From Coleofasciculus chthonoplastes F2-STO-03 (GTDB taxonomy: Bacteria; Cyanobacteriota; Cyanobacteriia; Cyanobacteriales; Coleofasciculaceae): a stretch of 64,000 nt of DNA. Position 1 is the stretch's first letter; the number at the start of each line of letters is the position of its first letter. The position numbers were made by a program, and so were the translations under genes. The stretch is taken from NCBI GenBank assembly GCA_040222015.1, contig JAVJWO010000085.1, positions 12,775-76,774 on the forward strand, read 5' to 3'. The notes beneath the pieces are model-generated. The model saw nothing but the letters and a program-made list of their open reading frames with translations, did no database searches and was not told the DNA's origin. Shown piece by piece: positions 1 through 64,000 of the stretch.

Positions 1-195
1 GATCCGTCTGGACTAGATACTTGAGCGTGAACAGATAAGGGATGGTTCCCCATGGTGACTACCCCTAAACCAACGCCGTAAGTAACGGAGCGTAAAAGAT
101 TATGTTTCAAGGTCACTCCTCGACAAAAGATGTAAAGATTGAAATCAGCAAAACCGATTTGCTTATTATTGTCTAGGATTGCCGTTTCCTAGCCA

Positions 196-1131
196 CTAAG
201 TCAATATACTCATTGCTTGTACAACCTTTTGAGAAATAAACGGGAGAAGGTCTTGATTTTGACTGTGAGTTTTGCTTTCAGTGAATACAACCAGTAGATA
301 AGGTAATATCGACGGGATCTCGATGTAAGCCGCATCATGTCGCACTTGGGTGGAACAGCCGGATTTAGACCACAACTGAGCCTCTGGCGGAAGACCATCG
401 CCTAAGAATCCGGTAATCTGATGATTATTATCGTGGACATCAGCTGAATTTAGGCTGTGTTTCAGCAGACTCATCATCAACTGCGATCGCACGGAAGACA
501 CCGCTACGCCACCCACAATACTATGGAGTAGCCGTGCTGTGGCATTGGTGGTTAGCATATTCCGATTTTCCATCAAGGTTCCCATAAATAGCCGTTCCCG
601 ACCATAGGGTCCATCACTCCAGGTTTTTTGATTGACGTTAATCGATTCTAAATCTTGCCAACCGAGGGATTGAAAGTAACGATTAACGATATTCCGTTGG
701 AGTTTCCATGTTTCAAAGGGACCAGGGGTTAACTCAGGACCACTGGTTGTCCCACTTAAGACATCGACGACTAAACTTAAGGCATCATGGCTAGCGTCAA
801 CCATCATCGCCCGAATTGCCCGTTCCAGTTCATCGGATTCTCCTACCATAGAGGTTTCTAACCATTCTTGGATAGCTACCAGATAAAATAGGGCAACCAA
901 ATCCGCTGGGTAAATTCGCTCAACCCCCCGATAACTAAAGCCTCGGACAGGATACTTCCAAAACTCATCAGCCGAAAGCGCCCCTCCTGTATTTACAGGG
1001 ATGGGGGGATCATAGACCATCCAGGTGAGAGCGATTTGATTGCGAGTGAGTCCAGGAAACTCTAACCAAGCAGCGTCAAGAATCTCTGTGCCAATTTTTT
1101 CCAGTTGGTCGTCCTTACGAAAGAATGTCAT
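196..1131 (-). CDS. Serine hydrolase, class A beta-lactamase-like family
   Basis: 311-aa ORF; IYPA(D)LV motif region, WSKSG and RHDAAYIE motifs typical of cyanobacterial beta-lactamase-like proteins. Confidence 0.8.
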   Translation of the reverse strand: MTFFRKDDQLEKIGTEILDAAWLEFPGLTRNQIALTWMVYDPPIPVNTGGALSADEFWKYPVRGFSYRGVERIYPADLVALFYLVAIQEWLETSMVGESDELERAIRAMMVDASHDALSLVVDVLSGTTSGPELTPGPFETWKLQRNIVNRYFQSLGWQDLESINVNQKTWSDGPYGRERLFMGTLMENRNMLTTNATARLLHSIVGGVAVSSVRSQLMMSLLKHSLNSADVHDNNHQITGFLGDGLPPEAQLWSKSGCSTQVRHDAAYIEIPSILPYLLVVFTESKTHSQNQDLLPFISQKVVQAMSILT

Positions 1132-1168
1132 AATCAGGTCTCAACGAGTTGTGTCAACTCTTGCCAAT

Positions 1169-1888
1169 ATGGTTGTATTCCAAGAATTATCTGAATTAAA
1201 ACATGGTGAGTACCGTTGCCGTGTTAATTTAAATCTTTATGATTCTCCCGCTTGTGCTAGTTTAGCGACTCAAGCGGCGGCTGGACGCCATTTACAACCC
1301 CTGTTATCGACAGTGAGGGATCAAGCTGTAGAGGTTCAGTTATGTGAGGATGGATATAAGGCTTGGTTACGAGTTGAGGACATCAGTCAACTGGAAATCG
1401 CATCTCAACCCTATCACGCGATCGCCTTTGGCGCTGAGCTTCGCTCAATCGCACTCTCCCGTCCTCAAATCCAAGAACGACTCCCAGAGGTGATTGCATT
1501 TACCAAAAAAGCGATGCAGCAGCCGAATTATTACCTTTGGGGAGGGACAGTAGGACCCAATTATGATTGTTCCGGATTGATGCAAGCAGCGTTTGCGGCG
1601 TCGGGAATTTGGTTACCGAGAGATTCTTATCAGCAGCAGGCGTTTACTGAATCAATTCCTTTGGCGGAAGCGCAAGCGGGGGATCTGGTTTTCTTTGGCA
1701 CACCTGAGACGATTAATCATGTAGGTCTTTATTTGGGTGATGGCTATTATATTCACAGTTCGGGGAAAGAACAAGGTCGGAATGGGATTGGCATTGATCA
1801 GCTTTCCGAGCAAGGGGATAACGTTAGTCAAACCTATTATCAGCAGTTTAGGGGAGTAGGACGAGTTATTGCTAGTTATTGCCCCTGA
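1169..1888 (+). CDS. NlpC/P60 (C40) peptidase with N-terminal SH3-like region
   Basis: YLWGG...YDCSGLMQ and HVGLYLG motifs; start moved to ATG 1169 (GTG 1151 possible) to avoid overlap with the divergent gene. Confidence 0.88.
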   Translation: MVVFQELSELKHGEYRCRVNLNLYDSPACASLATQAAAGRHLQPLLSTVRDQAVEVQLCEDGYKAWLRVEDISQLEIASQPYHAIAFGAELRSIALSRPQIQERLPEVIAFTKKAMQQPNYYLWGGTVGPNYDCSGLMQAAFAASGIWLPRDSYQQQAFTESIPLAEAQAGDLVFFGTPETINHVGLYLGDGYYIHSSGKEQGRNGIGIDQLSEQGDNVSQTYYQQFRGVGRVIASYCP

Positions 1889-1990
1889 TATAATTATTTT
1901 TTTAACGTTCCCTGTCCGTAGTAAGCACGCTTCGTGCTTATCAATAAAGTAAAGTATTAAGGCACGCTTCGTGCCTACTACAAACAACGA

Positions 1991-2716
1991 CTAACTCAAT
2001 TCCCAATCTAGACAAAATTCTCCCGGACGTCCCCAGGGATAAACAGCACAGTTAATTCCATCTTTGCCATGATAATACTGACAAACCTTACATGGTTGAG
2101 ACTGTTCTAATTTTTCCCGTAAACTACTCCACTTTTTCTCAACCGTTAAGCGATAATGATTGGCTCGTAAGTGATCAGGTTCAATTGTCAAAGCTTTTTC
2201 AAAAGCTGCCAACGCCTTTTCATAGAGTTTAATCATTTGGGAACCATACTCAGTCCAAGGTTGGACGCGGCATTCATAGAGTTGAATAATCTTGAAAATA
2301 AGAATACCATAATCTGTCCAGGTATCAGCCGAAGCCATTTGCGGTTCTTTTTTCGTATCCAGTAACACTCGTTTCAGAGTATCTAGCAATTCTCTCGGTT
2401 GCCAAGGTTTACCGACATAAGCCTCAGCGTGTTTAATACCGTAGGAAAGGGCTAAACGCTGTCCTTTTCCAGTTAAAAGAACCACTGGAATATTTTGGGT
2501 GTGGGGATTTGCCTTAATTAGGCGACAAACTCTGTAGCCATCAATCCGGGGAATCAGCAGATCCAATAGCACTAAATCGGGAGAATTGATCTGAATTTGC
2601 TGGAGTGCTTCTACACCATCACGGGCTTGAATGACATTCCACCCACTCCACGTTAACTGCTGAGAAACGCATTCCCGCTGGCTGAGAGAATCTTCGACAA
2701 CTAAAACAGTATTCAT
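1991..2716 (-). CDS. Response regulator (CheY/PilH-like receiver) with C-terminal TPR-like helix and Cys-rich tail
   Basis: VLVVEDS...DLVLLD...KP receiver motifs; C-terminal CKVCQYYHG..INCAVYP..C. Confidence 0.8.
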   Translation of the reverse strand: MNTVLVVEDSLSQRECVSQQLTWSGWNVIQARDGVEALQQIQINSPDLVLLDLLIPRIDGYRVCRLIKANPHTQNIPVVLLTGKGQRLALSYGIKHAEAYVGKPWQPRELLDTLKRVLLDTKKEPQMASADTWTDYGILIFKIIQLYECRVQPWTEYGSQMIKLYEKALAAFEKALTIEPDHLRANHYRLTVEKKWSSLREKLEQSQPCKVCQYYHGKDGINCAVYPWGRPGEFCLDWELS

Positions 2717-2857
2717 TGATAACAACCTGCTGACTGGAGGGAAGCTTTCGTGCGACTAGCGCAGAGTTAGATTAAGTGTACCCATTTCTCCCATGTTTCT
2801 GATCACCCCTGATAGAATTGCCGTTTCAGCCAAGATACAGAAAAAACAAATTGACTC

Positions 2858-2920
2858 GTAGGGGCGGGTTTTACCGTTACCTGTTGCCAGAAACCCCTCA
2901 ATTCAATAAACCCGCCCTGA
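2858..2920. repeat. REP-like ~60-bp palindromic dispersed repeat (GTAGGGGCGGGTTT...AAACCCGCCC)
   Basis: Further copies near 8718-8781, 14468-14529, 24448-24512, 36386-36447, 55563-55629, 60980-61041 and 63569-63630. Confidence 0.85.
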
Positions 2921-3079
2921 CCCCAAGTTTGTTGGTCAAGTTCGGTGAACTCTTTTACCCAGGCTTGGTCTTTGGCTAAAGCCCCTACTACGAGCAGAAT
3001 TTTCCTTATCGGCTCACCAACCCAGAGCGATCGCGTAAAATGTTTAAAATGTTAAAGACCGTTTGTTATACCAGCTAGG

Positions 3080-3703
3080 ATGGCTCAAGACTGGGTAAAA
3101 CAGAAGACTAGGACGAATAAAGAGCTACAATCCATAACCTATTATGGGATTCTGGGGGTACACCCTAGCGCATCTGCTCTAGATATCCGTCGTGCCTATC
3201 GGGAACTGAGTAAACGTTACCATCCCGATACCACCGACTTACCAAAGGAAACGGCAAAGACGAAGTTCCAACAGCTTAATGAAGCCTACGCGACTCTGAG
3301 TAATCCAGAACGGCGAATCCTGTATGATCAAACTATTCGCTATTCTCGTGTCAACGTCATTCAACCTCCACCCGGATTGAACCGTCCCGTTGTGCGATCG
3401 CGAGTTGATCATTCATCCTCAGCTTACCTTGACCCCACAGATCGTCCCCTCTCCCCTGGCGAGTTATTTGCCCTATTTATTTTGGGGATAACTTTCGTGG
3501 GATGCTTGGTACTGGCAATTGTGATTGGCTTAACCCGAGGAGACAATGCCTTTCAAGTTTCTGGGATATCTCTATCTAGTCGAGTCACCACGCCACCCCT
3601 AAGTCAACTACAGCGAATCCCTCGATATCCCCCTTCTAACCAACTTTTCTCCCCATCTAATCCACCATCAATCCCTGTTTTTGTTCCATCCCTCAATCTA
3701 TGA
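3080..3703 (+). CDS. DnaJ (J-domain) protein with C-terminal TM helix
   Basis: YYGILGV...YHPD J-domain motif; hydrophobic segment LFILGITFVGCLVLAIVIG. Confidence 0.88.
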   Translation: MAQDWVKQKTRTNKELQSITYYGILGVHPSASALDIRRAYRELSKRYHPDTTDLPKETAKTKFQQLNEAYATLSNPERRILYDQTIRYSRVNVIQPPPGLNRPVVRSRVDHSSSAYLDPTDRPLSPGELFALFILGITFVGCLVLAIVIGLTRGDNAFQVSGISLSSRVTTPPLSQLQRIPRYPPSNQLFSPSNPPSIPVFVPSLNL

Positions 3704-3984
3704 AGACTTCTATGGTACTTCCTTCATCTGACACTCCTCTCTATAACCATCCCCTTCCTGAAATCGAAAAATGGCTCCGTTCTCAAGGATGTCAACAAGA
3801 TAGCAACGAACTCAATTGCTGGCACCTGGAAAAACCAACTTGGACAGCCGAACTCTGTCTGGAAGTTGAGGAATTAGCTGTGCGTTACATTAATGCAGCG
3901 GAAGGACAACGTGACATTATGCGTTCTTTCAAGTATTCCCTCAGTCGCGAAGATGTAGAAGCAGCAGTTTTCTCTGGTCCTTAA
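3700..3984 (+). CDS. DUF3143 family protein
   Basis: TPLYNHPLPEIE.WL and FKYSLSREDVEAAVFSGP, conserved cyanobacterial motifs; overlaps upstream stop (ATGA). Confidence 0.8.
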   Translation: MKTSMVLPSSDTPLYNHPLPEIEKWLRSQGCQQDSNELNCWHLEKPTWTAELCLEVEELAVRYINAAEGQRDIMRSFKYSLSREDVEAAVFSGP

Positions 3985-4118
3985 GAGAATACAAGTGCTG
4001 TCTCAAAAATCCTGCGCGACTGGGTGAGCATCCTCTTCACCCACTAGCTTCTAATCGCCATTAGTCTCTTATTTGGAGCTAATTATTTTTCTATCCAAAC
4101 TATTTTTTTGTTGCCAAC

Positions 4119-4490
4119 TCAAAAAACTAATGAAATAGTGTGTTGGCTGGAGCTGATTGATATATAGATACAATATTTATAGTCGAACAGCGCAAATAGC
4201 ATACACAAAGGTGTGAATTGTGGTGGATAAGCCAGAGCCAAATTGCTCCCTTTGCCTGTCAACTCCTGAAATGCACTTGAAAATATTTCAAGATCATAAG
4301 GGTTTTGACCATTCAATAAGAGTTGACCCGCCGTGTAAAACCAACGGAAATCTGAAAGTCTTGTCCCTGTTCCACGTCCTACACCCAATACACCGAATGC
4401 ATATAGTGCAGCTATGGAAACAATCAAAACTGTTATGCCAAACAGTTGCTCAAATTTCTGTTTTTTTTCACTATTTGAAAATTCAAACAT
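4119..4490 (-). pseudogene. Truncated glycosyltransferase family 87 (DUF2029)-like membrane protein
   Basis: DFRWFY.AG..L..GQNPYD and YPPQF.PL motifs of the GT87 N-terminus; only 123 aa; AT-rich. Confidence 0.55.
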
Positions 4491-4632
4491 AATTTACAAA
4501 TTTAAAACATTGTTCAATTCTATCTTGGAAATTGATAAATTTCTCACAATTATTGTCTTCAGGTATTTCCCGATGAGGTTCGCTTAAAATCATTAGTTTC
4601 AAGGCTTGAGTTCTGAACTCAAAACTCAACAC

Positions 4633-5373
4633 TCAAACCTTTCCAAACCGTCGCTCTCGTTTCTGATAAGCAATTAAAGCTTGATGAAACGCTTCGCGGT
4701 CAAAATCGGGCCAAAAAGCGTCCGTAATATAAAATTCAGCATAAGCCATTTGCCAGAGGAGAAAATTGGACAAACGCATCTCTCCACTGGTGCGGATTAG
4801 CAAATCAGGATCACCGATATTGGCAGTATAAAGATGGCGAGAAAACAGCGCTTCGTCAATATCATCCGGTTGAAGCTGACCGTGTTGAACCTGGGTGGCA
4901 ATTGCCCGACAAGCCTGTAAAATCTCTTCCCGTCCACCGTAATTGGTGGCAACGGTAAATTGAATCCCGGTATTATTTTGGGTTTGAGTCATTGCCCGTT
5001 CAATCTGGTTTTGCAGGGATTGCGGTAATGCCGTTAAATTCCCCACAAACTGAATGCGTACATTCTCCTCCATCATCTCTTGGAGTTCTCGCATTAACAC
5101 CCGCTCAAACAGCGTCATCAAAAACTCAACTTCTTCGATAGGACGCCCCCAGTTTTCCGTCGAAAAAGCATAAGCGGTCAGGGCTTGGATACCCCAATCA
5201 TCACAACAGCGCAACAACTGTTTTAATGTGTCTACGCCTCGGCGATGACCCATAATCCGAGGAATGCCTCGACGTTTTGCCCAACGACCATTGCCATCCA
5301 TAATCACCGCCACATGTTTGGGTAGACGTTCCTGGTCGAGATCGCTTGGTAATTCTTTTAGTATCGTTTGCAT
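4633..5373 (-). CDS. uppS: Isoprenyl transferase (undecaprenyl diphosphate synthase)
   Basis: [40 protein letters not shown]. Confidence 0.96.
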
Positions 5374-5392
5374 AATAGTTGTATAATAATAA

Positions 5393-6316
5393 TCATTTCT
5401 TTTTGCGGGACGTGGATGACGGCAGACGAAATAAACGCGAAATGAGTAGCCGTCCTTGAGACTTGACTTGGCGACCTAAACTGAGTAAACCGGGGGCAAC
5501 TGCCTCACGGTCAACCGCCGTTGAAAATCGAGCCTCTAACAGTTCTTTGAGTTTACTACTGGTTAAGGGTCGGTTGAGTCCGCCGCGTTCTGCTAATGAG
5601 ATAGAACCCGTTTCTTCGGATACAACAATACAAAGGCAATTTTCGACTCGCTCAGTAATTCCCATAGCGGCTCGATGGCGCGTGCCAAGTTGTCGTGAAG
5701 CCGTTCGCTCTGACAGAGGTAAAATCACGCCCGCTGCTGCTACGCGAGACCCCCGAATTAATACTGCCCCATCATGGAGTAATGTGGTCGTCTGGAAAAT
5801 GGTTTGCAGCAGTTCTTTAGACAGTTCAGCATTTAACTGTACCCCTGGTACAGAAAAATCTCGCTCGTCAATGGTGCCATTGGTCTCCATAATTATCAAT
5901 GCGCCAATCCGATTTTGGGATAATTCTTTAACCGCATCGACAATTTCATCTGTAACGCTATCTGCTTTAGGGATAGGGCGGCGTTGGGATTGAAACAACT
6001 GTCGAATTTCTCCCCGCCCGACTTGTTCGAGAAAACGGCGAAATTCTGACTGAAAGATTACAGCCATTGCCACAGCCGAACCAACCACCAATTTTTCTAA
6101 CACAAAACTCAACAGGGTCAATCCTAGTCGATTACTGACCGCTGCCGCTAGCATCAAGACGATTAGCCCTCGAACCATCCACAAGGTACGACGCTCCCCG
6201 ATAATGAGGAGAACCATATAGGTGAGGGCTAGAACCAATCCGACATCAACGCTGTCCAGCAATAAGGATTGAACCCAGCCAGAGTCAGGAAAAGAACCCG
6301 ACGACGACGCAGGCAT
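5393..6316 (-). CDS. cdaA: Diadenylate cyclase CdaA
   Basis: Three N-terminal TM helices; DisA_N motifs LHDGA and GTRHRAA; lysA-cdaA-uppS synteny. Confidence 0.95.
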
Positions 6317-6424
6317 TGAACTTAATTAAACGTTTAGCAACTGAGAGCTTGACTCTGGCTTGATTGTAACGAGATTAGGCGGGGAGTTGTCATTTGTCCT
6401 TTGTCATTCGTCATTGGTTATTTG

Positions 6425-6491
6425 CTCCCCCATCTTCCCCATCTTCCTCATCTCCCCCAGCTTCCCCAGCTCCCCCAGCTTCCCCAGCTCC
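6425..6491. repeat. STRR nonamer tandem repeat (CCCCATCTT/CCCCAGCT)
   Basis: Same family at 8790-8890, 20671-20735, 36245-36352, 39781-39912 and 63928-63980. Confidence 0.9.
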
Positions 6492-6531
6492 CAGACGCGC
6501 CATGGCGCGTCTCTACATTGCTCCTTCATCC

Positions 6532-7941
6532 CTAATTCTGGGATACAAGTCGTTTCGGTAAATGATCAAACCGGATCAAGTCTTGATAGGTTTCTCGCTG
6601 CACAATTAATTCAGCCTTTCCATCCTTAACTAACACCGCTGCAGGTCGAGGTACACGATTATAGTTAGACGCCATGCTGTAATTGTATGCCCCAGTTCCC
6701 ATAATCACGAGCAGATCCCCAGGTTGGGTTTCGGGTAATTGGGCATCTTTGAGTAAAATATCCCCGGATTCGCAATGTTTACCCGCAATCGTGACGGTTT
6801 CAGTTATCGGTGCTGACATACGATTGGCAACGACTGGACGATAGACTGATTGATAAGTAATCGGACGTGGATTATCAGACATTCCCCCATCAACCGCCAG
6901 ATAGGTTCGCGTTTGCGGGATCTCCTTACGGCTGCCGATGGTATACGCCGTCACACAAGCGGGTCCAATAATCGATCGCCCGGGTTCGGATAATAACCGA
7001 GGTTTGGGCAATTGCTGCTGGTTACAGGCATTAACCACGGCTTCACAAACGCCCTTCACCCAAGCGTCAATCGTGGGGGGATCATCGTCTTCGGTATAGC
7101 GGATTCCCAAACCGCCACCGACATTGAGTTCTTGAATGGATAGATTGAACTCAGAGGCTTTCTGGAGATAATCAACCAAAACCGCCCCGAGATCTTTGTG
7201 CGGTTGACTCTCAAAAATCTGTGACCCAATGTGAGCGTGTAAACCAATACAGTCGAGGATAGGATTTTGGCTAATGAAGGCAAAAACCTGATCTAGACTG
7301 TGGGGATCAAAACCAAATTTGCTATCCAGATGACCCGTGCGAATATATTCATGGGTGTGACACTCGATCCCAGGTGTGATCCGAATCATGATCCGAACCT
7401 TGGTATTCTGAGATGTTTTTTGTGCCAAATCTGCTAGAGTTTTTAGCTCTAACCGATTATCAACAACAATCGTGCAATGGCTTTCGATCGCGAGCTGGAG
7501 TTCAGCGATAGACTTGTTATTGCCATGGAAATACAGCTTATCGGCTTTGACCCCAGCTTCTAATGCCGTGTAGAGTTCGCCTCCGGATACGATATCAACA
7601 CCCAAACCTTCCGATGCCGCGATCGCACAAACCGCTAAACAATTCCAGGCTTTTGAAGCATACAGCACTAAGGTATCTCCGGGATAGTAACGGGCAAAGG
7701 CATCCCGATACTGACGGCAAGCCGTTCTTACTGTGATTTCATCTAAAATATAGAGGGGAGAACCAAATTGCTCGACTAAATCTTTGACATCACACCCCCC
7801 AATTTCTAGGCAGTCTTGGCTGTTAACAGTGGCTGTAAGCGGCAACAGTTCCTGATTCGGGGAGCGAGTATCGAGATTAGAGTTCGCGGAAAGATATCGT
7901 TGTCCAGAGTTTTGCACCTGAGTGGAGTCAGTCAATAGCAT
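6532..7941 (-). CDS. lysA: Diaminopimelate decarboxylase
   Basis: YASKA (PLP Lys), HIGSQI, EPGRS, HCESGD, GAYNYSMASNYN; start set at ATG 7941. Confidence 0.96.
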   Translation of the reverse strand: MLLTDSTQVQNSGQRYLSANSNLDTRSPNQELLPLTATVNSQDCLEIGGCDVKDLVEQFGSPLYILDEITVRTACRQYRDAFARYYPGDTLVLYASKAWNCLAVCAIAASEGLGVDIVSGGELYTALEAGVKADKLYFHGNNKSIAELQLAIESHCTIVVDNRLELKTLADLAQKTSQNTKVRIMIRITPGIECHTHEYIRTGHLDSKFGFDPHSLDQVFAFISQNPILDCIGLHAHIGSQIFESQPHKDLGAVLVDYLQKASEFNLSIQELNVGGGLGIRYTEDDDPPTIDAWVKGVCEAVVNACNQQQLPKPRLLSEPGRSIIGPACVTAYTIGSRKEIPQTRTYLAVDGGMSDNPRPITYQSVYRPVVANRMSAPITETVTIAGKHCESGDILLKDAQLPETQPGDLLVIMGTGAYNYSMASNYNRVPRPAAVLVKDGKAELIVQRETYQDLIRFDHLPKRLVSQN

Positions 7942-8010
7942 AATATCGTGATTATCTTGGCGATGGATATGGGCAGGTACACCAAAAGCGTCCGTTAGTT
8001 TAGTGTACAA

Positions 8011-8655
8011 TTGAGTGATGTGACTGTCTTAGAGATCAAGCAGCTAACCACAGCACAACTGAATGCGGCTGTTGATTTGGATCAAGTATGTTTTGGCGGA
8101 CTGTGGACGCGATCGGGCTACGAACGAGAGTTAAATAGCCCAAATAGTCAATTATTGGTTTTAGAAGCAAAGAACAGCTTAAATCAGCAACCATTCGGTT
8201 GCAATTCAGCCGTTGTTATGCCCCAAAATCCACTGGGGGAAGATTTACCCACGCATCCCCCTTTACCGAACGGTTTAGTGGGTTTAGGTTGTTACTGGTC
8301 AATTCTGGAGGAAGCGCATATTACGATTTTGGCGGTGCATCCAAACTACCAACATCAGGGACTGGGGCAATTTTTACTGCATGCCTTACTCAAGGACGCT
8401 AAACAACGTCACTTGGAGTGGGCAACCTTAGAGGTTAAACCCTCGAATCACGCCGCCCTGTCTCTTTACCAAAAGTTTGATTTTATTCCAGCGGGACGAC
8501 GCCGAAGATATTACCAAGATACGGGTGAAGATGCCCTCATTCTGTGGCGAAAGGGGTTACAACAGCCGCAATTTGAGCAAACCCTGCAAGAGCGCTATGA
8601 GCAAATTGTATCCCGCTTAACCCGTCAGGGTTGGCAACTATTTAGTTATCTGTGA
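8011..8655 (+). CDS. rimI: Ribosomal-protein-alanine N-acetyltransferase
   Basis: EEAHITILAVHP..QHQGLG, ATLEV, RRRYYQDTGEDALILW. Confidence 0.9.
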   Translation: MSDVTVLEIKQLTTAQLNAAVDLDQVCFGGLWTRSGYERELNSPNSQLLVLEAKNSLNQQPFGCNSAVVMPQNPLGEDLPTHPPLPNGLVGLGCYWSILEEAHITILAVHPNYQHQGLGQFLLHALLKDAKQRHLEWATLEVKPSNHAALSLYQKFDFIPAGRRRRYYQDTGEDALILWRKGLQQPQFEQTLQERYEQIVSRLTRQGWQLFSYL

Positions 8656-8656
8656 T

Positions 8657-8714
8657 TTGTCATTCGTCATTCGTCATTTGTCATTTGTCATTCGTCATTT
8701 GTCATTTGTCATTC
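8657..8714. repeat. STRR heptamer tandem repeat (GTCATT[T/C/G])n
   Basis: Also at 17443-17500, 36468-36495, 39624-39740, 41490-41584 and 46625-46688. Confidence 0.9.
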
Positions 8715-8990
8715 GTACAGTCGGGGCGGGTTTATTTACATCTGGGTGTAACCAAAAAGATAGTAGTGAAACCCGCCCCTACATAATCTTCGCCATCTCC
8801 CTCATCTTCCCCATCTTCCCCATCTTCCCCATCTTCCCCATCTTCCCCATCTTCCCCATCTTCCCCATCTCCCTCATCTCCCCCATCTTTCCCAAAAATT
8901 TAGACAGGTTGTTGTATAGGAGACAGCCTGAGAAGTCTCCTATGCTAGAATCAGCGTACACGGGCACGCAACAGGTGATGGAAATACGCC

Positions 8991-11465
8991 ATGTTTGAAC
9001 GCTTTACAGAAAAAGCCATTAAGGTGATCATGCTAGCCCAGGAAGAGGCACGTCGCCTGGGGCACAACTTTGTCGGCACGGAGCAAATCCTTCTGGGTTT
9101 GATCGGGGAGGGAACTGGCGTCGCCGCCAAAGTTCTTAAGTCGATGGGTGTCAATCTTAAAGATGCCCGGATTGAAGTTGAGAAAATCATTGGTAGAGGT
9201 TCCGGCTTTGTCGCTGTGGAAATTCCCTTTACCCCTAGGGCAAAACGAGTCTTAGAATTATCACTCGAAGAAGCCCGCCAACTGGGTCATAACTATATCG
9301 GAACTGAGCATTTACTGCTGGGTTTGATCCGGGAAGGCGAAGGGGTGGCGGCACGAGTTTTGGAAAATTTGGGTGTAGACCTGACCAAGGTGAGAACTCA
9401 AGTCATCCGGATGCTGGGCGAGACGGCAGAAGTCACCAGTGGCGCATCTTCGGGTCGCACGAAAACACCAACCTTAGATGAATTTGGTAGCAATCTGACC
9501 CAAATGGCGGGTGAAGGTAAACTTGATCCGGTAGTGGGACGCGCTAAAGAAATTGAGCGCGTTATCCAAATTTTGGGGCGCCGCACCAAAAATAACCCTG
9601 TATTAATTGGGGAACCTGGGGTGGGAAAAACCGCGATCGCAGAAGGATTGGCGCAGCGAATTGCTAATAACGATATCCCAGATATCTTAGAAGAAAAGCG
9701 CGTCGTTACCCTGGACATCGGGCTACTGGTGGCGGGAACGAAGTATCGAGGTGAGTTTGAAGAACGCCTCAAGAAAATCATGGATGAGATCCGTCAAGCT
9801 GCCAATGTAATCTTGGTGATTGATGAGGTTCATACCCTGATTGGTGCAGGTGCGGCTGAAGGAGCTATTGATGCTGCAAATATCCTGAAACCCGCTTTAG
9901 CTAGGGGCGAACTCCAATGTATCGGGGCGACAACCCTGGATGAGTATCGTAAACATATTGAACGGGATGCGGCATTAGAACGGCGCTTCCAACCCGTGAT
10001 GGTAGGTGAACCCTCCGTTGAAGAGACGATTGAGATTTTATACGGGTTGCGCGAACGCTATGAACAGCATCACAAGCTGAAAATTTTAGATGAAGCCCTG
10101 GATGCAGCGGCAAAATTGTCGGATCGCTATATCTCGGATCGCTATTTACCCGATAAAGCGATTGACTTGATTGATGAAGCTGGTAGCCGGGTGCGTTTAA
10201 TAAACTCCCAACTTCCGCCAGCGGCGAAAGAGTTAGATAAGGAACTGCGACAAGTCCTTAAGGAAAAAGACGACGCCGTGCGATCGCAAGACTTTGACCG
10301 GGCGGGTGAACTGCGCGATCGGGAAATGGAAATTAAAGGCGAAATTCGCGCGATCGCTCAAAATAAAAAGGCGGAAACTGGAACCGATGATTCGCCGGTC
10401 GTCGATGAGGAAGATATTGCCCATATTGTCGCCTCTTGGACGGGAGTACCCGTTAGCAAGCTGACAGAATCCGAGTCCGAGAAGCTGCTGCACATGGAAG
10501 ATACACTGCATCAGCGCCTCATCGGTCAGGAAGATGCAGTGAAAGCGGTATCACGGGCGATTCGACGGGCAAGGGTAGGTTTAAAGAACCCCAACCGTCC
10601 CATCGCCAGTTTTGTCTTCTCTGGTCCTACCGGGGTGGGTAAAACTGAGTTAGCCAAATCCTTGGCGGCTTACTTCTTCGGGTCAGAAGAAGCGATGATT
10701 CGCTTGGATATGTCCGAGTACATGGAACGCCATACCGTCAGTAAATTGATTGGTTCGCCTCCAGGCTACGTCGGCTACAACGAAGGCGGTCAACTAACCG
10801 AAGCGGTACGTCGTCGTCCCTACACGGTGGTGCTATTCGACGAAATCGAAAAAGCCCATCCTGATGTCTTTAACATGCTGCTGCAAATCCTGGAAGACGG
10901 GCGTCTCACCGATGCTAAAGGGCGGACAGTAGACTTTAAGAACACCCTATTGATCATGACCTCTAATATTGGGTCTAAGGTGATTGAAAAAGGTGGCGGT
11001 GGTTTAGGCTTTGAGTTAAGTGACAATGAAGCCGAATCCCAGTACAACCGCATCCGTTCTTTGGTCAACGAGGAACTCAAGCAGTACTTCCGTCCCGAAT
11101 TCCTCAACCGTTTGGATGAGATTATTGTCTTCCGTCAGCTAAGCAAAGACGAGATCAAGGAAATCTGCGATATCCTACTGCGGGAAGTCTTCAAGCGTCT
11201 CACCGAAAAGGGAATTGCCTTGGAAGTCACCGATCGCTTCAAAGAACGGTTGGTGGAAGAAGGGTACAGTCCATCTTACGGCGCAAGACCCCTACGTCGG
11301 GCAATCATGCGCTTGTTAGAAGACGTATTAGCAGAAGAAATCCTTTCGACTCGCCTGCAAGAAGGAGACAGTGCGATCGTCGATGTGGATGAAGAGGGCA
11401 AAGTGAAAGTGATTCCCGGAGAACCTGGGGAACAACGGGAACTTTTACCTCAAGGTGCTGAATAA
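8991..11465 (+). CDS. clpC: ATP-dependent Clp protease ATP-binding subunit ClpC
   Basis: [26 protein letters not shown]-terminus; two Walker A motifs ([16 protein letters not shown]); UVR domain. Confidence 0.98.
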
Positions 11466-11491
11466 TCCACTCGATTGATAATTCCCTTATG

Positions 11492-11526
11492 GCGGTAGAG
11501 AAGGTTAGCCTTTTCTACCGTTTTTG
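11492..11526 (+). terminator. Rho-independent terminator of clpC
   Basis: GCGGTAGAGAAGG-TTAG-CCTTTTCTACCGT hairpin followed by a T run. Confidence 0.8.
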
Positions 11527-11571
11527 TCGCAGAGGGCAGAAGGCAGAAGGCAGAGGGCAGAAGGTTGAGTT

Positions 11572-11982
11572 ATGCGTATACTTGATGATTTAGAAACACC
11601 GTTCCAGATTAATATTGTGCCGATGATTGATGCAATATTCGCAATCTTGGCATTTTTTATCATTTCAACGCTTTATTTAACCCGATCTGAAGGACTACCT
11701 GTTAATTTACCGACAGCGATAACCGCAGAGAGTCAGGTACAAGACCGAATAATTACGGTCACGATTCAGGCAAATGGAGCCATTTTTATTAACCAAGAAC
11801 CGATTGAATTATCACAACTTGAAGTAGGGATAGAGTCATTAGTAACAGGAGATTCTCCATTCTTAGTGATTATTAATGCCGATGAAAATGTCCCTCATGG
11901 TCGAGTCGTTAGCGTTATGGATCGCTTACGGTTAGTCCAAGGAATTCGTTTAGCGATCGCGGCAGTAGAAGCAATGAGATAA
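11572..11982 (+). CDS. exbD: Biopolymer transporter ExbD/TolR family
   Basis: INIVPMIDAIFAILAFFII TM with conserved Asp; ADENVPHGRVVSVMD. Confidence 0.9.
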   Translation: MRILDDLETPFQINIVPMIDAIFAILAFFIISTLYLTRSEGLPVNLPTAITAESQVQDRIITVTIQANGAIFINQEPIELSQLEVGIESLVTGDSPFLVIINADENVPHGRVVSVMDRLRLVQGIRLAIAAVEAMR

Positions 11983-12648
11983 GCCGTTCAGCATTTAAAC
12001 CTTAATGTCTATAATGACGAAATCCCTGTAGTGCTAGCCAGCCAGCTCGCTACTAATACCCAATTTAAATGGAATGGTACTGAAAATTTACATTTTGGGA
12101 GCGCCAAAACCTTGATATACCGTAGGGTGGGCATTGCCCACCAGCCTTACAGCACTTTCACGCCACGGTGGGCTCTTCCGGATGCTTGGTGGAAAATGTA
12201 GCAAATAATACGATTTAAACTGAATTAAGCTAAAAAATGCTAAACCACCATCATAGCCCACAATCGGGCAAACTCCTCAAATCGGCACGGGCAAACCTAA
12301 ACATTTTTTAAAATTTAATTTATAATTCGTAAAGATATTTATCGCAAATTTTCGACCCTAGTCTAATAAAATAGCTAAAGTTAGCTTGCTGGTTGCGACA
12401 AAAGGGAATGACTCCTGTACGAACAGGTTCTGACATGCTATCACGGAAAGATATTATTCAGAGATTGGCTACAGCCAGCAGCATTACGGAATGGATTAGG
12501 GATTCCGCAACGTCCAGTTTTGTCGGCGTGGACGCTGGTTCCCTGTAATATGCACAGACAACTTCTCTTGTCAAGATCTTATAGAATTTGACACTCTCAG
12601 GTTTTTTTCTGTTCGCTGATTTAAATTTTAAATGGAGGAATATGACTC

Positions 12649-14370
12649 ATGCCATTAGATTATTTTGCACCAGGAGTCTACGTTGAAGAGGTAGACCGAG
12701 GCAGTCGCCCGATAGAGGGCATTAGTATGAGTGTCGCTGGGTTTATTGGGTTTACCGAGGATATACGCGGTGACGCCGAATTATTTAAACCCATGCTGAT
12801 TACCACTTGGGATCAGTACTTACAGTCCTTTGCCAAAGAAGGCTCCGATGGGTTTACGGACTTTGACGCCTATTTACCCTTTGCGGTTCAAGGGTGGTTT
12901 CTCAATGGTGGGGGTCGCTGTTGGGTGACCAGTATTGGTACAAAACTTCCCGGTTCTGAACCGCCGCCAATCGAGCAAACGGGGACTAAGATTCTCACAG
13001 CCGGAAATCGCCCCTCTTTACAATTCACGCTTAAACCGGCTGAATCTGAATCAGAAGAAGGGGGAGCCTTAGCGCTATCCGGTGCAGATGAACCTCGGCT
13101 GCGGATGGTGATTCAAGAAAGCACACCCAAACCCTTACCCGAAGACGCACCAGAGGATGCCGAACCTCCGTACAATACCGGTGAATTCTTTGACCTGATT
13201 GTGGCACGGGGCGACGAGGTATTGGAACGGTATGACCACCTGACGATGAATCCCGAAGTGGAAACTCAGGTAGCTGACTATGTAGTTACCGCCGTAGAAA
13301 GTTCTGAATTTATCCAGGCGGTTGACATTTCCCAAAGCGGACAACCCCTGTCACGGCGACCTATGCAGGGAGCGTATGAGATTACACCGCCCCCCTATAT
13401 TTCTGACCCGGAACACTTTGCCCGGGATTTACAAGGACAACGGGATGACCGCACGGGGACACAGGGGATTTTTGAAATTGATGAAGTCGCCATGATTGCT
13501 TGTCCTGACTTGATGAAGGTGTATCAAGAGGGATTGATGAACTTGGAGCAAGTTCACGGTGTCATGGAAATGATGCTGAGTATGTGCGAGAATTCCTTCC
13601 CCGGTCCAGCCTACCGGATGGCGGTTCTTGATGCACCTCCGGTCAAGCCGACGAAAGGAGATACCCCGGTTTCGGCGGAACAACAGAAGCCGCAAGATGT
13701 CGCGGCTTGGTTAAAACTGTTTAACCGCCGTTCCATGTTTGGCGCTCTTTATTATCCTTGGATTAAAGTAGCGAATCCTCGCAATGGTGGGCGTCCCATG
13801 TATGTCCCCCCCTGTGGTCACATGATGGGGATTTGGTGTCGCACCGATGAGACACGCGGCGTGTTCAAAGCACCCGCTAACGAAACACCGCGCGGTGTGA
13901 CGGGTTTAGCCTATGACACCAATATGCGGGAACAGGAACTGTTAAACCCGATGGGAATTAACTGTATCCGTAACTTCGCCAATTACAACCGAGGTTACAA
14001 GGTTTGGGGTGCTCGCACCTTGGTAGAACCGGATAACGTGCAATGGCGTTATATCAGTGTCCGCCGCTTACTCAGCTACATTGAGAAATCCATTGAAATT
14101 GGTACACAGTGGGTGGTGTTCGAGCCAAATGACCAAATTCTCTGGGCGCGTGTACGCCGTACAGTCAACAATTTCCTAGAACGGCTGTGGCGTGAGGGAG
14201 CATTGTTTGGAACTTCCCCTTCAGAATCGTTCTATGTCAAGTGTGATGGGGAAATCAATACCCATGAGACAATTATGCTCGGTCGTCTCTATGTAGAAGT
14301 CGGTGTTTGTCCAGTCCGTCCGGCTGAATTTGTGATCTTCCGGATTAGTCAGTGGGCACCGAATCAATAG
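12649..14370 (+). CDS. Contractile injection system (eCIS/tCIS) tail sheath protein
   Basis: YFAPGVYVEE N-terminus; ALYYPWI, GVFKAPANE, VWGARTL, WRYISVRR, WVVFEPND, RPAEFVIFRI. Confidence 0.95.
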   Translation: MPLDYFAPGVYVEEVDRGSRPIEGISMSVAGFIGFTEDIRGDAELFKPMLITTWDQYLQSFAKEGSDGFTDFDAYLPFAVQGWFLNGGGRCWVTSIGTKLPGSEPPPIEQTGTKILTAGNRPSLQFTLKPAESESEEGGALALSGADEPRLRMVIQESTPKPLPEDAPEDAEPPYNTGEFFDLIVARGDEVLERYDHLTMNPEVETQVADYVVTAVESSEFIQAVDISQSGQPLSRRPMQGAYEITPPPYISDPEHFARDLQGQRDDRTGTQGIFEIDEVAMIACPDLMKVYQEGLMNLEQVHGVMEMMLSMCENSFPGPAYRMAVLDAPPVKPTKGDTPVSAEQQKPQDVAAWLKLFNRRSMFGALYYPWIKVANPRNGGRPMYVPPCGHMMGIWCRTDETRGVFKAPANETPRGVTGLAYDTNMREQELLNPMGINCIRNFANYNRGYKVWGARTLVEPDNVQWRYISVRRLLSYIEKSIEIGTQWVVFEPNDQILWARVRRTVNNFLERLWREGALFGTSPSESFYVKCDGEINTHETIMLGRLYVEVGVCPVRPAEFVIFRISQWAPNQ

Positions 14371-14819
14371 GTGATACCACAAACCTCCTACCTAAGTAAT
14401 CGCTTTAGGTAGGGGTTAAAACGCCATTTAGGGGCGACCCACTGGCATTAATGGACAACTCTAGAAACAGGGCGGGTTTAGTCACATCGAGGTGCAACCG
14501 AAAAGATAGTAGTAAAACCCGCCCCTACATCGGGTCGCCTTGAATTTAGGCAAAGTAAATAATTGTAACGAAAAAGGATTGAGAAACATCAAATCAAAAG
14601 GGAAGGAAACTCGAATTTCATCGAACGTTTAACAGCACCTCACAGACCTTGACATTTTGTAATCGTTATGAGCAAAAAATTATGCTATAACAGAAGTCTC
14701 TAACTGTTAAACTGTCTGATTATGGTCTGATGGTTTGGTCAATGTGTTAACTTATGTATCGCCAACACATCGAAACAAGTCAAGGTTAACTATTAACTTG
14801 AGAATAAGGAGATAAAGAT

Positions 14820-15308
14820 ATGGCTGCCGAACTAAAAGGTCTTGCCCCTAGTAGTTTTTCCTGTGATATTGATGGTTTGGGTGAAGTTTCATTTCAAAGT
14901 GTGAAAGTTCCTGAGTACAAGCCGAAACTAGCGGGTGAATCCGCCGTGGTGGGTTCAATGAAAGGTGGGAAATCCGAGCGGCAGATTAACTCGGCGGGCT
15001 TTGAGGAAGTGGTCACTTTTGATTTAGTCTGCCTTTCTAGTCCAAGTCCAACCAGTTCTAGTGTAATCATGTGGAAATGGTTCAAAGCTTGCCTCCCTCC
15101 CTCCGATGGCGGTGAAGGAAAATGGGCTGATAACAAAAAAACAGGAAGTATCTTTGCCTACAGTCATGATGATGCAATTATCGCCCAATGGGACTTCCAA
15201 GAAGCGTGGCCCTCGAAAATGAGCCTTTCCGAATTGGATGTCAATGGCAAAGATTATCTCAAAGAAACCTGGACAATAGTGTGCGAAAATTGCACCCGCG
15301 TGATGTAG
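14820..15308 (+). CDS. CIS tail tube protein (gp19-like), divergent paralogue 1
   Basis: WKWF...KKTGSI..Y......AQWDFQEAWPSK...SELD pattern; SD AAGGAG upstream. Confidence 0.82.
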   Translation: MAAELKGLAPSSFSCDIDGLGEVSFQSVKVPEYKPKLAGESAVVGSMKGGKSERQINSAGFEEVVTFDLVCLSSPSPTSSSVIMWKWFKACLPPSDGGEGKWADNKKTGSIFAYSHDDAIIAQWDFQEAWPSKMSLSELDVNGKDYLKETWTIVCENCTRVM

Positions 15309-15368
15309 GACATTTGAGGGATTTGATCATCAGCTATTTAATGAACTGAATTATCTGGGAGTTGAACC

Positions 15369-15857
15369 ATGGGAGATATTGAATATAACACAAACTCTGC
15401 TTTCTTTTTTGATTGTGATGGAATGGAGATAGTCGTCGAAAAATGTACGATTCCTGCGATTGAAATGAAAGTGGCAGCAGGAAGCGGAGCCATCGGCTGC
15501 GGCAGAGATGGGAAAACCCAAACCCAAGCTACCCCGGGTGCAGTCGAGTATGGTTCTGCTCTTAAACTCGAATATGTGGCAGGTAACGAGGGAGATCAAC
15601 AGAAAATAACCGATTGGTATAAGAAATGCCACGCCTCCTCGTTCTCCGGTGGTGCTACAGAGTCGAGGAAAAACCGAAAAACAGCATCACTGTTTATTTA
15701 CGATATGAATGGTAATATTGGAGCGCAGTACGATTTCATCGATTGCTTCCCCAGCAATCTGACCCAAACCAGTCAATTCGATGTTAGTAAGCCGGGAGAA
15801 CTGGCGAAAGATACGATGGAGATTCGGTTCACGAAAATGGTACGGGCAGACGTGTGA
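15369..15857 (+). CDS. CIS tail tube protein (gp19-like), divergent paralogue 2
   Basis: DWY...RKTASLFIYD.NG...AQYDF..CFPS pattern; SD GGAG. Confidence 0.8.
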   Translation: MGDIEYNTNSAFFFDCDGMEIVVEKCTIPAIEMKVAAGSGAIGCGRDGKTQTQATPGAVEYGSALKLEYVAGNEGDQQKITDWYKKCHASSFSGGATESRKNRKTASLFIYDMNGNIGAQYDFIDCFPSNLTQTSQFDVSKPGELAKDTMEIRFTKMVRADV

Positions 15858-15899
15858 TGTGAGTATTGCCTCAATTCGTAATCTAGTTTGTTTAATAAG

Positions 15900-15932
15900 C
15901 TGCCTGGGTGTTTGTTTAAAAAACACCGGGCA
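15900..15932 (+). promoter_or_regulatory. Intergenic stem-loop after tube paralogue 2
   Basis: CTGCCTGGGTGTTT...AAACACCGGGCAG inverted repeat. Confidence 0.55.
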
Positions 15933-15979
15933 GTGTTTTGTCCATTGCCGGATAACATGAAAGGCAAAGGAGGTGAACA

Positions 15980-16474
15980 ATGGCAGAAGTTGAAATTCTG
16001 ACGCGATCGCGCTTTTATTTAGAGTTAATCTTAGATGGAAGTAACGATGCTGTCGATGGTTTGTTTCAGGAATGTGCGGGCTTTAAAGCAACCCAGGATG
16101 TTGTTGAAGTCTGCGAGGTAACGCCGCAGAAGTGGGGTAAAAGCGGGAATTCTAGAGGTCGAATGGTTCGGACTAAGGTTCCGGGTAATATCACCTACAC
16201 CAATCTCACCTTGAAACGAGGTTTAAATATTTCCATGACCTTGTGGAATTGGCTGAATTCTGTACAGGAAGGAGCAAATTGGGAAGATCAACGGCGTAAT
16301 GGTGCATTAGTTCTCTATGATACGGCATCTAAGGAGCAGTTTCGATTTGAATTTAAAGGCGCGTGGCCCATTAGCTATAAAATTTCTGATTTGACTGTTA
16401 CAGGAGATGAGTATCAAGTAGAAGAAGTCGAGGTGACAGTTGAACAATTAACACGGATTAAGCCAGGGACATGA
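15980..16474 (+). CDS. CIS tail tube / tube initiator (Afp5/Pvc5-like gp19)
   Basis: FQECAG, KVPG.ITYTNLTLKRG, RRNGALVLYD, F.GAWP; SD GGAGG. Confidence 0.9.
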   Translation: MAEVEILTRSRFYLELILDGSNDAVDGLFQECAGFKATQDVVEVCEVTPQKWGKSGNSRGRMVRTKVPGNITYTNLTLKRGLNISMTLWNWLNSVQEGANWEDQRRNGALVLYDTASKEQFRFEFKGAWPISYKISDLTVTGDEYQVEEVEVTVEQLTRIKPGT

Positions 16475-16830
16475 TTCAAACCGAGTTTGAATTTGAGCTT
16501 CCCAAAGGATATCTGGATGGGGAAGGAAACTTACACCGCAAAGGGGTAATGCGGTTAGCGCGGGCAATTGATGAAATCGTTCCCATGCGTGATCCTCGCG
16601 TGAAATCTAATCCCGCGTATGCCACGGTGATTATTTTATCAAGAGTCATTTTACGTTTGGGGGCTTTAGATGAAGTCACTCCTACAATAATTGAAAATTT
16701 GTTTACCTGTGATCTCAATTATTTGCAACAATTTTATCGGCAAATTAACGAATTAGAATCTGAAAACCAAGTCGAACAGAGTTCTAGTTTTTCGGCACAA
16801 TCTGGATCAATCACATCTGATTCTGAATGA
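16471..16830 (+). CDS. CIS tail assembly chaperone, copy 1
   Basis: TEFEFELPKGYLD.EG.LHRKGVMRLA.A.DEI.P..DPRV..NPAY..VIILSRVI..LG motif. Confidence 0.88.
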   Translation: MIQTEFEFELPKGYLDGEGNLHRKGVMRLARAIDEIVPMRDPRVKSNPAYATVIILSRVILRLGALDEVTPTIIENLFTCDLNYLQQFYRQINELESENQVEQSSSFSAQSGSITSDSE

Positions 16831-16994
16831 TATAAAATTCATTTTTTTGTCAACAATAAATCTCAAAAATAAGGTTTGATACAAGTGGTTAAGTAAAGGG
16901 CGACCCGATCCAATTAAATGGATAAACTTGTTGATTGATGCAGCGGGTCGCCCCTACAGGAGAACGAAGGACAAAGGACAAATGACCAATAACT

Positions 16995-17312
16995 ATGGAC
17001 TATACATATTTTGAATTTACTCTACCCAAAGGTTTCGTGGATACCAATTGTGGTATTCATCACCATGGGATAATGCGTCGAGTCACCGGGAAAGATGAGA
17101 TTGTAGTTCACAAAGATAGCCATGTGCAGCAAGAACCTTACTACCGCATTTTTGTTATTTTGTCTAGAGTTATCACCCGTATTGGCAACCTTTCTCCGGT
17201 TACACCGAAACTATTAGAACAACTTTTTTTAGTAGACTTGATTTACTTACAAAACTTTTTCAATCATATCAATCAGCATCAGGGAGGAATGGCGCGATCG
17301 GGGGAATATTAG
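16995..17312 (+). CDS. CIS tail assembly chaperone, copy 2 (gpG-like, ends in the frameshift cassette)
   Basis: FEFTLPKGFVD...H..G.MR..T.KDEI...VILSRVITRIG; paralogue of 16471-16830. Confidence 0.85.
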   Translation: MDYTYFEFTLPKGFVDTNCGIHHHGIMRRVTGKDEIVVHKDSHVQQEPYYRIFVILSRVITRIGNLSPVTPKLLEQLFLVDLIYLQNFFNHINQHQGGMARSGEY

Positions 17313-17455
17313 GCTACCCCTTGGATCGTTTATACCAAGAGGTAGCCTTAATTGCTTTTTACTTTCACTGGTCATTAGACGATATCCTAAACCTAGAACA
17401 TGAAGAACGGCTGCGCTGGGTTATAGAAATCCGCCGATTCACGAATGACAAATGA
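17306..17455 (+). CDS. DUF6760-like ORF (gpT-like), probably reached by -1 frameshift
   Basis: The -1 frame reads ILGYPLDRLYQEVALIAFYFHWSLDDILNLEHEERLRWVIEIRRFTNDK*; no ATG/GTG in frame after the stop at 17165; absent from the ORF track. Confidence 0.8.
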   Translation: MLGYPLDRLYQEVALIAFYFHWSLDDILNLEHEERLRWVIEIRRFTNDK

Positions 17456-17493
17456 CAAATGACGAATGACGAATGACAAATGACAAATGACAA

Positions 17494-17775
17494 ATGACGA
17501 AATTTGCCTTCCCCTTGTCAGAAACCGCTGTTCAGGTAAAAATAGGGTCACAGTTGATCGAGTGTATCCCTGAGTTAGACCAAGCTCAAGTGCTTGTAGA
17601 TACGGAACCACCAGCCGATTATTTTGATGATCTGCCTTCATTCAATCCCCTATTTGCTCAAGGTGTTAGCACTCGCCCCTGTCCCTGTGGATCAGGTCAA
17701 TTGTTTCAAGCGTGTCATGGCAGCTTAACTATCAACTGTCAATCGTCAACCGTGGAAACCTCTGAGTCATCGTAA
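17494..17775 (+). CDS. Small SEC-C motif protein
   Basis: CPCGSGQLFQACHG SEC-C zinc motif; stop overlaps next start (TAATG); own start uncertain because it lies inside an STRR. Confidence 0.6.
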   Translation: MTKFAFPLSETAVQVKIGSQLIECIPELDQAQVLVDTEPPADYFDDLPSFNPLFAQGVSTRPCPCGSGQLFQACHGSLTINCQSSTVETSESS

Positions 17776-19109
17776 TGAGTAATTCTCTAGCCATTGCTAC
17801 CGTAACCGCCACTCTCCAACGAATTGTACAGACGTCGATTCAGGACGATATTAGTGGGGCAATGGTGACCACACTACGACCCAATGAAGTGGGAACAGCA
17901 ACTCCCCAAGTGGGCGTGAATGTCTTTCTTTACCAGGTTCAGATTAACCATGCTTGGCGTCAACAGGCTGAAATACAAGCCCGCAGTCGGGGAAACCCAG
18001 GTGCCAAGCGATCGCAAACTGCCCTAGACTTACATTACATGATCAGTTTCTACGGGAATGATAACGACTTACAACCGCAACGGTTGATGGGTAGTGTGAT
18101 GGGTGGTCTCAACGACTGGCGTACCCTGAAAAAAGAGAGAATTGAGCAAACCCTCCACGATTCTACCTATCACTATTTATTAGAGTCTGACCTACCGGAT
18201 CAGATCCAAGAAATCTCCCTGTGGCCCCTCGATTTGTCCTTAGAAGATTTATCTAAAGCCTGGTCAGCTTTTTTTCAAACCACTTACTTATTATCGGTGG
18301 CTTATCGGGCTAGGGTAATTATGCTCGAAGGGCAAGATACAGGCAAGAGACCTCTGCCAGTACGGGCTCGTTCTTTAGAGGGAATTGTTCCCTTTACTAA
18401 TCAGCCGAAAATTGATCGGATCATTTCTGAAGCTGGGCGATTGGAACCCATCTTAGCCGATAGTACGGTGTTAATTCAAGGGAACCATTTACAAAGTGAT
18501 ATCACCCAAGTTTGGATTGGGGAAATGGAAGTCACCCCCAGTGAAATCACCGACACCCAAATTGTATTACCCCTTTCCTCTATACCCACTGAATCATTAC
18601 AGGCGGGGATGCATAGTCTCCAGGTGGTGCATCGTCTGGCAAAAGTGATGCCACCCACATCAGGTAATGGTAATGGCGTCAGTGGGAATGGGGGTCAGAT
18701 GCAAACGGTTAATCAGCCTCAAACTTTTGTTTCTAGTATTCAGTCGAATGTATCTCCTTTGGTGATTCGTCCCACAATTACAAAAACTACGGTGTCTAAA
18801 AAAGAGGTTGATGATGAAGATTTGCGGTCTGCGGAAATACGGGTACGATCCAATTTAACCGTAGGTAAAAAGCAGCGCGTTTTGTTAGCCCTGAATGAAA
18901 TTGATACGAATCAACCGGCGGCTTATTTGTTTGAAGCGTCTCCTCGCCAGACGGATGTGATTTGGGTGTCTTTCCCGGTTGAACGGATGAAAGGAGGACG
19001 CTATTTAGTTCGCTTGTTGGTTGATGGTGCAGAAAGTCCGCTGATTGTGGATACTGAACCCGATAGTCCCACGTTTAATCAGTATGTGGGTCCGAGAATC
19101 TCGATTTAA
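17775..19109 (+). CDS. Pvc16/Afp16-like DUF4255 cap (tail terminator) protein with C-terminal Ig/IPT-like domains
   Basis: MSNSLAIATVTATL, VNVFLYQV, ALDLHYMISFYG, LSVAY; C-terminal G.YLVRL.VDGAES. Confidence 0.88.
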   Translation: MSNSLAIATVTATLQRIVQTSIQDDISGAMVTTLRPNEVGTATPQVGVNVFLYQVQINHAWRQQAEIQARSRGNPGAKRSQTALDLHYMISFYGNDNDLQPQRLMGSVMGGLNDWRTLKKERIEQTLHDSTYHYLLESDLPDQIQEISLWPLDLSLEDLSKAWSAFFQTTYLLSVAYRARVIMLEGQDTGKRPLPVRARSLEGIVPFTNQPKIDRIISEAGRLEPILADSTVLIQGNHLQSDITQVWIGEMEVTPSEITDTQIVLPLSSIPTESLQAGMHSLQVVHRLAKVMPPTSGNGNGVSGNGGQMQTVNQPQTFVSSIQSNVSPLVIRPTITKTTVSKKEVDDEDLRSAEIRVRSNLTVGKKQRVLLALNEIDTNQPAAYLFEASPRQTDVIWVSFPVERMKGGRYLVRLLVDGAESPLIVDTEPDSPTFNQYVGPRISI

Positions 19110-19181
19110 AGGGTTGATTGTTCATTGGTTTTGACATCCTAAATTTGTGCTAGTTGGTTATTCTTTATCCCTGAGAAGACG

Positions 19182-19403
19182 ATGGACGAAGATATTATCA
19201 GACAAAAACTTAATCAAGAGTTAGATGCGATTAGTATTAACAAGTTGACCCAATTGGGAAATCAAGCGGTTCAGCTAGGGCTAATTGCCGGTCACGGTTA
19301 TCACAAGGGTAAATATGAAATTCTGCGTCAGGGTGAGGCGTTACTGATGTCGCCTGATGAAGCTCAAACTTATTTGGAAAAGCTTATTCAAGACGTGATA
19401 TGA
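19182..19403 (+). CDS. Hypothetical cyanobacterial protein
   Basis: 73-aa ORF with ATG start and protein-like composition (GLIAGHGYHKGKYEIL). Confidence 0.65.
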   Translation: MDEDIIRQKLNQELDAISINKLTQLGNQAVQLGLIAGHGYHKGKYEILRQGEALLMSPDEAQTYLEKLIQDVI

Positions 19404-19710
19404 AGCGGAAGAAGAGAACAACCCAGAATCGTTGCCCTGCGAGTGTCTTCCTCGCTATGGTGCTATTTTTTTTACAAATCCTGTCTTATTTTCTTGCACT
19501 TAATCAGCCGGAAAACTTCCTTAAAGCATTGAAATCTAAGGGTTTTAGACTTGTGCAGCAAACCCTATTTAATGGCTTTAAAAAATTCCCCACTTGAATA
19601 TCGGTGGGTTACGGCGGACAGCTCATTGAATGGTTCCTGTCTCAGTTGAAGTCCCGCCTAACCCACCCTACGTTTTTTGGGGCAAATTGTTTCCCTTTGC
19701 TCTTTTTTTT

Positions 19711-19943
19711 TTAGAGAAAAGGGTGTTTGATTTTTACTGTTACTGCCAATTCGCGATGACGCCACGGGACTTTTATGCTAAATGGGATGTCACGTATGAA
19801 CCGTACAGGGTTGGTTTAACCGAGGTGAAAGACATCGCCCTCCTAAACCTGTTGATTTGCGCCATTTGGCAATTATGGATTTTTTATTAGAGTATTTTGA
19901 GGAGATTCCAGAAAAACTTAGAACGATTACAGATATACTATAG
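19711..19943 (+). pseudogene. Frameshifted helix-turn-helix protein (cyanobacterial MTP..FYAKWDV family)
   Basis: Frame A: ...CQFAMTPRDFYAKWDVTYE; from ~19800 a second frame reads TVQGWFNRGERHRPPKPVDLRHLAIMDFLLEYFEEIP. Confidence 0.65.
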
Positions 19944-20092
19944 AAGTCACTATAGAAGTCACGCGATCGCGAATACCAAGATCACTTCTACTTCGGATCA
20001 AGCGCCGCCTGTTCGTAGTCAGCACTTTAGTGCTGTAGAATAAAATAGTTTAAGGTACTAAAGTGCCTACTACAAACAAATTTTACTTCAAT

Positions 20093-20240
20093 CAGGGAAG
20101 CCCACATTCCCACTTAAGACCGAAGTCTAAACCAGAATGTGAGCTTACCCTGTCAGGGCTTCACGGGTTCATTTATCTGCCTTATAGGGTTTTTTCAGGC
20201 AGGGTGCTTTCGCTTTCTCTATTGTGCAGCCGAACCTCAA
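20093..20240 (-). ncRNA. Candidate structured non-coding RNA
   Basis: Several helices; cUUCGg and GAAA tetraloops and G-U pairs on the minus strand; no known family recognised. Confidence 0.4.
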
Positions 20241-20430
20241 CCAATTGGGTATAGTTTTGATGAAATCTGCTCGGATAAATATTAAATTTCTGTGAAAGTT
20301 GCGATGTTGCTTCGCTTTTTGTTCCATGGGGGTGGGAAAGGGGAGCAATAGGAGAGAGGGTTCTTTTGAACAGTGTAGCTGGCTTGGAGGAGAAGCCGGA
20401 TCATAGCTGCTTCATTGTCTATTAGCTAAT

Positions 20431-20452
20431 TAGTTGAGAATGATTAGCATTT
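20431..20452. promoter_or_regulatory. Putative Fur-type iron box
   Basis: TTGAGAATGATTAGCATT resembles the GATAATGATAATCATT consensus; upstream of an Fe3+-type ABC ATPase. Confidence 0.45.
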
Positions 20453-20583
20453 GGCTTCCCTCTGGCTTAAACTAGGGAACGGGAGTGAAATCCGGCTGAA
20501 ACTCCCTGTCATAGCAGTTCTTATGGAAAAATTAATGTCTGGCAACGGACATTAATAATAATATATTGCATTTTGAGAGAAAA

Positions 20584-20673
20584 ATGAATCCCTGGAGTTT
20601 CCAACCCAAAACTGGTCAAGTGATTGACATTAATCAAGCCGATCGGTGGCAAGTGTACTGCCGTTTACAGGAG
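20584..20673 (+). pseudogene. N-terminal half of an Asr1405/Asl0597-family protein, truncated by an STRR
   Basis: VIDINQADRWQVYCRLQE motif, then the sequence switches into a (GAGATGGGG)n repeat. Confidence 0.6.
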
Positions 20674-20832
20674 CAGGGGGAGATGGGGGAGATGGGGGAG
20701 ATGAGGGAGATGAGGGAGATGAGGGAGATGAGGGAGGTAAAGAAACGATCGTCGTTAAACCTGCTTCTATACTCCTCTCAAAACCATGTCCTCGAACGAA
20801 GTGAAGGAGAAGTCAAGGATCAACAATATTCT

Positions 20833-21954
20833 ATGGAACAAGCTGCGATTCTACATTTAGAGGACATTACCAAGCACTATGATCAACATACGACTCCAGC
20901 CGTTAATCATGTGACGCTGACTTTGCGTCAAGGTGATTTACTGGCGTTATTAGGTCCCTCTGGCTGTGGCAAAACCACTCTATTGCGGATTGTGGCAGGG
21001 TTTGAGCGTCCTCAATCGGGATTGGTTGTTTTAGCTGGACGCCCCGTGGGGGGTTCAGGGTATTGGATACCCCCAGAACAACGGAACACAGGTATGGTGT
21101 TTCAAGATTATGCCTTATTCCCTCACCTGAATGTGGCGGACAATGTTGCTTTTGGCTTAAAAAACCGCCGCAGTGGGATGAGTCGGACTTCTATTAAGAA
21201 AAATACGGCTGACGCGATCGCACTGGTAGGATTATCAGGATTAGAGAAACGCTACCCCCACGAACTCTCCGGAGGACAACAGCAGCGAGTCGCCCTCGCC
21301 CGGGCGTTAGCACCACGTCCCAGTTTAATCCTGTTAGATGAACCCTTGAGTAATCTGGATGTGCAAGTGCGTCTGCGGTTGCGCCAAGAAGTGCGATCCA
21401 TCCTTAAAGAAATCGGCACATCAGCAATTTTTGTCACCCACGACAGAGAAGAAGCCCTATCCATCTCCGATCAAGTAGGAGTCATGCGGGCGGGATGTTT
21501 AGAACAGTTGGGAACCCCTGAAGAAATTTATACCAACCCAGCTTCTCGTTTTGTCGCCGAATTCGTCACCCAAGCCAATTTCTTACCCGCCCGTCGTCGG
21601 GGACAGCTATGGGAAACTGAGGTGGGTTCCTTTGAAATTGGGAATGGAGAATGTCCCGATAACATCCAATTCCCAAATGACGCCATTCCAGATTGTGGGG
21701 AATTAATGCTGTTGGAAGAAAACGTAATTCTCAAGCCCGATAATGATGCACCCGTCTTGATTCGCGATCGCCATTTTTTAGGTCGGGAGTATCGGTATTG
21801 TCTCCAAACCCCGTCCGGTAAAGAACTCCATGCTCGCACCGCCCTGAATACACCCTTACCTGTGGGAATCAGAGTTCAATTATCTGTGGCTGATTCATCG
21901 ATCCCAATTTTCCCCGCAATTGCCACAAGTACACCCCTAACTCCAGCCTATTAG
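20833..21954 (+). CDS. Fe3+/polyamine-type ABC transporter ATP-binding protein (FutC/FbpC-like)
   Basis: GPSGCGKT, LSGGQQQRVALARALA, LLDEP, VTHD; C-terminal TOBE; probable start ATG 20833. Confidence 0.88.
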   Translation: MEQAAILHLEDITKHYDQHTTPAVNHVTLTLRQGDLLALLGPSGCGKTTLLRIVAGFERPQSGLVVLAGRPVGGSGYWIPPEQRNTGMVFQDYALFPHLNVADNVAFGLKNRRSGMSRTSIKKNTADAIALVGLSGLEKRYPHELSGGQQQRVALARALAPRPSLILLDEPLSNLDVQVRLRLRQEVRSILKEIGTSAIFVTHDREEALSISDQVGVMRAGCLEQLGTPEEIYTNPASRFVAEFVTQANFLPARRRGQLWETEVGSFEIGNGECPDNIQFPNDAIPDCGELMLLEENVILKPDNDAPVLIRDRHFLGREYRYCLQTPSGKELHARTALNTPLPVGIRVQLSVADSSIPIFPAIATSTPLTPAY

Positions 21955-22001
21955 TAGTTCGTAGTAAGGGCTTTAGCCCTTTTTAGCCCTTCTTCTTTGA
22001 T

Positions 22002-23444
22002 CTACGGCTTTTTAGACTGGAGAATCTTCTCAATTTGGGGCTGGTGGCGAGCAATCACAACCAAGCGATCGCCCAACATGAGTTGTTCATTTTTGGGTGG
22101 GTTAACCAATGTCTCTCGATGTCCCTGAGTTTGCCGTTCCACAGCGACTAAAATACTATCTAGCTCCTCTTTTATCCATTGAGCCGCATTCCAGAATGAA
22201 ATACCATTCCATTGTTGAGGTAAAGGAATTTTATAGATTTGGTTTCCCATTTGCACAGTAAGTAGTTCCGCTAGCACATCCACAGAACCCCAATTTCGCA
22301 CTGAAGTCGCCATTAAATGACTCGCCAATTCATCTGCGACAATCACATCTTCCACTCCCGCTACTCGCAGTTGTACATTATTTTTACCATCAAGAAGTTG
22401 AGCACAGGTATAGATCCCCGGATGCAGTTTTTCAATCGTTAATGCGGCTAAAACAGTTCGTGCATCCCGATCCTGATCGCTGCGCGGATGTGTGGCATCT
22501 GCCAACAAAATAGCCCGTGAGGTGTGATAAATTCCCACCGCTTCCAGGACATCAATCGTCGTGTAATCCCCAGTATAGAAGTAAATTTGGGAACGATTAA
22601 TATGTTTAATTTCTCGTTCTGGTGTTTGGATAAATTCAGCAACCACGACAATCGGATGATGTTTTAAACTGGGATCGGCTTGCAGTTGCTCAATCAGCAG
22701 ATGTCCGCTGCGATTCCAGCCACAGATAACAATATGATCGCGTAGTTCGTCCAATTCCCAGTGTTTAATTTCCATCACTGTTCTCAATCGTTGTACCATG
22801 ACGGCGGAAACGACGCCCGTAAACATGGCAAACATCGTTAAGCCACCCAGAATTACCATGAGTGTAACCAATCGTCCCGCATCGGTTTGGGGTTCACCGC
22901 CGATGGGTTCTCCGGATACCAGGGTAAAAAAGCTCCACCAAAGGGAATCCTTCACAGAGGCGAAATCAGGATTGCTAAAACCCTCTAGCAAGTGAATCGC
23001 GATCGCGCCGACTAAAATAATTAAACCGACAACCAGCAATACGCCAATCTGGACACCAATACTCGTGGCTAAGGTAGAGCCAAGACGATTTAAATTCTGA
23101 TTGAGTAGGATTCCCACCCGCAATAGCCGTAAGAGGCGCAACACCCGAAACAGGCGAAAGGCTCGCAATAGGGGCAATACGGCAATAATATCTAACCAAT
23201 AGTGGCGAAAGAAACGGCGTTTATTTCTAGCCGCAAAATAGCGAATTGTCAACTCGATAATAAAGATGCCAGTGAGTAGTTCTTGAGTCAAATAGACAAG
23301 TTTATAGGCTTGACCTTGACTGTCAAGCGTGACTTCGGCAATCACAAGAATTACGGAAAGCAGAATGAGCAGGATCAGCGCCAGTTCAGTTTGGGGAGTG
23401 TGGATAAAGCGATCTAAACGGGCTTGTAAAGTTTTGTTGGGCAT
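22002..23444 (-). CDS. Potassium channel-like protein (6TM ion transport + RCK/TrkA-N)
   Basis: S4 RAFRLFRVLRLLRLLR; pore helix SLWWSFFTLVSGE; HIVICGWN RCK domain. Confidence 0.85.
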   Translation of the reverse strand: MPNKTLQARLDRFIHTPQTELALILLILLSVILVIAEVTLDSQGQAYKLVYLTQELLTGIFIIELTIRYFAARNKRRFFRHYWLDIIAVLPLLRAFRLFRVLRLLRLLRVGILLNQNLNRLGSTLATSIGVQIGVLLVVGLIILVGAIAIHLLEGFSNPDFASVKDSLWWSFFTLVSGEPIGGEPQTDAGRLVTLMVILGGLTMFAMFTGVVSAVMVQRLRTVMEIKHWELDELRDHIVICGWNRSGHLLIEQLQADPSLKHHPIVVVAEFIQTPEREIKHINRSQIYFYTGDYTTIDVLEAVGIYHTSRAILLADATHPRSDQDRDARTVLAALTIEKLHPGIYTCAQLLDGKNNVQLRVAGVEDVIVADELASHLMATSVRNWGSVDVLAELLTVQMGNQIYKIPLPQQWNGISFWNAAQWIKEELDSILVAVERQTQGHRETLVNPPKNEQLMLGDRLVVIARHQPQIEKILQSKKP

Positions 23445-23526
23445 ATTGAGGTATGAGAATCTATGTCAATCTAAATTCACCAGACATTTATTTATACTGA
23501 CAGTAGCGCTTAAAAGGTCTTGTTCT

Positions 23527-23933
23527 ATGGCGGTCAAAAACTCCCAAACCCATACAGCTCGCAAATCCCAGGCGATGTCCAACCTACCGCCCCTAGAAAA
23601 TGGCGATCGCTTAACCCGAAAAGAATTTGAGCGACGCTATCAAGCAACGACAACGATCAAGAAAGCGGAACTAATTGAAGGAGTGGTTTACGTGGCTTTA
23701 CCGTTACGCTTTGAACCTCATGCCCTTGTGGTAACATGGTTGGGTGTTTATCGCGCTAGCACAATCGGCGTCAGGTTAGGAGACAATGCCACTGTTCGCC
23801 TGGATATGGACAACGAACCCCAGCCCGATGCGTTACTGCGATTCGATGAAACGGTGGGGGGACACTCACGCATTGATGCCGATGGTTATGTCCAAGGTGC
23901 GCCAGAATTAATTGTTGAAATTGCGGCGAGCAG
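23527..23933 (+). pseudogene. Truncated Uma2 family endonuclease
   Basis: LPPLENGDRLTR.EFERRY, KAELIEGVVY, EPQPD, GAPELIVEIAASS; expected C-terminal ~60 aa replaced by unrelated sequence. Confidence 0.75.
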
Positions 23934-24172
23934 TAAATTCACAACTAAGCATGAAAGCGCACTTCCTTGGGGTATACCGATATATTCATTTGATGGATTA
24001 CTATAGAAAAGGCATAGGAACAATCCAAAAAGTCTTTGTCAAATATTTGACGAAAATAGCGAGCGCATAATTTATCTATAATTCGATCAACTATATTTTC
24101 GTATATGGCAATTGTCCGGTAACTATGCTCAGATTTTTGAATTGGTTTTATGCAAGGCTTACTCATGGGGTA
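23931..24172 (-). pseudogene. Reverse transcriptase remnant (internally deleted)
   Basis: YRTIAI..IVDRII...IFDKDFLDCSYAF (RT motif 2/2a), followed in another frame by IGIPQGSALSCLVVNLLL (motif 4). Confidence 0.7.
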
Positions 24173-24267
24173 GGGAGCAAACATTACCCAAAGTATGCAT
24201 CTTGCAAGGGTTTCAGAGCCCTTTGAAAGAGCTAATATCCAAAAGTTGGATGCTCCCATTTAATATG

Positions 24268-24362
24268 TATAGCAACTGCCACAACGGTTAGGACACTAAG
24301 CCTGTCTTGAAACAATATACGGCATTCATAACGATGTCCTAATGACCCTGGCGACTGCTATA
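24268..24362. mobile_element. MITE-like palindromic element (TATAGCA..GCC..TTAGGACA / TGTCCTAA..GGC..TGCTATA)
   Basis: Terminal inverted repeats ending in TA; flanked by a 28-bp direct repeat at 24242-24269 and 24369-24396. Confidence 0.65.
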
Positions 24363-24535
24363 AATCCTAAAGTTGGATGCTCCCATTTAATATGTAAATC
24401 CTAGAGCAGCACTCTTTATTTCGTCAATTTTTTGATTAAAGTTTTGTGTAGGGGCGGGTTTCACGATTATCGTGTCTTGCCTCACAACAGATGTAACTAA
24501 ACCCGCCCCTACCGAGGTTTAAATGCAACTCGGTG

Positions 24536-25618
24536 TCACGCAATAGTCACGTCACCAGACAAGTATACATCCTGAATCGTGTGGAACAACTTAACCCCTT
24601 CCTCGAACGGGCGCTGAAATGTCTTGCGTCCAGAAATCAATCCACAACCACCAGCCCGTTTATTAATCACAGCGGTGCGAACAGCTTGGGCAAAGTCATT
24701 TTTCCCTGATGAACCCCCAGAATTAATCAAACCTGCACGACCCGCATAGCAATTAAGAACTTGATAACGAGTTAAATCGATGGGGTGATCACTGGTAAGT
24801 TCAGTGTAAACGCGATCGTCCGTTCTGCCATATTTTTCGCCCGTGGCTTTAGCCACCGCACCATAGCCATTATTGCATTCAGGCTGCTTCTGCTTGATAA
24901 TATCGGCTTCAATGGTAACGCCAAGATGATTAGCTTGACCCGTGAGATCAGCCGAAAGATGATAATCTTTATCTTGCTTAAAAACGCTATTGCGTAAATA
25001 GCACCACAAAATTGTTGCCATTCCCAATTCGTGGGCGCGGGCAAATGCTCGACTCACTTCCTCGATTTGGCGGCTCGATTCCTCAGACCCAAAGTAAATC
25101 GTAGCACCAACAGCTACGGCGCCTAAGTTCCAGGCTTGCTCGACACTGGCAAACATAAGCTGATCATATCGATTCGGATACGTCAGCATTTCATTGTGGT
25201 TCAGTTTAGCAATGAAGGGGATGCGGTGGGCATACTTGCGGGAAACCATACCCAAAACCCCTAACGTCGTGGCAACCGCATTACAACCGCCTTCCAAGGC
25301 AAGTTTGAGAATGTTTTCCGGGTCAAAATATACCGGGTTCGGCGCAAAAGAGGCGGCGGCGGAATGTTCAATCCCTTGGTCTACGGGTAGGATAGACAAA
25401 TAACCCGTATTGGCAAGGTGTCCGGTTGAGTAGATCTGCTGAAGACTACGCAACACTGGGGCAGGGCGATCGCTATTGGCAAAAATCCGTTCCACCCAGT
25501 CTGGACTAGGTAAATGTAACAGACGTTTATCCACTTTGGCGTTGTACGTCAATAGATTGTCTGCCTCTTCACCCAACCAGGATTCTATCGATTGAGGTGC
25601 TGTTAAAGTAGCCGTCAT
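24536..25618 (-). CDS. fbaB: Class I fructose-bisphosphate aldolase
   Basis: [27 protein letters not shown] Schiff-base Lys, GLISGRK. Confidence 0.95.
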
Positions 25619-26260
25619 ATCGTTTTCCTCAAAGTGTTGTCACTTGTTTTTCAATTTTGACAGTCTTTGGGGGCGATCTCTGTCCCCATAACGATAGAGT
25701 TTGGCTACTTGGCAAATTTCAAAATTTCCCAAGCTGACACCGCAAGCATCGAAGTAATGCGTAAATGGTCACTTTATTTTCGTGGCGTTGTATTAAACAC
25801 GAAGTAGTCGGATTTTCATTAAAGTTAACGGTTGAGATTAGGGAACAGGGAACAGTACAGTAAGGATTTGAGGCTTGTTAACATTTCTTACTACAGCGGA
25901 CAGAGTTGATGTCCAGGTACTTACTCCTGTAATCAGAACTGTATGCTATATAGACGTAAACTGCTTGGTTTCTACTTAACCCAGAGAAGCGTCACTACTC
26001 ATATTCGGTTGGGTGACATTCGATTAAGGACAGGTTTTGTGGATTGGTTATCGGTTATGAACTCTCCGGAGCGCGTCAATCAGCCCCGACAATAGTGTGA
26101 CTTCATTTTTTCAGAATGGACTGAAAAAGAAGGTAAAGAGTTTGATTATTGACAAGTTGATACGTTGCGGCTTGATTCGATTCCTTTCGGTTTAGTTAAT
26201 AATTAGTTTCTACGACTTCCTATTTGCCACGTCTTTTTTATTTAAGCCGATTAAACTTAA

Positions 26261-26488
26261 TCAGGAGTCTTGGGGAATAGTATTTTGACCTTCCAATAAT
26301 TTTAGATAGGAGTAGGGTACAGATAGGGGCCACGTAATAGTGGCGACAACGAAACAAACTCCACAGCTAAATTTATCGTCTTCCGATAAGGTATTATCTT
26401 CTTGTAAACAGGTAAACCACTTGTTTAACAAGCGCATAGCTACGACTAAGTAAAGAGTAACTGAGCTAACTAACATGATATGCAACAT
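26261..26488 (-). CDS. Small hypothetical membrane protein
   Basis: Two hydrophobic segments; WF...QED..LS...ATITWPLSVPYSYLKLL pattern seen in cyanobacterial small proteins. Confidence 0.6.
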   Translation of the reverse strand: MLHIMLVSSVTLYLVVAMRLLNKWFTCLQEDNTLSEDDKFSCGVCFVVATITWPLSVPYSYLKLLEGQNTIPQDS

Positions 26489-26680
26489 AATAAGCTTACC
26501 TTCAAGAATGGTTTTTCAGCGCTAACGGCTGGTTAAGTCTTTCGCTTTTTATCTAGTATACTGAACGATTTGCTTCCCAAAAGCCTATACTACCCATATT
26601 TACACAATCTTCACTGTTCCTCTTTTATTTTAACTGTATTTTAATAAAGGGAGTCGTTATCCGTCGCCGTTGTGTGATAT

Positions 26681-27730
26681 TCAGGTGAACTGAGTCTGGC
26701 AGTACGTGTCAAGCAGAGAAATGCAGTTCGCGATCGCACCCAAATGAGCCACCTCATAGCCATGGGTGTTTTGCGTCGGGAAACTCAAGCAGGCGGCGCG
26801 GGCAACGTGACCAAATTTCATGGCAATAGACGCATCGCTGCCAAACCCACTAATTGTGGCAAGCTGTAAGGGAACACCAATCCCATTCGCCGCCTGTCGC
26901 AGTTCCCAGTTGAGTCCTTCATCGTAAATCCCATAGCCATCCTGAGACAACAGCACAGGGGCTTCCCCATCTTCAATTGGGTATTCTGAGGAGAGAGGGC
27001 AAATTTCTAGGGCAATTAAAGCATCAAGAGTGTGATTTTGGCTGAAATACAACGCGCCAATTGCGCCAACTTCTTCCTTTGCCGACGCCACTAAATAGGT
27101 ATCCACAACCGGAGTTTTAACCTGTTCTGCTAAGCTTAACAGAATAGCAACAGAGGCTTTGTTATCCAAGGTATAACTCGCAATGTAATCCTTGAGGCGT
27201 ATGGGTCGTTTGCGATGTTTACCCACAACCATGCGGGTTCCGGGGCGCACCCCAGCGGCGACAAGTTCAGCCAGAGTACATTTCGTTTCCACCCAAGCCT
27301 CTTCCCAACGCAGGGGGGCGGTTTCCTGTTGTGCCTTTTGGGGAGATTCATGGGAAACATGACGTGATCCAAAGGAAAGAATACCACTCAGGGTTTGATT
27401 ATCACCCAATAAATCGACAACGCCTTCACCATAAACCCAGGGAAATGAGCCGCCGAGTTTGCGGACTTGTACTCGTCCCTGTTCGTCTATCGATTTAACA
27501 ATACCGCCGATTTCATCTTTATGAGCCGTAATGGCAATGGATCGCTCAGAGGTTTGACCCGGTATCTTAGCAATAATATTTCCGGCTCGATCCTGCCACG
27601 ATTCAACCCCTAAGCCTTGCAATCGACTGATCAGAAGTTGATCAATTTCTCGTTCTGCACCACTAGGAGAATGATGCAGCACTAACTCTTCAATAGTATT
27701 AAATAAGTGGTCGTAATTTGAGGATGGCAT
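26681..27730 (-). CDS. M42 family metallopeptidase
   Basis: HSPSGAE, TAHKDEIG, LDNKAS, KEEVG, GSDA, THGYE; start set at ATG 27730. Confidence 0.9.
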   Translation of the reverse strand: MPSSNYDHLFNTIEELVLHHSPSGAEREIDQLLISRLQGLGVESWQDRAGNIIAKIPGQTSERSIAITAHKDEIGGIVKSIDEQGRVQVRKLGGSFPWVYGEGVVDLLGDNQTLSGILSFGSRHVSHESPQKAQQETAPLRWEEAWVETKCTLAELVAAGVRPGTRMVVGKHRKRPIRLKDYIASYTLDNKASVAILLSLAEQVKTPVVDTYLVASAKEEVGAIGALYFSQNHTLDALIALEICPLSSEYPIEDGEAPVLLSQDGYGIYDEGLNWELRQAANGIGVPLQLATISGFGSDASIAMKFGHVARAACLSFPTQNTHGYEVAHLGAIANCISLLDTYCQTQFT

Positions 27731-28129
27731 GAAGGCGATAAACTCACGCAATAAAGGCGAATATTACTGACATAAGCTAGGTTCGTTCGTCATTGCGCTT
27801 GTCGTTGCGCTGTCTTCGCCATAAACACCTCAGCGCTGACTATAAATCTATGGATGTATTACATCGATTTATCAAACGCTTACGTCAGTGCTATGCTATT
27901 CAGCTTAAATCAACCAACACCATAACATACTCGTTCTATATCGGCAATAATAAATAATTCAACATTGAAAGCAAGAGACGTTATTGATATCAGACACAAA
28001 ATTACCATCCCTGTAGGGGTGGGTTTAGGGATTAATCTTTCTATCGTGTGATAATTGAACAGGCAAAACCAGCCCTCCCTATCCCCTAAATGATCAGACG
28101 AATCAGGTGAGGCGTGAGAATCGTCCTGG

Positions 28130-28882
28130 TTAAGGTTCAGTGGTTGCCGCCTGGAAAAAGGGTTGCATCTCAAACCCTAACCCCTGTGCCAAAACCGAGT
28201 TAGGAAATTGCTGAATTGTTTGATTGTATTGTTGCACCGCCTGATTATAACGCATCCGTTCTACTGCAAGGCGATTTTCGGTTCCGGCTATTTCATACTG
28301 AAGGTTCGTAAATAATTGACCCGATTGTAACTGAGAATTATTGGCGGCATAGTCTTGAAAATGATTAATCGCGTCATTCACTTCTTCGACAGCCGCCACT
28401 TTTTGTTCTGGGGTATCCGCTTGTAAATAAGCCTGACGAGATTGCTGCAATAGAGACACAATTTCTTTTTCGTGTTCGGTGTAAGCTTGAGTGACTCGAA
28501 CTAAATTAGGAATCAAATCAGCCCGCCGTTGAAGTTGATTTTCTACTTGCGCCCATTTAGCCTGAACCACAGAAGCATGGCGGGAAAATGAGTTATATGT
28601 CCAGATACTCCAAATTGCACTAACAGCCAGAATACTTGCACCAATTGTCGCTAGAATTTGGCGTTGTTTTTGACGCCGATTTTGGCGCGATCGCACCTCT
28701 TGAATTGCTTGTTGAATAAACTCTGCTGGAATCTGGGCTTCTGTACCCGCTTGTATGAGTTCTGAGGCAGAGTAAGCTTGACTATAATTCGCATAATTGC
28801 GAGAGGCTAATTCCAGCACCTCTGACGTCATTGACTCAGGAATTATCATATCTAAATTATTCATTTTTTTCTCACTTTTCAT
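28130..28882 (-). CDS. LemA family protein with N-terminal helical extension
   Basis: WAQVENQLQRRADLIPNLV, GTENRLAVERMRYN, FPNS; start may be 28864. Confidence 0.9.
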   Translation of the reverse strand: MKSEKKMNNLDMIIPESMTSEVLELASRNYANYSQAYSASELIQAGTEAQIPAEFIQQAIQEVRSRQNRRQKQRQILATIGASILAVSAIWSIWTYNSFSRHASVVQAKWAQVENQLQRRADLIPNLVRVTQAYTEHEKEIVSLLQQSRQAYLQADTPEQKVAAVEEVNDAINHFQDYAANNSQLQSGQLFTNLQYEIAGTENRLAVERMRYNQAVQQYNQTIQQFPNSVLAQGLGFEMQPFFQAATTEP

Positions 28883-28896
28883 AAAATTCAAGGAAA

Positions 28897-30582
28897 TTAC
28901 CAACTCCCTCCAGCACCACCACCACCACTAGAACCACCGTCGAAGCTACCACTGGAACTAGAACTACTGCTACCGCTAGAACCTGTGCTACCACTGTAAC
29001 TACCATAACTACCACTGTAACTACTACTGGAAGAACGACTACGACTTGAACTGCCTCCAGAATAAGAACGAGAACGTTGGATAATTACTGCCTGTTCTTG
29101 GGAATAATCACAACATTTGCACTCATCAATAATGAAACGTTGACTTAAGCTATATGGTATCATTGCTTCTCTACGAGTTACGGTTAATTCTTGACAGTGA
29201 GGACATTTTTGATAAGATTGAGAATCTAAAACATAAGCCCGGATATGAATTAACCGTAAAAGCATTTTTTGGCTACAGTGACGACAGTGCCAACCTTCAA
29301 ATCTAACACTACCCAACTCTTGAGCAACTTTCTCAGGTTTGGTGAGCTGAGATGCAACTAAACTTGACTTGACTTTTCTCAGGGACAAATGACAAGAGTT
29401 ACACCGCAAAGACGGATCAGAATAGTATCGTTCCATGAATCGGTGAGAAAGAGGAATAGCAATAATTGCTCCTGAAATTAATGCTGAACTGATAATAACC
29501 CCCACTTGTCCAAATAAGTATCCCATTAAATAACCTATAATACTCTGGACAAAAAACACGAAGAAAATAGGAATAAAAGGAATTAAAATCAGAACCCCTA
29601 GAATAACCGACCAGAAACCTGTTAATATTGCGAATATAATGAAGATAATGATTGTTGATCGATTAGTAGTCTTGTAGCGCGAGTGAAGCTTATTAATTGC
29701 CAGTTTTAATAGCTTACATCCAATAGCTAAAGAGGTGACAATTATTCCAATGAAGACTCCAATATTTGCTAGAGGGGTAATGGCTACAGAAAATAGTACC
29801 AGAGCAAAAGTAGCAGAAAACGTGACCAGATAAGCGAAAATATAAGCTTTACGTTCAGGTGTATATCCTTGTTGTACTCGCGATCGCCCTGTCGGTGTAA
29901 GATAAATTGGATTACTGATTTTATTGAACTGACGATATCCTATCCAGGACAATAGTATACCGACCACACCCATTAACGCAATCCTGCCACGATGAGTAGC
30001 ACTTAGGGATATCTCAGCCAGGGATATATCAGTAGGATTGGCTGAAAAAGAATGAGTGTTTTTACCTTGTAAAATCTTCACTAGCGCTTTCGTTCCCGCT
30101 AATACACCACCATCAAAGTCACCTTGTTTGAATCGGGGTGTAATCTTATTTTCAATAATGTGTCCAACCTGAGCATCCGGTAAAATTGGCTCAATCCCAT
30201 AACCCGTTTCAATTTCAACGCGACGATCACCAACTGAAACCAAAAATAGTACACCATTATCTTCATTGGCTTTGCCAATTCCCCAATGATTAAATAACTC
30301 TGTTGTAAACGCTTTTGGCGAAGCCAATGGTGCTGTTTCTGGCACAGTAACTACGGCGATTTCTGTCCCATTTTGGGCTTCTAACTCAGAAATCATTTGA
30401 TTAAGTTTAGTTTCTGTAGAATCACTGAGGATATTTGCCATATCCGTTACCCAAGTGCCATTGACCTGTTGCGGATTGGGGACATCTTGTATATTTAACG
30501 CATAACTCAGATAAGGAAATAGGCAAAGTGCTAGACAAAATAGACTTGCCACAACTAGGCGTTGAAGTTTGAAAACTTTCAT
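28897..30582 (-). CDS. TPM-domain membrane protein with multiple TMs, 8-Cys module and Ser/Gly tail
   Basis: WVTDMANILS, EIAVVTV, LFNHWGIGK..DNGVLFL, RRVEIETGYG; ends GGGGAGGSW. Confidence 0.9.
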   Translation of the reverse strand: MKVFKLQRLVVASLFCLALCLFPYLSYALNIQDVPNPQQVNGTWVTDMANILSDSTETKLNQMISELEAQNGTEIAVVTVPETAPLASPKAFTTELFNHWGIGKANEDNGVLFLVSVGDRRVEIETGYGIEPILPDAQVGHIIENKITPRFKQGDFDGGVLAGTKALVKILQGKNTHSFSANPTDISLAEISLSATHRGRIALMGVVGILLSWIGYRQFNKISNPIYLTPTGRSRVQQGYTPERKAYIFAYLVTFSATFALVLFSVAITPLANIGVFIGIIVTSLAIGCKLLKLAINKLHSRYKTTNRSTIIIFIIFAILTGFWSVILGVLILIPFIPIFFVFFVQSIIGYLMGYLFGQVGVIISSALISGAIIAIPLSHRFMERYYSDPSLRCNSCHLSLRKVKSSLVASQLTKPEKVAQELGSVRFEGWHCRHCSQKMLLRLIHIRAYVLDSQSYQKCPHCQELTVTRREAMIPYSLSQRFIIDECKCCDYSQEQAVIIQRSRSYSGGSSSRSRSSSSSYSGSYGSYSGSTGSSGSSSSSSSGSFDGGSSGGGGAGGSW

Positions 30583-30669
30583 GGTTTAATTCTCCAATTA
30601 AACACAAGTTATAATGCACGAGGACACAGAGCCTACCCAGAAGCATTCTCTGGGAAAGACAAATAACGA

Positions 30670-32790
30670 TTACCAATCTCCGCCTGCACCGCCGCCGCCA
30701 CTATCACCCCCGCCAAAATCACTACTACTGCTACTATCGCTACTGTAACTATCGCCACTACTACTGCTATCGTCACTACTGCTACACCAAATAGCACTGC
30801 TAGAACTACTATCATTCCAACTACTATCACTGCTACTGCTGTAGCTACTACTGGAAGAAGGACTACTGGAATAACTGCTGCTATAAGCTGGACGTAAACG
30901 TGGGATTGTTTCTGCCTTCTCGTAGTGATAGTCACAACATTGACAATCACTAATAATCAGATATTTACCCGTACTATTTGTTGTTGCTTGCTTAACTGTA
31001 TTTTTAGTACGAATTACTGTTAATTCTTGACAGTGATGACATTTATAAAACTTACTGGAAATCACTACATAAGTGCGAATGTGAACACCCAGACAATTCG
31101 GACATTTCCAACCCTTCAATTGGATACTGCCTATCGTTTGTGCCACTTTTTGGGGACGAGTGAGGTGGGATGGCAAATCGTCAGTACCAATGAGTTGCAT
31201 GGGATAGTTACAATCGGCACAATGCTTGTGTGGGTGGTGTAAATCGGGATTCAAGTCGAGGGACACTCGCGATCGCCCATTGGGTTTGAGGAAGATAGCA
31301 TTGGCTGGTGGCGTTAAGCAGGGAATCGCTTCTTTCATTTGTGCTTGGTAATCACAACAGTGACACTCTTTATGCACCAATTTCTCACCTTTTTGGTTCC
31401 AAGTGGGTTCTTTCAGTATGGTTTCAAGCTTGCGAGTGACGGTTAATTCTTGACAAGTGAGACATTTTTCAAAGTCCACTGAGTTGGAGACATAAGCAAA
31501 AATATGCACACCTTCTCCAGTTAAATGGGGGCGACACCGAGGACATTGCCAACCATCAAATCGAATACTACCGATTTTTTGTGCCACTTTTTCCGGTTGA
31601 GTGAGTTTGGATTCTAGTGCGATCGCATCGAGGTGTTCCAATTGCTTCTTACAATCAGCACAGTGCAGGCGACGATTGCTGTAAGGATACCCTTGAGTAC
31701 GAGTTTTTCCTTCCGGTTTAACTAAAACTCGACGCTGTCTGCTAGAACTTCTACTCGCTGATATCAGTAAAATAATGGGCAATCCGGGAAACAAGAGTAG
31801 AACAAATGCCATGGCTAACCCATTGAATCCAGAGGATGTATCCGAATTAGATTGTTGAACAGACAGTGAAGGATTGCGGCGAATTGGGGCAGTATTTGTT
31901 TGAGGTGTTGGAGTAGGAGATGCTACTGTTGGGTTTTCAGACGTGGATGTTTGAGCGGCACTAGAGGGTGCATTTTGAGCGTTTTGCTGGGCAATCTCTA
32001 AATTCCGCTGATACTCAGTAATCTTTTCTTGGGCTTTTTCTGCATTAGCACTATCATCCGGCACAGATTTCAGGAGATCAATAGCTCGCTGCCAGAGACT
32101 CGCGACGAGATTCCAGTCTTCTTGATATTGTGCCGACTGAGCTAAGGTAGCTGCACTCATGCCACTATCCAGTGCTTGTTGAAATGTATTAACTTGAGAT
32201 TTTGGCAATTCGGTTGACTCTGGAGTAATGGGTTGTTTTTTAGGGTTAGCTGGTATCGGATTAACTTCACCGCCTAACTGCACAACCAATGCTTGGGTTC
32301 CGGCTAATGTCCCTGCGTCAAAGTTGTTTTGCTTAAAGAACGGAGTAATTTGAGTTTCGATAATCTTGCCAACCTGAGCATCGGGTAAAATTGATTCAAT
32401 ACCGTATCCGGTTTCAATCTCGACGCGGCGATCGCCTGTGGAAATCAAAAACAGTACACCGTTATCCTCATCAGCTTTACCAATCCCCCAGTGATTAAAT
32501 AATTCAGTGGTAAAGGCTTTGGGTGATGCGGCTGGAGATGTCTCAAGTACAGTTACCACAGCAATTTCTGTGCCATTTTCAATTTCCAACTGGGAAATCA
32601 TCTGATTGAGTTGGCTTTCGGTATCCTCACTGAGGATATTTGCCATATCTGTTACCCAAGTGCCATTCACCTGCTGGGGATTGGGAACTTCTTCAACGGT
32701 TAAGGCGTGGACAGAAAGGGGTGAGAAAACAGTTATACAGAATGGAATTATCCAAATAACCTGTTTGATTTGACCTGCAAAGCATTTCAT
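30670..32790 (-). CDS. TPM-domain protein with helical linker, TM, two 8-Cys modules and Ser/Gly tail
   Basis: TPM motifs as above; two modules of four CxxC; ends GGGGAGGDW; start set at ATG 32790. Confidence 0.9.
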   Translation of the reverse strand: MKCFAGQIKQVIWIIPFCITVFSPLSVHALTVEEVPNPQQVNGTWVTDMANILSEDTESQLNQMISQLEIENGTEIAVVTVLETSPAASPKAFTTELFNHWGIGKADEDNGVLFLISTGDRRVEIETGYGIESILPDAQVGKIIETQITPFFKQNNFDAGTLAGTQALVVQLGGEVNPIPANPKKQPITPESTELPKSQVNTFQQALDSGMSAATLAQSAQYQEDWNLVASLWQRAIDLLKSVPDDSANAEKAQEKITEYQRNLEIAQQNAQNAPSSAAQTSTSENPTVASPTPTPQTNTAPIRRNPSLSVQQSNSDTSSGFNGLAMAFVLLLFPGLPIILLISASRSSSRQRRVLVKPEGKTRTQGYPYSNRRLHCADCKKQLEHLDAIALESKLTQPEKVAQKIGSIRFDGWQCPRCRPHLTGEGVHIFAYVSNSVDFEKCLTCQELTVTRKLETILKEPTWNQKGEKLVHKECHCCDYQAQMKEAIPCLTPPANAIFLKPNGRSRVSLDLNPDLHHPHKHCADCNYPMQLIGTDDLPSHLTRPQKVAQTIGSIQLKGWKCPNCLGVHIRTYVVISSKFYKCHHCQELTVIRTKNTVKQATTNSTGKYLIISDCQCCDYHYEKAETIPRLRPAYSSSYSSSPSSSSSYSSSSDSSWNDSSSSSAIWCSSSDDSSSSGDSYSSDSSSSSDFGGGDSGGGGAGGDW

Positions 32791-33102
32791 AAATTCCATC
32801 TCCGATAAAAACTTGATGTTGATTGGGGTATGTGAGAACACTGTAAATTCTTGAACCTGCGTCGTCTGTCTCTTACTCGCTATTGAGTCTTGGCTTTTAT
32901 GCGAGAGGTTGATTGTTGTAATATCTCTTTACAACTTGATAGTGTCGATTAACTAACTTAAGGGTTGGTAGAAAATGATGCGATCGCTGATGGCGAAGAC
33001 AGCGCCACTACAAACTGATGATGTTAGATGTAAGAGTTTGTAGTCAGCGCTTAACTTGCTTATGGCATGCTTTGGGCAACTACGAAGCGGTATTCATTCC
33101 GT

Positions 33103-33567
33103 TTAGAAACCACCGCCAGCACCGCCACCGCCACTGTCACCGCCGCCAAAGCCGCCACCACTAGAACCACCGCCACCACTGTAGCCACTGTAGCCACTGT
33201 AGCCACTACTCGAAGAACTACCACTACTCGAAGAACGACCACTACTCGAAGAACGACCACTACTAGAACGACCACTACTAGAACTGTTATCGCTATTTAG
33301 GGCTAGAATCAGCACTCCAACAGGTACGCCCAATAGGATGAGTAGTGCCAGCAAAGCCTCGTTAGACGACTTATAAATACTGTCTTGTTGCTCAGGAGAT
33401 GTAGTATTACTCGCGACGACAGGACTCGTTTCAGTAACCAAGGCTTTTGTTTCGTTGAATGTGCTTTCTTCAACGGTTAGGGCTTGGGCAGCCAGAGGGG
33501 AGAAAATGGTTAGACAAACTGGAACTGTCCAAATCATTTGTTTGAGTTGACGTGCCAAAGGTTTCAT
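33103..33567 (-). CDS. TPM-family paralogue lacking the TPM domain (signal peptide-TM-Ser/Gly tail)
   Basis: Signal peptide ...ALTVEE shared with neighbours; TM LLILLGVPVGVLILA; ends GGGGAGGGF. Confidence 0.7.
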   Translation of the reverse strand: MKPLARQLKQMIWTVPVCLTIFSPLAAQALTVEESTFNETKALVTETSPVVASNTTSPEQQDSIYKSSNEALLALLILLGVPVGVLILALNSDNSSSSGRSSSGRSSSSGRSSSSGSSSSSGYSGYSGYSGGGGSSGGGFGGGDSGGGGAGGGF

Positions 33568-33777
33568 TGTTTTTATCTCCGATAAACTGTTGATATTGAT
33601 GAGGTTATGGGGGAAAGCTGTAATTTTTTGAAGCTGAGTTGTCTGTTTCTTATTCACGGTTAACTCCTAGATTGTCTGCAAAAGGTCAATTTGAGGAATA
33701 ATGTTTCACACATTTAGCCAGCATCTGTTATCGACTTGAGGCAGTCAAAACCTGTAATGATCCAAGCGAACATGAGA

Positions 33778-34608
33778 TTAGAAACCACCGCCAGCACCAC
33801 CACCACCACTGGAACCGCCGCCACTACTGCAACTACCGCCACTACTGGAACCAACACTGACACCGCCACCGGAAGAACGACGCTTGGAAGAAGAGTTCCT
33901 ATTGCGATTCGCGGCGAACAGAACTATGATTCCCACAGGTACTCCTATAAATAGAAGTAATGATTGCAACGTACCTCCAGAAAAGGTTTCTTCACTAGAT
34001 AGTTGAGAGGAAGATACAGCCATCGTGCTGTTGGTCGTTTCTCTATGTGCTGATAACGTTTGGGTAGCATCGCTTGTAGTGGCTTCATCCCCTAAGTGAA
34101 CAACCAATGCTTTGGTTCCGGCTAATGTCCCGGCGTCAAAGTTACCTTGCTTAAAAGGTGGAGTAATTTTAGTTTCGATAATCTGACCAACCTGGGCATC
34201 GGGTAAAATAGGTTCGATACCATATCCGGTTTCAATCTCGACGCGACGATCGCTTATGGAAATCAAAAACAGTACACCGTTGTCTTCATCAGCTTTGCCA
34301 ATCCCCCAGTGATTGAACAACTCGGTGGTAAAAGATTTGGGTGATGGGGCGGGAGAGGTTTCAGGTACAGTCACCACTGCAATTTCTGTACCATTTTCAA
34401 TTTCCAACTCGGAAATCATTTGATTGAGTTGGCGTTCCGTATCCTGACTGAGAATATCTGCCATATCTGTTACCCAAGTGCCATTTAGCTGTTGCGGATT
34501 AGGAACCTCTTCAACGGTTAAGGCGTGGGCGGAAAGCGGTGAGAGGACAGTGAGACAGAAGGGAACTGCCCAAATTGCCTGTTTGATTTTAGTAGTTATG
34601 CTTTTCAT
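33778..34608 (-). CDS. TPM-domain protein (YgcG-like)
   Basis: Signal peptide, TPM motifs, one TM, Gly/Ser tail ending GGGGAGGGF. Confidence 0.9.
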   Translation of the reverse strand: MKSITTKIKQAIWAVPFCLTVLSPLSAHALTVEEVPNPQQLNGTWVTDMADILSQDTERQLNQMISELEIENGTEIAVVTVPETSPAPSPKSFTTELFNHWGIGKADEDNGVLFLISISDRRVEIETGYGIEPILPDAQVGQIIETKITPPFKQGNFDAGTLAGTKALVVHLGDEATTSDATQTLSAHRETTNSTMAVSSSQLSSEETFSGGTLQSLLLFIGVPVGIIVLFAANRNRNSSSKRRSSGGGVSVGSSSGGSCSSGGGSSGGGGAGGGF

Positions 34609-34650
34609 GATGTATTTCCTCTAAAGGTTGGAGTAAGTTCGCCATAGTCG

Positions 34651-34935
34651 TCAGGCTACACCTGCTGAGACAAAATCAGTTTCCCAAGTGTGAGATGAAA
34701 TAGATGACATTTCTGCCTCACATAAAAAGGCGATCGCAGGCTTGTTAATGCACAGAGAGGACATTTGCGTGAGCGGCTGTTCCTGTTGGTGGATTTCTAC
34801 GTCCGTCAACACAATGAATTTTCGAGAATTATTGAGCATATCGGAGAGTCGAGAACGATAGCTATTTGGAAGGGCAGAAACTGCCATGTCACCGAATATT
34901 TGAACGTTATTTAGCGTCAAAATTTGGACTCTCAT
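34651..34935 (-). CDS. DUF6812-like small protein
   Basis: I.G.......RLSDMLNN..KFIVLTDVEI......L.INK.AI pattern. Confidence 0.6.
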   Translation of the reverse strand: MRVQILTLNNVQIFGDMAVSALPNSYRSRLSDMLNNSRKFIVLTDVEIHQQEQPLTQMSSLCINKPAIAFLCEAEMSSISSHTWETDFVSAGVA

Positions 34936-35372
34936 CGAATTCTTCCTCAAATTTCATTGGTGTTGTTTTCTGACACCCTGACCGTGGATCGGCTTGTTCG
35001 TTTTACTCATTCTTGTGAGTTATTTATGTTATAGCCCCTTTAAGTGAGCCTTGTCAAGGGTCAAGTCTAGTAAAAGGCAGAAGGTAGGAGGATCATTGGT
35101 GTAAACTTAAGCGCCAAAAGCAGAGAGAGCAGGGAGAGCAGGGTTGTAGGGGCGGGTTTTACAGATAATATTCTGTTGATTGTCGGATAAGCTAAAACGC
35201 ATTGCTCTAGGGATCTACCGGAAAGTTGACACAGATAGGTAGAAGCAGGCAACAGGAAGTCATAGTACTCCGAATGTGAGAAATATGACTGATGTGAGAT
35301 AGATCGGGAAGGGCGGCAGGTATGGAAGGAAGATAGAGAAGATAAAATCTTGAAATATCATTCAGACGAACC

Positions 35373-36248
35373 ATGGCAAACATCCCCAGCTTTACCCCTC
35401 AACCCACAGCAGATGGCTCATTCACCTTCTTTTCTGAAGCGTTTGGTGAATATTTCCACAGTACTCAAGGCGCAAAAACGGAAGCGTTGTTAAAATTTGT
35501 AGAACCTTGTCACTTGAAACAAAAAGCCCAACAGCAGGTTGTGCGTCTGCTGGATGTATGCTATGGCTTAGGCTACAATACGGCGGCGGCTCTAGAAACA
35601 ATTTGGATAATTAACCCCAGATGTCGAGTTGAATTAGTCGCTCTGGAATTAGACCCGACTGTACCGCGAAGCGCGATCGCACATCATTTTCTCAGTGGCT
35701 GGAATCACCCAATTCCTGAATTCCTAGAGGGTCTAGTGACAACCTCAGAAGTCAAAACGGATCAGCTTCAGGCGCAACTTTATTTCGGCGATGCCAGAAA
35801 AAGCATCCAGCACTTGTCTCAGTTGAACTTTCAAGCTGATGCTATTTTTCTTGATCCCTTTTCTCCCCGTCGCTGTCCTCAATTATGGACGGTGGAATTT
35901 TTCCAGCATTTAGCCAACTGCTGCGCCAAAACAGGTAGACTCGCAACCTACTCCTGTGCTGCGGCTGTCCGTAGTGGCTTAATGACGGCTGGATTTAAGA
36001 TTGGTCCGACACCCCCTGTCGGGGGACGACAACCGGGAACCGTGACAAGTTTTGATGCTTCCACTCTACCCCCTCTGTCAGAGCGATCGCGTCAACATTT
36101 ACAAACCCGTGCAGCTATCCCCTATCGTGATCCTCAACTGAGGGATCAGGCTGAGATTATCCTGCAACGACGGCAAATTGAGCAGCAAGCCTCTACTCTC
36201 GAACCCACCTCCCACTGGCAAAAACGTTGGTCAGCGAAAGAGGGATGA
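35373..36248 (+). CDS. MnmC/MnmD-like SAM-dependent tRNA methyltransferase
   Basis: TADGSFT..SE.FGEYFHS, LLDVCYGLGYN, FLDPFSP..CPQLW, LATYS. Confidence 0.88.
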   Translation: MANIPSFTPQPTADGSFTFFSEAFGEYFHSTQGAKTEALLKFVEPCHLKQKAQQQVVRLLDVCYGLGYNTAAALETIWIINPRCRVELVALELDPTVPRSAIAHHFLSGWNHPIPEFLEGLVTTSEVKTDQLQAQLYFGDARKSIQHLSQLNFQADAIFLDPFSPRRCPQLWTVEFFQHLANCCAKTGRLATYSCAAAVRSGLMTAGFKIGPTPPVGGRQPGTVTSFDASTLPPLSERSRQHLQTRAAIPYRDPQLRDQAEIILQRRQIEQQASTLEPTSHWQKRWSAKEG

Positions 36249-36494
36249 GGGAGCTGGGGGAGCAGAGGGAGCTGGGGAAGCTGGGGAAGCAGAGGGAGAT
36301 GGGGGAGATGGGGGAGATGGGGGAGATGGGGGAGATGGGGGAGATGGGGAAGAATTGTAGAGACTTCTCCGGTGGAACATCTTTTGTAGGGGCGGGTTTT
36401 ACCACTAACGTTTCGTTTTGACCCTGATATAACTAAACCCGCCCCGACCTCACCGTTCAATTATCACAAATGACGAATGACAAAGGACAAATGA

Positions 36495-37415
36495 CTAAGA
36501 ACTAATCCCCCACAGGAACGCAGCAACACCGAGTAAACACAAGACACCAGATATCCCAGCTAAGGGATTATCTCCTATTCCCGTTATCCATATTGGTCCT
36601 TTTCTGGTATAAGAAATCAGTTTGGCTTCCTGGAGACAGGTTAATCCCCAAATCCAACCCCCATGAAGTCCCCAGGCTAAGCCTAAACTTCCTTCATTCA
36701 CACAGCGGGCTAGGACTAATACCATACCCATTAGCCACAATCCAGGAATTTGAGGGAGTGTCTGTTGCTGTTCCCAAATCAAATGCAATAGAGCAAAAAT
36801 CAGACTGGATATTACCGCCGCTATTACCAGAGAATAGTCCTGTTGGAGTTCCGTCAGAAGAAATCCACGAAATACCAATTCCTCAATTAATCCAATCCCT
36901 AGTCCTATTCCACATATCGGCAACCCAATTCGGGTCAATTGCTGCCAATTTTCTCCATGCCAATCCACCCAGCCTACTAGCCATTGTCCCGTAAAGCTGA
37001 TTCCTAAACTCAAAATTGCCAGGGCAAACCCCCCGACTAAGGATATCAAAATCCGCGTCGTCCAGTCCCAGCCATAGTCGGGAAACGATGTATCTTCTAT
37101 CTGTGTTGCCCCCCAGATAATCAGAGGGGCAATGAGGTAAAGAACAGCGACGAATGGCAACTTTTTCTGTGCTGCCAAAGGCTTAAGAGGATGCCATTTC
37201 AGTCGGGTTGCGATCGCGATGGCTAAAGGCAACCACAACGCAGACCAAGCCAGAAAAAAAACCGCGACTTTTACCAGCGCCGATGCGCTTATTAGCCAAA
37301 TAATACACGGATTATCTGCCTGATCAAAAATAGCCATAAGCGAGATCGGCAAACGGTGAGGAGCTATAATTTTTACGCTGCTACTTTCATGCTGCCAAGG
37401 ATGGATACTTTGCAT
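36495..37415 (-). CDS. CPBP/CAAX family intramembrane metalloprotease
   Basis: EELVFRG, FALLH and H.GW motifs; multiple TMs; start uncertain. Confidence 0.88.
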   Translation of the reverse strand: MQSIHPWQHESSSVKIIAPHRLPISLMAIFDQADNPCIIWLISASALVKVAVFFLAWSALWLPLAIAIATRLKWHPLKPLAAQKKLPFVAVLYLIAPLIIWGATQIEDTSFPDYGWDWTTRILISLVGGFALAILSLGISFTGQWLVGWVDWHGENWQQLTRIGLPICGIGLGIGLIEELVFRGFLLTELQQDYSLVIAAVISSLIFALLHLIWEQQQTLPQIPGLWLMGMVLVLARCVNEGSLGLAWGLHGGWIWGLTCLQEAKLISYTRKGPIWITGIGDNPLAGISGVLCLLGVAAFLWGISS

Positions 37416-37442
37416 AACCCATCCTTTTTAGCATGAACTGCC

Positions 37443-37856
37443 TCAAACCTCTGCGGCTTCTAATTCCTCTTCGGACGCCTCAGATGTATCCATATCCACC
37501 TGTTTGAGGTGGATATGCTTGTAGCCCAGTTTAATTTCAAACTCATCACCAGGCTTCAATCCCATTTCGTTAGTATAGGTTGAGCCAATCACAATCTGAC
37601 CATTTTTATGGACGCTGACGCGATACGTCGGTTCCCGACCACGACCATCTTTTGCTCCCTCTGGATCTAAGGGAACACCCTTCGCCCCTAACACCGCATC
37701 ATAAAAATCAGTTAAGTTGACGCGGGTCTGACCGGTTTTACTTTCGGAGTAATAGCCACAGCGTTTTGCTGTTTCTCGCCGAGGCAAGTGAGAAAGCTCT
37801 TTTACTTTTTGAAGTAAAGCTTTCCCCGTTAATGCATTAGGTTGGGTCTCTGCCAT
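37443..37856 (-). CDS. Cyanobacterial AbrB-like transcription regulator (cyAbrB)
   Basis: LTGKALLQKVKEL, GREPTYRVSVHKNGQIVIGSTYT, FEIKLGYKHIHL. Confidence 0.93.
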   Translation of the reverse strand: MAETQPNALTGKALLQKVKELSHLPRRETAKRCGYYSESKTGQTRVNLTDFYDAVLGAKGVPLDPEGAKDGRGREPTYRVSVHKNGQIVIGSTYTNEMGLKPGDEFEIKLGYKHIHLKQVDMDTSEASEEELEAAEV

Positions 37857-38423
37857 AATTTCACAGACTATCCTTTATTTTTCAGGATGGTAAACGTCGT
37901 ATGCTGCCAAGTGTATTTGGCTATATAAAAAATATATCGTTAAATCTCTGGTTTTGGTCAAGATTTTTTTGATCATTTATTAAAATTTCTAGGAATTTGA
38001 GCCATAAGGATTTTCCGGAGACGCCAAAGCCGCTTCTTAGGTTAAAATTTTAACCAAGATAGGACTCCGTGGCAAAAGATCGAACCTGAAGTATGTTCAG
38101 ATGAGTGATCCATCTGGAGATTTGGCAGGTCATCTGGGAAAAATTTGACCAGACACAAGGGAGAGAGCATCTATCAGCAGAAAATCAACACTCCCAAGGA
38201 TGAATGCTGAGTGACCGCCGATTGTCTTAGACTGTAGTCAGTTTGCTAAATATCGCGGCTAAATGCTCATGGACAAGTTGAGCGAGTGCCTTCTGGCAAT
38301 ATTTCTTATCTATATTTGTGGGCGATCAGGAAATGAGGGGGTGATGGTCAATGGGTTGGTTGTGACTCGACTGAAGGTGGTAATTTTCATATAGGTGTTG
38401 AGATACAAAGAGAGCATATCACT

Positions 38424-39440
38424 ATGCAAGTTGCCTTTAAAATCATTCGACAGACTCAAAATACCTCCCCCACTATCGAGACTTACAAGTTAGATGTGGA
38501 GGAAGGAAACACGATTCTGGAGTGCCTGAATCGGATTAAGTGGGAGCAGGATGGAACGTTAGCGTTTCGCAAGAATTGTCGCAACACAATCTGTGGTAGC
38601 TGTGCGATGCGGATCAATGGTCGCTCCGCACTGGCTTGTAAAGAAAATGTGGGCAATGAATTGGCGCAGCTCCCTGAGCATCATCGCCCGGAGATTCCGG
38701 AAATCACAATTGCCCCCCTGGGTAATTTACCCGTGATTAAGGATTTAGTCGTGGATATGCGGAGCTTTTGGGACAACTTAGAAGCGGTTGAACCCTACGT
38801 TAGCACAGCCGGACGAACCATTCCAGAACGGGAATTTTTACAAAGTCCCCAAGAGCGATCGCGCCTGGATCAGAATGGTAATTGTATCATGTGTGGCGCC
38901 TGTTATTCAGAATGTAATGCTCGCGAGGTTGATCCCACATTTGTTGGTCCTCACGCCCTCGCCAAAGCCCAACGTCTAGTCGCCGATTCTCGCGATACCG
39001 CCATAGAAAGTCGCCTGGAAAACTACAATCAAGGCACTAAGGGGGTGTGGGGATGTACCCGTTGTTTAATGTGTAACGCCGTTTGCCCGATGGATGTCGC
39101 CCCCATGGATCAAATCGGTAAAATTAAACAAGAAATTCTGACTCGCAAAGACAAGCAAGCCAGCCGCTCAATCCGCCATCGCAAAGTCTTAATTGATTTG
39201 GTTAAGCAAGGAGGTTGGGTTGATGAGCGCAAATTTGGTATCCAAGTGGTGGCGAACTTCTTCCGAGATATTAAAGGAATGCTCAGTTTAAGTCCCCTCG
39301 GATTACGGATGCTCGCCCGTGGTAAATTCCCCCTAAGATTTGACGCCTCCGAAGACACCGCCCAAGTGCGATCGCTGATTGAATCCGTCCAAACCTTGAA
39401 ATCTGAGACACCAGAGGAAGAAATTTTACCAAAATCATGA
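38424..39440 (+). CDS. sdhB: Succinate dehydrogenase/fumarate reductase iron-sulfur subunit
   Basis: CRNTICGSC...[12 protein letters not shown] and [12 protein letters not shown] clusters. Confidence 0.93.
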
Positions 39441-39625
39441 CATCTCAAACACCCACCCCAGAAAAATCGACAACAGAAACTCCCAACCAACCCGAACCCG
39501 CTTTTGGGTGGACACCTTACGCCGAACAAATCAACGGACGGTTTGCCATGATCGCATTTGTGGCTTTATTGCTGATCGAGTTGATTACAGGTAAAGGTTT
39601 GTTAGGTTGGTTGGGTTTAATTTAG
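39437..39625 (+). CDS. High-light inducible protein (CAB/ELIP/HLIP)
   Basis: [17 protein letters not shown] chlorophyll-binding motif. Confidence 0.93.
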
Positions 39626-39929
39626 TCATTGGTCATTGGTCATTGGTCATTGGTCATTCGTCATTGGTCATTGGTCATTGGTCATTAGTCATTGGTCATT
39701 TGTCATTGGTCATTAGTCATTGGTCATTTGTCATTCGTCAGGGAACAGGGAACAGGGAACAGGTAAGCGTTTTGAGTTAACTCCCCCTGCTCCCCCTGCT
39801 CCCTCTGCTCCCCCTGCTCCCTCTGCTCCCCCTGCTCCCCCTGCTCCCCCTGCTTCCCCTGCTCCCCCTGCTTCCCCATCTCCCCCTGCTCCCCCTGCTT
39901 CCCCATCTCCCCGAAACCCAACACCCCGA

Positions 39930-41060
39930 CTACCAACGAGAATCGTGCGTCACTGAATTTCCCCCAATCGCCACCGCCCGTAAATTGTATGATCCGGTTT
40001 GTCCGGCTTCATAAGCATTTGCCATTAATAAATAGATCCCATCGCTGGGTAAAATCACAGATAATCGGGCATTGGTGCCACCACCGCTATCATCATCTTG
40101 GGCTAAATCATTACCATTGGGATCAAGCAAAATTAAATAAGAATCGATTTCCCCACTGGTCATATCAATTTGCACCTGCTGACCCGCCCTGCCTTCAAAG
40201 GCATAGATGTCAAAAAAGCTGTTATCGTCCGCTAAAATATGACTTCCTTGACCCAGCCGACCGGGAATCACTGTACCATTGAGGGCTAAGGGTTGGGGAG
40301 GGTGGTGAGTCGGAGAGGGGCTGGGCTGCTGCACCGTCTGGGGCGCACGTCCATTGCGTACAGCCGCCAGAAACGGGCGAATTCTATCTATGCTAATCGC
40401 AAAACCAATCCCCAAATTCCCGCCGCTAGGACTGCCCAAAATCGCTGTATTCACCCCAATTAACTCACCTTGAGAGTTCAGTAGGGGTCCGCCAGAATTT
40501 CCCGGATTAATCGTAGCGTCGGTTTGAATTAAGCCCCGTTGTTGGTCGATACGGCTAACAATCCCGACTGTAAACGTGCCTTGAAACCTGCCAAACGGAT
40601 TACCAATGGCAAATGCCCGTTGTCCAACTTGGACGGGACGAGGAGCCAGAGAAATCGTCGGTAAATTGCTAGGAGTGCGAATTTTGAGAATCGCTAAGTC
40701 TAGACCATTATCCCCAAACGCTACCACATCCGCGCTCAGGCGTCTGCCATCCGCTAGCGTTACCGTAACTGTTGGGGAACCTGCTACAACATGAGCATTG
40801 GTGAGGACTAATCCATCGGCGCTAATAATACTGCCACTGCCTGTACCTTCTACCGTATCAATGGAAACCACTGCCGGACTAGCTTGTTGATAAACCTGAA
40901 TATTAATTTGTTCATCAATATCTTGAGCCACTGCCACTGTTGAGCCTAGCCAGAGATTTAGCCAGTCAATCGGTGCGATCGCGTGGAGAGTCGTAGCACC
41001 AATCGCAGTAACAGTGGCAAGGATTCCCGATATAGCAATACGCATGCGTTTGGTACTCAT
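39930..41060 (-). CDS. Trypsin-like (HtrA/HhoA-type) serine protease with C-terminal PPC domain
   Basis: [21 protein letters not shown] triad; C-terminal DIYAFEG.AGQ...[12 protein letters not shown]. Confidence 0.9.
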
Positions 41061-41386
41061 GGTTGATGGTCATTAAACCTCAAGGTCTAGTTTTATGGTG
41101 ACTTATGCTTAAATCATTGATCAGTAATTATGTGACAATTTTTTGTGGATACACCATAGAAAAAGCAGGGGGAGTAGAGACGTGCCATGGCACGTCTGGG
41201 AGCTGGGGAAGCGGGGAGAGAAAGTTATATCTTTGAATGCAACGTGGTATTATCACTTAGGTTGTTTTTCCTTAGAACTTTCTGCCTTGGAGCCTTTGGC
41301 TACATATAACGGAGATCTGTACCAAGAAAAGTGAGCTAGCTCCTATATGTGAGTCCAGCGAATGACGTAGCTTGCTTCTCGAAAAG

Positions 41387-41486
41387 CTACAGCACTTTCA
41401 CGCCACGGTGTAGTACAGTAACTATGAGATAGTGCTTTTCTACTCTTGGAAAGGGTGTATCACATCGACTCTGAAAACGCTGTAGT
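41387..41486. mobile_element. ~100-bp MITE (CTACAGCACTTTC...GAAAACGCTGTAG)
   Basis: Terminal inverted repeats; the same left end is present near 12147-12170. Confidence 0.55.
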
Positions 41487-41589
41487 ATAACAAATGACGA
41501 ATGACAAATGACAAATGACAAATGACAAATGACAAATGACAAATGACAAATGACAAATGACAAATGACAAATGACAAATGACAACTTAT

Positions 41590-43374
41590 TCAGCGCAGGG
41601 TCTTAAGTTGGAGCTGCGCTTCATTATATTGATCAATTCTGCCGTTGTTGAGATGTAGCTTAGAGGCTTGCTCTAAGTCGTTAATCGCTTCCATTGTATT
41701 CCCTAGTTCAGCATGGGTTAATCCTCGACCAGAGTAAGCAAAGGCATTATTGGGATTAAGTTGAATGGCTTCGGTATAATCGTCTAGAGCGCCAGAGTTA
41801 TCGCCAAATTTTCGGCGGACACGGGCGCGATTGGTGTAGGCGACGCTGTTTTGGGGATTGAGTCGAATGGCTTGGGTGTAATCTTCGAGCGCTCCTTGGT
41901 TATCGCCTAACCTACTACGAATTTCCCCACGATTAATGTAAGCATTCTCATAACTGGGTTCAATGCGAATCGATTGGCTGCAATCTTTGAGTGCTTTTTG
42001 ATACTCTTTAAGATTTAAGTAGGCAATACAGCGATTGTTGTAAGCGATGTGGTTATTTGGATTCTGAGTAATCGCCTCCGTACAATCTGCGATCGCGTCT
42101 CGATAGTTTCCTAGGTTAAACTTTGCCTGACAGCGATTTGTGTAAGCCATACTATCTGTAGGGTCAATCGCGATCGCCTGGGTATAATCGTCTACAGCCC
42201 CCCTATAGTCTGCCAAATGAAATCGGGTTCTACCCCGATTGTAATAAGCCTTAGCATCATTGGGATTTAACTCAATGGCTTGCGTATAATCTGCCATGGC
42301 TTCTTGTTGATTACCCATCGCCCCCAGCACTAATCCTCGTGCCGCGTAAGCTTGGGCATTTTGGGGATTGAGCTGAATTGCTTGATCAAGATCTGCAATC
42401 GCAGCTTTATACTGGTTCAGTTGGTAGTTGCTAATTCCGCGATGGTAGTACACTTGAGCATCATTGGACTTTCGTTGAATTAATTCGGTAAAATCTTCTA
42501 CAGCGCCTTGCCAATCTTCCAAATCGTAACGGGCTAGTCCTCGCTGATAGTAAGCCTCTGTATTACTTGGAGCAAGCTCAATAAGTTTAGTGTAGTCTTC
42601 AATAGCGGCTTGATGCGCTCCCAAATCATCGTAAGCTATTCCCCGATTCCCATAAGCTAATGGGTTGTTAGGATTAAGCTGAATTGATTCATCAAACGCC
42701 TCAATCGCGCCCTGCACATTACCACTTTTTAGTTGTTCGACTCCCTGTTCAAAAAACTCTTGCGCTTTTTCCCGGTCTGGATTTTGGCTTAGCAGCCCAA
42801 TTAATCCCAGCCCAAGGGCTAAACTGATTCCTCCTGCCAAAATGGGCAAACGCCATCGCTTCAGTCTGGATTGATTCGTCGGTTTCGGCAATGGTTTTTC
42901 GGGAAATATTTCCCAATTGCCAGAATTAGCAATGGATGTTTGGGTCGAGGTGGATATCAAGGGGGATTCTACTTCGGGTTCAGGGGGTTTAGCTGCCAAG
43001 GTTAGCATTTCTTGAAACCGGATTAACCCTTGATCGTCCTTGGGCTGTTGACCGGATTTTTTCAACGTATTTAAGGGATGATCGGGAACAAATTCTTCGA
43101 CTAGGTAAAATTTTTTATTTTCGACAAAATAGTTTACGATATCGGGATTTTGGTTGGTTTGTGCCAACCGTTCCAGGGTTTCAGTTTTATGAGTCAAGAG
43201 AAATTGCAGCCTACGAAGTGCCTGAGGATTTTTTGTGGGCAACTTGAGTTGTCGGATCACGCAAACCGGGCAATCGGGATGGCGAGTATCGGCGGCTAGG
43301 TAAATTAATCCTGAGACACCTGAGCCTAAAATCCTGACAACGCGATAACGATTATTGAAAACCTGATCGATCAT
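41590..43374 (-). CDS. TPR repeat protein with truncated N-terminal Ser/Thr kinase N-lobe and TM
   Basis: RYRVVRILGSG.SG.IYLA kinase start; TM; about 11 AY.NRG-type TPRs. Confidence 0.85.
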   Translation of the reverse strand: MIDQVFNNRYRVVRILGSGVSGLIYLAADTRHPDCPVCVIRQLKLPTKNPQALRRLQFLLTHKTETLERLAQTNQNPDIVNYFVENKKFYLVEEFVPDHPLNTLKKSGQQPKDDQGLIRFQEMLTLAAKPPEPEVESPLISTSTQTSIANSGNWEIFPEKPLPKPTNQSRLKRWRLPILAGGISLALGLGLIGLLSQNPDREKAQEFFEQGVEQLKSGNVQGAIEAFDESIQLNPNNPLAYGNRGIAYDDLGAHQAAIEDYTKLIELAPSNTEAYYQRGLARYDLEDWQGAVEDFTELIQRKSNDAQVYYHRGISNYQLNQYKAAIADLDQAIQLNPQNAQAYAARGLVLGAMGNQQEAMADYTQAIELNPNDAKAYYNRGRTRFHLADYRGAVDDYTQAIAIDPTDSMAYTNRCQAKFNLGNYRDAIADCTEAITQNPNNHIAYNNRCIAYLNLKEYQKALKDCSQSIRIEPSYENAYINRGEIRSRLGDNQGALEDYTQAIRLNPQNSVAYTNRARVRRKFGDNSGALDDYTEAIQLNPNNAFAYSGRGLTHAELGNTMEAINDLEQASKLHLNNGRIDQYNEAQLQLKTLR

Positions 43375-43611
43375 GGCAGCCTAGCACCTGGCTTATCGCC
43401 CTAAAGCATCCGTTTGGGGTCATTTTCAGTGTAGTCTGATCCCGAAAGGGAACAGGGAACCGTAAAGAATGTCCTAACCTCAATGGCACGCTCCAATCAG
43501 CATTTTGCGATCGCCGAAACTCCTGATATACCGTAGGGTGGGTACTGCCCACCAGCATACCAGTCAGTGGCATTCTTCCTAACGTATCTGCGTAGCCCTA
43601 TATAAACTGGA

Positions 43612-44358
43612 CTACACCCTCTGTCTGGTTAAATCTAGGATTAACTCCGCTAACTGGGGAGTTGCGCCAAGGGGTTCACCTAACTCAAGTTGGAGTTGAG
43701 GGTATTGCTGTTGTAAATCAAGGACAGATTGCGCGATCGCGTCTGTAAGTCCGCCAGCAAACAAAAAATAAGGCACAATGGCGATATGCTGATATCCAGC
43801 CTCCGCTAAAGTAGCGACTCGTTGACTGAGCGTTGGTTCGATTGACCAATAAGCGTCGATTGCGCCTAATTTCTGGGCTAAGGTGGCGACTGGCTGGTTA
43901 CCACCAGGGCGACGTGTGCCATGAGAGATTAGAATTTTAATCGGAGCATTTAGGGGTGGCTGTTGATTCACCAGCAGTTGTCCTAAATGGGGATGTACTC
44001 CGATATGAGGTTGCAGGTTGATGGTTAATTTTTCCCCTAACCGTTGTTGTGCGATCGCAACTTCTTCTGGGATATCCTCCATCACATGTACCCCCGGTAA
44101 GAGAAATAAGGGCAAAGCTTGGATCTGCGGGTAGCCAGTTCTTATCGCTTGAGTCGCAAACTGACAAATTTGTTCATGTAAGGATAGAGGTGCTAGTTCT
44201 AAAGTGGCAGTTCCGACGCGAATCCTCAAGGCAAGACTAGCCTCACCTTGACTCGCTAACTGCTTCTGGAGTAACTGTGCCAATTCCTCTAGTCCTCGCT
44301 GAGGACGTGGATCTCGGCTTCCGTGAGCAATAAGTAGATAAGCAGAGGAACTACGCAA
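43612..44358 (-). CDS. Sirohydrochlorin chelatase (CbiX/SirB family)
   Basis: IAHGSRDPR, PLFLLPGVHVMEDIP, SHGTR, PYFLFAG. Confidence 0.9.
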   Translation of the reverse strand: MRSSSAYLLIAHGSRDPRPQRGLEELAQLLQKQLASQGEASLALRIRVGTATLELAPLSLHEQICQFATQAIRTGYPQIQALPLFLLPGVHVMEDIPEEVAIAQQRLGEKLTINLQPHIGVHPHLGQLLVNQQPPLNAPIKILISHGTRRPGGNQPVATLAQKLGAIDAYWSIEPTLSQRVATLAEAGYQHIAIVPYFLFAGGLTDAIAQSVLDLQQQYPQLQLELGEPLGATPQLAELILDLTRQRV

Positions 44359-44764
44359 GAGTCTTAATCGTTAATGGGGATTACTGTAAACAATTGTATC
44401 GTCTGAAGTCGGAATTATGAATTATAAGAGGAAGGAATTGTTCTGAATGTGGAAACACCGTCTAAAGGATTTCAATGGAAATTTAAACCCCCATCAATGG
44501 AAGACCCCCCATCAATGGAAGAATATCATTGGTTGGCGAGATTTAAAATTTGTCCAGTTACCGTATTTCATTCAATTTGAAAAATGGTCGATCATGGAGA
44601 GAATATATCACTTACCGCTCTGCAAGAAAATATGGCAAAAGAATATGGAAAAGACACTGTATTGGAGCAATCAACTATGATTGAGCATCACTACTGGCTG
44701 TGGTATTCAAACTATTTCACTCAAATCGTTGCCGCCGTTGATGTTCAATCGGACAAGTAAGCGA

Positions 44765-45709
44765 TTAGCATTGAATCGTTTCTTTCTCTCGTTTCAGAAA
44801 TGGTAATGAAGTGGGGGAGGAATGAGTGGAAATGTAATTCCTATTTCGCTCTTGACGATTACCTCCTTTACTCCGCAAGAAACCCACTAAGTTTTGCAAA
44901 AGTGATGGCGTAATCCCTTGTTTCTCTGACGCTTTAGACAACTGAGCCTGTAAAGGCTCAATTTCTTGAGTGGGCAAAATACCAGCTAACAGAGGTACTT
45001 CCTCAACTAAACCTACAGTCATCAGGGTAAATGCGACATGCTGCACTTGTTCAACGGGAACATTTAGTTCTTTAGCGATCGCAGACAACGAAACTGTCCC
45101 TTGCGCTCGTTCCCATACTTGCTCCTCTAAAGGATACAAGCGATAAGCAGGACTACCCGCCATGATACTAGCTAATCCTGAATTTGGATCAGGTAGTTTA
45201 TCATGGAGATTATCCCAATTTTTCAGTAATCGCAACCCTCTCAATGTGGCTTCTGTCGCTGAGATGCTCAATCCCGTCATTTCTTTGGTGGGTATGGGAG
45301 CATTTGGGATAAATTTAAACTGACCTTCCTTGAGTTCAAATAAAGTACAGACTCGCTGCAATACCTGATTCTGAAAAAGTTGCTTTAAATGTTCGATTGA
45401 CAATATTCCGTGATGTTTGAGGCTTAACCCCAAGGGTTTATCAGTCGGACATAGCTGTACCAGTTTTGTTACTACGCGCTGGCTCACTCCCATCTGTTCA
45501 GCAATCAATTTCACTAAACCTTGATGATCTAATTGATGTGCTGCCGCCACAATACGTCCCTGGTAAACCCAAATGTAATAAATTGCGTTGAGTGGTGTGG
45601 GGTATTCTGGTAATGCTCCTAGCGTCAACACTCCAGTTTTCTGTCCTTTCTCTAGAAACTGGAAAATTTCTGGTATTGAAAAGTCGGATAAGGAACTGGT
45701 AATCGACAT
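44765..45709 (-). CDS. DUF4388 (PatA N-terminal-like) domain protein
   Basis: SLSDFSIPEIFQFLEKGQKTGVL, IWVYQGRIVAA, LF.LKEGQFKF; C-terminal HTH. Confidence 0.82.
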   Translation of the reverse strand: MSITSSLSDFSIPEIFQFLEKGQKTGVLTLGALPEYPTPLNAIYYIWVYQGRIVAAAHQLDHQGLVKLIAEQMGVSQRVVTKLVQLCPTDKPLGLSLKHHGILSIEHLKQLFQNQVLQRVCTLFELKEGQFKFIPNAPIPTKEMTGLSISATEATLRGLRLLKNWDNLHDKLPDPNSGLASIMAGSPAYRLYPLEEQVWERAQGTVSLSAIAKELNVPVEQVQHVAFTLMTVGLVEEVPLLAGILPTQEIEPLQAQLSKASEKQGITPSLLQNLVGFLRSKGGNRQERNRNYISTHSSPTSLPFLKREKETIQC

Positions 45710-46333
45710 AATTCTTGAATTGAACGCTACGCAGGATAATTTGCTCTACTACTAACGCATACTACGCTTTATTCGCTTACTTCGTAAGGCTTCAGCCGCC
45801 TTGCTTTTCAATTCTTTACTAGCCGTGAGCAAATTGTCGGCTTTTTGTTATCTACTATACGAAAATCCAGTGATTTGCCGCCAGTAACCTGGCATTTAGC
45901 GCTAAAGGTTTGCTCTAAAATACTAAAATTTGTTAAGCTATCAGCTCAGTTTTTATTCCTAAGTATCTATACCGGCTCCAAAAAAGACAACGGGGATTGC
46001 ATGGTGCTATTGAGTCTATCATCTCTCAATTTTACGCTTATCCTGCTGGTGGATTATCTCCGTCAAATTACGGAATAATCCTCTAAAATGTTAGCGATTG
46101 CTCACAATCTTAAATCTAAACAAAAATCACAAACTCTAACATTGTCAAAATTGATACAGTTAAATCTTTGAACTTGATCAGGACTACAGCTAGAGGGAAT
46201 CACCAGTGCTTGCGGTGGAGCATCGAACCTGCCTGCGATCGCGCTGACTTGATGTTTGATTGTTGATACCTACACCTGACAGCAGGATGACACCTCCCTG
46301 CCTCAAAATAAATGCAGATTTCATTTCAAAAAG

Positions 46334-46475
46334 CTATATAAAGGCTTAATTCGACTACGGAAATAGAATTCTGCGCTCTATGGAAACAACATTGATTTCT
46401 TCTATGAAGATCCCGACGCCGAAGTTTTGGGATACCTTCACTGGAATGATGAAGGATCTCGCCTAATCATCCTTA
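46334..46475 (+). pseudogene. Fragment of alpha-amylase/branching-enzyme family C-terminus
   Basis: LYKGLIRLRK*NSALYGNNIDFFYEDPDAEVLGYLHWNDEGSRLII with an internal stop; cut by an IS605 end. Confidence 0.6.
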
Positions 46476-46880
46476 GTGAACTACCCGACGCCCTCGCGCA
46501 GCCGAAGCGCGGGCTTCCTACCCAGAAACCAGCGTAGTAGTAGATTGCTTTCGTCCTCTAAGTAGGTTGGTGGAAATAAGCTCAACTATATTAAGTTATG
46601 TAAAACTCGCCTCAAACTCTTACAAAGGACGAATGACGAATGACGAAGGACGAATGACGAAGGACGAAGGACGAAGGACGAATGACAGCTCCTGGGTTAT
46701 TCACCATCAACAAGTTACCTGTCAACCATGATTCGGCGTGACTCCCTTGCCAACGCTAAGATGGGGTATCCGTTGCCAAATCAGGAGAAACAATCCACAC
46801 TCAAGCCAGTTTAGACTTATAATTTTGACTGGAGATTTGGGTTTAGATTTCCCGTCCTTGTCGGACGGCTTTAAAAATGT
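46476..46880 (-). mobile_element. Non-autonomous IS200/IS605 derivative with nested MITE/STRR
   Basis: Left-end hairpin CCGTCC/GGACGG 46852-46868; right end GAAGCCCGCGC...CGGGTAGTTCAC ending at 46476; insert at ~46560-46716. Confidence 0.6.
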
Positions 46881-47059
46881 CCTAATATATCGATGAATTC
46901 ATGTATACTAATAATAGCGGTAAAGCGCACATAAAAAGCGAAGTTGGTAAAGCGGATTATTATCTCTTGTATCCGGAGCCCTGGCAGCAAAGAATAAAGC
47001 CTAAATCTTGCAAACTGAGAGACGTTAAAGCGAGAATTCGATAAATCTCGATACATCAA

Positions 47060-47218
47060 AATACCGTGGGACACACGGAAATATAAGCTTGAGGAGTGAG
47101 TTGAAAGACTCAAGTATGCTCGATAAGACCAAAGGTAAACCAATTCACTTGTTGAAGCGGATAACCGGAGGCAAGGTCAGCCCAAGAATCCCCGCACGTA
47201 TAGGGCGGGGATTGTCAA
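47060..47218 (+). mobile_element. IS605 tnpB 3'-end remnant (reRNA scaffold and right end)
   Basis: Decayed TVGHTEI TnpB C-terminal motif; hairpin AATCCCCGC/GCGGGGATT followed by TCAA. Confidence 0.65.
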
Positions 47219-47237
47219 ACCAGTCCCCACCTGAGCT

Positions 47238-48341
47238 ATGTTGAACCGTTTCCAAAATCTATTTTCTAAGGGTAAGAAAGGTATCGGGATAGAATTAGCA
47301 CCAGAACGTATTAGTATCGCCCAACTGCGAAAGCAAGGTCAGGGCTACAAGCTGGTGAGCCTTCATACCCATGAAGTTCCCGAAGGTTTATTTGACGGAG
47401 GGAAAATAATCGATGCCGCCAGCTTAGCTGAACTTGTGACTGAAGTTCTTGACGAGCATAAACTCAAAGTCGAGCAAGTCGCTACGGCTGTCCCCATGCG
47501 GGAAGCGGTGATCCGAATTATTCCTATTCCCGCCGAACTCGATGACCAAGAACTGCGAGATATGGTTCTCAACCATGAAGCCGGTCTATACTTACCCTAT
47601 CCGCGTGAAGAAGTGGATTTAGATTACCAAAAACTGGGCTTCTTCATGGACGAAGACGGGATTGAAAAAGTACAAGTCTTGCTGGTGGCAACACGCCGGG
47701 AGGTGACAGACACCTATCTGGATACTTTCCAACTGGTGGGGTTAAAAGTCGATGTCCTGGAAATCAATAGTTTTGCCCTGATTCGCACCATCCGCGAGCA
47801 ACTGCGACAATTTGCGCCCCAAGAAGCGGCGGTATTAGTGGATATAGAATTTGATAGTACCGAAATTGCGATTATTGTCGATGGAGTCCCCCAGTTTTCC
47901 CGTACCGTTCCCATTGGCACATTCCAACTCCAAAGTGCGCTGTCACGGGCGATGAATTTACCGACATCCAGAAACACGGAACTCTTGCAGGGAATGACAA
48001 TACCCAACACTCCGGTGGATGGCATTCGCACGGGTGCCACGGGAATTAATCCGGGAATGGCAGCACTGCTGAGAGTTTTAGGTGAACTCGCCGATGAATT
48101 GCGTCGTTCCATCGACTTTTATTTAAATCAGAGTGAAAATCTAGAAGTGGCTCAACTCCTCCTCGCTGGACCTGGCGGCGGAATTGGACAACTGGATGAA
48201 TTTTTCACCCAACGATTAAGCTTGCCTACCACTCAGGTTGATCCGATTGCGGCACTATCCTTAGAGATGGAGCAAGATGTTCCCCCAGTACAACGACCCG
48301 GATTGGGAACGGTATTAGGATTAGGATTGCGGGAGGTTTAA
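47238..48341 (+). CDS. pilM: Type IV pilus assembly protein PilM
   Basis: GIGIEL, YLPYPREEVDLDYQ, ELRRSIDFY, GLGLREV. Confidence 0.95.
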   Translation: MLNRFQNLFSKGKKGIGIELAPERISIAQLRKQGQGYKLVSLHTHEVPEGLFDGGKIIDAASLAELVTEVLDEHKLKVEQVATAVPMREAVIRIIPIPAELDDQELRDMVLNHEAGLYLPYPREEVDLDYQKLGFFMDEDGIEKVQVLLVATRREVTDTYLDTFQLVGLKVDVLEINSFALIRTIREQLRQFAPQEAAVLVDIEFDSTEIAIIVDGVPQFSRTVPIGTFQLQSALSRAMNLPTSRNTELLQGMTIPNTPVDGIRTGATGINPGMAALLRVLGELADELRRSIDFYLNQSENLEVAQLLLAGPGGGIGQLDEFFTQRLSLPTTQVDPIAALSLEMEQDVPPVQRPGLGTVLGLGLREV

Positions 48342-48346
48342 CTCTA

Positions 48347-49216
48347 ATGTATAGTCTCGATATTAATTTTCTTAAAGATAGACCCGATTATCGCCAACCC
48401 GATAAAGGGTCTGAGTCCCCCAAAGCCAAAAAACAGATTCATATTGGGGAAATGACGCCGCTGGTTCTGGGTGTGATTGTTGGGTTACTGCCGCTGGCGT
48501 TAGCCGCCGGCATCGGTTTTTTGTGGCTACCTCAGCAAAATGCCAAGTTAAACCAGGAAATTGCTGAAATCGACCAAGAACTAGCAAGTTTGGAAGCGGA
48601 AAAAAATAAAATTAATAACCTGGATAATCAAATCCAAGCGGTGAGACAGGAAACCGAAGCCTTGGCAACGGTCTTTAATCAAATTAAGCCCTGGTCAGCC
48701 ATTCTACAGGATATTCGCGATCGCGTCCCCACCGGAGTCCAAATTCAAGCGATTGAACAAACGGAAACCGAAACTGAAGCGGCTGAGGGGACTGAGGGTA
48801 GCACCCCCTTACCCACAATTAACGTGGAGATTTCTGGCGTAGCGCGTTCATTTGATGATGTGAACAACTTTCTGCTGACGCTACAGGAATCTCCCTTCTT
48901 TCAAGAGGAAGAAACTCATATCGTTACCGCTCAACTGGAGGAGAACCCCGCTGAGTTAGAAGTACCGGAAAAGGAAGACGGCGAGACGGTGGCTGAGATA
49001 ACCTACGAGTTGCCCAAAGTGGTAGGCTATACCGTTGAAACGAGCTTGACAAATGTCCCTGCTTCTGAACTATTGCGCGAAATTGACCGCAAAGGAGCGG
49101 TGGGATTAGTGGCTCGGATCAAAGCCTTACAGCAGATTGAGCAAAATCAGGCAACAGAGACACCTAGCCCAGCTCCAAGCCCCAGCCGAAGCCCAACTGA
49201 GACAACTACGGAGTGA
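48347..49216 (+). CDS. pilN: Type IV pilus assembly protein PilN
   Basis: DINFL motif, TM, coiled coil, PWSAIL..I..RVP. Confidence 0.92.
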   Translation: MYSLDINFLKDRPDYRQPDKGSESPKAKKQIHIGEMTPLVLGVIVGLLPLALAAGIGFLWLPQQNAKLNQEIAEIDQELASLEAEKNKINNLDNQIQAVRQETEALATVFNQIKPWSAILQDIRDRVPTGVQIQAIEQTETETEAAEGTEGSTPLPTINVEISGVARSFDDVNNFLLTLQESPFFQEEETHIVTAQLEENPAELEVPEKEDGETVAEITYELPKVVGYTVETSLTNVPASELLREIDRKGAVGLVARIKALQQIEQNQATETPSPAPSPSRSPTETTTE

Positions 49217-49223
49217 TCTAACT

Positions 49224-50009
49224 ATGACTTATGCTGATCCAGATTTTATCCCCGTTGAAGAGCAGGAGGAAGAACCCAGTTATCCGGAGGCGTTTGGGAT
49301 TACCTTCACGCCAAAAGTTGCGGGAATTATCTTGGCTATTTTAGGACTTGGTGGGGCTGCTTATCTCGCCTGGAAAGTTGTGCAGCCTGCCTTGGTGGAA
49401 AACCAAGAATTAAGGGCGCAGCGTCAAGAAAAAGAGGGTCAACTCCAAGATCCCCAAGAAATTCAGCAGCAGATTCAACAGAAACAACAGGAATTAGTTC
49501 AGGTAAAGCAGCAAAACCAAACGGTGACAGGTTTATTTGCTGATGAACAATCGGCAAATACCTTGCTGCTAGATGTGAATCGGTTTATCAAAGACGCAGA
49601 CGGAAAATTGACGAGTTATGAACCTGTCCAAGTCAACGAAGAAGAAAGCAATATCGTTACCGATGGTTCCCTGGGAGCAGCCGTTAACGGCAAACTCAAA
49701 CGCCAAAGCTTTAATTTAGAGATGGAGGGCAGCTTTAACGCAATCCAGTCAATTTTACGGAGTATTGAGCGATTGCAAACCCTAGTTGTGGTGAAAGAGT
49801 TGACAACAGATATCAGCACACCGCAAGGGCTGTTGGTCGATGACCAAGGTACGGTGACACCCATTGTAGAGAAAGATGAACAAATCATTCGCGGTGCTCC
49901 ACCGACTCTGACAACAAGCTATAGACTGGATGTGTTGATGCCCTTGAGTGAGGAACAAAAGCAGGCAGAAATGGAAGCGGAAGCAGCCCCTGAAGAAGGA
50001 GCCCAGTAG
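49224..50009 (+). CDS. pilO: Type IV pilus assembly protein PilO
   Basis: YP.AFGITFTP, TM, coiled coil, G.F......LRSIERLQ; start set at ATG 49224. Confidence 0.88.
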   Translation: MTYADPDFIPVEEQEEEPSYPEAFGITFTPKVAGIILAILGLGGAAYLAWKVVQPALVENQELRAQRQEKEGQLQDPQEIQQQIQQKQQELVQVKQQNQTVTGLFADEQSANTLLLDVNRFIKDADGKLTSYEPVQVNEEESNIVTDGSLGAAVNGKLKRQSFNLEMEGSFNAIQSILRSIERLQTLVVVKELTTDISTPQGLLVDDQGTVTPIVEKDEQIIRGAPPTLTTSYRLDVLMPLSEEQKQAEMEAEAAPEEGAQ

Positions 50010-50115
50010 GGATATGGGGGAGTTGGGTGAAGAAATTCTGAACCCAGATTAATTAATTTATCCCCAACATCATTAGGATTAAGGTGGTTTAGAGGTCATA
50101 AGTGAGGAGTGAATT

Positions 50116-53004
50116 GTGAGACAGGAGCAACTGTTCAGTGGAATCGCGATCGCGACGGCCGTCTCCCTATCGATAACACAACCCGTCTGGGCGGTGACGG
50201 CTCAAGTTACCGCCGTTAGGCTCAATCCCAGAGGCAGTAGTTTAGAACTGATTCTGGAAACCCAAGCTGGGGATCAGCGCCCCCAAGTTTTCCCGGTGAA
50301 CCGGGGTAAAGATTGGGTGGCGGATATTGTCAATGCTCGGTTGAACTTAAGGGAAGGCAATAGCTTTCGTCAAGACAACCCCATGCCCGGTATTACCGCT
50401 GTTACGGTGAGTCAAATCGAACCCAACAGCATTCGGGTAACTGTGAGTGGGGCAGAAAATCCACCGGAAGGTCAAATTCTTCAGCAAGCGTCTCAGGCAA
50501 TTACTCTAGGAATTAGTCCTGCTCCCAGCAATCAAGCCGCCGTTTCGATTCCGATTTCCTCGCCCTCTGGGGAGTCAGCGTCAATTACTCCACCAACACT
50601 ACCCTCCTCTACTGCATCAAATAGCGCTAGGAGTAGAGAAAATGTCAGTATTCCCCAACTGGGAAGCAGTAGTGCAGGGACGCGAACAGAGGCGAGTAAC
50701 GCGGCTTTGAACCCGATTGCCGCTCAACCTGAGATTACCACTCCAGCTAATTTCAATCTTAATCCAGCAGTAGAAAATCAACAGAACATTTCCATTCCCG
50801 TTACTCCGCCACCAAGAGAATCAGGATCAACCGTTGCCACTCTACCCAATCTCGGAACCACTCGCTCTACCTCAGACTTTTCATCTCCCGCCACTCCCCG
50901 ATCCCAATCCCAGCGTTCTAATTCACCCCCAGTCGTTGCCCAAACCCCGACACCGGACTCTCCTGAACCCACTCAAGCTCAACCCACTCCAGTAGTTCCA
51001 GCACCTTCACCTGATGTATTAGTTCCCAATCCGACAATTACCATTGATGGGGTTCCGGCTGCACCTGCGGGTACGGTACAACCGGTTTCTCCTGCCCCCC
51101 CCTTCTTACCCAGGGCTGTTGCGCCACCTGTGGGGGATATTGCGGTGTCTAATCTGAATGCCGCTGCCAGCGAGATTGACCTGGGAACAGCGGCTGTAGT
51201 ACCTCGTTTATCCTTACGAGAAGCCCCTGTGCGAGAAGTCTTGGCACTCTTGGCGCGATCGGCTGGATTGAACCTTGCCTTTGCTGGAGGAGCCGGTGGT
51301 GAGGCAGAAGCGGCGGCTCAGGAGACAATTTCCCTGGATTTGGAGAATGAACCCGTTCAAGATGTGTTTAACTACGTTCTTCAGCTTTCTGGACTCCAGG
51401 CAAACCGTCGGGGACGTACAATATTTGTCGGTGCTCGACTACCCCAAGCGGCACGTAATGTTATTAGTCGCACGTTACGGTTAAATCAAGTTAGTGTTTC
51501 CAGCGCTTCTGCGTTTCTGGCAACCCAAGGGGCAGAGGTACAACAGGTGGTTACCCCGATTGAACGAGAATTCAATCAAGAAACAGGAGCTGTGATTCGG
51601 GAAACCGAACAGCCTGCCGAGTTGAGACCCCTCACCGTCAATCAGCCAGGGGAAGCAACGGGCGCCTTGTTGCTGAGGGGATTATCGGTTTCTACCGATG
51701 ATCGATTGAATGCAATTACCCTGGTGGGCGAACCGCGCCAAATTGAACTGGCTTCGGCTTTCCTGACGCAGTTAGATCTGCGACGTCGTCAGGTGGCAAT
51801 TAATGTCAAGATTGTTGATGTTAACTTATTGGGAACGGATGCCTTTAATACCAGCTTTTCCTTTGGCGTTGATGACGGCTTTTTTGTTGTCGATGATGGT
51901 GCGGCTGTCTTCAACTATGGTGATTTTAATCCACCTACAGCAGCTCAGACAACGGGTGGTTTAGCCGCTCGACCGGTTATTCCCAATCCGTTTGCTGGTG
52001 CGACTACTTTCTTTGATCCAACTGGAACCGGAACACCTGTTCCTGGAACGGCTGTAGATACGATAAGAATTTTTAACGACCCTGTTAGAGGTATTTTCAC
52101 GATTGACCGTACTCAAGGTAGAGATGCAGCGGCATTTCCCACTCGCGCCGGAGTTTCAGCTGATCCATTTTCGGCAGGTCTCACAGAATTTACATTGGGA
52201 ACACCTTCTATTGTAACAACAACGGTTACTCCAGGAACTCCTGGCACAGTTCAGGATGGTGTTTTTATCCCAGGAACTCCTGAGATGACAACCACTTCAT
52301 TTCAGCAAGGTACACCGGGAACAATTACAGCGGCTCTCCCAGAGCTGTTCCAGTTTCCTAAAAGATTCTTAGCCTCGTTACAAGCTCAAATTACCAGTGG
52401 AAATGCCAAGATTTTGACCGATCCCACCCTGTTAATCCAAGAAGGACAGACAGCAGGTGTTAACCTGACACAGGAGGTTGTGGGAAATATTCGGAGGGAG
52501 ACAGAAAGCAGCGACAACTTAACGACGGTGACTGTCACCACAGAAATTAAAGAAGCCGGTTTACAACTGGGCGTCACTGTTGATCGTATCGATGATAATG
52601 GGTTTGTTACCCTAAATGTAAATCCGAGAGTTACCTCTATCGGCAGTGTACAAAACATCACAATTGGAGACGATACGAACCAAATCGCATTGCTAAATGT
52701 GCGTGATCTGAATTCGGGTCAAATTCGCCTCCGCGATGGACAAACCTTGATTCTGACAGGCATTATTCAAGAGAGCGATCGCACAACGGTAAGAAAGGTG
52801 CCAATTTTAGGCGATTTACCGATTCTGGGAGCGTTGTTCAGAAGTACAGAACGGACAAACCAACGTCAAGAGGTAATTGTACTGCTAACCCCTCAGATTT
52901 TGGATGACTCAGAACGTGGCGCTTTTGGCTACAATTACACGCCAGGGCGAGAGGCGCAGGAAGTTTTACAGCGCCGAGGGTTTCCCACGCAGGGAGGTTT
53001 TTAG
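50116..53004 (+). CDS. pilQ: Type IV pilus secretin PilQ (AMIN + secretin)
   Basis: AMIN domain; LREAPVREVL; KVPILGDLPILGALFR secretin signature. Confidence 0.93.
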   Translation: MRQEQLFSGIAIATAVSLSITQPVWAVTAQVTAVRLNPRGSSLELILETQAGDQRPQVFPVNRGKDWVADIVNARLNLREGNSFRQDNPMPGITAVTVSQIEPNSIRVTVSGAENPPEGQILQQASQAITLGISPAPSNQAAVSIPISSPSGESASITPPTLPSSTASNSARSRENVSIPQLGSSSAGTRTEASNAALNPIAAQPEITTPANFNLNPAVENQQNISIPVTPPPRESGSTVATLPNLGTTRSTSDFSSPATPRSQSQRSNSPPVVAQTPTPDSPEPTQAQPTPVVPAPSPDVLVPNPTITIDGVPAAPAGTVQPVSPAPPFLPRAVAPPVGDIAVSNLNAAASEIDLGTAAVVPRLSLREAPVREVLALLARSAGLNLAFAGGAGGEAEAAAQETISLDLENEPVQDVFNYVLQLSGLQANRRGRTIFVGARLPQAARNVISRTLRLNQVSVSSASAFLATQGAEVQQVVTPIEREFNQETGAVIRETEQPAELRPLTVNQPGEATGALLLRGLSVSTDDRLNAITLVGEPRQIELASAFLTQLDLRRRQVAINVKIVDVNLLGTDAFNTSFSFGVDDGFFVVDDGAAVFNYGDFNPPTAAQTTGGLAARPVIPNPFAGATTFFDPTGTGTPVPGTAVDTIRIFNDPVRGIFTIDRTQGRDAAAFPTRAGVSADPFSAGLTEFTLGTPSIVTTTVTPGTPGTVQDGVFIPGTPEMTTTSFQQGTPGTITAALPELFQFPKRFLASLQAQITSGNAKILTDPTLLIQEGQTAGVNLTQEVVGNIRRETESSDNLTTVTVTTEIKEAGLQLGVTVDRIDDNGFVTLNVNPRVTSIGSVQNITIGDDTNQIALLNVRDLNSGQIRLRDGQTLILTGIIQESDRTTVRKVPILGDLPILGALFRSTERTNQRQEVIVLLTPQILDDSERGAFGYNYTPGREAQEVLQRRGFPTQGGF

Positions 53005-53059
53005 ACATCGGTATAGTCGGTATTTATAGTTAAAAATCCCGAAATCCACATAATTTAAC

Positions 53060-54568
53060 AAACCTCGCGGAATTCCCCACCCGTCTAAACGGTGGGGATG
53101 GATAGGGAACATTCAAAAAAATGTTGCTTGACTGTCCTTTTCTGGGTATAATTTCAGATGATAAAAACCAGAAAAGGACGAGGTAAAAATTGGCAGTGAG
53201 ACGGTGTAAATTTAGATTGTATCCAAACAAGCAGCAATTGACAAAGTTATTTGCTGCCCGTCGTCTTCATGCCTACTTATACAACGCCTGCGTTGCCCAC
53301 CGTCGTTATGAATGGAAGGCAAATAAACACAGTATAACCTATTTTGAGCAACAGAATTGTTTGCCAGAATTCAAGAAATTCTGGGAGGAATATGCTCGGC
53401 TTAATTCTCTAAGTTTGCAGGCAACAGTAAAACGGGTTGACCTAGCCTATAAAGGCTTTTTCCATGGGTTAAGAAAGCCGCCGAAATTCAAGTCAATTTG
53501 TAAATATTCCGGCTGGACTTATCCATCTTCACCCAAGAAATCAGGATGGAGAGTGGAAGGTAAAGGGGAACATGGGCGGCTGACTCTCAAAGACCTGGGG
53601 ATCACCTTGCGGATGAGGGGAAAAGTCAAGCAGTGGGGAGAACCGACAACGCTCACCATTGTCCATAAGCCAGGAGTGAATCAGTGGTTTGCCTCAATTA
53701 CGGTTGAGCTAGAAGACGCGCCACCGAAGTTCGGATCGCAATCTGATTTGAGCTATGAGTCGGTGGTAGCCTTCGACTTGGGAACCGAGACGGCAATCAC
53801 CACCTATAACGGGCAAGAATTTGAGGAGATAACCAACCCTCGGTTCACCCAAGTCCTGGAACCCAAGATTAAGAAAGCATCCAAGGAGCTAAGAAGGAAA
53901 CGCGCTCCCAACCGGAAGAAACGAATCAAGGCATCGAATCGGTGGAAGAAGCATCGCCGGAAAGTATCAAAGCTGCAACGGAAAGCCGGAAATCAACGGA
54001 AAGACTGGCAGCATAAAATCACGTCAGATCTAGCAAGTCGTTATGACATCGGCGTGAGCGAGAAGTTGAATACGAAGGCGATGACACAAAAGGCGAAAAA
54101 AGGGGGTAAAGGGAAGAAACAAAAAGCCGGACTAAACAAATCCATTTTGTCAGTAGGGTTTGGCAATCTGAACAAGTTGCTGACCTATAAGATAGAAGGG
54201 AAGGGGGGCTTAATGTTAATCCTAGATACCCGAAAACTGAAGCCATCACAGCGCTGTCCTCAATGCCACACAGTCCATAAAGAGTGGGCAGAGTTATCAA
54301 ACCGATACCATGTTTGTGACAAGTGTGGATTTGAGATTGAGCGGGATAGAGGCAGCGTATTGCTAATGTATAACGTTGCGACGAATAAGCAACCGGAGTT
54401 AGGAACTAGCTCCGTCAGTCTTGGATGCTCTGGCTCTACTTCATCACCCAAAGTTCCATTGAATTGCGGAGGGATGAAGCAACTGGGGCAGATGAAGAGA
54501 CGAAGATCCCAAGCTAAGGAGAAAGGGGAATTGAAACCGCAATTTCCTAAGAGTTGGGGTTAGTTCAT
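53060..54568 (+). mobile_element. IS200/IS605-family element carrying only tnpB
   Basis: Left-end hairpin TCCCCACC/GGTGGGGA 53074-53098; right end GGTTAGTTCAT at 54568; no tnpA. Confidence 0.75.
53190..54563 (+). CDS. tnpB: RNA-guided endonuclease TnpB
   Basis: KFRLYPN HTH; RuvC residues D (FDLG), E (SEKL), D (ERD); CPQC/CDKC zinc finger. Confidence 0.9.
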   Translation: MAVRRCKFRLYPNKQQLTKLFAARRLHAYLYNACVAHRRYEWKANKHSITYFEQQNCLPEFKKFWEEYARLNSLSLQATVKRVDLAYKGFFHGLRKPPKFKSICKYSGWTYPSSPKKSGWRVEGKGEHGRLTLKDLGITLRMRGKVKQWGEPTTLTIVHKPGVNQWFASITVELEDAPPKFGSQSDLSYESVVAFDLGTETAITTYNGQEFEEITNPRFTQVLEPKIKKASKELRRKRAPNRKKRIKASNRWKKHRRKVSKLQRKAGNQRKDWQHKITSDLASRYDIGVSEKLNTKAMTQKAKKGGKGKKQKAGLNKSILSVGFGNLNKLLTYKIEGKGGLMLILDTRKLKPSQRCPQCHTVHKEWAELSNRYHVCDKCGFEIERDRGSVLLMYNVATNKQPELGTSSVSLGCSGSTSSPKVPLNCGGMKQLGQMKRRRSQAKEKGELKPQFPKSWG

Positions 54569-54751
54569 AGGTTTCCACGTTCCATATCGGGCAATCAGCC
54601 ATTAGAATAATGCAGTGAAACTTTGAGCCGATGGGTGTTTCGGGCATTTTTCCCTGAAACCCCTGGTTCTGGGGGTCAAATAGTGAACTCTAGACTAATG
54701 GGTTAGAGTAAGCGTTGACCTAAGATTCACGCAGAAATAAGGAGATTTATA

Positions 54752-55033
54752 ATGAACAAGGGCGAATTAGTGGATAAGGTAGCGGAAAAGGCTGCTGTGA
54801 CCAAAAAACAAGCGGATGCGGTGTTAACTGCGGCATTGGAATCAATTATGGAAGCTGTCTCTGAGGGCGATAAAGTCACCTTGGTTGGCTTCGGTTCCTT
54901 TGAATCGCGGGAACGCAAAGCCCGTGAGGGACGCAACCCTAAAACTGGCGATAAGATGGAAATCCCGGCGACGAAGGTGCCGGCGTTTTCTGCGGGCAAG
55001 CTGTTTAAGGAACAAGTTGCCCCTCCCAAGTAA
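54752..55033 (+). CDS. hup: Histone-like DNA-binding protein HU
   Basis: MNKGELVD, VTLVGFGSF, REGRNPKTG, VPAFSAGK; SD AAGGAG. Confidence 0.97.
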   Translation: MNKGELVDKVAEKAAVTKKQADAVLTAALESIMEAVSEGDKVTLVGFGSFESRERKAREGRNPKTGDKMEIPATKVPAFSAGKLFKEQVAPPK

Positions 55034-55129
55034 GGGTTGTTTAGTTAAACCTGATTGGTGAAGATAACAGAGAATGTAGAGACGCGCCATGGCGCGTCTC
55101 TACAGGCTGATTTTGAGGAGATGTGATCC

Positions 55130-56284
55130 TTGAAACGACCTATTCACGGGGGAAATCTAGCCTGGGCAGCGGCGCAGGTAGGTTGTTCCCCTTCCCTGAT
55201 TCTGGATTTTTCGGCGAGTATCAATCCTTTGGGACCGCCAAAATGTGCGATCGCGGCGATTGAGTCTCATCTGGATGACTTGGTTGCTTACCCTGCACCG
55301 GATTACTACCCGTTACGAGTAGCTCTGAGTCAACTCCATCCTACGCTGAACCCTGACTGGATTCTACCGGGGAATGGCTCGGCTGAGTTGTTAACCTGGG
55401 CAGCTAGGGAACTCTCAGAACTTGAGGAAACGATTATTTTGACTCCAGCCTTTAGCGACTACCAACGGGCGCTGAGGGCGTTTAATGCCAGAATCAGGGG
55501 GTGTTTTTTATTTGGGGGAGATGGGGGAGATGGGGAAGATGGGGGAGTTGTCTCAACATTCAGTCAGGGCGGGTTTTGCCCAAAGGTTATGATCAATAGC
55601 CACAACAAAATCCCTAAACCCGCCCCTACATTAGGGCTTGTCTCTGGCAAACGTCAGGGTTTGCTGCTGAATAATCCCCATAATCCGACGGGTCAATTAT
55701 GGGATACAGCTAGCCTGCTGCCTTTTTTGCAGCAATTTGCTTTGGTGGTTGTGGATGAAGCCTTTATGGACTTTTTGCCACCGGATCAGCAGCAAAGCTT
55801 GATTCGGTGGGTGCAGGATTATCCGAATCTGGTCATTTTGCGATCGCTGACTAAATTTTACAGCCTCCCTGGACTCCGTTTAGGTTACGCTATCGCTCAT
55901 CCTGAACGGCTACAACGCTGGCAACAGTGGCGTGATCCTTGGTCTGTAAACGTCCTGGCTGTGGCGGCTGCTATTGCTGTGGTGCAGGATCAGGCATTTC
56001 AATACCAAACTTGGGACTGGCTTCCCGCCGCGCGATCGCATCTGTTTCAAGGGTTATCATCGTTACCAGGGTTACATCCCTATCCCAGCGCGGCTAACTT
56101 TTTGCTGGTACACTCAGAACACTCCTGTTCCCAACTACAGGAACACCTACTCAAGCACCATTGTATTTTAATTCGGGATTGCTTGAGTTTTCCGGAATTA
56201 GGCGATCGCTATTTTCGAGTCGCTATTCGGACTCAAGCAGATAATCAATGTTTATTAGATGCTTTGAAAGATGTTATAAGTTAG
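55130..56284 (+). CDS. cobD: Threonine-phosphate decarboxylase CobD
   Basis: HGGN, DFSASINPLG, NPHNPTG, DEAFMDF, RSLTKFYSLPGLRLGY. Confidence 0.92.
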   Translation: MKRPIHGGNLAWAAAQVGCSPSLILDFSASINPLGPPKCAIAAIESHLDDLVAYPAPDYYPLRVALSQLHPTLNPDWILPGNGSAELLTWAARELSELEETIILTPAFSDYQRALRAFNARIRGCFLFGGDGGDGEDGGVVSTFSQGGFCPKVMINSHNKIPKPAPTLGLVSGKRQGLLLNNPHNPTGQLWDTASLLPFLQQFALVVVDEAFMDFLPPDQQQSLIRWVQDYPNLVILRSLTKFYSLPGLRLGYAIAHPERLQRWQQWRDPWSVNVLAVAAAIAVVQDQAFQYQTWDWLPAARSHLFQGLSSLPGLHPYPSAANFLLVHSEHSCSQLQEHLLKHHCILIRDCLSFPELGDRYFRVAIRTQADNQCLLDALKDVIS

Positions 56285-56416
56285 AAATTCTGAATCAGAA
56301 TTATTTTTTTTAACGCAGAGGAACGCAGAGGTTAACGCAGAGGAACGCAGAGGAATTGGGAGTATTGGCGTGAAAAGTTTATAGAATTGGAGAGACAAGC
56401 GGAAATAATATGACAA

Positions 56417-58087
56417 ATGACAAATGATTATGACCTTATTGTAATTGGTAATAGCAGGGCTGGCGCTTATGCTGCCTTGGCTGCGACTCAATTAAAGGCT
56501 CGTGTTGCCTTGATTGAACCTGAGAATCTCCAGAGCAACGGGTTGGGTCAAGATGTGCTGTACAATAAGGCATTGATGCAGGTAGGGCGAGTTCTTCAGC
56601 AAGTACGGAAAGCGCCTCACTTTGGGGTTAATTCTGCTATAAATCCCTCGATTGCTGATAATCCTGGATTACAAAAACAGTTGATAAAAAAATCAGAGGA
56701 AGCCGGGGAAGAAGGTAGAGACATGCCAGGGTTCGTCTTGGAGTCATTCCCCCATTTTGCTACTGTACACATTACTGAAGCAATGGAATGGGCGGATATG
56801 TTGGTTTCTACTTGTTCTGAAGCCACTTCTCCAGCAATTTTGGCATCCTTTGGTGTGCATGTCATTTCTGGGGGCGGAGAATTTTGCCTTTTACCTCACT
56901 TGGGCTTTGTTGTCAATAATCGACGCTTACGGGCAAGGGCATATTTAATTGCAACGGGTTCTTGTCCAGAAATTCCTGATATCGATGGGTTAGAGACAAT
57001 CCGTTACTTTACCCCAAGAGATATCTGGAAACAGGTAGACAAGTATAGAAGCAAAGTTATCAGGACAGATTTTACTGATACCGTTCCTCAAGAAACCGAT
57101 AAGGTAACGAAACCGACGCCTCTAGGAAAACTGGAGAACTTAGAAGAAACCATTCCATTTCAGTTACAGAAAAATTGGTTAGTTGTGGGTAGCACTCCCA
57201 ATGCTGTGGAACTCGCTCAAACATTAGCGCGGCTGGATTGTCAGGTTACACTGGCGGTGAGTGAGGCTTATATTTTTCCCCAAGAAGATTTAGAGGCGTC
57301 GCGTCTGGTGCAAGCCCAATTAGAAGCCGAAGGAATTCGGGTTTTGACTCAAAGTCCGGTGACTCAGGTAAGGTGGATTGAGGGACAAAAATGGGTGCAA
57401 GTGGGAAATTGGGCAATTGAAACCGATGAAATTTTGTTGGCGACGGGTCAAACTCCTAATATTGAATCGTTAAATTTAGCTGGAGTTGGGGTCAAGTTTT
57501 CCCGAAAGGGGTTGAAACTCAACCAAAAACTGCAAACCACGAATCCGCGTATCTATGGTTGTGGTGATGTGATTGGCGGTTATCAATTTGAGCATATTGC
57601 CGAATATGAAGCCAGTATTGCGATCAAAAATGCTTTATTTTTTCCCTTATGGACTGTAGACTATCAGGGAATTCCTTGGGCAATTTTTACTGATCCAACC
57701 TTAGCACGGGTGGGGTTAACAGAAGCGCAAGCCAGACGCCGTTATGGGAAAGAAGTGTGGGTGGTGCGACAGTATTTTAAAACCTTGGATAAGGCGCAGA
57801 TTCTAGGGGAAACGACGGGATTTTGCAAACTGGTACTGCGTCGGAATGGTTCGATTTTAGGTGGATTAATCGTGGGAGCCAATGCTGATGAATTGATTGG
57901 TGCGATCGCGCTACTAATTCGCCATAAGATTAAAGTGGGTTCACTGGCTAAAATGCCGCAAGCTTCGCCTACAATGTCAGAGATTCTTTATCAAACGGCG
58001 CAGGAGTGGCAACGTCAACGGTTAGAGGGTAATAAGATGTTACAAAATCTGCTGGAAAGCTTTTTTAACTGGCGACGGAAGTGGTGA
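56417..58087 (+). CDS. FAD-dependent pyridine nucleotide-disulfide oxidoreductase family protein (degenerate)
   Basis: YDLIVIG, IATGS, IYGCGD, FTDP.LARVGLTE dimerisation domain; lacks CxxxxC. Confidence 0.82.
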   Translation: MTNDYDLIVIGNSRAGAYAALAATQLKARVALIEPENLQSNGLGQDVLYNKALMQVGRVLQQVRKAPHFGVNSAINPSIADNPGLQKQLIKKSEEAGEEGRDMPGFVLESFPHFATVHITEAMEWADMLVSTCSEATSPAILASFGVHVISGGGEFCLLPHLGFVVNNRRLRARAYLIATGSCPEIPDIDGLETIRYFTPRDIWKQVDKYRSKVIRTDFTDTVPQETDKVTKPTPLGKLENLEETIPFQLQKNWLVVGSTPNAVELAQTLARLDCQVTLAVSEAYIFPQEDLEASRLVQAQLEAEGIRVLTQSPVTQVRWIEGQKWVQVGNWAIETDEILLATGQTPNIESLNLAGVGVKFSRKGLKLNQKLQTTNPRIYGCGDVIGGYQFEHIAEYEASIAIKNALFFPLWTVDYQGIPWAIFTDPTLARVGLTEAQARRRYGKEVWVVRQYFKTLDKAQILGETTGFCKLVLRRNGSILGGLIVGANADELIGAIALLIRHKIKVGSLAKMPQASPTMSEILYQTAQEWQRQRLEGNKMLQNLLESFFNWRRKW

Positions 58088-58207
58088 GTTGATACATAGG
58101 AATGTAAAGACGTTGCCTGTAACATCTCTAGCAACATCTCTACCAACATCTCTAGCAACATCTCTACCAACATCTCTACAATGGAGGGTTTTTAAGCTCT
58201 GCCTTAA

Positions 58208-59350
<1,143 letters not shown>

Positions 59351-59758
59351 TTAGCATAATGGGCGAGAAGCCTCACGGTCTAATCTTTGATTGACCGACC
59401 AGATGAATCGCCAGTTTATTATTGACAACTTGCTTTTTGTAAGCTACTATTAAGAATAAATTGTTTTTGTATTTGATTTACAAAAAAACCCAGCATCTCA
59501 GCTAAGGCGATTGAAATCGCAGCTACACAAACAAAGTCCGCCTGCGCGGACTGGGTTATATAGCACTACGCAGACACGTTAGGACATCAGTTAATCCCAG
59601 TAATGACCTGATAACAGGCAAAAGGGAAATACAAACGGGTATCCTGATATAACTACACTAACCCCAACCCAGGGCAATAATTTCAGTAAAAACGATATCT
59701 AAATTATAAATTCTGCACAAAACAAATTGGTTGACAAATGACTAATGACCAATGATCA

Positions 59759-60361
59759 ATGACAAACCCAGTTATTCTCGTTCACGGTATTTTCCGCACC
59801 TCATCAGTTTTCCGCAAACTTTCTCCCTATCTCAAAAAACAAGGTTTTTCCGTTTATACCCTTGACCTAAAACCAAATAACGCCACATTGGGTTTAGACC
59901 AAATGGCAGCCCAATTAGCTAATTTTATCAACCAAACATTCCCCCTCAACCAACCTATTGATTTAGTCGGTTTAAGTATGGGAGGACTCGTCACGCGCTA
60001 TTATGTGCAGCGATTAGGTGGAATTAACCGAGTGCAGCGTTACATTACCATTTCCGCCCCCCATCACGGCACCTGGTTAGCCTACCTATTGAACCGTCGC
60101 GCCTGCGTGCAAATGCGCCCAGGAAATTCTTTGCTAGAGGATTTAAACCGAGATGTCCAGATGTTAGAACGCCTCAATTTTACATCAATTTGGACACCAT
60201 GGGATTTTATTATTATTCCGGGTAATAGTTCACGAATGCCCGTGGGTCAAGATGTGAAAGTTCCCGTTTTTGCCCATGCTTGTATGGTGATTAATCCTCA
60301 CAGTATGCAAGCAGTAGCTTCGGCTTTATCCGAACCCTTTTATCAAATTCAGGCAAATTAG
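59759..60361 (+). CDS. Esterase/lipase (alpha/beta hydrolase)
   Basis: ILVHG oxyanion motif; GLSMGG nucleophile elbow; D and H of the triad. Confidence 0.88.
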   Translation: MTNPVILVHGIFRTSSVFRKLSPYLKKQGFSVYTLDLKPNNATLGLDQMAAQLANFINQTFPLNQPIDLVGLSMGGLVTRYYVQRLGGINRVQRYITISAPHHGTWLAYLLNRRACVQMRPGNSLLEDLNRDVQMLERLNFTSIWTPWDFIIIPGNSSRMPVGQDVKVPVFAHACMVINPHSMQAVASALSEPFYQIQAN

Positions 60362-60421
60362 GTTTGTAGTTCGTAGTCAGGGCTTTAGCTCTATTTTAAT
60401 GATAGGTGTCACCTCAAAACG

Positions 60422-60850
60422 TTACCGCTCGCCGATCGCCGCTAACTCGTGACTGCCGAAAATTGCCTCTGGATGAGCATAAAATTTAAACTCTATTAAA
60501 TTATAAAAGGGGTCTTGTAAGAAAAAGGTGCGATGTTCCGTCACATCACCCGGAAAGCGTCGCTTCGGTTGCTGATAGAATTGAAGCTGTTGATGTTGGG
60601 CGCGATCGCATAAGGCTTGCCAATCAGCTTCAGCGGTAAAAATCAAGCCAAAGTGACGCGGATAAATTCCCCGTTGTGGCGTTAAGGGTTCATCAGTGAG
60701 ATGGGCTACCAGTTGATGCCCATAGAGGTTTAAAATGACCGCTTGACGGGTTTCTCGCCCAATGTCACAGCCGAGTCCTCTGCCATAATAGTCTTTGGTT
60801 TTCTCAATATCGCTAACGGGAAATGCCAAATGGAACAGAATGGGATTCAT
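60422..60850 (-). CDS. VOC/glyoxalase family protein
   Basis: FHLAFPV, GHQLVAH, PRHFG, FLQDPFYNLIEFK. Confidence 0.88.
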   Translation of the reverse strand: MNPILFHLAFPVSDIEKTKDYYGRGLGCDIGRETRQAVILNLYGHQLVAHLTDEPLTPQRGIYPRHFGLIFTAEADWQALCDRAQHQQLQFYQQPKRRFPGDVTEHRTFFLQDPFYNLIEFKFYAHPEAIFGSHELAAIGER

Positions 60851-61067
60851 CGCTACTACTTGAAGTTTTGCCTAATCCTATAATCACCCTAAACGGTTAT
60901 TATTGATCGCATACCCAAAACTGTCGCCTACGATACATCCAGCAACGTCTTCTTAACCCTTAAGATACGCCATGGTGGGGTCAGGGCGGGTTTGGAACAA
61001 ACGTTATTATCAATAGCGCCAAATCCCTAAACCCGCCCCTACACACTTAAAACTCAACACTTAGTAA

Positions 61068-61838
61068 ATGCTTGCAACCTTCAATTCTCTCAACCCTTGG
61101 CTTATTGCTGTCCTCTTAAATACAGTATTATTAGCGATCGCCTGGGTGATCCCCAAGCAACTCCTCACCCGCGCTGGAGTTCTCCACGCTTGGGCGTTGG
61201 GAATTGTGATTTTGGGGACGTTGGGCTGGCAAGGGTATCTGATTGTTATGGTTTATTTCCTGGTCGGTTCAGCCGTTACCCGTATCGGTATGGCACAAAA
61301 AGAAGCGGCGGGGATCGCGGAAAAGCGTTCAGGCGCTAGAGGACCCGAAAATGTCTGGGGTTCCGCCCTAACCGGTACGCTTTGTGCGGTGGGTGTTCTT
61401 TTCCTGGATGAACCCGATCGCAGTTTTCTCCTACTGGGGTTCGTCGCCAGTTTTGCCACTAAGCTTTCTGATACTACCGCCAGTGAGGTGGGTAAAGCTT
61501 ACGGTAAGCGCACGTTTTTAATCACCACCTTACAACCTGTATCCCCCGGAACCGAAGGTGCAGTTAGCTTAGAAGGAACTCTGGCGGGGGCTGTCGCCTC
61601 GGCTGCGATCGCGGTTCTGGGTTGGGGCGTTGGTTTTATAGACTTGACAGGTGTCTATTTTTGTGTATTAGCTGCCTTTATTGCCACTAACCTAGAAAGT
61701 GTGATTGGTGCCACTTGGCAATCTCAGGTCGAATGGATGACCAACGAAGTCGTGAATTTTATCAATACGTTAATTGGTGCGATCGCAGCTATCCTGTTTG
61801 TCGTCATCTGGCACAGTATCATGGGATTAGCCGGATAG
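61068..61838 (+). CDS. DUF92/TIGR00297 membrane protein (VTE6-like)
   Basis: RGPENVWGS, SDTTASEVGKAYG, GTEGAVSLEGT. Confidence 0.9.
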   Translation: MLATFNSLNPWLIAVLLNTVLLAIAWVIPKQLLTRAGVLHAWALGIVILGTLGWQGYLIVMVYFLVGSAVTRIGMAQKEAAGIAEKRSGARGPENVWGSALTGTLCAVGVLFLDEPDRSFLLLGFVASFATKLSDTTASEVGKAYGKRTFLITTLQPVSPGTEGAVSLEGTLAGAVASAAIAVLGWGVGFIDLTGVYFCVLAAFIATNLESVIGATWQSQVEWMTNEVVNFINTLIGAIAAILFVVIWHSIMGLAG

Positions 61839-61922
61839 TTTATAGCCAGACATAACCTTAAATAAAAGTCCTCAGTCAAACAACTAAGGACAAATCAATG
61901 ACCAATAACCAATGACAAATAA

Positions 61923-62834
<912 letters not shown>

Positions 62835-63095
62835 TCACATCGCATGGGTACAACAGAATAAAAGGTAATGACGAACCCACGGCTTCACCTAAACCAGCGA
62901 GTCCAACTTCAAAAGCAAAACATGCGCTTAATTTAAAGCACCCTAATATTAAGTCTAAATTCTCCTTAGATTATAGACGACGGAAGATAAACAACCCAGG
63001 AGATACCTTAAGCTGGAAGCCCCCCTGGGTGGGTCACAACTAGGGGGTATAATTCTTCCAGGAAAGTATATATTATATCAAATGGCACTAACTAC

Positions 63096-63362
63096 CTATG
63101 CCCAAGTAAATTCGCGCCGTCCACTACCCCGGTGACAAATCTGGGGCGCGAGGGTGTCTTGGGAGGTGAAGAAACGCCGTTGTCCACCGCGATTGGTCTC
63201 AGGACCTTGAGGACCCGCATCTCCAGTTTTAACTAAAGACAATAGCGAGTGGGCAGGAGTAGACTGAAAAAGTGAGACCGAGCGATCGCGAATATCATGA
63301 GCATTGACAGCCAATGAGAGCGTAAGCAGGCTCACTAAAGTAACAGAAGTGTAAAAGCGCAT
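63096..63362 (-). CDS. patX: PatX, RGSGR-containing HetR-inhibitor precursor
   Basis: N-terminal signal peptide; C-terminal HRGSGRR; immediately upstream of hetR. Confidence 0.85.
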   Translation of the reverse strand: MRFYTSVTLVSLLTLSLAVNAHDIRDRSVSLFQSTPAHSLLSLVKTGDAGPQGPETNRGGQRRFFTSQDTLAPQICHRGSGRREFTWA

Positions 63363-63393
63363 AGATGTCCGTGTCAGGGTTTCTAGTCCCTGT

Positions 63394-63420
63394 TACGGAC
63401 TCTTTACTCATGGTTCAGGA
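63394..63420 (-). promoter_or_regulatory. DIF1-like promoter of patX
   Basis: Minus strand reads TCCTGA-N18-GTA, with GTAAAG inside the spacer. Confidence 0.5.
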
Positions 63421-63662
63421 AAAATCCCCGTCAGAGTTAATGTGGATTGTGTGAAGATTAATGGTACACTAGCCTGTTTATCTTTCGTTTGTTCCCAATT
63501 TGGGTGAGGGGAATTGGGGTGCAGAGGTACACAGATGCCATGGCACGTCTGGGAGCAAGAGAAAGGTTGTAGGGGCGGGTTTTACCAATAACATTTTGGA
63601 GACAACCCCTAACCTCACTAAACCCGCCCTTTTTAGCGCAACAGGAGCAGATTAATTCCTGA

Positions 63663-63974
63663 TCAGTGCAAACTGTTCACCAGCAACCAGTTTCCCGCCG
63701 GATTAAAACGTCCCCACCCTTCTAGCTGTTGCTGATGAGGATAATGTTGGAGTTGCTGATTAACATCAGGTTGTACCGTAATCAACATCCAAATTTGACC
63801 CATAAGACTTTCAGGTTCGCTCAGGGTAATCATGTAATTCTGGTCAGCACGACGTTGGAATATGCCAGTGAAATAGATTAAGGTATATGGCTGGCGATTG
63901 GTGATTAGTGATTGGTGATTGGGGAAATTCTCCCCCATCTTCCCCTGCTCCCCCTGCTCCCCCTGCTCCCTCAT
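63663..63974 (-). CDS. Hypothetical protein, or C-terminal part of a gene interrupted by an STRR at the window edge
   Basis: Protein-like C-terminal ~75 aa; N-terminal part is repeat-derived. Confidence 0.35.
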   Translation of the reverse strand: MREQGEQGEQGKMGENFPNHQSLITNRQPYTLIYFTGIFQRRADQNYMITLSEPESLMGQIWMLITVQPDVNQQLQHYPHQQQLEGWGRFNPAGNWLLVNSLH

Positions 63975-64000
63975 CTCCTCTGCCTTCTATGTAGCAGCAG

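What the first reader, a model, noticed from the sequence alone, without database searches (positions are those of the whole stretch)
16995..17455. Complete -1 programmed ribosomal frameshift cassette in a CIS tail-assembly chaperone (G/GT pair; DUF6760-like ORF as the 'T' moiety)
Seen in the sequence: (a) Chaperone 2 ends TCG GGG GAA TAT TAG, placing the heptamer G GGG GAA at 17300-17306. (b) An internal SD-like AGGGAGG lies at 17281-17287, 12 nt upstream. (c) A stem-loop starts 4 nt downstream: AGGCTACC 17311-17318 pairs with GGTAGCCT 17341-17348, and CTTGG 17320-17324 pairs with CCAAG 17335-17339. (d) The -1 frame is open to TGA 17455 and reads GYPLDRLYQEVALIAFYFHWSLDDILNLEHEERLRWVIEI. It has no ATG/GTG, and its only TTG (17321) lies after the conserved YP and inside the stem. 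Established: long-tailed phages make gpG/gpGT chaperones by -1 frameshifting (lambda; as I recall GGGGGAA is used by mycobacteriophage L5-like phages), and an upstream SD plus 3' hairpin stimulate bacterial -1 shifts (dnaX, IS911). Inference: this CIS makes a 105-aa G and a ~150-aa GT chaperone, and the small DUF6760-type ORFs in CIS loci may be mis-annotated frameshift extensions. I am not aware of this being described for cyanobacterial CIS.
Basis: partly seen in the sequence, partly recalled or inferred. Interest (0 to 1): 0.88.

Follow-up and report, generated by a model that had tools for sequence, protein, structure and literature searches.

The report
Frameshifted tail chaperone in injection system
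A small chaperone gene in a bacterial phage-tail-like injection machine is read in two ways by a programmed ribosome slip, as in phages, which gives a job to a protein family of unknown function.

Summary
A 105-aa tail-assembly-chaperone-like ORF (16995-17312) carries an in-frame G GGG GAA (17300-17306). An SD-like AGGGAGG lies 12 nt upstream, and a hairpin of -20.4 kcal/mol (z -5.2) starts 4 nt downstream. The -1 frame stays open to 17455, has no start codon before the conserved Tyr-Pro, and matches Pfam DUF6760.

Comparison makes a programmed -1 frameshift the clear best reading. Of 130 DUF6760 copies in 113 cyanobacterial genomes, 126 sit in the -1 phase of the chaperone ORF with a slip-prone heptamer at a fixed position. 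Three are natural in-frame fusions and one is a fragment. The position of the 0-frame stop varies.

The hairpin arms are held at the nucleotide level. The codon before Tyr encodes G, S, C or R but is NGC in 120 of 121 junctions, and Val is GTA in 113 against 21% background.

The arrangement recurs in Streptomyces, Myxococcota, Chloroflexota, an archaeon, viral contigs and Bacillus phage BCD7, with heptamers GGGGGAR, TTTTTTC, GGGAAAG and CCCGGGG.

DUF6760 is homologous to the E' extension of phage P2 gpE+E'. This is a known mechanism in a context where my searches found no description of it. No protein product was observed.

The parts
16995..17312 (+). 0-frame ORF: tail assembly chaperone, 105 aa (the 'G'/gpE-like product)
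   Evidence: ORF. It matches phrog_508 'tail assembly chaperone' at E 1.5e-4. The AlphaFold model has pLDDT 87.2. The best solved folds are YqbN 3KLU (Z 7.1) and the HK97 tail assembly chaperone 2OB9 (Z 6.2), with the next unrelated chain at Z 3.2. 17 of 70 relatives weakly match PF10109 Phage_TAC_7.
17281..17287 (+). SD-like AGGGAGG, 12 nt upstream of the heptamer (possible stimulator)
   Evidence: Read. A GGAG/GAGG/AGGA core lies 5-20 nt upstream of the heptamer in 84 of 121 distinct junctions, against 11% of other 15-nt windows in the same ORFs. Spacing peaks at 10-11 nt. The signal is confounded by conserved Glu codons.
17300..17306 (+). slippery heptamer G GGG GAA, in frame
   Evidence: Read. 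GGGGGAR sits exactly 15 nt before the Tyr codon in 122 of 130 cyanobacterial copies and in 67 of the 80 best loci from other phyla; GGGGGGA/GGGGGGG at the same place in 4 more makes 71.
17310..17312 (+). 0-frame stop TAG
   Evidence: Read. In relatives the stop position varies (-8, -5, +7 or +28 nt from the Tyr codon) while the heptamer stays fixed.
17311..17348 (+). 3' stimulatory hairpin (8 bp, a 1x1 internal loop, 5 bp, 10-nt loop), starting 4 nt after the heptamer
   Evidence: Minimum free energy -20.4 kcal/mol, z -5.17. RNAalifold recovers the core stem. Pair counts and covariation are, synonymous-site fixation. z < -2 in 112 of 121 cyanobacterial junctions and 68 of 71 junctions from other phyla.
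17303..17455 (+). -1 frame extension, DUF6760 / P2 E'-like (the 'T' moiety), 50 codons plus TGA
   Evidence: PF20546 at E 2.4e-10 and PF06528 at E 3.3e-3. hhalign of the A2 alignment against P2 E' gives 93.3%. There is no start codon before the TTG at 17321.
16471..16830 (+). paralogous chaperone ORF, 119 aa, with no frameshift extension
   Evidence: phrog_508 at E 4.2e-6. Its start overlaps the stop of the tube gene.
12649..16474 (+). context: sheath gene (12649-14370) and three gp19-type tube genes (14820-15308, 15369-15857, 15980-16474)
   Evidence: Pfam hits. The best solved relative of the sheath is the Streptomyces CIS chain 8BKY, E 1e-106.
17494..19109 (+). context: 93-aa SEC-C-motif ORF (17494-17775) and a Pvc16_N (Afp16-type cap) protein (17775-19109)
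   Evidence: Pfam hits.

Best explanation
The locus encodes a phage-type tail assembly chaperone pair made from one start codon by a programmed -1 ribosomal frameshift.

Most ribosomes translate 16995-17312 and stop at TAG, giving a 105-aa chaperone, the counterpart of lambda G and P2 gpE. A fraction slip back one base on G GGG GAA (17300-17306). The hairpin at 17311-17348 probably pauses them there, and the SD-like AGGGAGG 12 nt upstream may help. These ribosomes continue in the -1 frame to 17455 and make a 153-aa fusion whose C-terminal 50 residues are the DUF6760 domain, the counterpart of lambda GT and P2 gpE+E'.

Shown here: the sequence elements, their conservation, nucleotide-level selection on the hairpin, natural in-frame fusions, and homology of both halves to phage chaperones.

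Inferred by analogy with lambda (recalled, not tested): the shared chaperone part coats a tape-measure-like protein, the DUF6760 part recruits tube subunits, and neither stays in the finished particle.

Not resolved: whether both tRNAs slip (tRNA-Glu re-pairing GAA to GGA through a G:U pair) or only the P-site tRNA-Gly slips on G GGG. Some relatives keep just G GGG followed by a stop, which favours a large role for the Gly slip.
For: (1) Phase and heptamer. There are 130 DUF6760 matches in 113 of 301 genomes of the same order. Of these, 126 lie in the -1 frame of an upstream chaperone-like ORF with a slip-prone heptamer. GGGGGAG (86) and GGGGGAA (36) sit exactly 15 nt before the Tyr codon, one GGGGGAA sits at -18, one copy has GGGGGGA and two have GGAAAAG.

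(2) The 0-frame stop moves (-8: 50 copies, -5: 37, +7: 22, +28: 19) while the heptamer does not.

(3) 95 of 125 copies have no ATG/GTG/TTG in the open -1 frame before Tyr.

(4) Natural in-frame fusions exist: L094, L095 and L102 and L152 in a Streptomyces. L102 has lost the hairpin (-6.6 kcal/mol, z -0.2).

(5) The hairpin. 83.2% of cells are paired against 79.9 +/- 0.5 in shuffles (0 of 500 reach it). Cells changed on both sides number 88 against 37 (0 of 500). Pair 28-63 is GC 52, AU 19, CG 9; pair 33-58 is CG 112, UA 4; pair 37-54 is UA 45, UG 37, CG 31.

(6) Codon choice in 121 junctions. The codon before Tyr is NGC in 120 although it encodes G 60, S 26, C 20 or R 14. Val is GTA in 113 (background 21%). 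Tyr is TAC in 113 (34%). Glu is GAG in 120 (36%).

(7) Other phyla. 71 of the 80 best loci have GGGGG[AG][AG] at -15 in the -1 phase. Seven more are in the -1 phase with TTTTTTT, GGGGGAA at -18, G GGG + stop, or CCCGGGG + stop. The Actinobacteria keep a hairpin in another register, GTACGC/GCGTAC, with z < -2 in 24 of 25.

(8) 16 of 16 IMG/VR loci are in the -1 phase, with GGGGGAR/GGGGGGN (8), TTTTTTC/T (6) or GGGAAAG (2). In L145 a PhageMin_Tail tape measure gene follows directly.

(9) Phage BCD7 has CTG GGG GAG TAA followed by a DUF6760-like -1 frame that its record does not annotate.

(10) Homology. PF06528 lies on P2 E'. hhalign of DUF6760 against E' gives 93.3%, E 2.7e-7. 42 of 70 DUF6760 members hit PF06528 below threshold. 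The chaperone fold is supported.

(11) GGGGGAA is an established chaperone slip site in actinophages (PMC10885494, passages).
Against: No protein evidence: no junction peptide, no ribosome profiling and no reporter assay.

G GGG GAA is not a canonical X XXY YYZ site, because the A-site re-pairing needs a G:U pair in the middle position.

Both hairpin arms and the SD-like motif lie in codons for conserved residues ([GSCR]-Y-P, E-V-A, E-V-E). Part of their conservation is therefore protein-level, and two of the five whole-structure covariation measures did not exceed shuffles.

Eight of 125 cyanobacterial copies carry an ATG 6-9 nt before Tyr, and one Nitrospiraceae locus (L218) has its own ATG in an ATGA overlap. 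Independent initiation is therefore possible in some lineages.

No tape measure gene follows the pair in this window, and profile comparison of the upstream ORF with P2 gpE itself found nothing.

The genomes compared are related to one another, so the counts overstate the number of independent observations.
Confidence: 0.88

Rival explanations
1. DUF6760 is a separate small protein. It would be started at the TTG at 17321 or at a non-canonical codon, perhaps by ribosomes that re-initiate after stopping at TAG 17310-17312.
For: Gene callers annotate it that way: the ESM Atlas holds the ORF from the TTG read as Met. One locus (L218) has a true ATGA start/stop overlap. Eight of 125 cyanobacterial copies have an ATG 6-9 nt before Tyr.
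Against: The TTG lies after the invariant Tyr-Pro and inside the hairpin, and no SD sits at a usable distance (AGGGAGG ends 33 nt upstream). 95 of 125 relatives have no ATG/GTG/TTG at all before Tyr. The 0-frame stop moves by up to 36 nt and in 41 copies lies downstream of the Tyr codon, so re-initiation could not deliver the conserved N-terminal residues. In-frame fusions exist. The heptamer would have no reason to be fixed.
Confidence: 0.05
2. The shift happens in the RNA, not on the ribosome: RNA polymerase stutters on the G5 run and adds a base, so a fraction of mRNAs encode the fusion in one frame.
For: The conserved core is a homopolymer run (GGGGG, TTTTTT). Contigs drop rare variants, so cannot exclude a minority of edited transcripts.
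Against: Contigs from RNA libraries are colinear with the genome across the site. X1 record 2 covers 17291-17443 with 0 differences, and X4 record 29 covers 16964-17442 with 0 gaps. Five G is short for polymerase slippage (recalled knowledge). Relatives use GGAAAAG, GGGAAAG and CCCGGGG, which are ribosomal slip sites and not long homopolymers. A selected 3' RNA hairpin at 4-7 nt is the hallmark of ribosomal -1 shifts.
Confidence: 0.04
3. The gene is broken. Either a once-fused chaperone-DUF6760 gene has a frameshift mutation, or the assembly has an error in the G run.
For: In-frame fused versions exist in a few genomes. One copy (L085) carries an internal stop and one (the second copy in L108) is a fragment.
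Against: The same phase and heptamer recur in 126 of 130 cyanobacterial copies. They recur across phyla, in viral contigs and in a phage. Purifying selection acts on the downstream frame: it has 9 invariant residues. RNA-library contigs agree with the assembly.
Confidence: 0.01

Closest known systems
Phage P2 gpE / gpE+E' (tail assembly chaperones of a contractile-tailed phage, -1 shift at TTTTTTG)
   Same: The gene order is sheath, tube, chaperone. A short upstream ORF is extended by about 50 residues through a -1 shift a few codons before its stop. The extension is homologous: PF06528 lies on E' and hhalign against DUF6760 gives 93.3%. Some relatives of the window's pair use TTTTTTC/T. The P2 product sizes of 91 and 142 aa and its slip site are from passages of PMC3091744.
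   Different: The slip site here is G GGG GAA. A strongly selected hairpin follows, whereas the same paper reports none in P2 or its relatives. No tape measure gene follows in this window. The upstream ORF shows no profile-level match to gpE itself. The host element is a chromosomal injection-system module, not a phage.
Lambda gpG / gpGT and the conserved tail-chaperone frameshift of long-tailed phages (Xu, Hendrix and Duda 2004; recalled, not in the library searched)
   Same: Two products share one start, and the longer one is made by a -1 shift in an overlap. Slip sites differ between lineages while the phase is kept. Two viral-contig relatives use lambda's own heptamer GGGAAAG. The model of the upstream ORF resembles the HK97 tail assembly chaperone 2OB9 (Z 6.2).
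   Different: No sequence similarity to lambda G or T was tested. The roles in tape-measure and tube binding are assumed by analogy.
Actinobacteriophage tail assembly chaperone frameshifts with GGGGGAA (SEA-PHAGES set analysed in PMC10885494)
   Same: The heptamer is identical, and so is the proposed G:U re-pairing of tRNA-Glu on GGA (passages).
   Different: Those are siphophage genes next to a tape measure. Homology of their products to DUF6760 was not tested.
E. coli dnaX / IS911-type three-element -1 frameshift signals (recalled)
   Same: An upstream SD-like element at 10-14 nt, a heptamer, and a 3' hairpin a few nt downstream. All three are present here.
   Different: The heptamer differs. 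The contribution of the SD-like element is unproven because it overlaps conserved codons.
Cis6/Afp6/Alg6 spike plug, the small protein of injection-system clusters (PMC8894136, PMC8894135; passages)
   Same: It is a protein of about 50-60 residues encoded in the same kind of cluster and long left unexplained.
   Different: phmmer of the DUF6760 frame against all PDB chains found no injection-system chain. The plug is encoded next to the spike genes, not after the tube gene. The DUF6760 frame lacks a start codon.

Membership tests
Phage tail assembly chaperone frameshift pair (lambda G/GT, P2 E/E+E') | Two overlapping ORFs, the second in the -1 frame of the first and without its own start codon | tested here: met
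   Window. Relatives: 126 of 130 copies are in the -1 phase, and 95 of 125 have no start codon.
Phage tail assembly chaperone frameshift pair (lambda G/GT, P2 E/E+E') | An in-frame slip-prone heptamer in the overlap, conserved in position across relatives | tested here: met
   G GGG GAA at 17300-17306. The position is fixed at -15 nt from the Tyr codon in 122 of 130 copies and in 71 of 80 loci from other phyla. Other canonical heptamers occur in divergent relatives.
Phage tail assembly chaperone frameshift pair (lambda G/GT, P2 E/E+E') | The pair lies downstream of the tube (major tail) gene | tested here: met
   Sheath, three tube genes, then the chaperones. The same order holds in 5 of 5 loci checked from other phyla.
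Phage tail assembly chaperone frameshift pair (lambda G/GT, P2 E/E+E') | The pair lies directly upstream of the tape measure gene (usual synteny; I treat it as typical, not defining) | tested here: not met
   In the window the next genes are a 93-aa SEC-C-motif ORF and a Pvc16_N cap protein. No tape measure was recognised there or in the baseplate module on contig C173. The synteny is met in relative L145, where PhageMin_Tail follows.
Phage tail assembly chaperone frameshift pair (lambda G/GT, P2 E/E+E') | The upstream ORF belongs to a tail assembly chaperone family or fold | tested here: met
   phrog_508 at E 1.5e-4. VIA-align gives 3KLU Z 7.1 and HK97 chaperone 2OB9 Z 6.2, against Z 3.2 for the next unrelated chain. 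BFVD hits include the BCD7 protein (TM 0.72) and Mu FS-gp41. This is weaker than a curated Pfam hit: the window ORF itself matched no Pfam family, and only 17 of 70 relatives touch PF10109.
Phage tail assembly chaperone frameshift pair (lambda G/GT, P2 E/E+E') | The extension is homologous to a known frameshift extension (P2 E', PF06528) | tested here: met
   hhalign 93.3%, E 2.7e-7 over 41 columns. PF06528 matches at E 3.3e-3 in the window and in 42 of 70 relatives, all below the curated cut-off.
Phage tail assembly chaperone frameshift pair (lambda G/GT, P2 E/E+E') | Both products are made, the long one as a minor fraction, and both are needed for tail assembly | not testable with these tools
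   This needs proteomics, reporter assays and genetics.
Pfam DUF6760 (PF20546) | Score above the curated gathering cut-off | tested here: met
   40.7 bits against a cut-off of 27, profile positions 8-46 of 89. All 70 relatives scanned also match.
Cis6/Afp6/Alg6 spike plug | Sequence similarity to the plug chains of solved injection-system structures | tested here: inconclusive
   phmmer against all PDB chains returned only an insignificant carbonic anhydrase match. No fold comparison of the DUF6760 part was made.
dnaX-type three-element -1 frameshift signal | A 3' stem-loop a few nt after the heptamer, under selection as RNA | tested here: met
dnaX-type three-element -1 frameshift signal | An upstream SD-like element at about 10-14 nt that acts on the shifting ribosome | tested here: inconclusive
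   It is present in the window (12 nt) and in 84 of 121 relatives against an 11% background. It overlaps conserved Glu codons, and its function is untested.

The most novel reading that the evidence does not exclude
The chaperone/DUF6760 -1 frameshift is a core, so far overlooked feature of a large branch of contractile injection systems in bacteria and archaea. That branch includes the experimentally tractable cytoplasmic systems of Streptomyces.

If true, these machines are built by a phage-like pathway that depends on chaperones and a tape measure, and an unrecognised tape-measure protein sits among their 'unknown' genes. The conserved hairpin would set the ratio of short to long chaperone. 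Lineages that fused the two frames, and that also carry a second stand-alone chaperone paralogue, would show how that ratio control can be replaced.
Probability: 0.5. Interest if true: 0.7.

Novelty: new member of a known kind. Interest (0 to 1): 0.6.

Why it matters
Programmed -1 frameshifting in tail assembly chaperones is textbook for phages. In the injection-system papers I searched it is not mentioned, and the genes concerned are listed as unknown.

Term searches within four structural or functional papers found the word 'frameshift' nowhere. These were PMC8894136, PMC8894135, PMC10066040 and PMC10020575. PMC10066040 states that the Streptomyces clusters lack a typical tape measure (passage). 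'DUF6760' occurs in 0 papers of the library.

The result has four consequences:
- It gives DUF6760 a function: the E'/T-like frameshift extension of a tail chaperone.
- It shows that annotation pipelines miss the fusion product. They also miss it in a sequenced phage, BCD7.
- It predicts a hidden tape-measure partner in these systems.
- It offers an unusually clean natural dataset for studying the G GGG GAR slip site and its hairpin: over a hundred junctions, with covariation, different stem registers in different phyla, and natural fused controls.

For engineering injection systems as delivery tools, leaving out the frameshift product could explain failures of assembly or length control.

Tried and rejected
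1. Complex prediction of the adjacent tube protein (alignment A5) with the DUF6760 part (A2) gave no verdict: score 0.00, and the controls were not run. It says nothing either way.

2. hhalign of the upstream-ORF alignment A3 against P2 gpE found nothing (probability 0.1%). The link of the upstream ORF to chaperones rests on PHROG, weak PF10109 hits and fold.

3. phmmer of both ORFs against PDB sequences found nothing useful. The Pvc16-like protein also had no solved relative.

4. Foldseek against PDB gave no hit at E <= 0.001. The two best rows were chaperones but weak. VIA-align was needed.

5. tblastn against 50,697 phage records. One search used wrong coordinates (only the chaperone part plus upstream junk) and found nothing. 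The corrected one search found only phage BCD7.

6. Metatranscriptome contigs cover the junction without indels. They cannot show expression level, strand or rare slipped transcripts. Most depth at 17441-17500 comes from a 7-nt repeat shared with other organisms.

7. The idea that DUF6760 is the Cis6/Afp6 spike plug was considered and dropped: position, phase, and no PDB match.

8. Earlier findings of this scan: nothing near the locus.

9. Promoter and terminator scans around the locus did not exceed shuffles.
Full report
**1. The observation**

The sequence of 16800-17700 shows every element at the stated coordinates.
- The ORF 16995-17312 (105 aa) ends TCG GGG GAA TAT TAG. G GGG GAA therefore lies in frame at 17300-17306 and the stop at 17310-17312.
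- AGGGAGG is at 17281-17287.
- AGGCTACC/GGTAGCCT (17311-18 / 17341-48) and CTTGG/CCAAG (17320-24 / 17335-39) are complementary.

ViennaRNA returns exactly this two-part stem as the minimum-energy and centroid structure of 17307-17352. The energy is -20.4 kcal/mol, against -7.98 +/- 2.4 for 200 dinucleotide shuffles (z -5.17), and none of the shuffles is as stable.

The -1 frame is open from 17168 to the TGA at 17453-17455. Its first ATG/GTG/TTG is the TTG at 17321. The heptamer alone is common: GGGGGAR occurs 43 times in the window. The case therefore rests on the hairpin and on comparison with other genomes.

**2. What the two frames encode**

The -1 frame matches Pfam DUF6760 (E 2.4e-10, above the cut-off) and, weakly, PF06528 'Phage P2 GpE'. 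The 105-aa ORF and the 119-aa ORF before it (16471-16830) both match PHROG 508, 'tail assembly chaperone'.

The neighbours are a sheath gene, three gp19-type tube genes, a 93-aa SEC-C-motif ORF and a Pvc16_N (Afp16-type cap) gene. The rest of the window holds housekeeping genes.

The baseplate module lies on another contig, C173: tube initiator, VgrG-like spike, PAAR-like DUF4280, gp25, Baseplate_J and Tail_P2_I. A second cluster with its own sheath and gp25 genes on contig C23 has no DUF6760, and the genome holds a single DUF6760 copy.

The closest solved relative of the sheath is 8BKY (E 1e-106). The Anabaena thylakoid-anchored system matches only at the C-terminus. PMC10066040 names 8BKY as its Streptomyces model (passage).

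**3. Conservation in cyanobacteria**

PF20546 was found in 113 of 301 genomes sampled from the same order. I fetched all 130 matches and analysed them with scripts.
- 126 lie in the -1 frame of an upstream chaperone-like ORF with a slip-prone heptamer. GGGGGAG (86) and GGGGGAA (36) sit exactly 15 nt before the Tyr codon. One GGGGGAA sits at -18 (L006), one copy has GGGGGGA (L007) and two have GGAAAAG (L070, L072).
- One of the 126 (L085) has an internal stop and is probably decaying.
- Three are natural in-frame chaperone-DUF6760 fusions (L094, L095, L102).
- One is a truncated fragment (the second copy in L108).

The 0-frame stop lies at -8 (50 copies), -5 (37), +7 (22) or +28 (19) nt from the Tyr codon, while the heptamer never moves. 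95 of 125 copies have no ATG/GTG/TTG anywhere in the open -1 frame before Tyr. 14 have one between the heptamer and Tyr, and 8 of those are ATG.

**4. The hairpin is selected as RNA**

On 121 distinct 78-nt junctions (alignment A1), RNAalifold recovers the core stem.

Cells changed on both sides number 88 against 37 (0 of 500). Sliding the partner by 1-3 columns drops pairing to 35-57%. Covarying pairs are 28-63 (GC 52, AU 19, CG 9), 33-58 (CG 112, UA 4, UG 4) and 37-54 (UA 45, UG 37, CG 31). Two measures, the number of pairs with a double change and the number of further pair types, did not exceed the shuffles.

The arms encode conserved residues, so I compared codon choice with the background of the same genes.
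- The codon before Tyr encodes Gly (60), Ser (26), Cys (20) or Arg (14), yet it is NGC in 120 of 121.
- Val is GTA in 113 (background 21%).
- Tyr is TAC in 113 (background 34%).
- Glu is GAG in 120 (background 36%).
That is nucleotide-level constraint.

With mononucleotide shuffles, 112 of 121 junctions fold with z < -2. The fused L102, which no longer needs a shift, has lost the stem (-6.6 kcal/mol, z -0.2). L094 and L095 still have it.

An SD-like core lies 5-20 nt upstream in 84 of 121 junctions, against 11% of control windows. Spacing peaks at 10-11 nt. It overlaps conserved Glu codons, so its role stays open.

**5. Beyond cyanobacteria**

*Viral contigs.* A scan of IMG/VR gave 16 loci. 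All 16 are in the -1 phase. Eight have GGGGGAR/GGGGGGN, six GC-rich ones have TTTTTTC or TTTTTTT, and two AT-rich ones have GGGAAAG. In L145 the pair is followed at once by a PhageMin_Tail tape measure gene. L141 is a full injection-system cluster.

*Genomes of other phyla.* A scan of one genome per species found at least 586 relatives, and the best 80 were kept. They come from Streptomyces, Kitasatospora, Myxococcota, Acidobacteriota, Chloroflexota, Gammaproteobacteria, Nitrospiraceae, Planctomycetota and a Methanoregula archaeon.
- 71 have GGGGG[AG][AG] at -15 in the -1 phase.
- Seven more are in the -1 phase with TTTTTTT, GGGGGAA at -18, G GGG + stop (2) or CCCGGGG + stop (3).
- One Streptomyces (L152) is an in-frame fusion.
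- One Nitrospiraceae locus (L218) has its own ATG in an ATGA overlap.

Five of five loci checked have the order sheath, tube, chaperone, DUF6760. Hairpins are kept: 44 of 46 non-actinobacterial loci and 24 of 25 actinobacterial loci have z < -2. The Actinobacteria use a different register, GTACGC/GCGTAC.

*Deposited phages.* Among 50,697 phage records only Bacillus phage BCD7 matched. There CTG GGG GAG TAA ends a 257-aa 'hypothetical protein', and the DUF6760-like -1 frame is not annotated.

**6. Relation to known chaperones**

In P2 (AF063097) gpE matches PF10109 and the E' extension carries PF06528. The DUF6760 alignment A2 aligns to P2 E' with hhalign probability 93.3% (E 2.7e-7). 42 of 70 DUF6760 members hit PF06528 below threshold.

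The upstream-ORF alignment A3 shows nothing against gpE itself, but 17 of 70 members touch PF10109.

An AlphaFold model of the 105-aa ORF (pLDDT 87.2) is closest to YqbN 3KLU (Z 7.1) and the HK97 tail assembly chaperone 2OB9 (Z 6.2). The next unrelated chain scores Z 3.2. Among viral models it is closest to T4-like 'baseplate hub assembly' proteins (E 5e-5) and the BCD7 protein (TM 0.72). Weaker rows include Mu FS-gp41 and a 'tape measure chaperone'.

GGGGGAA is the sole 'five-two' slip motif in about a thousand SEA-PHAGES chaperone frameshifts, and G:U re-pairing of tRNA-Glu has been proposed for it (PMC10885494, passages). P2 shifts at TTTTTTG and has no hairpin (PMC3091744, passages).

**7. 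Mechanism**

The best reading is a ribosomal -1 shift on G GGG GAA that yields 105-aa and 153-aa products, as set out under Best explanation. Relatives that keep only G GGG followed by a stop suggest that the tRNA-Gly slip is the constant element.

Functions of the two products are inferred from lambda G/GT (recalled). A test of tube binding by complex prediction gave no verdict.

Contigs from RNA libraries are colinear across the site. This gives no support to transcript-level slippage but cannot exclude a rare form of it.

**8. Novelty**

Eight literature searches and term look-ups in nine papers found no mention of a frameshifted chaperone in injection systems. 'DUF6760' occurs in no paper of the library.

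The library lacks most subscription journals, so a description elsewhere cannot be ruled out. The mechanism itself is well known from phages. This is a new member of a known kind, in a context where it has been overlooked.

Noticed in passing
window 17444-17503 and 16967-16986: A 7-nt tandem repeat (AATGACA x 8.4) spans the stop of the DUF6760 frame and the ATG of the next ORF (17494). A second repeat (AAGGACA x 2.9) lies just before the chaperone's ATG. RNA-library contigs of relatives carry one extra GACAAAT unit at 16976, and metatranscriptome depth piles up on the repeat. A change in repeat number could alter the C-terminus of the fusion or the start of the next gene.
   Followed up: partly
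window 16471-16830: A second chaperone paralogue (119 aa, phrog_508 at E 4e-6) lies directly before the frameshifted one and has no -1 extension. At least one in-frame-fusion locus (L102) shows the C-terminal end of such an ORF just upstream. A separate 'G' gene might make the frameshift dispensable.
   Followed up: partly
L094, L095, L102 (cyanobacteria); L152 (Streptomyces sp.): These are natural in-frame chaperone-DUF6760 fusions. L102 has lost the hairpin and the GTA/TAC codon bias. L094 and L095 still have both, so they look recent.
   Followed up: yes
L218 (Nitrospiraceae MAG): Here DUF6760 has its own ATG in an ATGA overlap with the chaperone stop, and there is no slip site. This is an alternative solution by translational coupling.
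   Followed up: partly
L150 (Bacillus phage BCD7, JN712910.1 around 61379-62338): The deposited record does not annotate a -1 extension. The sequence has CTG GGG GAG TAA followed by a DUF6760-like frame. It lies between a 257-aa hypothetical protein and a 1,736-aa hypothetical protein in the tape-measure position.
   Followed up: yes
L145, L149; model m9d22c7385b7e: Chaperone ORFs of divergent relatives hit PF12322 'T4 baseplate protein'. The window's chaperone model is closest to T4-like 'baseplate hub assembly' proteins among viral models. An Atlas cluster near DUF6760 carries Gp51_C in 13% of its members. T4 gp51 may be a fused relative of this chaperone pair.
   Followed up: no
alignment A3 (relatives of 16995-17312): Most relatives end with a CxxC...CxxC zinc-ribbon-like motif just before the slip site, and 16 of 70 hit Zn_ribbon_4. 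The window's 105-aa ORF and its genus-level relatives lack it.
   Followed up: no
G000 contigs C85, C173, C23: The injection system of the window is split. Sheath, tube, chaperone and cap genes are here, and the baseplate and spike genes are on C173. A second cluster with its own sheath and gp25 genes on C23 has no DUF6760.
   Followed up: partly
window 20676-20700, 36301-36343, 39781-39895, 55514-55547: GGGGGAG recurs at 9-nt spacing in several arrays, which explains the excess of the heptamer in the window.
   Followed up: no
window 8991-11982: A ClpC/ClpB-type double AAA+ ATPase (824 aa, with Clp_N and UVR motifs) and an ExbD homologue lie just upstream of the sheath gene. Whether they have anything to do with the injection system is unknown.
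   Followed up: no
window 53190-54563: An IS605 OrfB / TnpB-like ORF (OrfB_IS605 plus the Cas12f1-like TNB domain).
   Followed up: no
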